Positions 1 to 64,000 are shown, counted from the first letter of the stretch. The stretch: 64,000 nucleotides of DNA from Psilocybe cubensis (GCA_017499595.2 CM039004.1:248001-312000); one strand, 5' to 3'. Notes: generated by a model from the letters alone, not told the origin. Numbers and translations: made by a program.

Positions 1-202
1 AGGGAATTCAAATTTCATCTGAACTGGTGTCCTCATTAGTGTCCCCATGGATGAGGCGTGATGGGATGGACGACTAAAGCAGCCTTAATGCAAAAGAGTG
101 CGTGGAAGATGGATTAGCCTCAGGTTCCCCTATAAAGTGGAAGTTTAATCTCCCCTCTGTAATGCAGAAAGTCAAGGATATTATACAGTCATTCTCTCTT
201 AA

Positions 203-1271
203 CTACACCTTCCCAAACCCACCGCTCTCCAAGAATGCCCGCACGCTTCCAACAATGCGATCCAGGCCCTCAAGCCACCGTGCCAGTTCAACATCAAGCT
301 CATCAAACGGCTCTCCTTGCGCAATAGACGTGTAGAAGGCATGTCGATGGGGTGTCGCTCGGATCGCAACCTGATAGACAATTAAGTTCCGAGGCGTAGT
401 ACCTTGGCGCACTGTGACTCACCCCGACTACACCCCTAATCACAAAGTTGTGGTGGTGTCGCAGCACCTCGTCATATGCTCGCCGGAAGCAGACGTGAAG
501 TTCGCAAGAGGTATCGCGCTGCATGTGCTGCAGGGCGCGACAGGTGAACAAGAGACCTCTACGATGGGAGTTTCAGTAGGCAACGAATTGAATCTGGGAT
601 TGCAGAAACTTGTATCCCAACGAACCGTCAGAGAAAACATTCTCACCTTATTAATCGCACTAGGCACGGCGTGGCGTGTCGGTGTGGCTCATTCTTCTCC
701 GATTGAACGAGTTCCTCGAGGGTGCGGGATGCGTCTTTATGGGAGTCGTACCGAGCGCGTACGCCCTGTAATTATGTTAGACGTCAATAAATGACACATA
801 ATATCAATAGGATGGGAAGCGGTCAAGGTAAGTCGAGCCAGTAGACATACATTGATGTTCCCCCTAATATCGGCCTGTACGAATCCAAAAACACCGGATC
901 CTAGAAGGTCTGTTGATCATTTGGTCAGTGAACGCTTGCTTCATAAGGTGTAAACCGCAAAGGAGAATAGAAATTTTATAAGGATTGGACGACGACGGTT
1001 AAGAAATGCATCGAAGAAATGGATTGAAAAGTCGCACCAAATAACTGAACCAGCCCATCTGACGCTGCCAGAAATGCCTCTGTCTCCACACCTCCTTGAC
1101 CGTCTTCGCCAGTAAATGGAACATCAGCAAATGACTTTGAAAGGGAAAAATGGTGGGGTGGCGTTGATGAATTGATCCATGGATTAAAAGCACACATTGT
1201 AAGTCAGAAAAATCAGACGGAAATTGACCAATTGGCATACGCACCTTTACGGTCTGAAAGTAAGGAGCCAT
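203..1271 (-). CDS. Glycolipid transfer protein (GLTP / HET-C2 family), multi-exon
   Basis: Spliced segments MAPYFQTVK / SFADVPFTGEDGQGGVETEAFLAASDGLVQLF / DLLGSGVFGFVQADIRGNI / ...RRAYDEVLRHHHNFVIR... / VAIRATPHRHAFYTSIAQGEPFDELDVELARWLEGLDRIV...GGFGKV* resemble the fungal GLTP pattern; GT-AG introns between them; TAG at 203-205. Confidence 0.85.
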
Positions 1272-1719
1272 GGAGTCGATATGGGTCTGGAGTCAGAGGA
1301 GGCTCAAATATGGCTACGGTATGGATGGGTCCGACACGTTCATGCCATGAGTTCGTATGTTTAAAAATGGTTCCATCATGATCGTGCATGTCGACCGAAC
1401 ATCAGATTTTCGACTACGTAAGCATCAATGCATGACGTTTGTTTGGTTGGTTGGTTGGTTTGCGAGATTACTAAGACAGCCACCCGGTGTGTAGCAGGGG
1501 TAAGGACCCGACCCTCACCCTGTCCTACACAAGCCCTTGAGCTAATTTGCGTTATTAAAAGTAGGTTAAATCTTTTATTTTTTCTTTCCTAAAATTAACA
1601 GGGAAAAAAACATGAGAAAAAAAAGGTGGGTATTCAGGACGTTTGTAATCCAAATTAAATTATGTAGAATAGAAGCAATAGTAGTAAAGAAAAAAATGTC
1701 CTGGTCCATTCATACAATT

Positions 1720-2926
1720 TTATTCATTCTGCAGAAGATCCGCCTCCATCTTGCTATATAGCGCGATATTGTCATCTACTTCTTGTATATTCTGGCTGAT
1801 GCGCAGTAATTCCTGCATGGCGCATCTCTTCCTTCTTTTTTCACTCTCAATCAACATTCGAACAAGATCGAGTTTGCTGTAACTGGAAAGATTCTGGGTA
1901 TCTGTTGAATTATGTTAGTAAATACCACGATGTAGAACTCGTTTGAAACTTACGTGTGTCTTGTTTGGGCTCTGGTTTCGGTTCAGGATTTGACGATGAT
2001 TGATCCATCGTGGTAGTAGGCTCAACATTTGCGGCCATATCGCTATGAAACGTTGAACTTGAAGGTGGTGAAGAATATACGGTACCTCCGGGAGCAGCGA
2101 CAAAACTGCAATTAGCAAATAGTAGATGATGTGCTTTGGAGAATATGGCAACTTTTTGAGAGGAAGACGGCCCACTCGCCAAGTCTTCACTGCTAATGTT
2201 ACCACTTTGCCTTGAGGTAAAGGCATCTTTTCTGCACCTCTCTTTGGAATAGGTTGTGGTGTCATTGGTAAGAGTTGCGCCGTGAGGCATAATAGAAATG
2301 ATGCAGATATCCAAATTATGGCCTGACACTCTAGGCGAAGTATACGATTGTACTGCGAAATAAAACATTAGCAAACCATATGAATAACCGAAAGGGAGAA
2401 AGTTTACCGATGTTAAACTCTCCCTTTGCGAAATATCTTCAACGATCACGTCCATGGTTGTGTAATTAGAATAATAATAGTAGCTGGGATTTTTCATTGC
2501 CTCGTGAACCCCCAATTTTATCGTCATCAGCAGTGCTTCGGATTTGGTGCGTATCGAGCGCAGACTATTCAACGAGCGATATATGTCCCCGAAGAAACCT
2601 GTCACTACGTCTGTTGAAGAGTGTGGCGAATGAATGCTCCAAGATTCCAATGGTGTTGCGTATCGCAATGGGAACGAGTACATCGGGGTTGCTTCCGGAG
2701 GTAGGTCGCCCATGTGCGCCTCCGAATTTCCGCCTAGCCATCCTTCAACATCCAGCCAGCGGTCAAACTTAAAAACAGCGTCGAAAAGATCGATTTCTTC
2801 GAGCAAGAGCTCTGGAGGGTGGATACCGAACGTGAGGTTGTTCGAGATTGATGGGGATTTTGGATAGAACGACCATTCTATCGCCCCCTCATCGAGGTTG
2901 GCATCCGTGTCTTCCTCGGAAAGCAT
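1720..2926 (-). CDS. Hypothetical protein, paralog of the gene at 38543-39739
   Basis: 338-aa ORF 1910-2926 plus a last exon (about 1903-1720) reading TQNLSSYSKLDLVRMLIESEKRRKRCAMQELLRISQNIQEVDDNIALYSKMEADLLQNE*. It shares this helical C-terminus and the NCSFVAAPGGT motif with the 39-kb gene. Internal introns not resolved. Confidence 0.6.
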
Positions 2927-5048
2927 GTTGATCGGTTGGGTGGAGGATGGCTAAGGCTCTCAGCTTAAAAGGGCTTTTATAGCGCTCCGCACTGGATGGT
3001 TATTTATTATTAGAATGCTGACAGGGTTGTAGGCGCCCGGCACAGCCCATCTGAATACATTTACAGCACTGCCATTCATCCGTGGTATGGATTGAATGTG
3101 TATATACGGCATGAAGAAAGCTGTACTATGTATTAAACTACGCAAAGCCGAAATAATCGTGGCCTTGGATTCAGAAAGAATCTTAGCCTAACACTCGTGT
3201 CTCGTTTGACACAGCATAACCATAGAATGGATGTACCAGCTCGGACTGGTGCCTATCTCACGTCGCACATATTGAGGACTAAATAAAGAGACGGACTCTG
3301 GAGGTTCAAACTTACACCAAACTAATTATACCTCCCACCAGTTTTCTCATGGAAGAGCTCGTTATAAGTATTGAATATCGAGAATATGGGGATAATAATT
3401 TCGAGTTTGAATTCTTGGGAATATTATCGTACGCTAATTATGCGGACGTCGGCTATAGCACTGGCACCTGTGTTATGGTGGCGCATACTTGCATAGCCTA
3501 TCTGACTGGACAACCCTTTGCTCGCTCACTGGGCCATACTAATAGTACCCTGGTTAGGCATCTTGTTTCTCTTTATAGCGGTCCAACAGCCGAAAGCCAA
3601 CTTGAAGTGATTCATATTGTGGGGGCCACTTGCCACGTTGTTCACCCCACAGAAAAACAATACACCATTGGAAGCATCCGGGGTACACTGTCTAAGAATC
3701 TGGAGTTTGATGCTCAGACGATGTTTTTTTTGCTCGTAAGGCTTGACTGCAATTCATTGCAAAGATATTGACTAGTGAAAAGACAGCAATATCGATATTT
3801 TACTTGTTCCAGGCTGTCCACAAGTGATGTGAATAAATGAGTGTACCTTATATTGATGATATCTGACTAATTCACACAATTATCATAGATTCATCCAGAT
3901 TCGTCCAGAGCAAATCAACAATTAAGAACTACGGCTACATCCGACTGACAACCAAACGAGCTCGAACATATCGCTGGGTCGTCCTACCATAAACGGACCA
4001 GAACGAGCTATGGTGAACTGGCCACTGCTATGGTACCGACTAGCGAGTCAAGTTCAAATCATTTTGATTACCAAGCCCCCAAACATCTGCGACGCGAAAG
4101 CCCATCGAATGGCTTGAAGGTCGGAGGATCAAACACACCGACTGTACCCGTACAAATTTCCTAAATAGGAAGCGGTAGCGAATGAATCAGTATGTTGGAT
4201 GAGCCTGCTGAAAGTTGTTGAACCTCCAGTTAGCGCCGATAAAACCAGGACGCTCGAGCCGCGATTTAACAGAAATATGTGTTTTTCCCAGCCTTAAATA
4301 TCTCCACTTCCAAGATGTGCCTCTATCCCCGAATCCGCATCAAACTGAGAGAGTCATTTAATAGGGGTCCAACTCGGCCAACAACTCCATTGTTAATAAA
4401 TACCTCCGCTACAATCTAAGTGTCAAAAGGAGAAGGAAATGAAAGTGTGATAGAAGTTTCCATTGTCTTAGAAGTTTTCCATTGTCTTGCATCTTGTATA
4501 AGTTGAAGTCCAATTCGAAGGCCAGGAAACTTCATTTAAAAATAGCGCATTCGCTGGTATCTGTGATCAGCGTGGGCGAAGGCGCGTGGCCTCAACCACG
4601 CGAGCTCGGCAAAAGCAGAGGATTTTCAACCGGAGATCAAACTTTACACCACATTTTCATGTCGACGTGTTGATGATGACATACAACGGCTTGGCGCCGC
4701 GATCGCGTGTTTCCAGGCTGCTTGGAATTTTTTCACGTCAATGCGAACCAGTTTGGATCTGCAAAGAAATTTGGAAAGGAATCCGAAGTCCAACAAAAGT
4801 CCTTCTACAAGGATTTTGAATGTATGACATTGACGGAGCGTGACGGAACCGGACTGCGTTTCCAAAGTCGCGGTCCAATGGGGAGCGGCCGCCCTGGTTT
4901 GCCAGCATATTTTTTCCCACTGTCATGCTAAACAGGGTCTGAGGGGCGGAAAGCAACCAAATCTGAGCCTCGGTGTGAAATAAGAAGTAACGCCAGTTCA
5001 TTCCCTGTTTGTCTCCCCTCCTCCACCCCCTTTTCAAACAATCGAGCG

Positions 5049-8000
5049 ATGCCCGCCGAACCCACCAAAGCGAAGCTGAAACGGCGCACTAGCAGGAAGG
5101 ACTTGGAAGAATATCGGTTTGATGGGAGTCATGGGAGGGAGCTCGAAATGAAGCGGAATAGAGGTGCGTCATGATCCAGCTATCCCTGAGACATTTTGTC
5201 GCTGACGTTTTCATTCATTTTGACCTTCGATTTCGGCATGTGCAGGCGAGGTGTGTCAAGCTCACCCTTTCATTCAATGCTTTGTAGCTTCTAATAGAAT
5301 CTGTCAAAAACAACAGGTTAGCTGCGCCGAATGTCGAAGGTATGCGATGATCGCACCCTTTTGAAAACGTCGGAGGAACTGATAACGAGGTATACGCACA
5401 GGTTGAAGATAAAATGCGACAAGCAAATACCATGTCAGTCATGTCAGGTATGCGATTTACGAAACTTGGGATTACGGACTTTGTGCTTGATATCAGCGAT
5501 GCTCAAATCGTGCTTCTAGCGGAGGGGATGTGCGGCGTTGTGTCCGAACGGTGTGTGACGTTGATTTCTCGCCCTTTCTCTATGTCGAGATGCTAACCTT
5601 CATCTAGGGAGCCTCGCAACTGGACAAGGGACCAGGTCTGCACCTACACATTCTCACCACCATTTCTTTGAGATTTTATTCAACTGAGATGCGTAGATTC
5701 GTGTTGGCTGCCACCGAACACCTCCATCGACGAATCTCGGCGCTGAGCGGGCGGATCCGACAACTTGAAGATGCACTGCTGGCTATCCACTCAAAGTACT
5801 CATCGGAGCCACATCCGTTGCTACATGAAGACCTGATCCACGCTGATGAGCGGGAAGGCGAGTATGAGGGCGCGGCTGAAGATGGACAGGGTCAGGTACA
5901 GCAACCAGCTGAAGTCCTGGATGCGTTTGGGACCCTGTCGATCTCGGAACATGGGATATCGAGGTTTTTTGGTCCTACAGGTGGCTCAGAGGTGCGTCGT
6001 TTTTATACGTTCTCACTCTCTGTGTGCCGGTTACTTATCGTCCCGAATGGAAATGGGATTCGCAGAGTCTGCTCTTGGTACGTCGTCCTCGTCAGCCCAT
6101 CCTCGCCTTTAATCCCTTTTTGAACTTTCTCTCCCATCCCATCCCACCATCATGTCACATCAAATAGGCTAATATCGACTCAAATCATGCATCACCCGAA
6201 AGTATCCCTACCCCTGACTCTGGCCAGGGTTCTCGGAGCCCAATGTCCATCGGCGACCTATCGTTGTTTTCACAATCGTTCCCATTCACACCAATGGGTC
6301 AGCCAGCAGACGTCCAGGCGCTCATCGAGACGCATCTACCTTCCTACGAGCGCACCCTTGCCCTATGTGAGACTTATTTTGAGCAAGTGTCATGGATCTT
6401 CCGAGGCGTCACACGGGTGCAGTTGATCGAAGATATGTTGCCGGTCATATACAAACGTCAAAGTGCGCCTCCTGGTGAGGATTACAGTGGACCGCATGAT
6501 CTGGCTTTGGTATTTTTGATCCTTGCCATCGGCGCTTTGGTTGGGAATGAGCCCTCCAATGCGCTCGGAGAGCACTTCCACCAGGTCGCCAGGGCGGCAA
6601 TGTCCCTACAACCTGTTCTGGAAAAACCATCCATCGTCACCATTCAAGCCCTCCACCTCATGAGTATTTACAATGCCATGAGTGGTAGTGATTTGAAGAG
6701 CGAAACGAGCATGGAGATGACCTGGTCTTTGATTACTCTTGCTGCCCATTTATCGCAAACGGTATGTTGACGTTTATTTCGATGCTCTGATCCATTCACT
6801 TACTTTGTTCTTCACATCGTCTTAGATCGGTCTTCGTAAGTCGCGTTATTGATCATTGTCATCGTTTTTATCGCCCATTCTGATACGCAATTTTAGACCG
6901 AGACAGCGCGCGGTGGGGCCTATCGCCGAAGATGGTTCAACGACGACGCATACTTTTTTGGGACCTTTTCGTCGCTGACGTTTGGCAGGCAAGTTGACGA
7001 TCTCTAAAGCTCACCTCCATATTTATCTCACTCATTATCAAAGAGTCTTAACACCGGGCGCCCGCCGTCATTTTCACTCGCGTATATCGATTGCAGCTAT
7101 CCTCAGTACGGTGCAAACGACGGATTCGGCTCGTCATGTATGTCAATTTCCTCACATGTTAGATAAAGGTCTAACCACCTAATTCATACAAAGTCGAGGT
7201 ATGGCAATGCCGTTTTGCAGCTGAATGCGTGGCAGATGTCACTGCGAGAACATTGACTGCTGAAGCTCCCTCGTATGCCACCATCATGGAGCTCGACCGG
7301 AAAGTGCGGGATTTCCCTTTGCCAGATGGTATTTCCGCATCTTCAGATGACCTTGCGGAATCTTTCCAACGCTGCGTGCTGGACCACATTCGAGAAACAG
7401 GTGCGTTTCAAGCCCACTACTTACAGATAACGAATTATTAATTTTTCCACTGCTCACAATAGTCTTGATGTATATTCACCGGAGTTTCTTTGCTCAGGCC
7501 ATTATCGAGCATCCAGTCAACCCACTAAAGAGCGTATACGCGCCTTCTTTCTTGGCTGCGTACCGTGCGTCATCAACCATACTGAAATCCATCCGGGAAC
7601 AATTCAATATCTGGCCGAACTCATGTTCTCGATTATGGACGATGTGGACATTTGCATTTTCCGCTGCTGTGAGTATTCCTTCTAAAGCATCGGTCGGTGT
7701 ATTAACATCTGTAAAGGTGGTTTTTGGGACTGTTGTTACTCGTGGGCCGCGGTCGCCGCTTGCTCAATCAGCCATGGCGGAACTTGAACAAGCGTGTATA
7801 TTATTCTCAAAGGCTTCTACCTATTCCATTCGGGCGGCCAAAGCTCTGGTATATCTGATAATTTGTTCATACATATATCACACTTACATCATCAAACACA
7901 GCCAATTCTAATCAAGCTGAGCGAAAAGGCTCGCTATGCTCTCTCCAATGCACAGAGCGAACCTGCACAGCTGTCTGGCGATAATGGAGGGGCCATGTGG

Positions 8001-9005
8001 ACGATAAAGCAGGAGGATAACGATGACGAGCTTTCCATTTTCGCAGGACACACCCGATTTGTCTCCAGACATGGTGACGCCTCCCAATTCAGCAATATTT
8101 CACCCCCTCCACATAATCCCCATTACGAACCTAGCCCACCTTTGCGCCCACTCAACCCCCCGTCTGAGATACAAACCATCGATGTTTCATCCTCTAGACC
8201 GCGCGTCGGAGTTTCTGCTGTTCGATATGAACCGCCAGCGACGATATCTCTTTCGGATTCTAATCCATCGACGAGCAATATGGGTTGGAACCAGTCGATG
8301 CCCCTTCAGCCTGTAGACGAGTACATGGTGACTCCCTCGGAAGCCATACAATATCATTACCATCCCGCTGAAAGCTCTCAGCGATCATCTTCCACCAGCG
8401 TCCCTTCGAACGCCACATACAATTGGCAACCGGAGTCTAGGCATGAACCAAGCGCCCAACCAGTCATGCAAGTTCCATCGTCATATCAACCTGTTCAGAG
8501 GCAGCGTCCACCGCAGCAACCAGCAGCACGCTCACTACAACCCCATCACCAGCACTATAATGTTCAAGCCGCTCATGCCGGTGGTAGTTCTGCAGACGAC
8601 ATTCACCCACCACCACCACACCCACACCCGCACCCACATCCTCATCCACACCCACATTACGCTTCACACTACCCACCTCAACAACAGCAGCAGCAACATC
8701 GCTCCGTTTCCCAGCAAAATATTTCCCATCAACATTCTCATCCGTCGTCGCAGCAACCGCAACCGCAACACCATCCCGCCGCACAACAACAACCGCAACA
8801 CCACCCTGCTGCACAACAGCAACCACAGCCCGCGCAATATAATTTGTATACGAATGGGGGTGGTGGTCAGGGCGGCTATCACGGTGCTCCTCCGAATATG
8901 GACCTTGCAGATCTTGGTCTGGCGTCGCGCGATTCGAGGCTGGATGAACGATGGGGCACGTTCATGGCCGACTCTGGACTCCTTGACGAATTTAGGCGTC
9001 GTTGA
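5049..9005 (+). CDS. Zn(II)2Cys6 transcription factor with fungal-specific TF domain and Q/H/P-rich C-terminus
   Basis: Splicing small exons gives GEVSCAECRRLKIKCDKQIPCQSCQRRGCAALCPNGSLATGQGTRFVLAATEHLH (six-Cys cluster). Downstream Fungal_trans-type motifs: IGLHRD...RRRILFW, GRPPSF, IHRSFFAQA. Includes 5-nt and 10-nt micro-exons; stop at 9005. Confidence 0.92.
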
Positions 9006-9483
9006 ACACACACGGACTTCGCAATTTTCTTCACTATTTCTATTTTCCTTGTGCATCGCGGACTTTCGGGATCTGGGATCGGATTTACTATGAACTTTAA
9101 TATCGACCGTTTTGTCGACTCCCAACAAGCACAGCCCTTCGTTATTTGTGTTCTCATATGTTTCTTTCTATTTTATACTAATGTGTATACTTTGTCGTCT
9201 CGTCTGTTTTTAATATGTACGATGTGGTTTGAGTGCTGGCTGTTGTTTTTATTTCTTAGCTGTCAATCGAATATTATCAGTATCTATTTGGACTCTCCTC
9301 TTCAAGTTTTCCATCAGGCTAAACCTTACTCTGAAAAATTTTCAAGGCGACTATGCGCTTGTAACACCATTCTCCAGGAATTAATAAAGTCCTACAGTAG
9401 GGCTAAATGAAATAATTAAGACAGAATTACTGGTAATAAGTAGCAGTCGATGCCCAGCAAATCAAACTAAACCATCCAGTAGC

Positions 9484-10230
9484 TCAATTACAATCCTCAA
9501 CCACTCTAATTCCCGCAGCAAGCGCCCCTATAACTGCCGATTCGGCGCTGGCAATAGCAGCCGCCTCTGCGTTCGATGTTCTAAAGACGATGAATATCGT
9601 GGGTGAGCACGCACACCACAAAAAGTAACAGCAGAAAATGAATCGACATACGCATTACCGAAAGCCACTACAAGCGCTGCAGCAGCCGAATTGAGACCGT
9701 CCCCGACCTGCTGGCGTGCGTCTGCAGGGGGCGCTTGTCCGCTAACCAGAGCCTGCAAAATTGTCGCTACGCCCGCATCTGCGCTCTGGATCCCGCTCGC
9801 GGCGGTTTGCAGCTGGGAAATAACCGCCGTGTCGTTGCTTATAACATAGTTGTCAAAGAACCTTACTTAATTTGCGTTGCTTTTGTGTGAGGGTTGAGGG
9901 ACTCACGAGTTCGTCGCATTAATGGCTTTCTGAATCAGATCAGCGGATTTCTGCAATCCGACGACTGTTTCGAGCCGGTCGATGTTGCATGTTGCATTGG
10001 AGCTTTGAGAACTTTGTACGCCTGTTCCTATAACATTATACACATATAACACGGCCCATTTTAGTGCAGTCATTCGACATACCAACTGGTGCTATCATTG
10101 CAGGGAAAAATTAGTGAGTTTCTTGAACTTAACAAAGGTCAATGTAGAGCCTACCAGCATCGGTGTTGTATGCTCGGAAGAGCAATGCCAGGGTGATAGC
10201 AAGGAAATAGGCAAATTCAAATCGGGCCAT
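9484..10230 (-). CDS. Small secreted Ala-rich protein with two Cys
   Basis: Signal-peptide-like MARFEFAYFLAITLALLFRAYNTDA, then exons NATCNIDRLETVVGLQKS..., TAASGIQSADAGVATILQALVSGQAPPADARQQVGDGL..., TSNAEAAAIASAESAVIGALAAGIRVVEDCN*; GT-AG introns. Confidence 0.7.
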
Positions 10231-10679
10231 TGGTAAAAAAATTCAAGATACTAGCAAATGAAAGATGAATTGACACCAGGTCAGTAGAGACAATGAAGAG
10301 TAAAGATCGAAGTGAAGAACTAAAGCTCACCTTTCGTCGAGTTATATAGTTCTGACACCCATTGCTCCATCGGCTTAATCAGTATAGTGTAACAGGATTA
10401 CAACTCGATGACAGAATACCAACGACGACGCGAAGTAGATTCTTAGTGTTGCATTGGTGGGAAATCCGAACTATGCCTGCAGCCGCCCACAGCCGTCACA
10501 GTACATCCTGCGGAATCACGACAGGCTGCGGGCAAAGGATTAGGATAGGCTTGGACATAACTCGCTGCCACTGCGCTCACCAGCCACGTTCTTTTTTGAA
10601 AACCAAAGACATGATCTACGCCAGCGGCCTGGCTTACTCGGTAAAGTATGACGCATGACACGGACATCTCCATCTTTGT

Positions 10680-11134
10680 CAGGACCCGGGAAGCTCCCCT
10701 AGAGGTCTGTCCGCTTTTTTGCCCGATTTTGACCCTCAAATCCGCATTGTTTTGGGCCTCAAATCCGCAAAAGCGGACAATGATATTTAGACCTTCCTAA
10801 TTGGGAAATTTTTTCTCCCTGCGGGGCATGAAAATTGATTACGGCCTCGGATAATGCCGGAGTCACGCTTTTAAATGTTTTACTGGCAAAATGCCATTGT
10901 TGGTGCCTAATTCGACCCAAAAAAGCTCTTTTCGGGTATGGTTTCCCATGGACGACGTGATGGAACTTTTTTGAAAAAATCTTGTCTAATTGGCCCTAAA
11001 ATCCGCAAAAAGCGGACAATGCTTGGGTCAAAATAGCCTCAAATCCGCCAAAAGTAGGACAATGATTTGGCCAAATTTTGGCCCTCAAATCCGCAAAAAG
11101 CGGACAGACCTCTAGGGGAGCTTCCCGGGTCCTG
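10680..11134. mobile_element. MITE-like non-autonomous element (455 bp)
   Basis: About 40-bp terminal inverted repeats CAGGACCCGGGAAGCTCCCCTAGAGGTCTGTCCGCTTTTT / AAAAAGCGGACAGACCTCTAGGGGAGCTTCCCGGGTCCTG; internal repeats of CCTCAAATCCGC(AAAAGCGGACA); no ORF; no TSD recognised. Confidence 0.85.
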
Positions 11135-12280
11135 TTATGGATATTATAGAGCCAGCTGGTAACTGTCCCCTTGGAAACTTAGACGCTGAGCGGTACAAAG
11201 TCACGCAGCACCTCCCGATTCCCAAATGTCGGTCTTTAGAGCGTTGTAAGACTCAATGCTTGAAAGTATTTTGGCGAACTTACTAAGAAGTAGAGTCAAC
11301 TGTAAATGAATGTAGCATCTGGGACCACAACGGCTTGGCTGAATTCTGTGGCTGACTAGCAATTTCCTATTATGACAGCTTGCTGTGTGCAAGCTGTGCG
11401 GAAGTATCAAGGTAGAGACATTTCAGTAAAGTCCGAGGTGGATTTAACATCCGAAGATATCAAGATCAATCGCGAAATAAATTTGGAACTTGCATTTAAC
11501 GCATGCGCATGGTCCGTGCGGTTCAGCTTTCGGCAGAAGTGGAAGTTCCCACGTGGAGCGTCGTTGGCGGTTTGAACTTTGAACTTTTGAAGGGCCAAGG
11601 CCTGCCGAATGAACAACTTCTAGCGCTAACACATCAATTGGAACTTTGGGAGCTGGTCGATGTCAATTGGTATTACTATTAGGTCAATGCAAAGCTGGAA
11701 CTAACCACATATACCACTCAAATTTGAGCCTGATTCAAGCCTCATCCGACACTAGCAGGTTACCAGTCTAACAGCTACATTCGACTGCGTGCATCGCTTT
11801 GAACTACTGCTTTTGCTTTTAGGGTTCCGTTTTCACAATATCCTTCCCTTTCGTAGTGTAAACACTTAAAAATCGAACACTACGAGGACCATTTGGGATG
11901 CAAACAGGAAGTACGTAACAAATTCAGGCATTTTTGAAAATTAACGTCGATGATTGAAGGACAGAATGCTTCTCAGAAGTTAGAACAGCTAAAGGCGACA
12001 CAAGTAAGGACTATTCCACGTTGTTCTTTCTGATGACTTTTAAACGACCTTTAGGACACCGGTTAATGAGAGACTAACCCATTTCTATTTGCTTTTACCG
12101 TTCTTCTGCCAGGCAATTCCCTAGTTCAGGTACATTGTGCGGATATAAACACGATTAGCGCGTCGAATATCGGGAACGCTTAACAGATAAAGTCTTTAAA
12201 AGCAAACCAGCTAATCCAACAATGTAAAGGGACAGTTGCTCTCCGACTCGACACCGGCACAGCAGCCTCGTTGATCAACC

Positions 12281-13817
12281 ATGCGTTTCCTCCGAGTAGT
12301 CACCTCCATTTGCATCATCATCGTCTCCTGCCTCAAATACACAGCAGGATCCCCTACTGGACCCACAGAGCTGCTCCCGCGGCAGAACGCAGCGATTACA
12401 CCCCTCACAAAAGCGCAGATCGCCGAGTTCAAGCCGTTCACCTACTTCGCGGCCGCGGGATACTGCACGCCTGCGCAGACGGCGAAATGGAATTGCGGAG
12501 GTGCGTATATGCGTGTCTATCTTCCCTTCCGCAGACGTCTTATGGTTCTGACCTGTTCCGACGCGGATGTCGATAATTATTCGTGTAGCGACGTGTAAGG
12601 CTAATAAGGATTTTATCCCGATTGCGTCTGATGGAGATGGCTCGACGGTGCAGTACTGTGAGCATCTCTTTCCTTATTACTCAGACAATTTTCCATTATT
12701 GATGAGGGTGTGTGTTAATGTTAGGGTACGTCGGATACTCTCCGTCACTCGAGAGTGTTATAGTTGGCCACCAGGGCACCAACATCTCGGATACGTATGT
12801 GTTACTCTCAAAATTTCACCATTATACTAGAACACCTAATGATCTGGGGACTTCCCATTCTACAGCAATGCAGCACTTACGGATACGCAGATCTCTATGA
12901 CAAAGCTCGACCCGACATTGTTCCCCGGCGTCAACCCGGCCATTGAAGTGCACAGTGGATTCGCTACTGTACAAGCCAAGTCAGTCCGCATTTGTATTCG
13001 TGGTGATATCACAGCCATGCTAATGCGCTAGGCGGCTACTCTGCTAAACAGAACGGCAACGACGATCTTGAAATGGGTCAAGAAAGGCATCTCAGCGCAC
13101 TCTGCTAAGAAAGTCACAATAGTGGGACACTCGCTCGGTAAAGAATCCTCATGACATGGATTTTTATCGTCTCTGATATAGGAAAATGCATACCAGGTGG
13201 TGCGCTTGCGCTTCTTGATGGTGTTTACCTGCCTCTTCATATCACAGGCGTTACATTCCGTGTGATCGGATACGGAATGCCCCGTGTACGTATTCCAGTT
13301 AACTTGTAATTAAACTGTGCACTGCTAAACCCTGGGTTTGTTTCATTTTATAGGTTGGAAATCAGAATTTTGCGAAATACGTTGATAACCATATCAAAGG
13401 AAAGCAGCTCACCCGTATTAATAATAGGTTAGGATCAATTTGGTGTTCTTTCCAAACATGTTTTTGATTAGACTCTACCTCTCAGAGAGGACCCTGTTCC
13501 AACAGTTCCAGGTCCGATAGAGCTTCCCTTATCGTATTAAGTCTCTAACCACTACCACCCGTTGATGTTACATAGGAATCTATCTAGGCTACCACCACCC
13601 ATCAGGTGAAGTGCACATTACAGATGACAAAAAGTGGCTCGCATGTCCAGGTGAGCTATATGTTCAGTTGGACAAGTTGCTTAATTTTCTAATTATTGGT
13701 GATCTAGGCCAGGATAACCCGAGCACGCAATGCAGCACGGGTGATGTACCCAACGTTTTTGTTGGAAATGTGGCTGACCATCACGGTCCGTACGGTGGTG
13801 TGAGCATGGACTGTTAA
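12281..13817 (+). CDS. Secreted class 3 lipase (alpha/beta hydrolase, Lipase_3)
   Basis: Signal peptide; FKPFTYFAAAGYC, VGHQGT, EVHSGF, nucleophile motif VGHSLGGALA, YGMPRVGN, RINN-REDPVP, YHHPSGEVHI, DHHGPYGGVSMDC*; multiple GT-AG introns. Confidence 0.92.
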
Positions 13818-14184
13818 ACTCGAGAAGTATACCAGTAATACACGCAATACAATGTATCTTGTTCATAATAGGGCCCCTGTCATTATTCTCATCGTCTCTG
13901 CCGCTCTCCACGACCTGGAATGAGAAAGATGGTTTTCCGTTCATAGGAGTGGGTGTCCAAAACGAAAAATCACCAAAAAAAAAAACGGGGAGAAAAGGGA
14001 GAGACTCGTGATGCTTTATATTTGTTAAAATTTTGAAGAGAAATGACTTGAAAGTACTTGATAATACGTACAGATTGTCACAAACATAAACTTTGTGAAA
14101 TACCATGTGAAACGAGAGACATATTTTCAAACATTTCGCGCTGACGCGCGTCCGAGAAATGGTCTATGTAAAGATGTTCCTTTT

Positions 14185-14400
14185 GTATATCAAGCGGCGG
14201 AGGAATGCGGGAGGCTCAGTTGAAACTATATGTCTTGTTGGCAATGGCGGGTCGAAATTGGAAGATGTATCGTCGACTGTTAGTGAGCTCGAGGAATTTT
14301 TGGGAGTCGCAGTCATATGGGAGGGCCCTATTTCAGACGAAGAAGACGATGAAGAAGAAACTGATGAGGACGACGACGACAATCAGGAGAATAGAGTATG
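14185..14400 (+). pseudogene. Duplicated 3' fragment of the F-box-like gene at 40382-42094
   Basis: Near-identical to 41878-42092 (RRRNAGGSVETICLVGNGGSKLEDVSSTV...DDNQENRV); lacks the rest of the gene. Confidence 0.9.
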
Positions 14401-15256
14401 GAAAGGGATGTACAATTATTGAAGGACAACCTCATCAGATCAGGTCCTTTAACGTGCTGCTTGTTTGTGTCAGTCATTCCCAAGTCATACAGCAAGCTTT
14501 AATTGTATGCGAGCTCTGAAGCATCGGAGGGTCAGCCAGCTAATAAATAGGCAGCTCGGTAACTTCGTTTCGGAAGGGTTCCTATGCCAACAGAAAGCAA
14601 CACAGGGTGGGGAAAAAATGAGAAAATTCAGAGCGTAAGTCCGAATGGCACGCGACTTCAGACTCTGTCTCCGATTGGAGAGGGTATTTTGTACATGTAT
14701 ATTTTGATTCATAAATAGGGTAATTTGGAGGTCACGGTGTCGGTCTTCAAACGCGCGCGTCAAGATCCAAAATTTCGTGAGATTTAGCTCGAGGTTGGGG
14801 ATGTCTAATGCTACACTTCACATAGAGTATATCTCAAAAAGAAAGTGATTGCAAGTTATAAAAGAAAGCTATTTATTGCGTACTAATTTGATCACAATAC
14901 TACCAAAACACGTCTATCCGACTATATTTTTTCTCGAAGAGGCCTATTATAGAGCTCTCGAGCCATCGCGGACGGTGTGCGCGGAATTCCCACGCACCCA
15001 GCCATCGATATCGCGGTAGTATAAGCCGGAAGAAAAAAGGTGAGCGCTGACGCATCACCTTTGTCCACCGGCTCGACCCTCGATGACTCCCTCGTTCCCT
15101 ACAGTCGCTGCAGCCCGCGGTGAAGCACATCTCGCACCTGTGAAAAGTGTCAAGGTACTTGTCAGATTGTTTACTTGTGAGGGAACAGAACACTTACGGT
15201 ATAGATTTTGATCTTATCTTCGGCTTGTGAGTCGTGTACCCACCACCATCGTCAAT

Positions 15257-16649
15257 CTAGCTGCTAGCTAGATTGACGAACCGGAACCCTTTGTCCTTCC
15301 TCCTCTTGCGTTCACGTGTGACGCTGACACCAAGGCCCCCCATACAACTGGGGACGTGGCCTTGTACCTGGGAGGTGCTTGGAGTCGGCTGCTCCGGTGC
15401 AATGGACTCGTCCGTCCATGTACCTGCGTAGGTATGTGGTACTTCCTCTTCGATGGATTCATATGCCCCGGGTAGCCACTCCGAGGCATTGTTCTGGCCA
15501 TATAGACCGCTGTGGGAAACGTCTCGTCAGAATCCTTCATTCTAAAGGACAAAAAATTTCAATGACCACATACCTCTGGAACACGCTGCTTTGTATGTTG
15601 AAAATTCTGGTCAATATCTACTGCTGGAGAAGGGGCAGGTATACATACCTTCCATGTGCGTTTCGCTCACTGTGATCGTGCTCGACAGGGTGATACCCGG
15701 AGCATGGATCCTCGACAGTTTGTTGTTCGCCTGTGGATGTGGGATTGTTACCTAAACCTTCTCCAAAAGTATTTGAGACTACATTCAAGAGAAGCATAGT
15801 AGGAATCATCAGTCCGCAAGCCCAAAACCACTGTATTTTAGGACGTACAGGTCTGGTAATTGTTTTCATGCTGATTACCTGGGGACACCTGTGTCAAGCC
15901 CAAATTTTCGTTTGTGGCGGGGAACGCCAAAGCTTCCATAAAGGAAGACGGATAGTCGCCCCTAAATATTGGGGCGCGGGTCGTTGACGATGAGTCTTGT
16001 GGCCAAGTGTCCCACCCAGATTCAGTGTGTGTCGGGGGGGACGCATGGGTGCTCGCTGACAAGTGTGATCAGTTATGTGCATAAATAACAATGAAATTCT
16101 TGTGAAACCGGCTCACTTTGCAAATTATCCTGCGCCAGCAACTCTTCTTCCGTGTAGGGAAAAGAAGGGTACCATGGATGGAAAAACTGTATCTCCTCTT
16201 CCGTCGCAGGATGTAATGAGGAGTTATTCGTAGATGATGTGGATGGCGGTGGATATGATGCTACAATAGGTGTTCTGTTTAATTGGACATATCTTGCTAC
16301 TGTGTGCAATTCAAAGACTTACAGTAAAGTTCGGTAGTGTTGGAGTTTTCACCATCAAAACCTAACGACGACAAGGACAACGGTATATGGGAGGCGGAAG
16401 ATACTTCCACCGTACTTGGACCACATTGGAATTCAGGTAGATATCCATTACCGCTGCCAGGTTCCTGTGCCAGATGTTGTCCCAAGATTGATTCAGATGT
16501 TACTATGGCATGAAGAATTGATCAACATCAAGCATTTGTCCCTCAAATCGTCCGCGATACTCACACTCCGATTCAAACATGGAGGAGAAGTATCCAGGCA
16601 GGAAGGTGTTGGAAGGGATGACAAAGGATTCTTCTTGGTACTGGGCCAT
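15257..16649 (-). CDS. Orphan spliced gene, copy A (acidic S/P-rich protein with basic C-terminal RERKRRKDKGFRFVN)
   Basis: Manual splicing with GT-AG introns keeps one open frame: MAQYQEESFVIPSNTFLPGYFSSMFESE...YPSFPYTEEELL...ESGWDTWPQDS...VFQSGLYGQNNASEWLPGAYE...MGGLGVSVTRERKRRKDKGFRFVNLASS*. Synonymous differences versus copy C in the last exon (GTC/GTT, GGG/GGC, TTC/TTT) support this frame. Confidence 0.7.
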
Positions 16650-17975
16650 TGGGATAAGCGCAAAGGAGGATGGTGCGATAGGGAAGAGAGAGAACGGTGT
16701 GAGCAGGGAGGGAACAGAATTTTTCCCTCAAAACATAGGAATCGAGTGGCGACACACACAAAAAATCCCAGGCTCATTAACCAGTGCCGAGTCTCGATCT
16801 TCTGACTCACTATTCTGTCGTGTATCAGCGCTGCAACTGTCAAAATCAACTTTTCTCCCACACATACACACAATGAGGCAATGTAACTCCTCTCATTTTC
16901 CGCCACTCGGATTTGGGACACCACAATGGAACCTCATGGCAGGCAACACAGTCCTTCTTTTAACCTCGTGGCCGAGTGACCTGTCTGTTATCTATTGGGC
17001 TTCGACATTTCTTGCCAACAGATTGTGTGTATAACAAATAAAATACAGGAAGTGTTATTACATCGCAACTGTGTATCCTAGGTATGTCGAGTCCCATCGA
17101 TTGCTATCGCAAGTGCTCAGGCACTATGCCTAAACGAGAAGAAGAACATTTCTTCTCGGCAATAGCGCCCCATTGTTCTTCTCTCATGTGTGAAAAAAAG
17201 ACCGGTACAGGATCACCATCACAAGAATCTGTTACCGACTGTGTTCTTACCCGCTGAAAGGTGCTAAAATCTTTTTGGACGATGTAACTCTGTATCACTG
17301 TGTCTACGGAAAGAAAACCTTGTAGAAAGCGTACCACAACACAACCTCACAGGCTAGATGACTCCTTCGTATCAGATTTCTCGGGTTGACACGGGTATCA
17401 GGTGTCAGACGGGGTTTATAAGAACGTCATACAGGATGTTCGTTGAAAAGACACACCTTTTGCGTGCCAGTCAGTATATAAAAGCTGTGTCAACAGCTTG
17501 ACAATTTCTTCATACTAAGTTTAAACATAGATTGGATGCCGTCATTTGGATTCACACATGTGCGTCTATCAAATATTCAGAGCGTGGCTTTCTTCACGGG
17601 ATCGCGAGTGCTACTACACTCACATCCACTCCATTGGAACCAGGATATCCAGATACCCCTGTTTTTCACAAGTGTTCTCATACTGCCGATGTATCCATGA
17701 TGTTCAATAATTCACATTCATGCCGGTCAACCTACGATTTTCATTTTCACCGCCACCCAGCTGGCCTCTGTGCTATTAATACCACACACGACTCCGTTTG
17801 ATGCATCCTACCGCTATAGTTTAGGCGTCGTGATGCCCCTCGGAGCCTCTGTGCGCGTGAGGAATTGCGAGACACCATAGCCTTGCCTGAACGTGTGCAA
17901 TGCCGCCTAACACGATACTTTCGAGTCGGCCGGCATATCTAGCCGAAGGCCGTTCTGGCTGTACTTCCATAATAC

Positions 17976-19294
17976 CACGTCGGGATATTCAGAATATGCA
18001 GTTCCCACGAAGTGGGTAATCGAACGTTACAAAATATTTGAAATATAATAAGGTTTTAAATGATGCAACACGCTATAAATACAAGAGAAATACATATGTT
18101 AACTAAGATTGTAGTTACATGGCAACATCCAAATCTTTAAAGAATGTTGTGATAAATTTTATACATAAAGTACATTTCAAGAATGACTTGTATATTAAAT
18201 CTAAATCATCCTCTTTGAGACCAAGATATTTTATATCAAAGTTGTCCTTGAAAGGAACTTTGTATTTCAAATCCATTGTAACTTTTGAATGCCTTGTGAA
18301 TGTCGAAAAAAATTTAAAGTACAAAGGTCCTTTGTGGGCTCGCTTAGACATAGCATGTTTTGCACCATCTGTTGTTCATAGACATTTGAAATACAATACT
18401 CCCTTACATACTGCCACATATATTGAGTTTGTTACTACTTACAAAGGTCCTTTATATTTTAAATATACAGGAACCTAATATCAGTACTTTGTATGTTATA
18501 ACATATTTCAAATATGTTGTTCCAATATATTCTGCACCCGCTCATTGCCCATTGAGTGCCCAACAGTCGCCCACTATAACAGCCACTGGGTGCCCACCTA
18601 GATCTCTTTTGCGGGCATTGAACATGTTTACTGAATTGATGCCTGCAAAATGGTGTTCAATGCCAGATGTAGGTGGGCACGCAGTGGCTGTTATAGTGGG
18701 CAACTGTTGGGCACTCAATGGGCGATGAGCGGGCACAGAATATATTGGAACAACATATTTGAGATATGTTATAACATACAAAGTACTGATATTAGGTTCC
18801 TGTATATTTAAAATATAAAGGACCTTTGTAAGTAGTAACAAACTCAATATATGTGGCAGCATGTAAGGGAGTATTGTATTTCAAATGTCTATGAACAACA
18901 GATGGTGCAAAACATGCTATGTCTAAGCGAGCCCACAAAGGACCTTTGTACTTTAAATTTTTTTCGATATTCACGAGGCATTCAAAAGTTACAATGGATT
19001 TGAAATACAAAGTTCCTTTCAAGGACAACTTTGATATAAAATATCTTAGTCTCAAAGAGGATGATTCAGATTTAATATACAAGTCATTCTTGAAATGTAC
19101 TTTATGTATAAAATTTATCACAACATTCTTTAAAGATTTGGATGTTGCCATGTAACTACAATCTTAGTTAACATATGTATTTCTTTTGTATTTCAAGCGT
19201 GTTGCATCATTTAAAACCTTATTATATTTCAAATATTTTGTAACGTTCGATTACCCACTTCGTGGAAACTGCATATTCTGAATATCCCGATGTG
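17976..19294. mobile_element. 1319-bp foldback (palindromic) non-autonomous element, CACTA/CMC-like ends
   Basis: About 630-bp inverted arms (17976-18605 / 18665-19294) with few mismatches; termini CACGTCGGG...CCCGATGTG; 3-bp TSD TAC (17973-17975, 19295-19297); empty site ATAATACAATTTTGG in copy D near 54182. Confidence 0.92.
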
Positions 19295-19549
19295 TACACG
19301 TTTGGTTCTCAGCACGGGTTGTTCCGATTCGCATGCTTTTGGTGGCTCAACCGCTGTTGGACAACACAAGTCCCCCTTCAGACGCGTCGACATTCATTTT
19401 GAGGGGTGTTGTGAGGCCATACATGCTCATGGTAAGTCTTAGCACTCGTTCTCGTTGTACAAATTATGACCTTTCTATACAGACCAACGACAATGTTAGC
19501 CGCATCTTCAGGCCTTACAGTCATTTTTATTGATAATACCGTTGTATTG

Positions 19550-20380
19550 TAGTGCCAATTGTCATCAATAAACAACTGTTACTACCGTCCATTGACAAGC
19601 AGCACATATCTTTTGCAACTCTGCTGGTCTGCATACGGAAGCAGCGTAGACTGTCAATCAATTCCTGATGGACAATGTCTTAGGCCTACACAAGGAAGAG
19701 GCATTCGTTCAAGTTGTCCATCACCTCCTGATGGACAATTTTTAAATGACCTCCTGTAGGGTATCTTGTTTGTAAAAAAAAATTGTGGCATCGCCTGAAA
19801 TTGTCCATCATCCCACTATTACACGTGGCTTGTATAGAGCTTACTGTATGCAGTATGATTCCTTATTGTCAATCAATATTCTTCATGAAGCCAGGTATTG
19901 CCATTGTCAATCATCCTTTGGGTATTGAAATCTTTGTAGTTTGTCCATAGTCCTTATACACAATGTACTGCATCTTTGTCCATCAATGCTCAGTGAGGTT
20001 CAGTTTGTTTGATTATTCAACGCACAACATCAATTTGTCAATCACACCAGCAGCGTATAATGGTCCATGTTCCCTTCCTCTCTCCTGGCCTGTTGTCCAT
20101 CATTGGGCATATTGATGCCTAAATTTATTCTTCAGTGGTCTGTATAGCTTGTAGAACTGCAGTAAATCTTGTACATCACTCCACAGCACATTTTTGGCGC
20201 ATACCCCCGTCCATTCAATTGTCGATCAGGCTGTGCTATTTATATCTGACTTGTCAATAATTTAGCGCCGTTTAAAGCTGCAAGCGCTATTGTCAATCAT
20301 AACGGATTACCGGCTTGAACGCTACTTGTATCATTTGTCAATCAAGCGCTATTTATTACTTGTTCATCCTTGGATACATG
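19550..20380 (+). repeat. Left subterminal array of the TTGTC(C/A)ATC motif
   Basis: Copies near 19714, 19801, 19866, 19904, 19976, 20035, 20093, 20290, 20335 plus variants; two inverted copies near 19667 and 19730. Confidence 0.8.
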
Positions 20381-20971
20381 GCCTGCTTTCTATAAGAGCC
20401 CGCAGTCGAGGTTAGGGGATGCCTTCATCATCATGAATCTTCGCTCAAGCACCAGTATGTTTTTGATTTTTGTTCTCTCCGAGTGCATCCTAACCAGCAC
20501 GGTGCTTGAACTATAGGGAGGTTGTCTGCTAAACCAATTGGCATATTGATACCGCCTTTTCCAGATGATGGCATTCTGTACTTGAGTCACAGGCAAATAG
20601 AGTATGTATTTTCTGAGTTCTCCCCAACAGTTATATATCTCTCATGCATACGACTAGACAAATTGCTTTGATATGTATTCAAGAACAAATCAGGACTGGT
20701 CAGCTTAAAATCAACGACAAATTAGATTCAACAAGTCCGGATGAGGACACTCTGGGCCCGGCCAAAAGCTGTGAAACGTAGATTTGATTAGTAATTGGCA
20801 ATTGTTTGCTCTCATACAATGAACACATCAACGTTTTTGAATCCTTCTGAAATGTCCATCAGCAAGATAAAGCTTTTGTAACCAAGACAACCAACCTATC
20901 CTTATTCGATCTCAAGTTCAGACCCACATACTCTGTTACATTTCCGATCCATCCTTCAGAATTTCCAAGCC

Positions 20972-23900
20972 ATGGGACGACGACGCAAACAGAAGAGTTT
21001 TCAAGTAGATGAATATGAATCGCCAGACGAGAAAATGGTCAAAGAGGCATTGAAGGGTGACGTGCACACAGACTATCTAGGGAGAAAACAGCAAACAGTT
21101 CGTCTTTCTTTGCCTGTTGGAGTTGACCCCAAACCTTTCCCTCCATTGATGTCCAATGACTCCCCAACACCAACCCTTGATTGGGTGTTGCAAAATGAAA
21201 CTCCATTTCGTGTGTTTGATGGTGATATTGAAATACAAGAAATGGAGGACTGTGAGCTGGAAGCTTTGGGGATAATTAAATATTTTCGACGCACAGAAGT
21301 CCAATCCGAGCAATCAGATATGACTGAAAATTCTCAAAAAAAAAGGAAAACCCATTTGGTGAAGTTGATCCTACTTATCAGTATCACCTTTGTCTTTCAT
21401 ACTCCCCATGTGACGTGTTCTAACTTTCAGACGCATCCAATTCATTTCTGGACCCCACACATTGACTCCTACGTTGACGAGCTGCTACGATTAGAGGCTC
21501 CCGCTGGACCCTTGGACCGGTGCAGCAATACATCATGCCGTGCTTTATTAGATGGTGCTTCGTTTCGCTGTAGAGATTGCTGGGGTGGAGTTCTGTTGTG
21601 CACGGATTGTATAGTATCATTGCACAAGCAGAATCCGCTCCACAGAATAGAGGTTTTTCTATCTACATTTCGCAGTAATCTGGTTACTTACTCATTATTT
21701 ATCTCAGCATTGGACCGGTACATATTTCAGAAGAATATCTTCAAAATCGCTGGGTCTCCGCATTCAACTTGGCCATGGTAACGGTATCTGCGAGGTCCCC
21801 ATTCCTGCGTTCAATGATAGCTTTGTGATAATATCAGTGAATGGGATTCACGAGGTGGCTCTGGATTACTGTGGATGTACCATGGCGCAATCAAGACCCA
21901 CTCAACTTCTCCGTGCACGTCTATTCCCCTCTACAGTCAGCGACCCCAAAACAGCCGCGACCTTCGAAGTTCTCGAATACTTCCAAATGCTTTCATTCAA
22001 TACCAAGTCGTCTGGTTTTGAATTTTATCAAACATTATCAAGGTTGACGGATAACACAGGAACAAAATCACCTCCGGTAAGTTCTGTGTACCGATGATAA
22101 TTTACAATGGTGCTAATTCTTTTCAGGATCGCTACCCTGTCTTTATGCGTATTGTCAGAGAATGGAGGCATGTTAGGTTGCTTAAGCGCATGGGGCGTGG
22201 CCATGCAGAATCGGGTGTTCAAGGGACAAAAGAAGGCGAATGTGCTGTTTTGTGCCCCGCGTGCCCTCATCCGGGTATCAATATTCCCGAAGACTGGAAA
22301 GAGCGCCCAGAGTCTGAGCAGTGAGTGTTTATAGCTTTTGTCTATCCCTGACTTGAATTTACACTCTTATAGATGGATTTACTCGTTATTTGTTGGAATT
22401 GATGCAAATTTTCAACTTAAGAGAATGAATGTATCAAATGACAATCGAGATCCCCCTTTAAACCATGGCTATGCTTACATGGTTGAAGGTAGGAAGTTCA
22501 GAGAATACTTGAATATTTATGATTCGAAGATACCCGATGAGAAAAGTAATTGCAATAATCACGACGCCATCAAATCTGCAAGCATTCGAGGTGGCAAGGG
22601 AGCAGCTGCCAGTGGGTTAGGCACTGTTGAATGCAGTCGGCACGATATGAAGCGTCCGGTATCAGTTGGAGACCTTCAAAAGGGCGAAAGGTATGTACTT
22701 GGTCAACTGTAGAAGTTATCCATCAATCTCTTACCATCTTGTCACATTGTCCATCACTCTTGCTCACAATCACAAACTGCGGAATATTTAGATATGTTAA
22801 TATGGATTACTTTTTTCTGTCAAGCATAGCGTTCATCCTTCTCCATCGCTTGGTCGTATCTTATGACATTGCTTGCCAGTGGTGGTGTAATCTGATGAAA
22901 CGGTGTTTGGTATATCCATCAAACTCTCTTTCAACTCTAAATCTAGACATCGTGTACTTGGTACCAAAGTTTCACCTTCCAGCGCATATCCCAAAGTGTC
23001 AAACCTCCTTCTTGTTCAATTTGACTCCTCGAGTTGGCCGCACAGATGGCGAGTCTCCTGAACGTGGTTGGTCATCAGCAAATGGAGTTGCCAGTAGCAC
23101 GAAGGAGATGGGGCCTGGATCTCGGAGCGATACCCTGGACGACCATTTTGGGGATTATAACTGGCGCAAAATCATTGGAATAGGTAGACAACTCACTTTG
23201 TTTTTCTGAAGTATCTCATACTTCAATTTATAGCCGAAACATTTGTACGCAAGGCAAAAGAAGCCATTGCCGCTCGGGAGGAACACGTCGAGGCTTTCAT
23301 TGAATTTGATGCTGCTTTACCTGTAGAAGCTACTACGGAGTGGACCCGGCTATGTCAGGCGTGGGAGCAGGATCCTAGCCAGATAAACCCGTATGTCATC
23401 CCAAAAGCAAAGGGGAAAGGTGGTAAGTAATCAAAAACGGTTCTAGAGTTCTTTGATATTCAACCCCAATTGATAGCCACCGTAACCGAAAGGGACGTAC
23501 GACTAAAGCTTGCTGCTGAGGATGCGGCCTCTCTGGCCAGAGGAGACACCGTACAACTGCACGATGATATTAGCCCAAGCCTCCTTATATATCAGGGACT
23601 CCAATTTGAGGAACTTCAGTATGTTTTGGTTGTCTATGACGAGCCTAAGTCATTTACTAATTAATCTTCAAGGCACCGTATTGCACATGATAGCTCCAAA
23701 CTCGGACTTCATGCCACTAGTTTACAACAGTCAAAGGTATTGGAGCGGTCTAATTCCCTTAGACGTCGCATAGATGCATGGATATCTGTCCAGCATTTAT
23801 ACATGCCTGTTGTAGCTTCGCTCCGCTCGCGTGATGATGCGGGAGCTACAGATCCAGTTGCTGTACAGGATATGAAACTTTTTCTCCCCTCTTTCAACAC

Positions 23901-24723
23901 CAATACTCTTCAATGTTCACATTTGTTACTCAAATGTGAGTGGGAGTATCGATACGCACAAGCCGACGAAACTCCAACATCACTCCGGGCACTTTTGTTG
24001 CTGCGGTCGCACATGTACAAGTCAAAATACCGTCATTTTCGTGGCCAACGTATGCAAACTCGAAGTCAGAAGCTACTGTCAGATGTCCAAGATAAAATCA
24101 ATTATTTGGTGAAGACATATAGGAGGATATATACAGCATTGGAAAACCTGTCTCCGAGTCTCATCGAAACCTCGTGGCGCACTGTTTATCGCCTCCTTCT
24201 AGACGAAGACGTTGCTGGTCTGACATCAATGGACGATTTTGGTAGCGAGGGCAGGAAGCAATTGTCGTGGATTTGGAAAGTCCAAGGAACTGGTGCTGAC
24301 GCTGATGCATGCACCCAAGCAGGTATGCAGATCACAGGCTGCAAGAGTACAATCACTTAATTTTGCCGTCTTTTTTCAGCTTTACGTGTGGAGTGGTGTA
24401 AGTCGCGTGCAAGGGCTCATCGTTGGCAAGAGGAGTGTATTTTGCTTGCTGAAGAAATGTGCCGGGTCTTAGCCTATTTTGAATGGCAACAAAATCAATG
24501 GAGAAATCGCGCGGTGGCAGTCCTAGCGCAATACAATGCCAGTGCTGAGTCCGTCATACCAATGCAGCAGGAACTTTGCAACGGAAAAGTCGCTTACGCA
24601 CATCGACAACAATCAATCTGTGGAGATATTATGCGGCGTTGCCAGAACAAATGGCAGGGTCTTTCGCAGTCGCTAACACAGATGGAAGGGCGGAACGCAT
24701 GGGTTATGATAGAGTGTCACTAA
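20972..24723 (+). CDS. CxC2-KDZ (Kyakuja-Dileera-Zisupton) transposase, multi-exon, apparently open
   Basis: FRCRDC...CTDCIVSLH..PLHRIE-HWTGTYF...LGLRIQLGH, NGIHEVALDYCGC, PKTAATF, CAVLCPACPHPGIN, GIDANFQLKR, CNNHDA, CSRHD...DLQKGERYVNMDY, SYDIACQW, VPKFHLPAH, GRTDGESPERGW, EMGPGSRSDTLDDHFGDYNWRK, LSWIW, EWCKSRARAHRWQEE. These match the known CxC2 and KDZ motif series, with candidate D-D-E residues present. Confidence 0.95.
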
Positions 24724-24927
24724 TGTGTATAGTCTCTCTGCGCTAAGGCATTAATAATTAACAGTTCTGCAATGATTGAGAGTTCTCTGGACATAGTGCT
24801 CAGTATTCAAGTCCCAAGACAATTTATTTTTCAAGTTACAGAGGGACAACAACAAAAAATACGACATATAGAACATGCAAGAATAGATAAGTAAAATGAA
24901 AAACATGTTATAACGTTAAGGTGTTGA

Positions 24928-25859
24928 CTATATCTGGAGGGGCGCGCAGTCTGAAGGAGCGTCTTGGAGTGCAGCACCATCCGTTTCATCAGAGGCGGGG
25001 TCGGAAGCGGTGGTATCTGAGGTATACAAGTTTCGGAGGGGGGATGGAATGAGTTTTCCAGAACAATGCCTAAATGCGGGCTTGATATTTGGCAACTGCA
25101 ATCTGACAATCTTAGACAGGGCGTAAGTAAAGATTAAATCTCTGATAACAAGACATACCATTCTTTGCTGACTTTCTGTAGCAAATTCCGCCAAGAGCTG
25201 TGCATGTTTGAGCATCTCCGCGTCCTTCTGGAGCTGAGAGACCTTCTTACGTTGGGCCGCAAGGTAGCTTTGTGCTTGAACTTGGCGTTCTTTGACTTCC
25301 TCTTGTTGTTTAGCTTTCTCTTTCTCAGCATTCATTTCTTCTTCATGACGACGAAGGGTTTCTTTGCAAAAATCATTCCAGTGTATGGTGGCAGGCTCAC
25401 GCTAGACCCCAGCAAAACATAATTCGATAAAAATTCTCTATTGAAACTTTTAGAGAAACCAAGACAGATTAGAAAGTTACAAGATACGCACCCGACGAGT
25501 GGTTCGCCTGCGATCAGCGACAGCTTCCAGGTCATCCTTGTCTTTTGGTATCTCTGGCCACAGGGTGAACCACACAGCGTAGAAACGGTCGAGGAAAGCA
25601 TTCTTCTCCCCAAGCTTCCACGCTTGAAGGTAATAGGGACCAGCCTCCTCAGCGAGCTTGAATTGTGCGGCCGCAACAGCGCGTGATATCATCTTGCGAC
25701 GAGGTTGGATAGTGACAGGCTTCAAAAAACACGTTAGAAGTGAATCAATATTGTCGGTCGTAACTCGATACTTACTGGGTATGGGTGTAACACCCTAGAC
25801 TGAAGTGAGTCGTCCCTCTTCGTGGCTTTACTCATCTTGACATTGCGTGTTTTTGGCAT
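24928..25859 (-). CDS. Transposon cargo gene 2, hypothetical helical/coiled-coil protein; probable premature stop
   Basis: Exons MPKTRNVKMSK...HPYP / ...FLDRFYAVWFTLWPE...RRRTTRR / RIFIELCFAGV*REPATIHWNDFCKETLRRHEEEMNAEKEK...; in-frame TAG at 25402-25404 under this splice model. Confidence 0.55.
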
Positions 25860-26375
25860 TGTGAGGCAGTTGTGATGGAAGTAAACAGAAGGAGCAGCCA
25901 CTCGAGGTTGCATGGATTACAGTGTAAAGAGGCCCGTGTACAAGGTTCGTACTCCTCTTGAAGTCCATTTTGATGGACAATCGTGAAAGGAATGGCAGGG
26001 ATTGCCTGTGCTTCTTGAAGAAATATCTATTGGCACTTCAGCAGTTGATGGACAATTGTTGAAGGCCATAGATAAGTCAAGCGCACATGTACATCAACAA
26101 CATAGTTCGGGTATTCGGAAACCCGACCCGGTCTATACCTTTGTGGGAAGGTCGGCTGAAACATATAATAACATAGAAATGGCATAGACAATTACACAGA
26201 CTATGTATGGATTCTTTAAAGCCATATTTGGAATCAGAATAATAACCCCTTTGGAAAGATACCAATTTGAATACAGGTTTCTACACTGGCTAGTAAAAGT
26301 TAGAAGAATCCGTGGTTCAGCCACAACTCAACTATGTTTCATAGTGCAACGCATACTTTGCCTTATACCATCACT

Positions 26376-27062
26376 ATGGGTAGACCCAAAAAGTACAAAA
26401 CCGACGAAGAACTAAAAGCTGCAAATCGTGCCAAAGCCAAACGTCATTATTATAAGTAAGTTTACTCTGCCAGACAGATATACTACATCATATTGGTATT
26501 CAACTGTTTTCTTAACAATACAGAGAGCGAGGCAAGATTTTGATGGAAAGGCGTGAGGCATATCAAGAACACCACCCAAACCCGTACGTTGGATATATTC
26601 ATATAGAGCTATTAATCTACTAAAGACATCTACCTAAGCGCTGATATTCCAGAGAAAAGAGGAAGCGTTGTACGCCATACAGAATTACAGAAACCAGAAC
26701 CCCTCGGGGTGTGGATGGAACAATGTTGGAGACTCCAGCGACGATTTTGGCGCTTCATCGGAGAAGATCAGAAATCATTTTTGGATACCATATGCCAGAA
26801 GTTCATAGACACCAAAGACGATACGGAAATCGAAGAGCATCTTGCCACATTACACAACTTTGAGACGTCTATTCAGCGTTATAAGGGGAAGATTCTTCAG
26901 ATAGCAGGAGTAGGAAAGCCGCTCGTCCAGGTTCAAGAGATAGAGAGGCAGATTCATATGTTGATATGTTACTTACAGAACATACTATGCTTTACTCTCT
27001 TTGACCACTCTGGCTTCCAAAAAGTGTTTACTTTTTGCCAGTTTGACTATCAAAAGGTGTAA
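26376..27062 (+). CDS. Transposon cargo gene 3, small protein with basic N-terminus
   Basis: MGRPKKYKTDEELKAANRAKAKRHYYK, introns, then PEPLGVWMEQCW...ILQIAGVGK...LICYLQNILC...DYQKV*. Confidence 0.7.
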
Positions 27063-27240
27063 ATAGGACTCTTATATCACACCGTTTCACTTTGGATGCA
27101 AACACAATATTTTTTTAAAGCACACTATATACACATAAATGGTGATAGTCCCAGCACAACAAGCAAACAGATAGGAACGGCGAGATGATGGCAAATGGGA
27201 CAGCAAGGTGATAACAAAAGTTCAGAGCCAAAAAAAAACA

Positions 27241-28588
27241 CTACACCCCCTTGAGTTCAACATTTCCGGCGTCAAGAGCCTCTTGGAAGGCGGCATAAGC
27301 GGCACCCTCAGAATCGCACCTCCTGTAAACAGATCCCCTGACTCCAGTGACAAGGGGGGAGACATTATGCCTGTAACTGTATTTCAGCAAAAAAGAAAAG
27401 AAAACCCATCCGAGTTACATACCAGCCAGTAAACACGCCAACTCGCTTTCCTTTAGTCACAACATAGTAAGGCTCTGGGGTATGGGAATAAATTTGTGTT
27501 TGACAAGTAGGACAAAATCTTGCTGCATTGTGGGCAGCGGCAATGGGGGCGGCTGCAACGTGGGTGGCAGCGACGGGGGATGCGGCGACAGGGGCGGCTG
27601 CAACGTGGGCGGCTGCAACGTGGGCTGTTGCGACGGGGGCTGCTGCAACGGGGGCTGCTGCAACGGGGGCTGCTGCAACGGGGGCTGCTGCAACGGGGGC
27701 TGCTGCAACGGGGGCTGCTGCAACGGTGGCTGCTGCAACGGGGTTGGCTAAGAGAGTGGGGAAAGCCCCAGTAGCAGAGGCAGGTGCGACAGAGGAGGCC
27801 AATTCAAAAGCCACGTCAGATACCATGGCATCATCAGCTACGTCAGAGACGTAGGAAAGACTGCCTTCGTCGTCGCTGTCCTCAACAAAAATACAGACAT
27901 TAGCGCTGGTGAGAGGGGTACCATCTCCATGAGCTGCTTGGGTTGCAGCTCGAGCAGGGATTGAAACTAGATTAGGTAAACATAGATCAGGGATGTAGAG
28001 TAACGGGACTTGCCTGCGGGAATAGCGACCGGCTCTGTGAACAGTGCATCGATTACCGCATTGCGCTCAGCAGCACGGTTGTTGGAGGGATCTAAAAATT
28101 TAATTAGTCAAAGGGGAGCAACTATATCTGGTGATTGAACTTACGGATAGCTTTGGTCGGTCCTGGATCTGATCAAGTATATCAGTTAGAAATGAAAAGG
28201 GTATTTGTCAGCATAGATGCGCACAATTAGCTGGGGCGGTGTGGTCATCTGTAATGGTGAAGGGGAAAAAATGAGCCAAAGAAATAGGCGCGCATGAAGT
28301 CGACTTACCGATGAGCGTTGCGTTGTTGGGACGCGCATTTGAAAACTCGATGATCCCAAAACGACGAAGGCAGAAGACGATGGCCACAATGAGATTGCCC
28401 ATCGGGACATCGCCCACGCCGTTGTGAGTGACTATAGTATCAGTTAGTAACGTGGAATCACTTCTTGACAGGACATTACTGGGAAGTTCCAATGCTTCAA
28501 GAGCGGCGGAAATGGTGTTTATGTTCAGTTCCATCGTTTCTGCACTTTCCTCGCTGTGGTGGATGCTCTTGGATGGGGGAGGGGTCAT
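27241..28588 (-). CDS. Transposon cargo gene 4, RNase H1 N-terminal (Cauli_VI-like) domain protein with AAAPV repeats
   Basis: C-terminal PYYVVTKGKRVGVFTGW / ..MSPLVTGVRGSVYRRCDSEGAAYAAFQEALDAGNVELKGV* matches the YxVxxGrxxGvfxxW pattern; preceded by CPTC and an Ala/Pro/Val repeat; start MTPPPSKS at 28588. Confidence 0.75.
27533..27745 (-). repeat. 15-bp coding minisatellite (GCAGCAGCCCCCGTT; AAAPV), about 13 degenerate units
   Basis: Directly visible tandem GGGGGCTGCTGCAAC on the + strand. Confidence 0.95.
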
Positions 28589-28941
28589 TTTTCAGCTCAG
28601 TGAGTGAGAATCTCTGAAGGTTGAGTTGGGGTATATATGGGAACACTGTTTTTATTTGAATCGATGGACAACTGTACAGTAGCTCGGTAAACGGCTGAGA
28701 TGCCGAATTGGTAAGCCAAGCCACAGATCGGATGTAGATTTTGGTAGTCACGGGGCTGGGAGTCGGGAAGAAGGCGCTGAGGAAGGGAGCACTCATCCAG
28801 TCCAGAGGATTAATTGACATACGATGTAGGCGCCTCAAAAAATATATTTGGTATATGTTACTGATATATTCTTAGATTACTTATTCTTAGAACATATCAC
28901 CGGTACTTTTAAAATCTGCGATATTGTTTTGCCGTGCCAAG

Positions 28942-31900
28942 ATGCCGCCAGCGCCGTGGGCCGTGCCCGACCAAATCGAGTTCATGTCCACTCGATTGCC
29001 ACAATTCCAGGATGCTCAACGAAATAAAACTATAGCCGAGTTCTGGGTGAAGCTATATGCTGAATTCTTTTTAAGGTGGAAAGGGCCTGAGGATGAAGTT
29101 CAGCCCAATTCGGTTCAGCCAAAGAAACGTAAGAAAGACAATCAAAAGTTACCTCAAACATCGACGCCGATCGAGTTAGATCATGCTGCATGGATTAAGC
29201 TACGGAAGACGGTGAGTTCTATGTCATCTTTCTTTGATTTCATTCAATCAATGTCTAACGAATTCTATTTCTGACCAATTCCATGCCTAACCAATTCCAC
29301 GCCTAACTAATTCCACACCTAACCAATACCAGCAAATTGCTAATTGGTTTAATAACCGGGGAAAAGGGAGCGAGAACCGGCGGCAAGGCCCCGCCATTGT
29401 GATTGGATCTGCAGGGCCCAGTCAACGCGCCCTCTCCGAGCTGAATGTCTACTCAAAGCGGTACTACAACGAAAAAATACGTTCTCGTGTGGAAAAAGAG
29501 CTCAAAAAACACAGTGGCCCCGCCCATATCGCTCTTATCAACAAGTGTATCAGCGAGGCATGGGATATGGAGTCCAAAGATGTCAAGGAGGAGATTCGCG
29601 CAGAGACAAAGAGGTTGAAGGTGTTATTGAAGGAAGATCGCTCTGAAAATACTGAACAACCGACTCCTCAGGAATACGCCAAGTGTGTTTGTTTGGTTGC
29701 ATTGCTTCAATTATTGTTGAATTACTAACCAATTACATTATTTTAGAGCAATTATGGAGGCTCCAGGACAAATTACGAGCTTTCTTCAAGAAATGTACAA
29801 ACGCACTGGCTGGTGCCTGAGTGTGATAGCCGGCGGCCCTGATCCCTCCCGTCAAGGAAAGATTCGGACTATCAGTATTCATATGGGAAAGGACAAATTT
29901 GACCAATTTTACTTGTGCGCCTATCCAGACTTTCAGGAAAATGTGTTGGGTTCATATCGCAGTTATTTATACAATGTATACTGTGAGTACGCTATCTGCT
30001 TAAAGAATGAACAGACTCACAAGGCGTTATATATATAGCTCAGACTGACAGAGATAATCGCGCCCTCTCTGGGACAAAGCCTATAGCGAGCATGAAAATG
30101 GGTGAAGGTGGAATCATGGACGACTGCGAGGACGATTCCGGTGCCACCAGTCAAATGGAGGTTGAAGCACCAACAATTGAAGGGGAAGAAGATGGCGCAA
30201 AATTGACTGCGCCTGACGGCCAGAACGATATGCCAGCTGTAGCAACCGGGGCAACTATGTTCTCTGGAAGCATGACCAGAGAGTCTTGCCATGGTGCTGC
30301 ACCAACTCCCGATTCTAATTCCACCAGTCAAATGGAGGTTGAAGCACCGACAATTGTAGGGAAAGAAGATGGCGCAAAATTAACTGCTCCCGATGGCCAG
30401 AACAATACGCCAACTGTAGCGACTGAGGCAACTGTTTTCTCTGGAAGCATGACCACAGAGTCTTGCTATGGTACTGCACCAACTCCTGCAATGGATGCTC
30501 TACAAAATTCTGTCACAGGCCCAGACAAAAGCCTCCCGGTTTCTTTGCTGGGAAACCCCCTGAACGGTATGGAGATGGACGGAGAGAAGTTGTATGAAGA
30601 AGAAGATAGGGTACTTTCGTTTATGGAACTGTTGAAAGAGGATGGGGGTTACGACCCACAGAGAGACTCGATGCTTCAAATTTCGATGAACAATGGGTTC
30701 TTTTCAGACTATCAGTTTTGGGGCAACACGCAGGAGAACAGAACATTTCAAGTACCTACAACAGAAATGCCAATGGCCTGGGTTTCTGGTCACAAAGCTA
30801 ATGCTTCTTTGAACGTACAAGCACCCCTTGATGCCTTTCCAACCATCCCAATGTCAGCCAACAATCCAAATGGTCACGGCCCCTCTTTTTATCACCAGGA
30901 GGGCCCTATTACTCCGACAGCTGGATCTCAGCTTTTAGCCCAGCCGGCAGTGATGTGCGCACCATATATCGTTCAACCAGCAATGTTGCCAACAACATCC
31001 AACCAAAGTTATGCTCATTCGAACACTTCGTCGGCAATACCATTGCCTGCGCCGCAGCAACTGATGTCCTCAGCACTGATGAATCATCAACTGGGTCCCG
31101 AATCCCAAAATCCGCCATCTTTGAGATTTTCTGATGTCCCGGCGATGGGAATGCCACATGCCGGGTATCTGTTGGCGTCAATGGGTTATACCAACCCTGC
31201 TATATTCTCCCAGCTCGTCCAAGCTACTCCCAATCCATATGGGTCTGGCCACCACAACACTACCATACCCCAGATAGTCCAAGGACAAGCACATGTGGGT
31301 GTGAATGCTTCTGGCGCTGCACAGGAACCAAGAACATCAGCAGCAACTAGCCATCCAGAACTCACGGCCTCACTGCACCCTCCGCAAACACGCCCGTCTA
31401 CGTCGGAGAAGCAACAAGGAAATCCGGTAACGGGGGCGCATCCAGCATCCTGCGACACTGTGTCCAAGGAGAGCAATTGTACAACAGCAGCAGGGACAAT
31501 GATAGTCCCCAGCCCATCAGTTGCTCAGGCTTTGAAACCACCTATTTTGAATGTGATGAATGCTGATATGCAGCTTGACATTGTTGATGATGGTGGACGC
31601 CGAGCTCGAAAAGCAGCAACATCAAGGAATGTCCCGATGCAGCAAATGTGGAGAGCAGCGGCACTGGAGCACCTTATGATGCCTGAGATTGATACTGAGA
31701 AATGGAAATTGTGTGTAAAGGCTTGGGTTGCATTTGAGGATTCGCAATGCGACGCCATTGAAACAAGTTTGGTAAGAGGTTTTAGAGCTGTAACAGAATC
31801 TTGACGCTTACCGCAATACCAGCTCCGATTCCCCGCTGCAACAAGGCCAGTGGCCCTGACCAAATGGTTATCAACTCGTAAGTATGGAAATGCTCCTGAT

Positions 31901-32248
31901 GTTGGAGTCAAATTTGGGGACGAGTGGGTAACCTGGTGGAACAACAGTCAGCCTAAATGGAGGCAGAGCTCGGAGGCTGGAAAGCTGCCACAATGCCTGT
32001 CTGTTGCTGGCGGGAAAGATAGCATCAATGTGTTGAAGAAAGGAGGTCCAAACGGCTTGGTAACGGTGATGATTGGGTTGAGGTGGTGGGCGAAACATCG
32101 ACACTCCGACCCAAGATGGGAGGAAGCCGTTGAAGACATCCTTGCTGTATTCCAAGCATTCCAAGAAGTCGCTAAAGTGACCAAAAAGCGCAAGGGGAAT
32201 GAGCAAAACATCAAGGTGAAGTCAAATGTCAAGAGGAAGAAGACATGA
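28942..32248 (+). CDS. Transposon cargo gene 5, large protein with putative homeodomain/HMG-like N-terminal region, low-complexity middle and Trp-rich C-terminal domain
   Basis: MPPAPWA...FFLRWK...QIANWFNNRG; YSKRYYNEKI...AWDMESKDVKEEI; RTGWCLSVIAGGPDP; C-terminal WVTWWNNSQPKWR...KGGPNGLVTVMIGLRWW...WEEAVED; 177-bp internal duplication at 30144/30321. Domain names are inferred from motifs. Confidence 0.75.
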
Positions 32249-32399
32249 ATACAATGTGGCTCTCTTTGTCCGTTCCCACGCAACCGATCTAATGTTTTTT
32301 GCGCAGTTCTTTTGAACAAAAGATAAGTTTCTTGATCGTTGATCTACTCGATACAATATATTTTCTTGGAATAAAATGCAATATAGAATTGATACACAT

Positions 32400-32980
32400 G
32401 TGCGATGGACAATCCAGTTGTGATCAATAAAGTTCAATGGGTAAATTGGCTGATTCAGAGGTCCTGGCGATTGAGCGGTTTGATTGACAAAGAATAGAGT
32501 GGATGAAAGATAATTAGTAATCTGGTGAATATCTGTGGTAGATGGACAAACGGAGAGGGAGTGCTGCTGGGTATTGGGCAGCGCTATAAGCTCGCTAGGT
32601 CTCTTGTTGATGGATGAATGTCCTTGGAAACGGATGAGCGGGATAGATGGACAATGTGCACGTATTTTATGCTGAACCAAACCGCACGCTCTTGCAATGA
32701 TTGATAAAAGGTACGACGGATGATAATACCGACGTTCACCAGACATTGACAAAATGTAAGCGGATGAATGAGAATGGATCGACAACCGCACTATGTATCG
32801 ATGACCCACCATAGGTCATAGAAATGATGGACAACCTCATGATAATTGCACATGGGTCATTTATCCATAAATCCACTGTAGAGGAACGGTAAATATGGCG
32901 GGCATGATGGACGAGTTTACAGGAGGATGGATCTATGGACAACGTAATGGAAATGGATAACCCAAGAGGTATGGACAAGA
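32400..32980 (-). repeat. Right subterminal array of the same 9-bp motif in opposite orientation (GAT(G/T)GACAA)
   Basis: Copies near 32404, 32482, 32541, 32646, 32777, 32827, 32933, 32970 (some with one mismatch). Confidence 0.8.
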
Positions 32981-34339
32981 AGGATACGAGAAGGATTGTC
33001 TTTCGACAGAGCGGCTACCATCGACAAATAATATGAGTATGAAAAATGTCGCTGGGGCAGGCATGATAGTAAGGCCTGTAGTATGGTTGGTGGGCATCGA
33101 CAATCTCACTGTGCATAAACAATGCCACAGGCCTTGCTAGGTATGCGAGTTATAGATGAGGATTGTCACTGTACTGCAATGGTTTATACATTATCACGGT
33201 TGTATCTGGTGGCATCTTCCATGTCCAGCAACATACACACCTCACTGGAAAGTTTTGATTAAGCCACCTGGTTGCATTGTCACCGAGAATCCCACCACTC
33301 GCTCTCGTGCTTCACCATACAGACCAGCGACACTGATCGAAGCTTATTGGTAGTTTCATTGCTTGTTTACCTTTCCATGACACGTCGCTTTTCACTATCT
33401 AACAGGGCCCCTCACCTCTTATTGGACCATCGACGAATTGGAAGGCTCGGTGCAGTTACAAATGCGCTAACATTCAGACTTCCAGACATGGATCAAAACG
33501 GCCCTTACATCCACGGTGTGTTTGGCTCTGGGACACGATGCGCTTGCACTGGAAACCACAAAAAAAGCAGTTGGCCGAACCGCGTACATCCGATGCCAAA
33601 TGTTCGGACCAAGAGGGCTGGTGGTATGAAGTTGAAATGGCGCGTAAATGAATGGGTAAGTGAGTTCACCATTGCCTTGGGTCTGCTTATCTCCGGGACG
33701 CAACACGCTGGCTCTGGAGACTACGAAGTGGGATTAGATGACTTACAAGCCAGGGGATCGCTGAGGGATGTGCAAAGCAATGAAGGAGAACCCTTGAGAA
33801 GATGAATGCATGGGTAGGGAGTGAGGGTGAGTAGAGTGAGTTAAACGAGGCCTCTTTTTACGTTTTGTGGAAAGCTCGCTGTACGCAATGTCTGTTACAT
33901 CTATCCCTCCAATGTCCACCAAAACTCTCTGAGAGATACCAATCGACTCGGCTGTATGTGTACTTGGTGAGTTGTGTCTCGAGTCGGGACGGTGCGGGAT
34001 CCTTGACTTTCAGTCTATGTTAGGCTAAAACCCGGGCCTTCTGAATAATCTGGGATATTTCGATGTACGTGGTGAGTGCTCTAGGTTCCTTGAATTAACG
34101 AGTCTGTGAATTAGGGTATTCCCAGACTTGGAAAGGCAGTATGTACCTCAATAGAATGATTTGAAGGTTTGTTTGCGCTAAAATCACGTATTTATATTTC
34201 TTTTTTAGGCAATTTCATGAAAACAGCATGTATTACAATACAATTTTAAGTGCGTTCAGTGAAAAGTACATGTGCGTAGTTTTCCATCTAGAAGCACTCC
34301 GAATTAGAAATTCCCCAGCCGATGCTCCACGAATCCTTC

Positions 34340-34975
34340 TCAATTCAAGCATTGGGAATAGTAGTGGTTTGAAATCTGGCATGTTCCCTGTGTGCAACAT
34401 GTTTTTAATTTTTCGTGTAGTCAACGATGGTTCGTGAAGCTGCTGCCTGCAGTTACCATGATGACTCCGCGGTAGGTCCAGGGCCCAAGTGCACTGGTGC
34501 TAGTATCGCATCGAATATCCTCAGAGCAACAGTGTGCAGCGTAGATCAAGTGGAATGGGCCGGTGATGGTATTGTTGACTCCAATGCCGATGGCCATTGT
34601 CGAGGTGGTATGATGGCGGATTGGAACGTACATGTAGAATTTGTTGTTTCGTGGGATGCCCTGGGGAACCCAGGCATTTTCGACTGCCCAAAGAGAAGTC
34701 TGCAAGGCTTAGGGGTGACCCATGATCCTGACAGTTAGCCATGTCCACTGTCGAGAAGAGACGCCAATCGGTCATGTTAAAATAGGTGACCCCATCATTG
34801 TCATGGTTCATGAAAACATAGAGCCGGTTGTTATATACGAGAGGTGCGGGGTCTGCCGTGTAAATGGTTTGCACAGAAGGGTTATTGGCTCGAGCAATGT
34901 CTATACCAATCCCGTCAAATAGAGCACCGAAAAATAACTATCCAGCTAGAGTGGAAGGTAGGCGAGTAGGTACAT
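34340..34975 (-). pseudogene. GH43 glycoside hydrolase (CBM6/CBM1-type) remnant with internal deletions
   Basis: [22 protein letters not shown]...[25 protein letters not shown]...NNKFYMYVP, then a jump to [13 protein letters not shown]...GPWTYRGVIM...SFTNH, then a jump to the CBM1 tail TCCTQGTCQISNHYYSQCLN*; frameshifts. Confidence 0.85.
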
Positions 34976-35015
34976 TTAAAGGGACATACAATCCTCGAGG
35001 TATAAATGAATGGGG

Positions 35016-37056
35016 AAGGACAACCTCATCAGATTAGGTCCTTCAATGTGATGCTTGTTTGTGTCATTAATTGCCAAGTTATATAAAGCGTCAGAGGGTC
35101 AGCCAGCAAACAAATAGGCAGCCCTGTAACTTCGTTTCTGAAGGGCTCCTGTGCCAACAGAAAGTAACACAGGGTAGGGAAAAAATGAGAAAATTCAGAG
35201 CATAAGTGCGAATGGCACGCGACTTCACACTCTGTCTCCGATTGTAGAGGATATTTTGTACATGTATATTCTGATTCACAAATAGGGTGGGATGGCGGTT
35301 GTGGTGTCGGTGTTCAAACACGCGTGAAGATCCAAAATTTCGCGAGTTTTAGTTTGATGTTTGGGAAGTCCAATGATAAACTTCACATAGCGTATATCTC
35401 AAAAAGAAAGGGATTGCAAGTTATAAATTAAATCTATTTATTGCATACTAATTTGATCACAATGCTACCAAAACATCGCTATCCGACTAAATTTTGTCTC
35501 GAAGACGCCTATTATAGCCCTCGAGCCATCGTGGAGGGTGTGCGCAGAATTCTCACGCACCCGGCCATCGATATCGCGGTAGTATAAGCCGGAAGAAAAC
35601 AGGTGAGCGCTGACGCATCACCTTTGTCTACCAGCTCGACCCTCGATGACTCCCTCGTTCCCTACAGTCGCTGCAGTCCCGCGCTGAAGCACATCTCGCA
35701 CCTGTGAAAAGTGTCAAGGTACTTGTCAGATTGTTTATTTGTGAGGGAACGAACAGAACACTTACGGTATAGAAGAGGCCGGTTTGAGGGACTTGATGAT
35801 TGATGAGATTCGGGCGTATATGCCACGGCTTCTTGTAATGGCGAGAATCTTGTTTGCGTTGATAATCCTGAAGAAGAGGGTTCGTATAGAACGAAGTGTA
35901 AACGTCTCGTCTGAATCCTTCATTCTAAAGGACAAAAAACTTCAATGACCACATACCTCTGGAACGCGCTGTTTTTTATGTTGAAATTTCTGGTCAACAT
36001 CTACTGCTGGAGAAGGCGCAGGTACACATACCTTCCATGTGCGTTGCGCTCACTGCAATCGTGCTCGACAGGGTGATCCCCGGAGCATTGATCCTTGACG
36101 GTTTGCTGTTCGCCTGTGGATAACTGATTGTTACCTAAACCTTCTCCAATAGTATGTGAGACTAGCAGGAATCATGAGTCGATAAGCCCAAAATCACAAT
36201 ATATCAGGACATACAGGTTTCGTTGTCGTTTGTAAACTGATTTCTTGAGTTTGGCAAGGAGGACTGCGGCATGAAACGCTGACTGTTCTCAATGCTGAAC
36301 TCATTAGCGGTCGCATATGGATCATGCATGCCATGTCCATAATATCTATAGATTCTTAGCATATGCGAAATTGATTCGCGAGCAATGCTTACGATTGTGA
36401 GGGCCTAGCGTCGAGCCCATAGTCTGATTTGCGGTAGGGAACATAACTGTGTATCCTAGGTATGTTGAGTCCCATCGATTGCTATCGCAAGTGCTCAGGC
36501 ACTATGCCTAAACGAGAAGAAGAACATTTCTTCTCGGCAATGGCGTCCCATTGTTCTTTTCTCATGTGTGAAAAAAAGACCGGTACGGGATCACCATCGC
36601 AAGTATCTGCTACCGACGGTGACTCCATCGTATCAGATTTCTCGGGTTGACACGGGTATCAGGTGTCAGACGGGTTTATAAGAACGTCATACAGGATGTT
36701 CGTTGAAAAGACACATTTTTTTGGGTACCAGTCAGCATGTAACAGCCGTGTCAACAGCTTCACAATTTCTTCATATCTTGTTTAAACACAGATTGGATGC
36801 CGTCATTGGATTCACATATGTACGTCTATCAAATATTCTGAGCGAAGGCCCTCTTCACGGGCTCGCGAGTCCTACTACACGCATATCCACTCTATTGGCA
36901 CCAGGATATCCAGATACTCTCTGTTTGTCACAAATGATCTCAAACTGCCGATTTATCCATGATGTTTAACAATTCACATTCAGAACGTGTGCAATGCGGC
37001 CTAAGTGCAGGTACGATACTTTCAAGTACAAGTCGGAGCCGGCATATCTAGCCGAC
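35016..37056. repeat. Duplicated unit copy B (heavily deleted; orphan-gene pseudogene at about 35901-36430)
   Basis: Homologous blocks to copies A/C/D; first exons and last coding exon missing. Confidence 0.85.
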
Positions 37057-37057
37057 T

Positions 37058-37669
37058 TTGTTCCCCGGCGTCAACCCGGCCATTGAAGTGCACTGTGGAT
37101 TCTCTACTTTACAAGCCAAGTCAGTCCGCATTTATATTCGTGATGATATCACAGTCATGCCAATGCGCTAGGCTACTCTGTTAAATAGAACGGCGACGAC
37201 GATCTTGAAATGCGTCAAGAAAGGCATCTCAGCACACTCTGCTAAGAGAGTCACAATAGTCGGCCACTCACTCGGTAAGGAAACTTTTCGTTTATGGATT
37301 GTTATCGTCTCTGATATAAGAAAATGTGTGCCAGGCGGTGCACTTGCACTTCTTGATGGTGTTTACCTGCCTCTTCATATCACAGGCGTTGTATTCCGTG
37401 TGATTGGATACGGAATGCAACGCGTACGTATTGCAGCTCACTTGTAAAGCTGTAGACTGAGCACCCAATGCAGCACGGGTGATGTGCTCAACGTTTTTGT
37501 TGGAAATGTGGCTGACCATCACGGTCCGTACGGTGCTGTCAGCATGGACTGTTAAACTTGAGACGTATACCAGTAATACACGCAATACAATGTATCTTGT
37601 TCGCAATAGGGCCCATCTCATGATTCTCACCGCCTCTGCCGCTCTCCACGACCTTGGAATGAGAAAGAT
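37058..37669 (+). pseudogene. Duplicated 3' part of the lipase gene, internally deleted
   Basis: Matches about 12918-13320 and 13720-13930 (VTIVGHSLG, ALALLDGVYLPLHITGV, ADHHGPYG); no 5' exons. Confidence 0.9.
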
Positions 37670-37772
37670 CAAGGCGAATCGCCTGAGGCAGCGTTAGTCA
37701 TAGACATGACATCATTCATTCGGCCGATGCCGTGATGGGTACTTGATTTTAACCTTGCACGAAGTTGAATTG

Positions 37773-37986
37773 CACTGCTGGCGCTGATACATATTTGATA
37801 GAAAAATATGTATCGGTAATTATGTTTCCTATTGGTTTTTGACGTATTTTACTGGAATATAGGCTTCGGGCTTCCCTAATTGGGTAACCCCGGACTCTAT
37901 ATACGAGAAAAATATGTCAAAAACCAACAGGAAACATAATTACCAATACATATTTTTCTATCAAATATGTATCAGCGCCAGCAGTG
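37773..37986. mobile_element. 214-bp CACTA-type MITE
   Basis: About 78-bp TIRs starting CACTGCTGGCGCTGATACATATTTGATAG and ending ...CAGCGCCAGCAGTG; 3-bp TSD TTG (37770-37772, 37987-37989). Confidence 0.92.
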
Positions 37987-38542
37987 TTGAACGCATGTCC
38001 CGCCGAGTCGAATGTCGATCCCCCCTAATACCATACGCTCAATCTTGCTTCACCGACCACATTCACCAACCTTAAAACACAAGCGCACGCCTCCATACAT
38101 TTCCGGCTTCATTTCGCCGCGATTTCCTGACTTTTTCATTCATAAACCATCCCACCACCCGTGAATCGACATTTTCCCCCTCCGGCGTGACCTCAGCAAA
38201 ACTCAGAAACGACTCTTGCCAGCCGCATAGGACATTTATCCATCCACAAATACCGCAATATCTAATGTTGTATGAGATGGAGGAATAGACGTAGTGGCAT
38301 CTTGAGGAGTTTTTCAGTGCGTTTCCCGCTGGCTGTTTCTCCCTATCCAGGCTCGTCCCTCGTATGGTCAGTACATCCCGCTTTCAATTGGTCAAGATTA
38401 CTTATAAGGCACGCCTTCACTCTCTTTATCTTCCCCTCCCTTATTATGGTTCTTTTATTCCATCTGTCCTCTGTCAATGACTCATGTAGGGCTAGTCCTC
38501 CTCTCCCCTTTCCAATTCCGCCATCACTTTGACCAGTTCCAG

Positions 38543-39739
38543 ATGACTAACCAAGAGCTTAGCGCTATAAACGCTGTGCTCTGCAACGCGCGAGATTATA
38601 CACGTTGGTACGAAAGGGTATATCAAGGTACATTTGTCCCTTTCTGTCAGAACTGCCATTCATCTTCGCGGCCCTCTCTCACACACTATTCTCCATGTCC
38701 AAATCCCTTATTCTTTCATCACCCTGGAATCTCTTGCATCACATAGAACCCACTTCAAGCGCATACATATCCCACACCCGGACATACAGTCGGCGATGGC
38801 GGTAGCATATACTCCAACACAGTAAAGGGGGGCATGTAGTCGCACCTCTGCGTTGGTAGGCGAGTTTGAGTTGATGTTCAAGTTATTATCCCTCTTTCCT
38901 TCTCATCACAGATCTAAAGTGCGTATGTCCGTATCTCCTTGGACGCTGTAGCTATTAATCGCTTTAACAGTGCTTAATGCGATCACATCTCGTGGTTACG
39001 AGCACAAATGCATCTATATATTTTCGTTTTTCTACTCACATGCATCCATCACTTACAGCTACTCGGAATACCGCACCCATTCCGGATTTTGGGGAAGCGA
39101 TTAAACAAAGTGGATCTAGAAACGTTGCTCTGAGACGCATATGGGTGAGATATCCGTTATGCGTTTTTTGTTCGACTGTTTGCTCAAAGATACCTCCTGG
39201 GAGTCGGGGCAGCCACGAATTTCATATTGTACCTGAAGCATTCCAGAAAATACCTCATCAACTGTAGTTCACAGCGTCCACATCTTTCCAAACGCAACAA
39301 ATATCGTCCTCAACAGCTGTAACTTTGTCGCTGCACCTGGGGGGACCATCAACATGCCCACACAGCCACATTCCGAATGCCATACTACAAAGCTCGACCC
39401 TGACGGTGAGTTTTCCGATTCTAAGGGGGAGACCTCAGTTGGTCCCAAACCTATACCCGTAAATTTGAATGAAACTGGTACGTTGTCCTGTTCTGCGTGA
39501 TTTTGTATCTGCAATGCTGATTTGAATTTGAACTTCATTCGTTGACAGAAGACCAAAATCAAAACATCAGCACAAGCACCACGCTAGACCTGATACGCGA
39601 TTTGATTGAGATTCAAACTGAAAGAAAAAAACGAGCGATGCAAAAGCTGATACGCGCGACTGAGGATATTGAAGATGCCGATGCGCGACTCGCGGGCTAT
39701 CTCGCGATGGAGGCTGAGCTATCACGGCGGAGTGAATAA
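38543..39739 (+). CDS. Hypothetical protein, paralog of 1720-2926 (5' exons uncertain)
   Basis: Exon HIFPNATNIVLNSCNFVAAPGGTIN... and last exon QNISTSTTLDLIRDLIEIQTERKKRAMQKLIRATEDIEDADARLAGYLAMEAELSRRSE*; start codon is a guess. Confidence 0.5.
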
Positions 39740-40381
39740 CATTAGACTTAGATGATGCTGAATGGTATACTTTGGACGCTTTGCAATATTTATTGGTTGT
39801 TTATGGATTACAAAATACAAGCACTCTACACAAATCTCGAAAACCAACTGTGGCATTTCGGTTGTGTGAATTGACGTGAATCAGTCAGGGGTTGGTCAGG
39901 GGCAAGTCGTTCAGCCGTTGAATGTCACAGTTGTGGCACCATCACGTCACTGTGACGGCGGCATCCTAATAGGGAATGCCGAGCATATCCGGCATGGACG
40001 TGCCGGAGCGACACAGTTTTCTATCGCTTTCCACAAGTTTCGTATTTGATATTTCTCTCATTATTATATCTATAACGTATGTACTACAGTAAGGTATATA
40101 AGCAGTAGGTAGAGTAGGTAGAAGGAGGGAGCTTGAATAGACCACTTTATCCAGTCATTTGAGCTTCGACAGTGTGCCGGGACCCGTGTGAATAACGCGC
40201 CCCGTCACAGTCACGCCCGTGTCGTGGTGCAAAAGACAAATCGCAAACTTGCACTGCTTGTCATTTCAAGGTCGCGGGTGTATTTTGCCGTCGCATTCCG
40301 AGGTGCGTTCTCTTATATGGCCTTCAAGACTCAATCTCAAGCTCATTTCATGATCAATCTTGCACCAGTTTTGCGCAGGCG

Positions 40382-42094
40382 ATGAGGGACGTCAGCTCGA
40401 AGGGACACAAACTGGGCGCAACCCGCACCACACCGCCCAAAATTTTCAGACTCCCTAACGAGATTCTCCTCTACATCTTTTCACTGAACGCGCGTCCGTA
40501 CATCGACCTGTGTCAAGACCCTGATGGCGAACCCCGAGTTGTTATGTTCCATGATGATTTTGACTCCAAGGGTCCACTTTTGCCTACACGGCGGGCGTCG
40601 CAAGTGTGCCGTCTATGGCGCAACGTAATCCTTGCGTCCCCCGCGCTGTGGGCAAATGCACTGGACCTGAACTTTATGATGGAGGAGGAGGATAACTGGA
40701 GGAACGAAGGCCTGAAGAGAACGGGCCAATCTCCCTTGACAGTCATCGCTGAGATTGACTTGGGCGTGCCTGGAAATCGTTTTCCATATTCATTCCTCTT
40801 CGAGATTTTGGATAACCATTGGCATCGCGTGAAGACGTTTTTCGTCGGTATATGTACATTCTCCGAGTCGGACACCGTCACTAGCGTTAAGGACGCGATA
40901 TGGAACGCGTTGAATCGTCCGGCACCTGCTCTCCAGTTCTGTTCCGTCATCGACCTAGACACAGTGAAGCATTCACCGGATACGCCGCTATTCTCCGGGC
41001 AGGCACCACAACTTCGATCATTGGTATTGCAAGGATTTCGAGTCAAGCTGTCTGGTGGTAGATGGCTATCCAACCTCAGGCGACTATTTTTGCAGTCTTG
41101 CGACGCATTTCCCGCCGATGTCGTCCTCCAAGCCCTGTCCGAAATGCATTTACTGGAAGATTTAGTGCTAGAAATGGATCCTTCTCCACATATCGAGGGG
41201 ATTTCGGAACTTACGGTTGAGCTTCCTCACCTGGAAAACATCACCATTTTCCAGTCTATAACGTGGCTGTCTTACCTTGTCAAGTCGATTGTCCCAAAAC
41301 AAGGCTGTCGATTCACCCATACCATGTCGTCTGACGTAAACCTTCCTGCGAAACTCGATTCGATAGATGGACAAGGAAAAGCCTATGCTTCATTTTTACA
41401 AAAGTATTCAAACACATCCGACATAGTGTCTATATCTTACACTTTATCCCTGGACAATGCTGGCATACCTGGGATCCTTGTAAAGGGATTCATACCCGAC
41501 AACCCCGTCCTCGAGCAAGAAACGGAACGCATCGTCATCGAATACCAATTCAATCACGATTTCACCCAGTGGACCCGCACACAACTTCCTCACCTCGCCG
41601 CGGACGCGCTCGCGGGATGCGACTTGCACAACGTAACAACCTTCCAGCTCATCCTCAAAGGCAAACTGGAGGAAAACGCGCGGATCACGGATGATACCAT
41701 AGTCGCGTTTGCTCTATTCGTGAGGGCGCTCCCGTTGGTGGATTTCCTGCATTGCAATTCGTTCGCCTTGATCCTTTTGTTGTTTGCACAGGCGTTGTTT
41801 CGTGACAGCGCCATCTTCCCCGAGCTGAAGACTATCAGATTGGAGAGACAGGAGTTTACTACTGCTTTACTTGCGGAGTATATCACGCGGCGGAGGAATG
41901 CGGGAGGCTCGGTTGAAACCATATGCCTTGTTGGCAATGGCGGGTCGAAATTGGAAGATGTATCGTCGACTGTTAATGAGCTCGAGGAACTTTTGGGAGT
42001 CGCAGTTATATGGGAGGGTCCTATAGCAGACGAAAAAGATGATGATGATGAAACTGATGAGGACGAAGACGACAATCAGGAGGATAGAGTATGA
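40382..42094 (+). CDS. F-box-like / LRR-like protein with acidic tail (570 aa, single exon)
   Basis: IFRLPNEILLYIF...ASQVCRLWRNVILASPALW F-box-like motif; AP.L..L.L leucine-rich segments. Confidence 0.85.
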   Translation: MRDVSSKGHKLGATRTTPPKIFRLPNEILLYIFSLNARPYIDLCQDPDGEPRVVMFHDDFDSKGPLLPTRRASQVCRLWRNVILASPALWANALDLNFMMEEEDNWRNEGLKRTGQSPLTVIAEIDLGVPGNRFPYSFLFEILDNHWHRVKTFFVGICTFSESDTVTSVKDAIWNALNRPAPALQFCSVIDLDTVKHSPDTPLFSGQAPQLRSLVLQGFRVKLSGGRWLSNLRRLFLQSCDAFPADVVLQALSEMHLLEDLVLEMDPSPHIEGISELTVELPHLENITIFQSITWLSYLVKSIVPKQGCRFTHTMSSDVNLPAKLDSIDGQGKAYASFLQKYSNTSDIVSISYTLSLDNAGIPGILVKGFIPDNPVLEQETERIVIEYQFNHDFTQWTRTQLPHLAADALAGCDLHNVTTFQLILKGKLEENARITDDTIVAFALFVRALPLVDFLHCNSFALILLLFAQALFRDSAIFPELKTIRLERQEFTTALLAEYITRRRNAGGSVETICLVGNGGSKLEDVSSTVNELEELLGVAVIWEGPIADEKDDDDETDEDEDDNQEDRV

Positions 42095-42304
42095 CGGTAA
42101 TGGCATCTGGCAATGATACTTACTTGGACAAGTCGCGACGCCTCTTAGCAGAAGATATCCGGTCAAGTCAGTGGACTTTACGATATGACTTCTTCTCACC
42201 GTTTCAATCATTTTATGCATATCCCAGAATATCCAATTGAGCGGGTGGGCTATGTTATTATCATTAATATAAACTATAATACACAAGTACTATTTGTTAA
42301 ATAC

Positions 42305-43831
42305 CTAGTCTTCAATATCGACTAATTGTATAGGAAATCCGATAGACTGTCGATAAATCATAAAATCTCGAAGGGCTCCCTTCCGACCATTACCCGTTGT
42401 GGTAAGGCGGACAGTCATCAAACCTGGTAAAACAATTGTATCCGAAAACGTGGACTGAATGTCTATCAAAAACTGCAGCGTGGATAGGTCGGTTCGCAGG
42501 GTTTCAACGAAGGGCAGAGCCAATAGGAAGGCATGGAACTGAGTGCAGGATGTGGGTATAGTGTTCTCCTCGAGCACAAGATGTAGGAAGGTGACAGAGC
42601 TGAGATCACATTGGGATAACGCCTGTGCGACGGCATATAATGATGATAACTTGTTTCGGTTTCGTTGGAGGGATACGTCGGATTCTATGAATACGTGGTG
42701 ATGTTCTGTTGCGTGCATGTTGTGGTACTCCGGCGAATCGCAACATTGCACTCGAAGGTCGACGAAGGGTTCATGACCAAAGGTGGGTAAGCCGTGTTCA
42801 ATATGATAGGAGATGTATCCGATGTCGCGTAGTGAAGTGTAGGTTCGAAAAAAATTGGAATACGCCAAGGCATGTGATGCAATGCGACGATCTGATACAG
42901 TGTCAAATTGTTGCCCAACTGAGATAAGCCTGCAACCCGCTGCAGGAATTATGTACCGAACAAGTAGGGGAAGCGAATTTGTTGTTGTGTAGACGGTGAT
43001 GGTGTTGAGTCGAGGAAGTCGAACAGCGTGGTGATCATTGTCTGGCCCTGATCTGCGAGTGATTTTCGATTCTATGGCTAACTCCTCGAGTTTTGGCATG
43101 CATCGAAGGCAGTTTAATAGACTATTGATGTCGAGGTTGAAATGCCCATCAAATAACAATAGTTTCCGAATGTTTGTTAACCCGGTAAACTTCGGCATGC
43201 TTCCGTGCAAAATAAAAGAACGAAGCCGTGGCGCGTCCCCTGAGAAAAGAATCGAGAAATTAGCTGTAGATGCTTCATCCGAGGGTTCGTGAAGGGCCAC
43301 CGCTGTACAGCTTTCCAGATTGGGGGCGGGTCGTCGTAGTGCGCTTAATATAATGGCTCTCGCGCGAGTTGTGAGAACATTATTGTCCAGTTTTGTGACA
43401 ACAAAGTGTAGTTTTCGGATACGTTCCCAGTGAACCAAGATAAGGTCCTCAAAAAAGTCCAGTGGAAAATTGTCCTGATCCCTCATATCTGCGACCACAG
43501 TCAGGCAAGCATTACCTGTTCTGCGGATGACCTCATCTCTCCAATAAGGAGTCCGTTGGTCCATAAAGGTCAAGTCAATGGATGAAGCCCAAAGGGAGGG
43601 GGAATTAATGACCTGGTCGCGCCAACCTCGACAAACTTGAGACATATGTTGAAGAGTAATCAAAGGAGCGGTTTCCCGTAGCAGTTCAGAATCATTGTCG
43701 CTTTCGACTATTAAACTTTTTTCACGAAAGGTAACGGGCATGGAGGTGGTCGAGTTTAGTGAGAAAATATGATGGAGAACATCGTGATTCACTTTCGTGA
43801 TTGGGGACTCTCGAGTCACCCCTTTTTGCAT
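42305..43831 (-). CDS. F-box-like / LRR-like protein, convergent paralog of 40382-42094
   Basis: ITKVNHDVLHHIFSLN...SQVCRGWRDQVINSPSLW...WRDEVIRRTG...PAPNLESC...LFSGDAPRLRS; first in-frame ATG at 43831 within the 563-aa ORF. Confidence 0.82.
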   Translation of the reverse strand: MQKGVTRESPITKVNHDVLHHIFSLNSTTSMPVTFREKSLIVESDNDSELLRETAPLITLQHMSQVCRGWRDQVINSPSLWASSIDLTFMDQRTPYWRDEVIRRTGNACLTVVADMRDQDNFPLDFFEDLILVHWERIRKLHFVVTKLDNNVLTTRARAIILSALRRPAPNLESCTAVALHEPSDEASTANFSILFSGDAPRLRSFILHGSMPKFTGLTNIRKLLLFDGHFNLDINSLLNCLRCMPKLEELAIESKITRRSGPDNDHHAVRLPRLNTITVYTTTNSLPLLVRYIIPAAGCRLISVGQQFDTVSDRRIASHALAYSNFFRTYTSLRDIGYISYHIEHGLPTFGHEPFVDLRVQCCDSPEYHNMHATEHHHVFIESDVSLQRNRNKLSSLYAVAQALSQCDLSSVTFLHLVLEENTIPTSCTQFHAFLLALPFVETLRTDLSTLQFLIDIQSTFSDTIVLPGLMTVRLTTTGNGRKGALRDFMIYRQSIGFPIQLVDIED

Positions 43832-44470
43832 GATAACCGCAATTTCAATGTTCAGGGGTTCTCGCGCCGGTATATGGAGAGTTATGGTGTAAATAGAATC
43901 ACTATGAACATGGCAAGTCAGACTATGACATTGAAATTTATGTTCCACTTCACCTTGATAGATTTGGTAAGCTTTACGTGTAAGACTTGTTGCCAATCAT
44001 ACAGGAAGTCGTGCGTAACAGTTGCTTGACCAGTTGCGATGATAAAATGCAAAAGTGTGGGAATTATTGACGGGGTCTAAAAATTGTGAAGCACTGCCGT
44101 GGGCGGCACACTGGCATGTCCAGCCCCTTTTGCAGTTCAATGCTTCTTACAACTTTCATTGCGTCCCAGCTTATTCATGATATACATCCCACATCATATT
44201 TAGACCGCATTTGTCTCTCGTTTGGCACCACCAGTCACCAGAGAACCTGCTAACAAACATTGAACAAACACCTGGAGGATAAACCAGGGTGTATAACACT
44301 TTTGACAGCATGTCAATTTTTCGATAATCCTGGATCTGTGATACTTTCATTGAGGAAATTGAATGCGACATTTTCTGCAAAATTTGAACTGGTTTCGTGA
44401 TACTGTTCCTACCCCTTTATCTCTGTCGAAGAGTCCTTATAGAATGCAGCACCACAGCCACGTGATGTGT

Positions 44471-44554
44471 GGCTACCTGGCGCAATGGTAGCGCGTTTGG
44501 CTTCGATCGCTAAATGGCACCAAAAGGTTGCAGGTTCGAGTCCTGCGGTGGTCA
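44471..44554 (+). tRNA. tRNA-Arg(TCG) with 12-nt intron (44507-44518)
   Basis: Acceptor GGCTACC/GGTGGTC, D-arm TGGCGCAATGGTAGCGC, anticodon arm TTTGG-CT TCG A-(intron)-A-CCAAA, T-arm GCAGGTTCGAGTCCTGC. Confidence 0.92.
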
Positions 44555-45620
44555 TCGTTTTGCCTCTGTTTAAGTTTTAGTTTTTCTTTGATGCATCGGC
44601 CACCTAACCAGCCGTGGTACCTAACACTGATTGTTTTTTACTTAATGATTCTAACGCGCAAATTCCGGAGGTACTCCCTAATATTAATAGCAACCACCAT
44701 TTTTGTCGTTGTTGAAAATCCTTCGGCCGGCTGGGATGTCCGTTCCAATTCCGAGAAAATTGTGACGGTCTTAATCACCCCGTTTTCTTAAGTATATCCA
44801 TTACCCCAATAAAAATACGCAAAGCCGGTCAATATGGTTGCCAGTGTGGAGCGAGTGTTTAATGTATTGTTAGCACATTCCGAACCTTTTCCGGACGAGT
44901 ATAATTCGTGTTAGAACTATGAACCAATATAAACTTGCGCAGGTAAACGGTCCATGAGATGTCTATTCAACCTTACGGCGATTTATGTGCTCTAAAGTAT
45001 ATCTCCACAAGAGAGTAAAACGAAAGATTTCAGTCAGCATAATTTAAGAACAACCACCCATTTTACTGGACTTGAAACGGTATCGACTAGTATCGAGGTT
45101 TCTATAAATCCCCAGAAGTGACTTATATTCAGAATATGATCCCTTGAAATCAAATCATCACACACCCTGCTACCATCTTCTTCTCTTGCAACACCTGGAT
45201 TTTGTGACGTCTTCAGATATCTCCACTGTATCGTTCCTACTCCTACATTTCAGGGTACAGCGTCCAGAAGAGATGTGGTTTGACTGTCATAATGACCAGG
45301 TCATTTGAAAGAGAATTTTTCCTGAGCCCACTTGCCTTTCGTGCTCTTTACTCGAGCATGGATATTAATCCGAGGATACATGGGATTTCGTGAAGAGCGC
45401 CAAAGCTCGATCGCTAAGTGAAGGAGAAACATATTGTTGAAAATTTGAACATGAGGGAGGTATCAGTCTGGTTTCTTACCGTGATTGCCGTGTTGTACTC
45501 ACTGCAAGTAAGTAAAATCAGGTTTCATATATATTCTGCATCTTAAAATAGGTGATTCGGTTCTAGAGTACTCAAATTTTGCGATCTCAACTCACGTTGG
45601 CATGAAATAAAATCAATTTG

Positions 45621-48600
45621 AAAGGGATGTACGATTATCGAAATATCATTGAGTTGTGAAAAAGAACCTCGTCAAATCAGGTCCCTTCAGCGTGAAACGT
45701 GCTTCTTGTTTGTGTCAGTAATTCCCAACTTACATAATTGTGTGACTATGTCGGGTGTCGCCTGAGCTCTCAAGCGTCAGAGGGTCAGCCAGGAAACAAA
45801 CAGACAGCACTGTAACTTCGTTTCTGAAGGTTTCTGTGCAAACAGAAAGCAACATAGGGTAAAGAAAAAATGAGAAAATTCAGAGCGTGAGTGCGAATGG
45901 TACGCGACTTCAGACTCTGTCTCCGATTGGAGAGGGTATTTTGTACATGTCTATTTTGATTCACAAATAGGGTAGGATGGAGGTCCCGGTGTCGGTCTTT
46001 AAACGCGCGTGAAGATCCAAAATTTCGTGAGTTTTAGCTCGAGGTCGGGGATGTCTAATGCTACACTTCACATAGAGTATATCTCAAAAAGAAAGTGATT
46101 GCAAGTTATAAAAGAAAGCTATTTATTGTGTAGTAATTTGATCACAATACTACCAAAACACCTCTATCCGACTAAATTTTTTCTCGAAGAGGCCTATTAT
46201 AGCGCTCTCAAGCCATCGCGGACGGTGTGCGCGAAATTCCCACGCACCGGGCCATCGATATCGCGGTAGTATAAGCCGGAAGAAAAAAAGGTGAGCGCTG
46301 ACGCATCACCTTTGTCCACCGGCTCGACCCTCGATGACTCCCTCGTTCCCTACAGTCGCTGCAGCCCGCGGTGAAGCACATCTCGCACCTGTGAAAAGTG
46401 TCAAGGTACTTGTCAGATTGTTTACTTGTGAGGGAACAGAACACTTACGGTATTGTTTTTGATCTTATCTTCGGCTCGTGAGTCGTGTACCCGCCACCAT
46501 TGCCATCTAGCTAGCAGCTAGATTGACAAACCGGAAGCCTCTGTCCTTCCTCCTCTTGCGTTCACGTGTAACGCTGACACCAAGGCCCCCCATGCAACTG
46601 GGTATGTGGCCTTGGACCTGGGAGATGCTTGGAGCCGGCTGCTCCGGCGCAATGGACTCGTCCGTCCATGTACCTGCGTTGGTGTGTGGTACTTCCTCTT
46701 CGAGGGATTCATATGCCCCGGGTAGCCACTCCGAGGCATTGTTCTGGCTATATAGACCGCTATGGGAAATATCTCGTCAGAATCTTTCATTGTCGAGGAC
46801 AAAAAATTTCAATGACCACATACCTCTGGAACACCCTGGTGAAAATTCTGGTCAACGACTACTGCTGGAGAAGGGGCGGGTATACACATACCTTCCATGT
46901 GTGTTGCGCTCACTGTGATTGTGCTCGACAGGGTAATCCCCGGAGCATTCATCCTCGACGGTTTGCTGTTCGCCTGTGGATCTTATATTGTGAATTCCCA
47001 AACCTTCTCCGATTGTATTTGAGACTACATTAAAAAAAGCATTGCAAGAACTGTGAGCCTAAAATCCCCAAAACACGATACATCAGGACATACAGGTCTG
47101 GTACTGGTTTCCATATTGATTAGTTGAGTTGGCGAAGGGGGACACCGGCGTGAAGGGCGAGCGATCGTGAATGCTACTTTGGCCCTCATTAGCAGTCGCG
47201 TACGCTTCCTCCGTGCCATATCTGTCATATATGTGGATTCTTAGCCTATTCAAGTTGATATGCGATCCATGCTTACGATGCTGAGGGGCCTGGCATCGAA
47301 CCCAAATCCTCGTTTGTGCCGGGGAACGCCAAAGCTTGCATAAACCAAGACGGATAGTTGCTCCTAAGTACTGGGGCGCTGTTCGTTGGCCACAATGAGT
47401 CCTGTGGCAAAATATCCCACCCTGATTCAGAGTGTGCCGGGGGGGATGCATGGGTCCTCGCTGACGAGTGTGATCAGTTATGCGTATAATCATCAATGAA
47501 ATTGTTGTGACACCGGCTTACATTGAAAAAGGACATTCTGCCCCAGTAACTCTTCCTCCGTGTAGGGATAAGGAGAGTACCGTGCATCGGATGACTGTGG
47601 CTCTTCTTCAGTCGCCGGATGGAATATGGAGGCATGAGTGGCTGATGCTGATGGCAGTGTATGTGGCGCTAAAATGGTTAGTCTTTAGGACATCTCTTGC
47701 TGAGGTATTCAATTCAAAGACTTACAGGCAAACTCAGAGGTGCCCATATTCTGACCATCGAATCCCGCAAACAACATAGATAACGGAGTAGGCGAATGGG
47801 ATAATGCTGCCACCGTACTTGTACCATATTGGAATTGATGTGGAGATATATAAACTTCCGATTCCTCTGCCAGAAGCTGGTCAAGGAGTGATTCTGGTGC
47901 TGCTATGACATGAAGAGTCGATCAACATCAAGTGTTTGTCCCCAAAAAAACGTGCGCAATACTCACACTCCGATTCAAACATGGAGGAAATGTATCCAGG
48001 CAGGAAGGTGTTGGAAGGGATGACAAGGGATTCTTCTTGGAACTGAGCCATTGGAATAAGCGCAAAGGAGGATGGTGCGATAGGAAAGAGAAAGAACGGT
48101 ATGAGCAGGGAAGGAACAATTTTTTTCCCTCAAAACATAGGAATCAAGTAGCGACACACACAAAAAAATCCCAGGCTCATTAACCAGTGCCGAGTCTGGA
48201 TCTTCTGACTCACTATTTAGTCGTGTATCAGCGCTGCTACTGTCAAAATCAACTTTTTTCCCACACATGCACACAATGAGGCATTATAATTCCTCTTATT
48301 TCCCGCCACTCGGGTTTGGGACACCACAATGGAACCTCATGGCAAGCAACATAGTCCTTCTTTTAACCTCGTGTCCGAGTGACCTGTCTGTTATCTATTG
48401 GGCTTCGACATTTCTTGCCAACAGATTATGTGTATAATAGATAACATAAAGTAAGTGGTATTACATCGCGAGTGTGTATGCTAGGTCTGTTGAGTCCCAT
48501 CGATTACTATCGCAAGTGCTCAGGCACTATGCCTAAACAAGAAGAAGAACATTTCTTCTCGGCAATGGCGTCCCATTGTTCTGCTATCATGTGTGAAAAA

Positions 48601-50058
48601 AAGACTAGTACATGATCATCCTCACAAGAACCAGCTACAGACTGTGTTCTTACCCACTCGAAGATACTAAAATCTTATTGTACAATGTCATTCTATATCA
48701 CTGTGCCTACGAAAAGTACAGAATGCAGAAAGTGTACCACAATACAACTCCACAGGCTAGGTCACTCCGTCTTATCTGATTTCTCGGGATGACACGGGTA
48801 TCAGGTGTCAGACGGTGCTTATAAGAACGTCATACAGAGGATATTCGTTCCAGCCACACACTTTTGTGCATAACCCGCCAGCATATAACAGCTATGTCAA
48901 CAGCTTTACGGTTTGTTTAAACATAGATTGGATGTCGTCATTGGATTCACGTATGTGCGTCTATTAAATATTTTGAACGGGGCCTCTTCACGTAGTCACA
49001 AAATGCTACTACACACACATCCACTCCATTGGCACCGGGATATCCAGATCCTATCGGTTTTTTTACAAGGTTCTCAATCTTCCGATGTATCCATGATGTT
49101 CAACAATGCACATTCACGCCAGACAATCGTTGACTTTATTTTCACCGCCACACAACGCCCTCTTTGCTGTTAATACCAGACATGACTCCGTTTGACCCGT
49201 CCACCCGCTATGTTTTAGGCGTTGTGACGCCCCAGGGAGATCTCGTCGGTCAAAGCCTCTGTTCGCATGAGGAAGTGCGAGACCCGACAGCCTTGTCTGA
49301 ATGTGTGCAATGCGGCCTATCACAATATTTTCGAGTCGGCCGGCATATCTAGCCGAAGGCCGTTCTGACTGTACTTACATAATAGACTTTTGGTTCTCAG
49401 CACGGGTTATTCCGATTCGGATGCTTTTGGTGGCTCGACCGCCGCTGTCCTGCTTCAGACGCGTCAACATTCATTTTGAGCGATGTTGTGAAGCTATAAG
49501 TGCTCATGGTAAGTCTTAGCATTCGTTATCGTAGTACAAATTATGACCTTTCTATTCAGACTGACAACAATGCAAATACAACGTTAGCCGCATCCTCCAT
49601 GGCCAGCAACACACTCATCTCAGTGGAACGTTTCGATTGAGGCTCCTGATTGCATAGTCGCCATGAATCTCACCACTCGTATTCATGCTTCACCGTGCAT
49701 ACCAACGATAGTGAAAGAAGCTGATTGGTAGTTTCATTACTTATTTACCGTTCCATGACACGCCGTATTTCACTATCTAACATGAAACAAGGCCCCTCAC
49801 CTCTTATTGGACCATCGACGAATTGGAAGGCTCGGTGCCGTTGCAAATGTGTTAACATTCAGATGAGCAGACGAGGATCAAGACGGCCCTTTCACGTCAG
49901 CATGGTTTGTTTGCCACAATACATGTGCGTAGTTTTCCATCTAGATGAACTATGAACTAGGAATCTCCAGCCGATGCTCCCCGAGTCCTTCTCAATTCAA
50001 GCATTGGGAATAGTATTGGTTTGAAAACTGCAATGTTCCCTGTGCGCAACATGTGGAT
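45621..50058. repeat. Duplicated unit copy C (uninterrupted)
   Basis: Collinear with copy A once its two insertions are removed. Confidence 0.9.
46507..48051 (-). CDS. Orphan spliced gene, copy C (most complete exon set)
   Basis: MAQFQEESLVIPSNTFLPGYISSMFESE...YPYTEEELL...ESGWDILPQDS...extra exon YGTEEAYATANEGQ...VSVTRERKRRKDRGFRFVNLAAS*; open under GT-AG splicing, including a 12-nt micro-exon. Confidence 0.72.
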
Positions 50059-50490
50059 CCAGTCCATGAACTACCTCCACACTGGTCGTAAAGTGTCTGG
50101 CAGGAAGAAGGGGCGGTGGAAGTTGTAGTCGCCGGAGGCGAAGAAGTGGTTGGATTGGTTGCCGTAGCGGTCGTCGACTGCGTTCAGCTACCATTACTGA
50201 ATTTCCACCAATGGAAGTTTAACAGATAGCCCGTTCCGCTGCCGCTGAATACGAGGAATAGGTCGGAGGTACCCGTGGCTTTGCTTACTGGACACGTCAC
50301 TGTCGTCCAGGTTTGCCTGCCCCCTGTTCCCGATACGTTGCAGGTAACAACGAGTGCTCCAGTGGTACTCCCCAGACGGATTTGAATCGAACCTCCGCTG
50401 GTGGCGGATGCAACACGAGCTGAGAAGGATGCTAATGTATCCGCCGTTATTGATGAAGGCCACGCCTATACCCCATCGGAGAGGACAGTC
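49992..50490 (-). pseudogene. CBM6-linker-CBM1 3' remnant of the GH43 gene
   Basis: GVAFINNGGYI / SFSARVASATSGGSIQIRLGSTTG...TGGRQTWTTVTC...LLNFHWWKF (CBM6), S/T/P linker, [21 protein letters not shown]...NQYYSQCLN* (CBM1); frameshifted, catalytic domain absent. Confidence 0.85.
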
Positions 50491-50559
50491 TCATACGATA
50501 AAGACTTGCTTTTGTGAGTGTTCCTACCTTTTTAGTAATCTTATGTCAGTATGTACAAA

Positions 50560-53500
50560 TATTGCCTGAGCTCTCAGGCCTCGGTGGCTCAGCCGCCTAA
50601 CCAATATAATATAGGCACCTCTCTACTTCGTATTTGAAAGGTTCGTGAGATCACAGAAAGCAACGCATGATAGGATAAAAACGCAACGTATTGCACACAA
50701 CCTCAGAGTGTGTTTCCGATTGCACAGAGTAATTTGTGAATGTGTATTTTGATTCTCAGGAGTCAGGTTACATATGCCTGGAAAAAATAATGAATAGGGC
50801 AGGATGGAGGCGACGTCAAATGTTGGGGTGCCCAATATGTGAAGGAGAATGAGCGTGACTTTGAGTTTGAGATTGGGGAGCGTCTAATGTAGTGAGTAAT
50901 TTATATGTGAAGAGGAAGGAATGAGACTTGTTGGAATCAAGTTAAATGATGTTGACAAAATAAAATATATCTCAAAACGATAAAACATTGCAAGTTATCA
51001 ATAGAATCTATTTATTGAGTGCTAATCTGATCACAATCCTACCAAACACCTCTATCTGACTAAATTTTGTCTCGTATCGCGGACGGTGTGCGCGGTATTC
51101 CCACGCACCCGGCCATCGATATCGCGGTAGTATAAGCCGGAAGAAACAAGGTGAGCGCTGACGCATCACCTTTGACCCTCGATGTCTCCCTCGTTCCCTA
51201 CAGTCGCTGCAGCCCGCGCTGAAGCGCATCTCACACCTGTGAAAAGTGTCAAGGTACTTGTCAGATTGTTTACTTGTGAGGGAACAGAACACTTACGGTA
51301 TTGTTTTTTATCTTATCTTGGGCTCGTGAGTCGTGCACCCGCCTCCGTCGCCATCTAGCTAACAGCTAGATTGACGAACCGGAACCCCTTTTCCTTCCTC
51401 CTCTTGCGTTCACGTGTGACGCTGACACCAAGGCCCCCCATACAACTGGGGACGTGGCCTTGTAACTGGGAGGTGTTCGGGGCCGGCTGCTTCGGCGAAA
51501 TGGACTCGTCCGTCCATATACCTGCGTTGGTATGTGGCACTTCCTCTTCGAGGGATTCATATGCCCTGGGTGGCCACTCCAGGGCATTGTTCAGTCCATA
51601 TAGACTGCTATGGGAAACGTCTCGTCAGAATCATTCATTCTAAAGGACAAAAAGATTCAATGACGACATACCTATATGTTGAATCTCTGAGATCCCTCTG
51701 GACCCCGCTGTTTTTTATGTTGAAAATTCTGGTCAACGACTACTGCTGGAGAAGGAGCAGGTACACATACCTTCCATGTGCGTTTCGCTCACTGTGATCG
51801 TGCTCTACAGGGTGATCCCTGGAGCATTGATCCTCGACGGGTTGCTGTTCGCCTGTGGATATCGTATTGTGAATTCCCAAACCTTCTCCAATAGTATCTG
51901 GGACTACATCAAAGAAAAGAATAGCAGGAATCATGAGTAAATACTAGGGCCAAAATTACTGTATTTCAGGACATACAGGTTTGGTAGTCGTTTGTATATT
52001 CATTACTTGAGTTTTGAAAGGAGGCCTGCGGCGTGAAATGCCGACTGTTATCGCACCTAGTTTTGACCTCATTAACAGTCGCTTTTGATATGCAACCCAT
52101 GCTTACAATATTGAGGGGCCTGGTGTCGAGCCCAAAGTTTCGCCTGTGGCGGGGAACGCCAAAGCTTCCATAAAGGAAGACGGATAATCGCCCCTAAATA
52201 CCGGGGCGCGGTTTGTTGGCCACAATGAGTCCTGTGGCAAAGGGTCCCACCCCAATTCAGTGTGTGCCGGGGGGGACGCACGAGTGCTCGCTGATGGTTG
52301 TGATCAGTTATGCGCATAATTAATAATAAAAGAGTTGTGAAACCAGCTCACCTCGCCAGCTATTCTGCCCTAATAGCCCTTCTTCCGTGTATGGATAAGG
52401 AGGGTACCATGGATCAAATAACTGTCCCTCTCCTTCAATCGCACCGGGATGGAATGTGGGGGCATAAGTCGATGATCTTGTCGTAGGTGGATAGGGCGCT
52501 AAAATCGGTATTCAGTTGGACATCTCTTGCTAGTATATTCAACTCAAAAGACTTACAGACAGGCTTCTCACCAACACTTTGACGGTCAAACCCGGATAAA
52601 GACGTGGATATTGGGAAATACGAGTCGGATAATGCTTCCACTGTACTTGGACCACGTTGAAATTGATGTAGAGCTGTATTATCGTCCGAATTCTGTGCCA
52701 GAAACTGGTCGAGGAGTGATTCTGGTGCTACTATGACATGAAGAATCGATCAACATCAAGTGTTTGTCCCCCAAGAAACGTGCGCGATACTCACACTCCG
52801 ATTCAAACATGGAGGAAAAGTATCCAGGCAGAAAGGTGTTGGAAGGGATGACAAAGGATTCTTCTTGGTACTGGGCCATTGGGATAAGCGCAAAGGAGGA
52901 TGGTGCGATAGGGCAGAGAGAGAACGGTGTGAGCAGGGAAGGAACGGAATTTTCCCCTCAAAACATAGGAATCGAGTGGCGACACACACAAAGAAATCCA
53001 AGGCTCATTAACCAGTGCCGAGTCTCGATCTTCTGACTCACTATTTGGTCGTGTATCAGCGCTGCAACTGTCAAAATCACCTTTTCTCCCACACATACAC
53101 ACAATGAGGCAGTATAATTCCTCTTATTTTCCGCCACTCGTATTGGAAACATCACAATGGAACCTCATGGCAAGCAACATAGCCCTTCTTTTAACCTTGT
53201 GGCCGAGTAGTCTGTCTGCTGTTTTTGGGCCTCGATATTTCTTGCCAACAGATTATGTGTATAATAGATAACATAAAGTAAGTGGTATTGCATCGCGAGT
53301 GTGTATGCTAGGTCTGTTGAGTCCCATCCATTACTATCGCAAATGCTCAGGGACTATGCCTAAACGAGCAGAAGAAGATTTGCTTCTCGGCAATGGCGTC
53401 CCATTGTTCTGCTATCGTGTGTGAAAAAAAGACCGGTACAGGATCATCCTCACAAGGACCTGCTACCGACTGCCTTCCTACTCACTCAAAGATACTAAAA

Positions 53501-54505
53501 TTTCATTGTACAATGTCACTCTGTATCACTGCGTCTGCGGAAAGTACAGAATGTAGAAAGTGCACTATAATACATCTCCACAGGTTAGGTCAATCCGTCT
53601 TATCTGATTTTTCGGGTTGACACGGGTATCAGGTGTCAGACGGTGCTTATAAGAATGTCATACAGAGGATATTCGTTCCAGACACACACATATATAATCG
53701 GCGTCTCAACAGCTTCACAATTTCTTTATATCTTGTTTAAACATAGATTGCATGCCGTCATTGAATTCGCATATGTGCGTCTATTAAATATTTTGAGCGT
53801 GGGCCTCTTCACGGTGTCCCGAGTGCAACAACACACACACACACACACACACACACATTGGTACGAAGATCATCACATTCCCACTACTTTCTGCAAGTAT
53901 TTTAAAGCTGAAAGTGTATCCATGATGTTCAATAGTTCACAATCAGGCAGGTCAACCTAGGATTTTCATTTTCCTTGCCCAGCTGGCCTCTGTGCTATTA
54001 ATACTGCACACTACTCAGTTTGATCCGTCGTCCTCCCGGTATATTTTAGGCATCCAGACGCTCCAGGGAGGTTTCGACGCTGGCATCAGCCAGCATGAAC
54101 CAGAGCGAGACACCATAGCCGAGTTGTCTGAATGTGTGCTCTGAACATGTGCCTGTGCAGGCGCTTTAAGCTCCGGTTTACATAATACAATTTTGGTTCT
54201 CAGCACGGGTTATTCCGATTAGGTTATTTTGTGAGGGGCAAATGCAATGTCAGCCGCATCCTCCATGTCCAGCAAGAACACTCACCTCACTGGAACGAAT
54301 GCAGCTTATTGATAGTTTCATTGTTTACTTACCTTTCAATGACACGTCGTGTTTCACTAGCGTATACGAATTGCAAGGCTTGGTGCCGCTGTGAATGTAT
54401 TGACCTTCAGACCAGTAGGCGTGGAACAGGACGGCCCTTACATTTACGTTTGGTTAGCATGGTTTTCTTTCCTCGACAGGATATGATATACTTGCGCTGG
54501 AAACT
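50560..54505. repeat. Duplicated unit copy D
   Basis: Collinear with copies A and C; more diverged at the left edge; (CA)n tract at about 53830-53857. Confidence 0.88.
51355..52879 (-). CDS. Orphan spliced gene, copy D
   Basis: MAQYQEESFVIPSNTFLPGYFSSMFESE...VSVTRERKRRKEKGFRFVNLAVS*; micro-exon is 36 nt; a deletion near 52085 needs a new acceptor (ATAACAG) that would restore the frame. Confidence 0.6.
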
Positions 54506-55086
54506 GCTACTAGCAGTTGCACCTAGTAGGTGCAGAGCACTAACAAAATTAGATTTACTATGTATAGGCAATGTAATTTAAATTATCATACCAATGCGTT
54601 AGAATTGATAAATGGATAACACTCAAGAATAACGACTAAGTAACTCAATAATTGATGTAGATTCCATCATTGGTTCTGTGACGATTGTTAGGTACACAGT
54701 TGCAAACAATACTTTATTAAGCATTGCTCGCGAAAGCCGCACCAAAGTAATCATCGCAGACACAATGATGGAGTAAAACTCAATGTCACGAGCTAATGAT
54801 TATAATGATTACATCTGAAATTTTGCACCAGGATAATCCATCGCAACGCGTCACATAGGAGCATCATAACGGGGAAACAGCAATACCATTCTCATTTCTG
54901 GCGAGGCTTGTTTTATTCAAAATTCAGATTGACGCACGGACCATCCCTCAGATGTCTGGATTGACACGTGAGATTCGGGTAGATAAGATAATGGTCGTTC
55001 CATTTATATTTTACTCTTTGATCTCAAGAAGCCTCCCCAATTGATGCTCAATGATTGAATTTACCACCAACTGCCAATGTTTACAT

Positions 55087-55160
55087 GGCCGACTAGCTCA
55101 GTTGGTTAGAGCGTCGTGCTAATAACGCGAAGGTCTTGGGTTCGATCCCCACGTTGGCCA
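55087..55160 (+). tRNA. tRNA-Ile(AAT)
   Basis: GGCCGAC/GTTGGCC acceptor, TAGCTCAGTTGGTTAGAGC D-arm, TCGTG-CT AAT AA-CGCGA anticodon arm, GGGTTCGATCCC T-arm, downstream T-run. Confidence 0.95.
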
Positions 55161-55841
55161 CTGTTCTTTTTCAATTTTTACTCTGGATGTTCTGAGCAAT
55201 CTTGAGACCTCCACACGCTTTATGAAATGCTCACATCATTCATCGTTCTTTTTCAATGATTATCAACGAACCCGCGCCGAGAGACCCTTTTAGCGATACA
55301 GCTCCACTCTTTCCAAAAACGCACTCAAGGTACTGCAAGAAAGTACTAGTATCTTTCTGCCGTGGTAGTTTGGCAACTAATAATAACAAAAATCTGGATG
55401 CCGGTCGGTTTACGTTGCAAATTGTATATATGGCTGACATTGCAAGTTGTTTCTCAAATGTTGAGCACATCAAAAATATCCCCGTTCTTACTTATTGAAC
55501 TACCCATTGCTGCCCTTTTTAAGCTCCTTCACATGGTCCTGGTGATCCAATCGTTCGCAGATTGTCATAAGAACGATCGACAGATAAAAGCAATTTAGAT
55601 TGAAAATTCGAATCCCTCTCAAAAAGCCATTTTGTTCAGGTGAGCGTAAGAAGTCATTGAGTAATCAATGAGAATCATGAACTAAATGCGGAGATAGGTT
55701 TTACGCTCCCGACGAAGAAGCGGCGTAGACGAGTCAGAGTCACATCACGGGTGTTGACACTGTTGATCACCAATCGGTTTCACCACAGACGTTTTCGGTA
55801 CTTGACAAGGTTAAAAAGGAAGAAAAAAGGTTTCTTCCCCA

Positions 55842-58800
55842 ATGTCCAGTTCATCTCCCAATCGACCTTCGCCTGAAACTGATAAACCTATCGTGAAACG
55901 CGCCCCTGGAGCGTGTGCGGAGTGTAGACGCAAAAGGGGTGAGTACTGAGTACCGGCTCAAAGAAAAGCACGCGCTTTGATCATCAGTTTTGACTTTGTT
56001 TTAGTCAGATGTAAGCATGCGGATTGAAGTAGGCCATTTGGAGGTCTTATGTTAACGGTTTCTTAGGCGATAAGGCTACACGAGCTGGTTCTAAATGTAC
56101 GAATTGCGCTATTGCGGACGTTGAATGTGTTTCTGTTGCATCTCAGGTAGGGTTTTCGTTCGATCTACTTCTTGAATGCTTCGACGTTTAATTCAAATGA
56201 ATCTTTCTGTAGAAACCACTGCTACAAAGACAACGAGAGTATGTGGAGGAACAAGCCTGTCTATCACCTCTCGCTCATAATTGTCTCCAAGATATATCCG
56301 CATATTGGAAACAAGAGTTAACAGGCTAGAAAATTACATACAAGCTGTGAGTAACCTCTTCTCATCTCATTGATACACTGGGAACCAAACTCTCGCCCTT
56401 TCAAGCTTTTTCCAGGAGAAGATATTGAAACAGTCATCAGCAAGCCGCCACCCACCGATAAAGATCGTGTTGCTTCTCATAGCTCGTCTCCTCTGGTCAA
56501 AGAATCTCTGGTTAAGAAAGATCATGTAAGTGGAGGTGATCCTCCAGAGTCTTTAGGCTTGGCCGATGAAGAAGACATCGAGCATGTCGCTCTTGTCAAG
56601 CAACTTGGGTCTTTGAATTTGACTCCAAGCGTCATATATCGATTCTTTGGAGCTGCCAGCCCGTTCATGGCAGCGAAGCAAGCTGCTACTTTGAAAAGTA
56701 TGCATACTGGCATACCTGATACAGGAGTCCACCCCAAAAATTACAGAAGACCGTTGTACTGGGGTATGAGCTCTGTACGTTGTATTTTCTCAACAGTCAA
56801 TCACAATGTGATTTGCTAACTACTTTTGTGTAGTGGGAATCTGAATGGGTAACATCACCTCCAGCACCTTATATTTACCCAGATTTCGATCTCATGCTCG
56901 ACTTAGTCCAAATCTACTTTCAAAAAACTAACAGTCTCTTCCCTATTATTCACGAACCGACGTTCATGAAAGGCATTATGTCTGGTAAACACTACGGGGA
57001 CCAATCGTTTGGCATGACAGTCCTTCTAGTCTGCGCGAATGGGGCAAGATACTCCAAGGATCCTCGAGTTATTTTCGCACCAGATGCGGCGGGCTCGGAG
57101 TTTTCTGCAGGCTGGCACTATTTCTCCCAGGTACCGTTCCATCGACGGATCATGCTGTATACCCCTACTGTGTACGATCTGCAGTACTATGCCGTGAGTC
57201 ATTTTCATGCTGGCGATCGGTGATGGAACTCATCCTGCGTGCAGTTGGCTGCCGTCTACCTCACTGGCTCGTCCATGTGCCCCGTGAGCTGCAACCTCGT
57301 CGGGATAGGGCTACGATACGCCATTGAGATGGGTGCACACCGTCGAAACGGCCAGGATCGCCCCACGGCAGATACGGAGCATATGAAACGCGCGTTTTGG
57401 TCAGCATGTAATTTATGATACCTTTTTGTGACTTCGCTGAACATCAAATAGGGCGCTTTTCTGCTTGGACTCTATAGATAGCTCGTTCTACGGTCGGCCA
57501 TCGGGCATCTCGCATGAATCGTGAGTACATCTCTTCCATGCGCCATTATGTTGTCATCCTCTGATTATGCCAAGTATTGATATCGAATATCCCGTTGAGT
57601 GTGACGATGAGTATTGGGAGCATCCGAACCCCGCGAAGGCGTTCAAACAGCCAGCAGGGATACCGTGTAAAATTTCAAGCTTTATTCATCTAATCAAGTT
57701 GTGCGAGGTTCTTGGATTTGCGTCGAGAACATTGTACTCCACGTATAAATCGAAATTGCTATCGGGATATCTGGGGGGTGACTGGGAGATACGCATGGTA
57801 GCCGAAATTGACTCGTCGCTCAACAAGTGGAAGCTGTCACTACCGGCGCATTGTAAGAACCTTGACAATTTTTTCCGTCTTCTTTCTAATCAATTCCTAT
57901 TACTTCAGTGGTCTGGGACCCCCACCGGGAGGATATGTTGCATTTCCAACAATCGGCCCATTTACACTACTTGCTTGCCTACATACAGATCCAGTCTCAC
58001 CGTCTCTTTTTGACAAGACAATCATCCCTGTCGTTTGCGTCTCTCGCAATGTGTACGAGCGCTGCAAGGTCATGTGGCCATATTCAAGAAGCTGCTATCG
58101 CGAGAGATCTCCGAATTCTCCCACAGACCATCGTTCGTCAAGATCACCCCTTCAAGATCGTCTGCCACTGATTTACGTTATTTTTGTAGTATATTGCATT
58201 CACGGCAGGTATTATCACAGTTCTTTGCCTGTGGGGTAGTCATCGGCCAGGATACGTGGGTGATACCCAAAAAGAGATGGATAACCTTTTAAGATGTGTA
58301 AAAGTTCTGAAGGAGTGCGAGAAAATGTAAATTATTCTGTTCTCGTATGCTGTTACCAGAACTGATCAGTTATACCTTTAGTTGGCATAGCGCAGGACCA
58401 TTACGGCGAGTGACATCCTCCGTTGTAAGATACATAGTTTGTAATGTCCCAAATTCCTGTTAGCGACCTTCTCTGCGAGGCCGGTGCCCTTAGTCTTAAC
58501 GACCCAACAGGTGAAACCCCAGAATTCTCAATAGAGAATGCCACACTGGCACAGCAGGCGCCGGACGTCTTTGAACAGAGCCCATTCTCCGTTCCTACTA
58601 CCGAAGATACCTCCTGGAGCGATGGATCATGGGATCTATACAAGTTGTACCTCGCAGAGATGGGTCATCGAGGCAACCAACCTGGTATACACAATACCGC
58701 ACCATCTGTTCCTCAAGCCCCCATCCAGCAACTAGGCCAGCCGCCATCGATCAATGATACTACATACACCTTCTGGTCTGATACCTCGACGGCGTACAAC

Positions 58801-58970
58801 TGGTAAGTCGGATTGTCTGATATTGTCGTTCTGCTTGTTTTGAGCACACTGTGACATCCTTTGGCAGCTTCGAGGAATGGGATAGATATATTCAAAGTAT
58901 GGGACAACTCGAGTGGTACGTGTGTTTAAACGTTCCCTTGATTGTAAGTTCATATAGCTCTTTAGATGAT
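55842..58970 (+). CDS. Zn(II)2Cys6 transcription factor with fungal-specific TF domain
   Basis: KRAPGACAECRRKRVRCDKATRAGSKCTNCAIADVEC (with a 6-nt micro-exon at 56005-56010); FFGAAS, FPIIHEPTF, GARYSKDPRV, EMGAHRR...KRAFW, DIEYPVECDDEYWEHP, MCTSAARSC; 3' end approximate. Confidence 0.9.
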
Positions 58971-59133
58971 TGGTTTATATGATTGCATTTGATGTAATGG
59001 GGTCGTATTGGAGGATAACGTATATGAGACTATTGTGCGGATGTCACTACTTGGAGATTTAAACTGTGAATGATATGAAGCGCAAAAAATGTTTTCGTAC
59101 CGAGCTATAAGTCAGTCTGTGATTCTCCTCGAA

Positions 59134-59448
59134 CTAGGACATGTTCCAAATACCGCTTCCATCCAAATCACCTGGAGGGTATATAGGCAGGTCGAGTGTT
59201 CCGCTGATGGTGGGTCCATTATCTATCTCCATAGAAATCGTGCTCGGGCCCACGAAACCCTTCACTTGACGCGTTGCTGTGAGATCGTCCTTTGAATTAT
59301 ATGTAAGTGTGGCATTGTAGCAAGTAAATAGTTTGGTTGTGGCGCTCAATCTTCCGATGAAATGGTAGATGACACCATCTACAAGGAAAGACGATGTAAA
59401 AACATCAGCGCCAGTACTTCTGATAAAGCCAAGCGAGGTGAGTGGCAT
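59134..59448 (-). CDS. Small beta-rich hypothetical protein (104 aa)
   Basis: Intronless ATG-TAG ORF with alternating hydrophobic/Gly pattern (FLVDGVIYHFIG, LTYNSKDDL, DNGPTISGTLDLP, GSGIW); no signal peptide. Confidence 0.65.
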   Translation of the reverse strand: MPLTSLGFIRSTGADVFTSSFLVDGVIYHFIGRLSATTKLFTCYNATLTYNSKDDLTATRQVKGFVGPSTISMEIDNGPTISGTLDLPIYPPGDLDGSGIWNMS

Positions 59449-60595
59449 GGCATAGATCGATCTGTAAGAATTGTATTGGAACGTTAAACTTTGAAGTTTC
59501 TGAAGACAGTTGAAAGGTACATACGGTGTTGATCAAGACTATGATGAAGTTTGACAACAAGTTAGGACGCTTTTTTAAGATCTAGAGGGCTCGTTTCTTA
59601 CTTATCAGTCCCGTATTAGAAGTCGGCATCAATCGGCATTAATTTTGAAAGAGGCAGTGTATTTCCGACTGGTCAGGTCATGCGATTGCGATCAACAGGC
59701 AGTTACAGTGCAAATTACATTCCCGGTATCTCATTAAAACTCCGAATACTCACCTTGAGCCATTTCTTTTGATTCCTCTAGACTTGTACATATATGATAT
59801 AAGACGTAAGTTTTGATTCACTTAAAGGTATTGGTTGATAGCTGAAGTTAAGGCAAGGATATTAAATAGAGTTCCAGTCACTCTCTGCCGTTGGCAAGTC
59901 GGCCATTCCAGGTGAATGTTCTCACCAGAAAGGGGCGGGAAAGGAATTATATTTATACGAGTTCACGCAACAATGCAGGTCTACTTGATAGTTTTAAAAT
60001 ATGGGACGAGTTGATGGTACCATGAGATGTAGTTAACCCAACATGCTTCAACAGTCGCGTCCATTGCAGTCGAACACCTGAATTCTCTCGGTCTCGGCTC
60101 CACCGTCTTGGCGTTAAAAGTGGACTGCCAGCTAAACAGTGCCGGAAAATTCCGGGTTGTCTGTTTACCAATTTCAACATGTCGAACCTCCTTTCTTCTT
60201 ATTGCCCTCACTGCAGGTAAAAAATCTATGGCCTCTTATGCGACAGCAATAAGCCCCCGGTCGTCGATATTCTTCTCAATACGTTGCACCTCTATCTTCT
60301 CTCGTGGCGTCCCTGGAATTGATAATTGCAACACGGCAAATAGGGAATATTTCCCATCCTTTCCTTTATTCTGCACACCTCAATCCACACGTCATCTTTC
60401 TTCGAACTGCACGACACTGATCATTTGCAATATCAACAAATTCAAGCTTTTGACGTCTTGATGGTTAATGCAGGATACATCGCAGGCAAAAATTCTATTT
60501 TAATAACCATGTTATATTGGACCACTGATAGTTCGTTACAATCTATGCCAATTTCAGAGCCTCCATTTATGCGCTGGTGAGGTATGTACATCTTT

Positions 60596-62231
60596 TTATA
60601 TATGTGGTATAAATGTCGTCCAACTGACTATCGAAAATGCACTTGAAGGTAGGTCCCTTAGGGTGATCAAGGACTCCGTGATCAGTATAGCTCGCGCTAA
60701 ACCATACATCGGAAGGAGGACAGCAAACATGAAAGGGGATATGTGAACGCGTATGAAGCCTTTCCAGCCGCGCTTATACGGATCGGTAGGTGCCTTTAAT
60801 ACACCGTCTACACTGAATACGACCACAAGGAAAGATGCCGGAATGCATGTTATCAACAACGATGCTACACGCCACAGTATAAGCTCCACAGACGACGGGA
60901 ATCTGAATGACCATGCAGCACAATGGATGGATCCAAAGACAACCCCTATGATCGACACGACAAGGTTAACGTGCATATCGTAGTCTCCCAATATCGCGTA
61001 GAATTTTGGGACCTTTTTTATCCCTTCTGCTTCCGGGCCCTTTCGGTGTTGGAAGTGATGAAATTCTGGAAAGTTCTCGCTCATGTTATGAAGACACTTG
61101 GAGACATACATGAGTGCCGCAATGGGCCAGGACACAAGTTTTCGAAGCACGTTCCTGCTAAAGACTGGCTGGCGCACTCTGGCCATATCTTCTGTGTCTG
61201 AGAACTTTCCTGGGTTTTGAAACGTCAGGTCGAGGTGCACGGTTCACAAAAATGTGTGCATCACCTTGATGTGACTTCTCTTTCGTAATCACTGTCTCGT
61301 TTATCTGGATCGTCAAATATTCCGACATGGGATCTGTTCGGAGTTCTCGACGTTAATTCGTCATTTCAGGCTGCAGAGAACGTACCTTCCTTCCCCGGTT
61401 CGTCTGTTGGCTTCAAAAGATATACCGGGACCGATGTACGGACATCGTACGGCTTGTTCCACCAGAAGAAGTAGACAGTGGCATTAATCGCAGCGAATGC
61501 TAAGCTGGAAATCTCGAGTTTGGTCGTACCCAATCCTTGCACTTTCCGGGTAATGACCTGCAGAATAAACCATGTGGTCTGACCTATGACGAGAAATTTG
61601 GCCAGTCCGTCACTCTTGCTACGATCTTCAATCTCTTTCACGGAGATATCTGGAAACCTGACTTTGCCTTCTCGGAGGAGATGGCTAAGGTGCTTATGAG
61701 ACAAAACACCCATCGGCCTTTGACCGTCGAAGAGTGTAAATCCACCCATTTGAAGGAAATGCGCATGGGTTAAAGTCCAGCCGTGGTCCACGTACACAGA
61801 ATCGATGTTGTCTAATGTGCTCGGTGGTAAGTGCTACTCTGCAATCAATTATATTAATCCAATTCTAACGTACTGATATCCTTTAAATGGAGCAAAGTCC
61901 GTGCTCCAAACCATTGCCTTGCTGCCCACAGAATCATCATTTCCGGCGTTACGATCGTCCAAAGCATATACTCCAGCCTCCTGAAAGTCGACCTCCACCA
62001 TCCCTCACCGGGCTCCGGGATGTCGGGATGGACTGCTACCCAGGAGCATGCGAATATTGTTGCGAAGCAGCTCCAGATGATATCCCATATCGATCGTTGA
62101 TCTTGACATGCGCATGTCACAGAGGCAGATGTTGTATCCCTCAACGTGAGTTCCCTTGCATGAGCTTGAAGAGGGAAAGCTTTTGTAGGGTCTCTTGATA
62201 GGTACGATACAAGAAGTATAAAGAATATCAT
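60596..62231 (-). CDS. Uncharacterised fungal multi-pass membrane protein
   Basis: RSIWDIIWSCFATIFACSWVAVHPDIP, WTLTHAHFLQMGGF, IEDRSKSDGLAK..QTTWF, FFWWNKPYDV, FGSIHCAAWSFRFPS..E..LWR, VSWTTFIPHI*; several hydrophobic helices over three ORFs separated by introns. Confidence 0.82.
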
Positions 62232-63228
62232 GGGGTCGCTTTACAGTGCTACTCGATGCCGATATGTGTTATAAAGAGATGGACATTCCCCCGAGTGACA
62301 TGGCATGTCATCACCCTTAACATAGATTTTCTTCAGACCCTATCTATGTCATGACGTACAAATCAGAACTCATATTTGCAAATTATAAAGCTAGTCGTTG
62401 TCGGCGAGCAATCCTCTCTCCTGGAATAACTCGAAAACAATAAAAATATGTGGAATAAGGTAGTCAATATCTTATTGCTGGTCCGATGAGAGGTAAGGTC
62501 ACTGGAAGACACAGCGCAAAGGCTCTTGCAGACGGGCGCTTCTCTCCCATTTTCAACTGCGCTTGGAGCATCAAATGAACGTGAGATTCGGCCTGGTGGG
62601 AGAAAACCTGTTTATGAATATGAAAAGTGATCACGGGTGTTCAAAGTGATGTAACACTAGATAAGGATTAATGAAAGAAGTACGTGTGGCGAGAACGAGG
62701 GGCGGTCACTATTTGCATACTACTTGGGACAGCAACATAAATATCCAGCGCCCCGCCCACGTCTAAAATTTATTGGGACCCCGTCTTCTGGTTCGGTATA
62801 CGACAGACAGACCTACGAGCTTCACCATGACGCAACTAGGGCTTGAGTGGGATGCTCTGTGAAATAGACGATCCAATATTCACCTTCAATTCCGCTGATA
62901 TGCGCCAAGTACTCATTGAGGCTGTTACATGCCTGGACCTATCATAAAAGGTTTGTCCCGGAAAGAATAGAAAGTTTCATACTAAATCGTCCTTGCAATC
63001 TTTTGAAATAAGGGAAAGGATTTGGCGTTTGACCTAGCCTGCGGGGGAATCTCAACTTGGGCCATTTAGCGGCTTTGAGTCTGATTTCCGTCAGCCTTTG
63101 GATTCTTCCAATATTTATATCAGACCGTCAGAAATCTTCATTCACCTGGATACAATACTTTGGTATTTCTTCGTTCAATTTTCCTACCATACAACAAACT
63201 TCGTTATTCAACACTATTTTCTGACCCG

Positions 63229-64000
63229 ATGCGCTTACTCAGCAGTCTCATCGGACTTTCGTATACCCTTGGCGCCTTTTCTAGTGTCATTCTAGATGGG
63301 AGGGATGGGGCGCGAGACGAAGATGCGGGTGCCATTGGGCCGGATGCCGATCTGTATATCGGAAACAAAGCCATTTCTCCAGACGGGTTTACGAGATCGT
63401 GAGTAACTGTACTCCCCAAATGTTGATGGTTTTGACAATTTCTGAAGTGCCGTGCTGGCGGGATCATCAATGGACTCTCTTTCGTTCCCGGGGCCTGTCA
63501 TCACTGCTACTAAGGTATTCCGAACCATACAACGATAACGAGTTCGTGCCTGATTATTCCTACAGGGAGATACCTTTCATTTGAATGTGATCGATGAGCT
63601 CAAAGACCCGTCGATGATGATGAGTACCAGTGTGGTAAGCATGTGTAAGCCCTTTTGTCACTCAGTAATGAACTCTGCATCCATAGCATTGGCATGGCTT
63701 CTTTCAAAAACGGAGCAGCTGGGCCGATGGCGTATCTGGTGTAACCCAATGTCCGATTGCTCCTGGACACTCCTTCATGTACGAGTTCAGTACGGGAGAC
63801 CAGACGGGTACCTATTGGTACCATTCTCATTTTTGTTCGTCTCAATCACCTTCATCACATTATAAACACCTGAATAGTCGTAAATTATCTAATTCAGCGA
63901 CCCAATACTGCGACGGCCTCCGTGGGGCTATCGTAGTTTATGACCCAGAGGATCCTCATAAAGATCTGTGCGTGGTTATTTGCGGTAGCGTTGGACATTA
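63229..64000 (+). CDS. Laccase (multicopper oxidase, AA1), 5' part; truncated by the window end
   Basis: Signal peptide, [41 protein letters not shown], copper motifs HWHGFFQ...WADG...VTQCPI and [17 protein letters not shown]. Confidence 0.95.

Follow-up and report, generated by a model that had tools for sequence, protein, structure and literature searches.

KDZ transposons are abundant in mushrooms, and a locus of Psilocybe cubensis raises the question of whether four genes beside a KDZ transposase belong to the transposon and what they may do for it. The window, meaning the whole 64,000-nucleotide stretch that was analysed (GCA_017499595.2 CM039004.1:248001-312000), had been credited by a first-pass annotation with four accessory genes at 24928-32248 inside a transposon. 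Splice models, together with NCBI proteins for two of the genes (C and D), show that all four are present; they form two divergently oriented pairs, A<->B and C<->D, and accompany a CxC2-KDZ transposase.

The genes do lie inside a transposon: positions 19509-33211 (+ strand) constitute a single cut-and-paste insertion of 13,703 bp (13.7 kb) that starts with CAGGCC, finishes with CTGGTG and has no terminal inverted repeat, its termini sharing little beyond 5'-CA..TG-3' in an end-pairing check. The limits are set by a paralogous empty site at about 49560-49600 of the window: the flanks 19295-19495 and 33212-33506 adjoin in a paralogue at 49383-49891 (self-BLAST), and comparison with it by eye places GCATCTT on each side of the insertion, at 19502-19508 on the left (GCATCCT in the paralogue) and at 33212-33218 on the right. 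The empty site used here is a paralogue, not an allele. Contigs in three DNA runs bridge the joint from 19501 to 33212 with 8 letters common to both sides, so that the target duplication of 7 bp may also be read as 8 bp. A second copy of the element, found in run X7 from another strain and at another locus, begins its alignment exactly at 19509, beyond which lie 3,955 nt of unlike DNA.

The transposase gene (20972-24723, + strand) has a stop-free path of 1072 aa through 9 exons and 8 GT-AG introns in the splice model, with Pfam matches to CxC2 (PF18803, E 2.7e-41) and, on two exons, to KDZ (PF18758, E 8e-19 and 1.8e-37). A KDZ domain, a CxC cluster, a 7-bp duplication and CA..TG ends without inverted terminal repeats occur together, and the duplication, the CA..TG ends and the lack of inverted repeats, which Kojima 2025 (PMC12730594) gives for Kyakuja, are the reason for assigning the element to the Kyakuja type. 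The locus is apparently a low-copy, autonomous Kyakuja-type KDZ DNA transposon.

The subterminal regions carry arrays of the motif TGATKGACAA, which are a new observation. Exact copies number 16 in the window against 0.58 expected, and all 16 are inside the element; with one mismatch allowed there are 42 sites against 13.75 expected in the window, 29 of them inside the element. At one mismatch or fewer, the left array (19651-20861, - strand) comprises 16 sites, 14 of which are on the - strand, and the right array (32403-32914, + strand) comprises seven, all on the + strand, so that the arrays at the two ends are oppositely oriented. The motif is found in both divergent promoter regions as well, as two exact TGATGGACAA sites between A and B (25971-26055, + strand) and as a one-mismatch copy between C and D (28662-28671, + strand). 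It resembles the PBX-MEIS composite homeodomain site.

Gene A (24928-25692, - strand; 158-224 aa in the splice model, depending on the last splice) encodes an N-terminal module common to D followed by a charged helical (coiled-coil) stretch. Its exon 1 is matched by the D-family profile (E 0.0047) and, in a phmmer search, matches P0134 (E 8.6e-07); by these sequence comparisons the N-terminus of A is homologous to the N-termini of the D family. Gene B (26376-27062, + strand) has an intact path of 172 aa in the splice model that begins with MGRPKKYKTDEELKAANRAKAKRHYYK, the basic MGRPKKY start that had been read for it. Gene C (27241-28588, - strand; 354 aa, exon map by tblastn) corresponds to the P. 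cubensis NCBI protein JR316_0007623 (P0153) and is of low complexity for the most part, with a 15-nt tandem repeat (repeat family D1; 27507-27791, - strand) that encodes AAPVA repeats. The RNase H1 N-terminal domain proposed for C is present at its C-terminus, where the hybrid-binding Cauli_VI domain (PF01693), interrupted by an intron at 27371-27422, matches residues 296-338 of P0153 with E 4e-08 and 33.8 bits, where the Pfam cut-off is 21.

Gene D (28942-32248, + strand; about 1004 aa in the splice model; exons 28942-29211, 29333-29682, 29747-29982, 30039-31771 and 31823-32248) is JR316_0007624, for which the NCBI model (P0001) gives 988 aa. Its product combines a homeodomain-like helix with an HMG-box-like fold, a long disordered linker and, at the C-terminus, a conserved helical domain; the AlphaFold2 model is helical except for one beta hairpin, with pLDDT above 90 at residues 9-260 and 800-970 and disorder at 279-799. 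The earlier description of D as a putative HMG/homeodomain-like protein agrees with both kinds of search. In the model, an HMG-box-like fold is present at residues ~118-197, an L-shaped arrangement of three helices like that of solved HMG boxes: among the matches listed in a wide fold search, HMG boxes account for 21 of 50 at Z 5.0-7.3, a middling range for the tool, the best being CIC (Z 7.3, rmsd 2.6 over 73 residues) and the best HMG rows having rmsd 2.2-3.2 over 62-75 residues, while Foldseek gives SOX18 a probability of 0.75 and Sox11 0.69. Among the 31 rows of a Protein Data Bank profile search, 24 are homeodomains (best E 0.005), aligned on a WFxNR helix ('nWFnNr'), where a homeodomain recognition helix bears W48, F49 and N51, in a homeodomain-like stretch at family-profile residues ~64-107 in which R53 is not kept; WUS, STENOFOLIA, DUX4 and ZHX1 reach a structural Z of about 5, amid unrelated helical rows. 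Taken singly, the HMG and homeodomain similarities are under the usual thresholds (Z under 8 for the folds, E 0.005 for the best homeodomain): Pfam HMG_box reaches 15.2 bits on exon 2 of D (E 0.029), short of its gathering score of 25.4, and gives E 0.45 on the D of the second copy, and a Pfam scan of D and 10 relatives finds no family. By fold, two of the four companion proteins are predicted to bind DNA or RNA. HMG genes had been described as already known in KDZ loci; Iyer et al. 2014 reportedly list extra proteins for KDZ elements, one of them with a divergent HMG domain. At E <= 0.001 the D family comprises 958 clusters. Names were available for 19 of the 20 representatives examined, in every case as 'hypothetical' or 'uncharacterized' proteins of Agaricomycetes, and a paralogue of D in P. 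cubensis (P0003) is represented on 5 contigs by six identical sequences.

The second copy bears directly on whether these genes are part of the element. It is about 89% identical to the first (about 11-15% diverged) and spans the transposase, A, B, the 3' part of C, D and the right subterminal region, its contigs covering 19509-24737, 25155-25728, 25933-27559, 28616-30206 and 31589-33118. Its D (P0002) keeps an open frame of 988 aa; identity to the D of the window is ~89-90% across the N-terminal exons and 62% elsewhere. The two copies differ by 11-13% in coding and, about equally, by 13% in non-coding sequence, so that purifying selection on D is suggested only by its preserved frame and better-kept end domains. 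On an unrelated metagenome contig (L001), a homologue of B with the same N-terminal motif (26% identity over 121 aa, E 7e-20) lies directly upstream of a D homologue, a linkage that holds at 26-33% protein identity; C is not between B and D on this contig, and the conserved unit may therefore be smaller than four genes. The diverged second copy, the 958-cluster D family, the B-D pair on L001 and the homology of A to D support the view, in line with the first-pass annotation, that A-D belong to the element and are not captured metabolic host genes. A composite origin, in which some genes such as the C-D pair came with a nested second element or host genes were trapped between two elements, could appeal to the facts that in the second copy a sole X7 contig (record 16) carries A, B and the 3' part of C together with the transposase, D being on other contigs, and that the empty site is paralogous. 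It is nevertheless very improbable: the right-end array, which follows D, has the same motif as the left array in opposite orientation, neither an internal duplication nor an additional pair of ends is seen in the element, read depth of the X7 copy is even (21-26) over all parts, and the D-family profile, run as a hidden-Markov search over the ORFs of the window, finds no other member.

The best explanation, to which we give a probability of about 0.5, is that A-D are the element's own accessory proteins and that D is a putative array-binding factor. With no inverted terminal repeats, the ends of the element would be marked by the subterminal arrays; D would use its homeodomain-like and HMG-box-like parts to read and bend these, and would aid assembly of the transposase on the two ends, much like TnpA in En/Spm or the Myb-like protein in PIF/Harbinger. 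Sites of the same motif in the two promoters would allow D to regulate the element's own genes. A, as a short relative of the D N-terminus, and B, as a D-linked protein, may be partners or regulators of D, and C, with its RNA:DNA-hybrid/dsRNA-binding domain, may be a lineage-specific addition. Alternatively, the transposase alone might recognise the motif through its CxC2 zinc cluster, A-D being selfish or neutral passengers of the lineage that serve ends other than transposition, for instance as regulators of host genes. The zinc motifs and insert of KDZ transposases were reportedly predicted by Iyer et al. 2014 to act in stabilisation and target recognition, and the extra ORFs of Cryptococcus KDZ elements, described as unrelated and domainless (PMC11343200), suggest that accessory content varies. 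We consider this unlikely, however, given that the D family is very large with its frame open in two diverged copies, that B and D remain linked despite extensive divergence, that A is related to D, and that the motif also occurs in the accessory-gene promoters.

A second alternative starts from the absence of a TET/JBP gene. As had been noted earlier, the element encodes no 2OG-Fe dioxygenase that we can detect: Pfam finds no Tet_JBP or other dioxygenase in nine exon translations and 29 stop-to-stop ORFs (most of 80 aa or more, taken out of 61 element ORFs of 70 aa or more), nor any Tet_JBP match in P0001, P0002 or P0153, and no dioxygenase, such as a divergent PE-type enzyme that only its fold would reveal, is among the matches listed in fold searches with the D model. 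The element is filled by its five genes and two subterminal regions and has no room for a TET/JBP gene or a fifth accessory protein. It is also CpG-poor relative to its surroundings (observed/expected 0.65-0.83 in 4 windows inside against 0.82-1.09 in 14 outside; one-sided Mann-Whitney p 0.0007), which is compatible with past methylation. The accessory genes might accordingly be viewed as an anti-silencing kit that replaces TET/JBP, in which C sequesters dsRNA or RNA:DNA hybrids and so blunts RNAi while the HMG-like domain of D keeps chromatin open. The above-threshold Cauli_VI domain of C is shared with the P6 protein of caulimoviruses, a silencing suppressor. Transposon-borne TET/JBP is argued by Kojima 2025 (PMC12730594) to serve escape from methylation; the lack of such a gene and the low CpG also speak for the kit. 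But C is outside the conserved B-D pair of L001, CpG depletion suggests that the element did not avoid silencing, and the sequence-specific end arrays are left without explanation, all of which makes the anti-silencing kit doubtful. The fullest scheme, in which Kyakuja ends are opposed TGATKGACAA arrays read by D, the proteins D, A and B form a complex for end recognition and self-regulation, and C provides RNA-based counter-silencing in place of TET/JBP, is speculative and, as a whole, decidedly unlikely.

The En/Spm (CACTA) system, which makes TnpA and TnpD from one transcript and has CACTA inverted repeats and subterminal motif arrays, is a functional parallel to the preferred reading of D as array-binding factor. 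Both are large elements that have short-motif arrays in their two subterminal regions and encode a further protein besides the transposase, binding of D to the arrays being a prediction here; the transposase classes are unrelated, the CACTA repeats and single transcript are features of En/Spm, and Pfam, which finds no family on D or on 10 relatives, reveals no sequence similarity to TnpA. PIF/Harbinger, as described in PMC12730594, likewise combines a transposase with a separate helix-turn-helix DNA-binding protein (Myb/SANT), but with another transposase, another DNA-binding fold and one accessory gene only. Kyakuja-1_LB and Kyakuja-2_LB (PMC12730594) share with the present element a KDZ transposase with an N-terminal CxC cluster, the 7-bp duplication, CA..TG ends, the lack of inverted terminal repeats and an Agaricomycete host; the present element differs in having no TET/JBP gene, in having an RNase H1 N-terminal-domain gene and in the subterminal TGATKGACAA arrays reported here. 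The word 'subterminal' is absent from the main text of Kojima 2025 (PMC12730594), the supplementary consensus and family tables of which may already include this family. Cryptococcus KDZ1-3 and KDZx1 (PMC11343200) are mobile KDZ elements of 6.4-10.9 kb that are likewise reported to have extra ORFs without predicted domains, but their duplication is of 8 bp, KDZ1 has 236-bp inverted repeats, and KDZx1 is of the Zisupton type with CxC4 and SWIM. By description, the element also recalls the 10.7-kb helpo1.3 insert of Pleurotus ostreatus (PMC4289320), whose capD, capE and capF encode a large proline-rich protein, a Cauli_VI-domain protein and an RNase H-fold nuclease (putative transposase); unlike the present element, that insert is reported as Helitron-captured genes flanked by inverted repeats.

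The element is a fairly ordinary member of a known, little-studied class of transposons that have been shown to move in Cryptococcus (PMC11343200), and it leaves the current picture of transposon biology unchanged. This copy is cleanly and fully delimited and is polymorphic between strains. Its gene D allows a first description, in structural terms, of a very large Agaricomycete family of 'hypothetical proteins', here carried on a transposon in two copies, and, since the element supplies candidates both for the binding-site array and for the DNA-binding partner, the recognition of KDZ ends becomes directly testable.

Host DNA around the Kyakuja-type element is a tandemly repeated segment, whose copies (14.5-17.9 kb, 35.1-37.0 kb, 45.8-50.0 kb and 51.1-54.0 kb) are 80-95% alike by self-comparison of the window, and because the element lies within one of these copies, a paralogous empty site is available: matches to 19295-19495 and 33212-33506 adjoin in the paralogue near 49.4-49.9 kb. 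Read base by base against this paralogue, the insertion (19509-33211, 13,703 bp) starts with CAGGCC, ends with CTGGTG and has GCATCTT on either side, where the paralogue carries a single GCATCCT; comparison of the two ends found no pairing beyond CA/TG. The element thus agrees exactly with the Kyakuja class of KDZ transposons as characterized in section 3.2.1 of Kojima 2025 (PMC12730594) in its 7-bp duplication, its 5'-CA..TG-3' ends and its absence of inverted repeats. Since the host segment is tandemly repeated, contigs from the reads that bridge the site may stem from paralogues and not from the empty allele. The fungal origin of the window is established by translations identical to Psilocybe cubensis NCBI entries JR316_0007623 and JR316_0007624. 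A near-perfect 1,319-bp palindrome (17976-19294; two 630-nt arms, 97% complementary and 59 nt apart; 34% G+C) lies 214 bp left of the element; it is missing in the paralogous segment at 49384, which marks it as a separate foldback-type insertion. Two other inverted repeats outside the element are a palindrome with 107-nt arms and no spacer (37773-37986) and a pair of perfect 40-nt repeats separated by 375 nt (10680-11134).

The transposase gene (20972-24723; Pfam CxC2 E 2.7e-41, KDZ E 8e-19 and 1.8e-37) encodes 1072 aa along a stop-free path across eight GT-AG introns. According to our own splice models and those of NCBI, the accessory genes form two divergent pairs: A (24928-25692, minus strand, 158-224 aa) with B (26376-27062, plus strand, 172 aa), and C (27241-28588, minus strand, 354 aa) with D (28942-32248, plus strand, about 1000 aa). 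The four genes, the transposase gene and two subterminal regions take up the whole element, leaving no space for another large gene. The first-pass annotation had reported no TET/JBP gene, and at the level of Pfam this holds: no dioxygenase family matched any of 29 stop-to-stop ORFs scanned (of 61 of at least 70 aa) or nine exon translations. This level of search does not reach the very divergent PE-type enzymes described by Kojima (PMC12730594); the predicted model of D, however, is helical save for one hairpin.

The observed/expected ratio of CpG is 0.65-0.83 in four 3-kb windows of the element versus 0.82-1.09 in fourteen flank windows (p 0.0007), and 0.74 over the whole element (19509-33211) versus 0.92-0.95 in the flanks, with TpG/CpA in excess. 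This depletion fits methylation of cytosines in the past, the transposon having no TET/JBP gene. It argues against effective escape from methylation, and an anti-silencing function of the accessory genes appears unlikely.

An exhaustive HMMER search places D in a family of 958 clusters at E <= 0.001 (223 at E <= 1e-10), conserved in two modules, residues 1-265 and about 790-960. Names were available for 19 of the 20 representatives looked up, from Agaricales, Polyporales, Atheliales, Boletales and Amylocorticiales, and all 19 are 'hypothetical' or 'uncharacterized'. For one P. cubensis paralogue (P0003), five contigs carry six identical sequences between them, the signature of a repeat. No Pfam family was assigned to D, to the D protein of a second P. 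cubensis copy (P0002) or to ten D relatives. In the AlphaFold2 model of D, built with 150 relatives as alignment, pLDDT exceeds 90 at residues 9-260 and 800-970, which are joined by a disordered linker. Within the linker lies a 166-nt tandem duplication (30144-30309 and 30321-30486, 89% alike), where P0002 differs. When all 48,161 solved chains were searched, HMG boxes headed the list for residues about 118-197 (CIC first, with Z 7.3 and an rmsd of 2.6 over 73 residues, followed by Abf2p, LEF1, SOX, TFAM and others) and took up 21 of the 50 rows listed; Foldseek agrees weakly (SOX18, probability 0.75), and Pfam HMG_box reaches E 0.029 on exon 2. Of the 31 rows that the family profile gives against Protein Data Bank sequences, 24 are homeodomains (lowest E 0.005), and the family's 'nWFnNr' aligns on the homeodomain recognition helix. 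Each of these signals is sub-threshold taken singly; jointly they support the earlier description of a large putative HMG/homeodomain-like protein. The C-terminal domain, modelled alone with pLDDT 87.5, has no Foldseek match at E <= 0.001 and yields nothing meaningful in a wide fold search, the top Z of 5.6 belonging to designed helical bundles; no fold was assigned to it.

Exon 1 of A is homologous to the D family's N-terminal module (profile E 0.0047 among 1,723 window ORFs; phmmer E 8.6e-07, 6e-4 and 3e-3 to three family members among 153 stored proteins), and beyond it the protein is a charged helical stretch; by these similarities, A is a relative of D. An Atlas search with the same exon matches only unnamed Basidiomycota clusters and provides a lead only. 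Gene B has no match in a word-based search of proteins of 67-216 aa. Fusion of B to D in other gene models was considered and rejected, as phmmer with both B sequences found no match among the 153 stored proteins. Gene C bears out the annotated RNase H1 N-terminal-domain protein: it carries a C-terminal Cauli_VI domain (33.8 bits against a Pfam cut-off of 21, E 4e-08), of which the raw ORF gave a mere trace because an intron (27371-27422) splits it. The remainder of C is low-complexity, including AAPVA repeats that derive from a 15-nt tandem repeat.

Copy number and synteny were assessed by one comparison of read contigs with the window at 80% likeness. The stretch is present in six sequencing runs (0.83-0.98 of its words), and two runs of the same species label, X7 and X10, contain next to none of it. 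In run X1, two contigs of 100% identity cover the element at the depth of a single copy; X10 contains hardly any of it, and X11, a run guessed to be RNA, has no contig there. X7 contains a different copy, 11-15% diverged: one contig of 12,062 nt matches 19509-24737, 25155-25728 and 25933-27559 and continues 3,955 nt into unlike DNA past 19509, and two more contigs align to 28616-30206 and 31589-33118. These contigs indicate a second copy at another locus with the same start base, in which the transposase gene, A, B and D are represented along with the putative hybrid-binding end of C and the right subterminal region. Differences between the copies have no directional, RIP-like bias (G>A plus C>T 488 versus A>G plus T>C 468). 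Such a second copy is also the source of the NCBI protein P0002 (JR316_0010230), a D encoded on a different contig, with an open frame of 988 aa with about 89-90% identity to D of the window in the N-terminal exons and 62% elsewhere. One contig each in X7 and X10 joins 23312 to 29330, that is, the transposase gene to the first intron of D, and leaves out the 6,017 bp that hold A, B and C; with just 32 letters on its shorter side, the joint is possibly an internally deleted derivative or a chance join of related repeats. In X1 and X10, the similarity of some higher-depth contigs is confined to parts of the KDZ catalytic core (21997-23107), with many differences, indicating other KDZ families in the species, even in a strain without this element.

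A scan of metagenome contigs found a single D relative (33% identity) on one 2.8-kb contig, L001, with a B homologue directly upstream on the same strand; this homologue begins with MGRHRIYNTQEEKQAANRFKSKKYYEK, shares the position of an intron with B and has 26% identity to it over 121 aa (E 7e-20). Only roughly 580 bp separate the two, so there is no room for C. On the strength of this gene order, B and D are a conserved pair and C looks like a later addition. We consider it unlikely that A-D are passengers with no role in transposition.

The motif TGATKGACAA occurs 16 times in the window, always within the element (0.58 expected) and never in the palindrome at 17976-19294. Tolerance of one mismatch raises the count to 42 (13.75 expected), of which 29 lie in the element. 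At this tolerance, a left array (19651-20861) has 14 of 16 sites on the minus strand and a right array (32403-32914) has all 7 on the plus strand; the A/B promoter has two sites, the C/D promoter one and other places in the element three. Because the strands are opposite at the two ends, the arrays face one another like inverted repeats. The word 'subterminal' is absent from the main text of Kojima 2025 (PMC12730594), whose consensus sequences are in its supplements. One exact TTGTCAATCA, the reverse complement of the motif, lies inside the B gene of L001 (601-610; about 0.01 expected in 2.8 kb).

An element that lacks inverted terminal repeats needs some other mark of its ends, and the arrays could serve. 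En/Spm is the classic example of this solution: its short-site arrays, in opposite orientation, are bound by TnpA, a second protein that the element encodes. With its homeodomain-like recognition helix, its HMG-like bending domain, its ubiquity in the lineage and its open frame in both copies, D is the best candidate for a TnpA-like array-binding protein; the sites may be bound by the zinc cluster of the transposase itself. Motif sites in both promoters would permit self-regulation, and A and B may be partners or modulators. We assign a probability of about one half to recognition of the ends by the accessory proteins; a composite insertion is highly improbable.

That KDZ elements carry extra genes is already known. 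The 2014 abstract of Iyer et al. is said to include a divergent HMG domain among these genes. Extra ORFs with no domains are described for Cryptococcus KDZ elements in PMC11343200, and a 10.7-kb insert of Pleurotus ostreatus, reported in PMC4289320 to carry genes for proline-rich and Cauli_VI proteins and for a 'putative transposase' with an RNase H fold, may be the same kind of element as that of P. cubensis. New in the present analysis are a TET-less Kyakuja copy from P. cubensis with its limits fully defined, the probable domain make-up of D, the A-D and B-D relations, the putative hybrid-binding gene C and the subterminal arrays. Together, the arrays and the accessory proteins provide a testable mechanistic lead.
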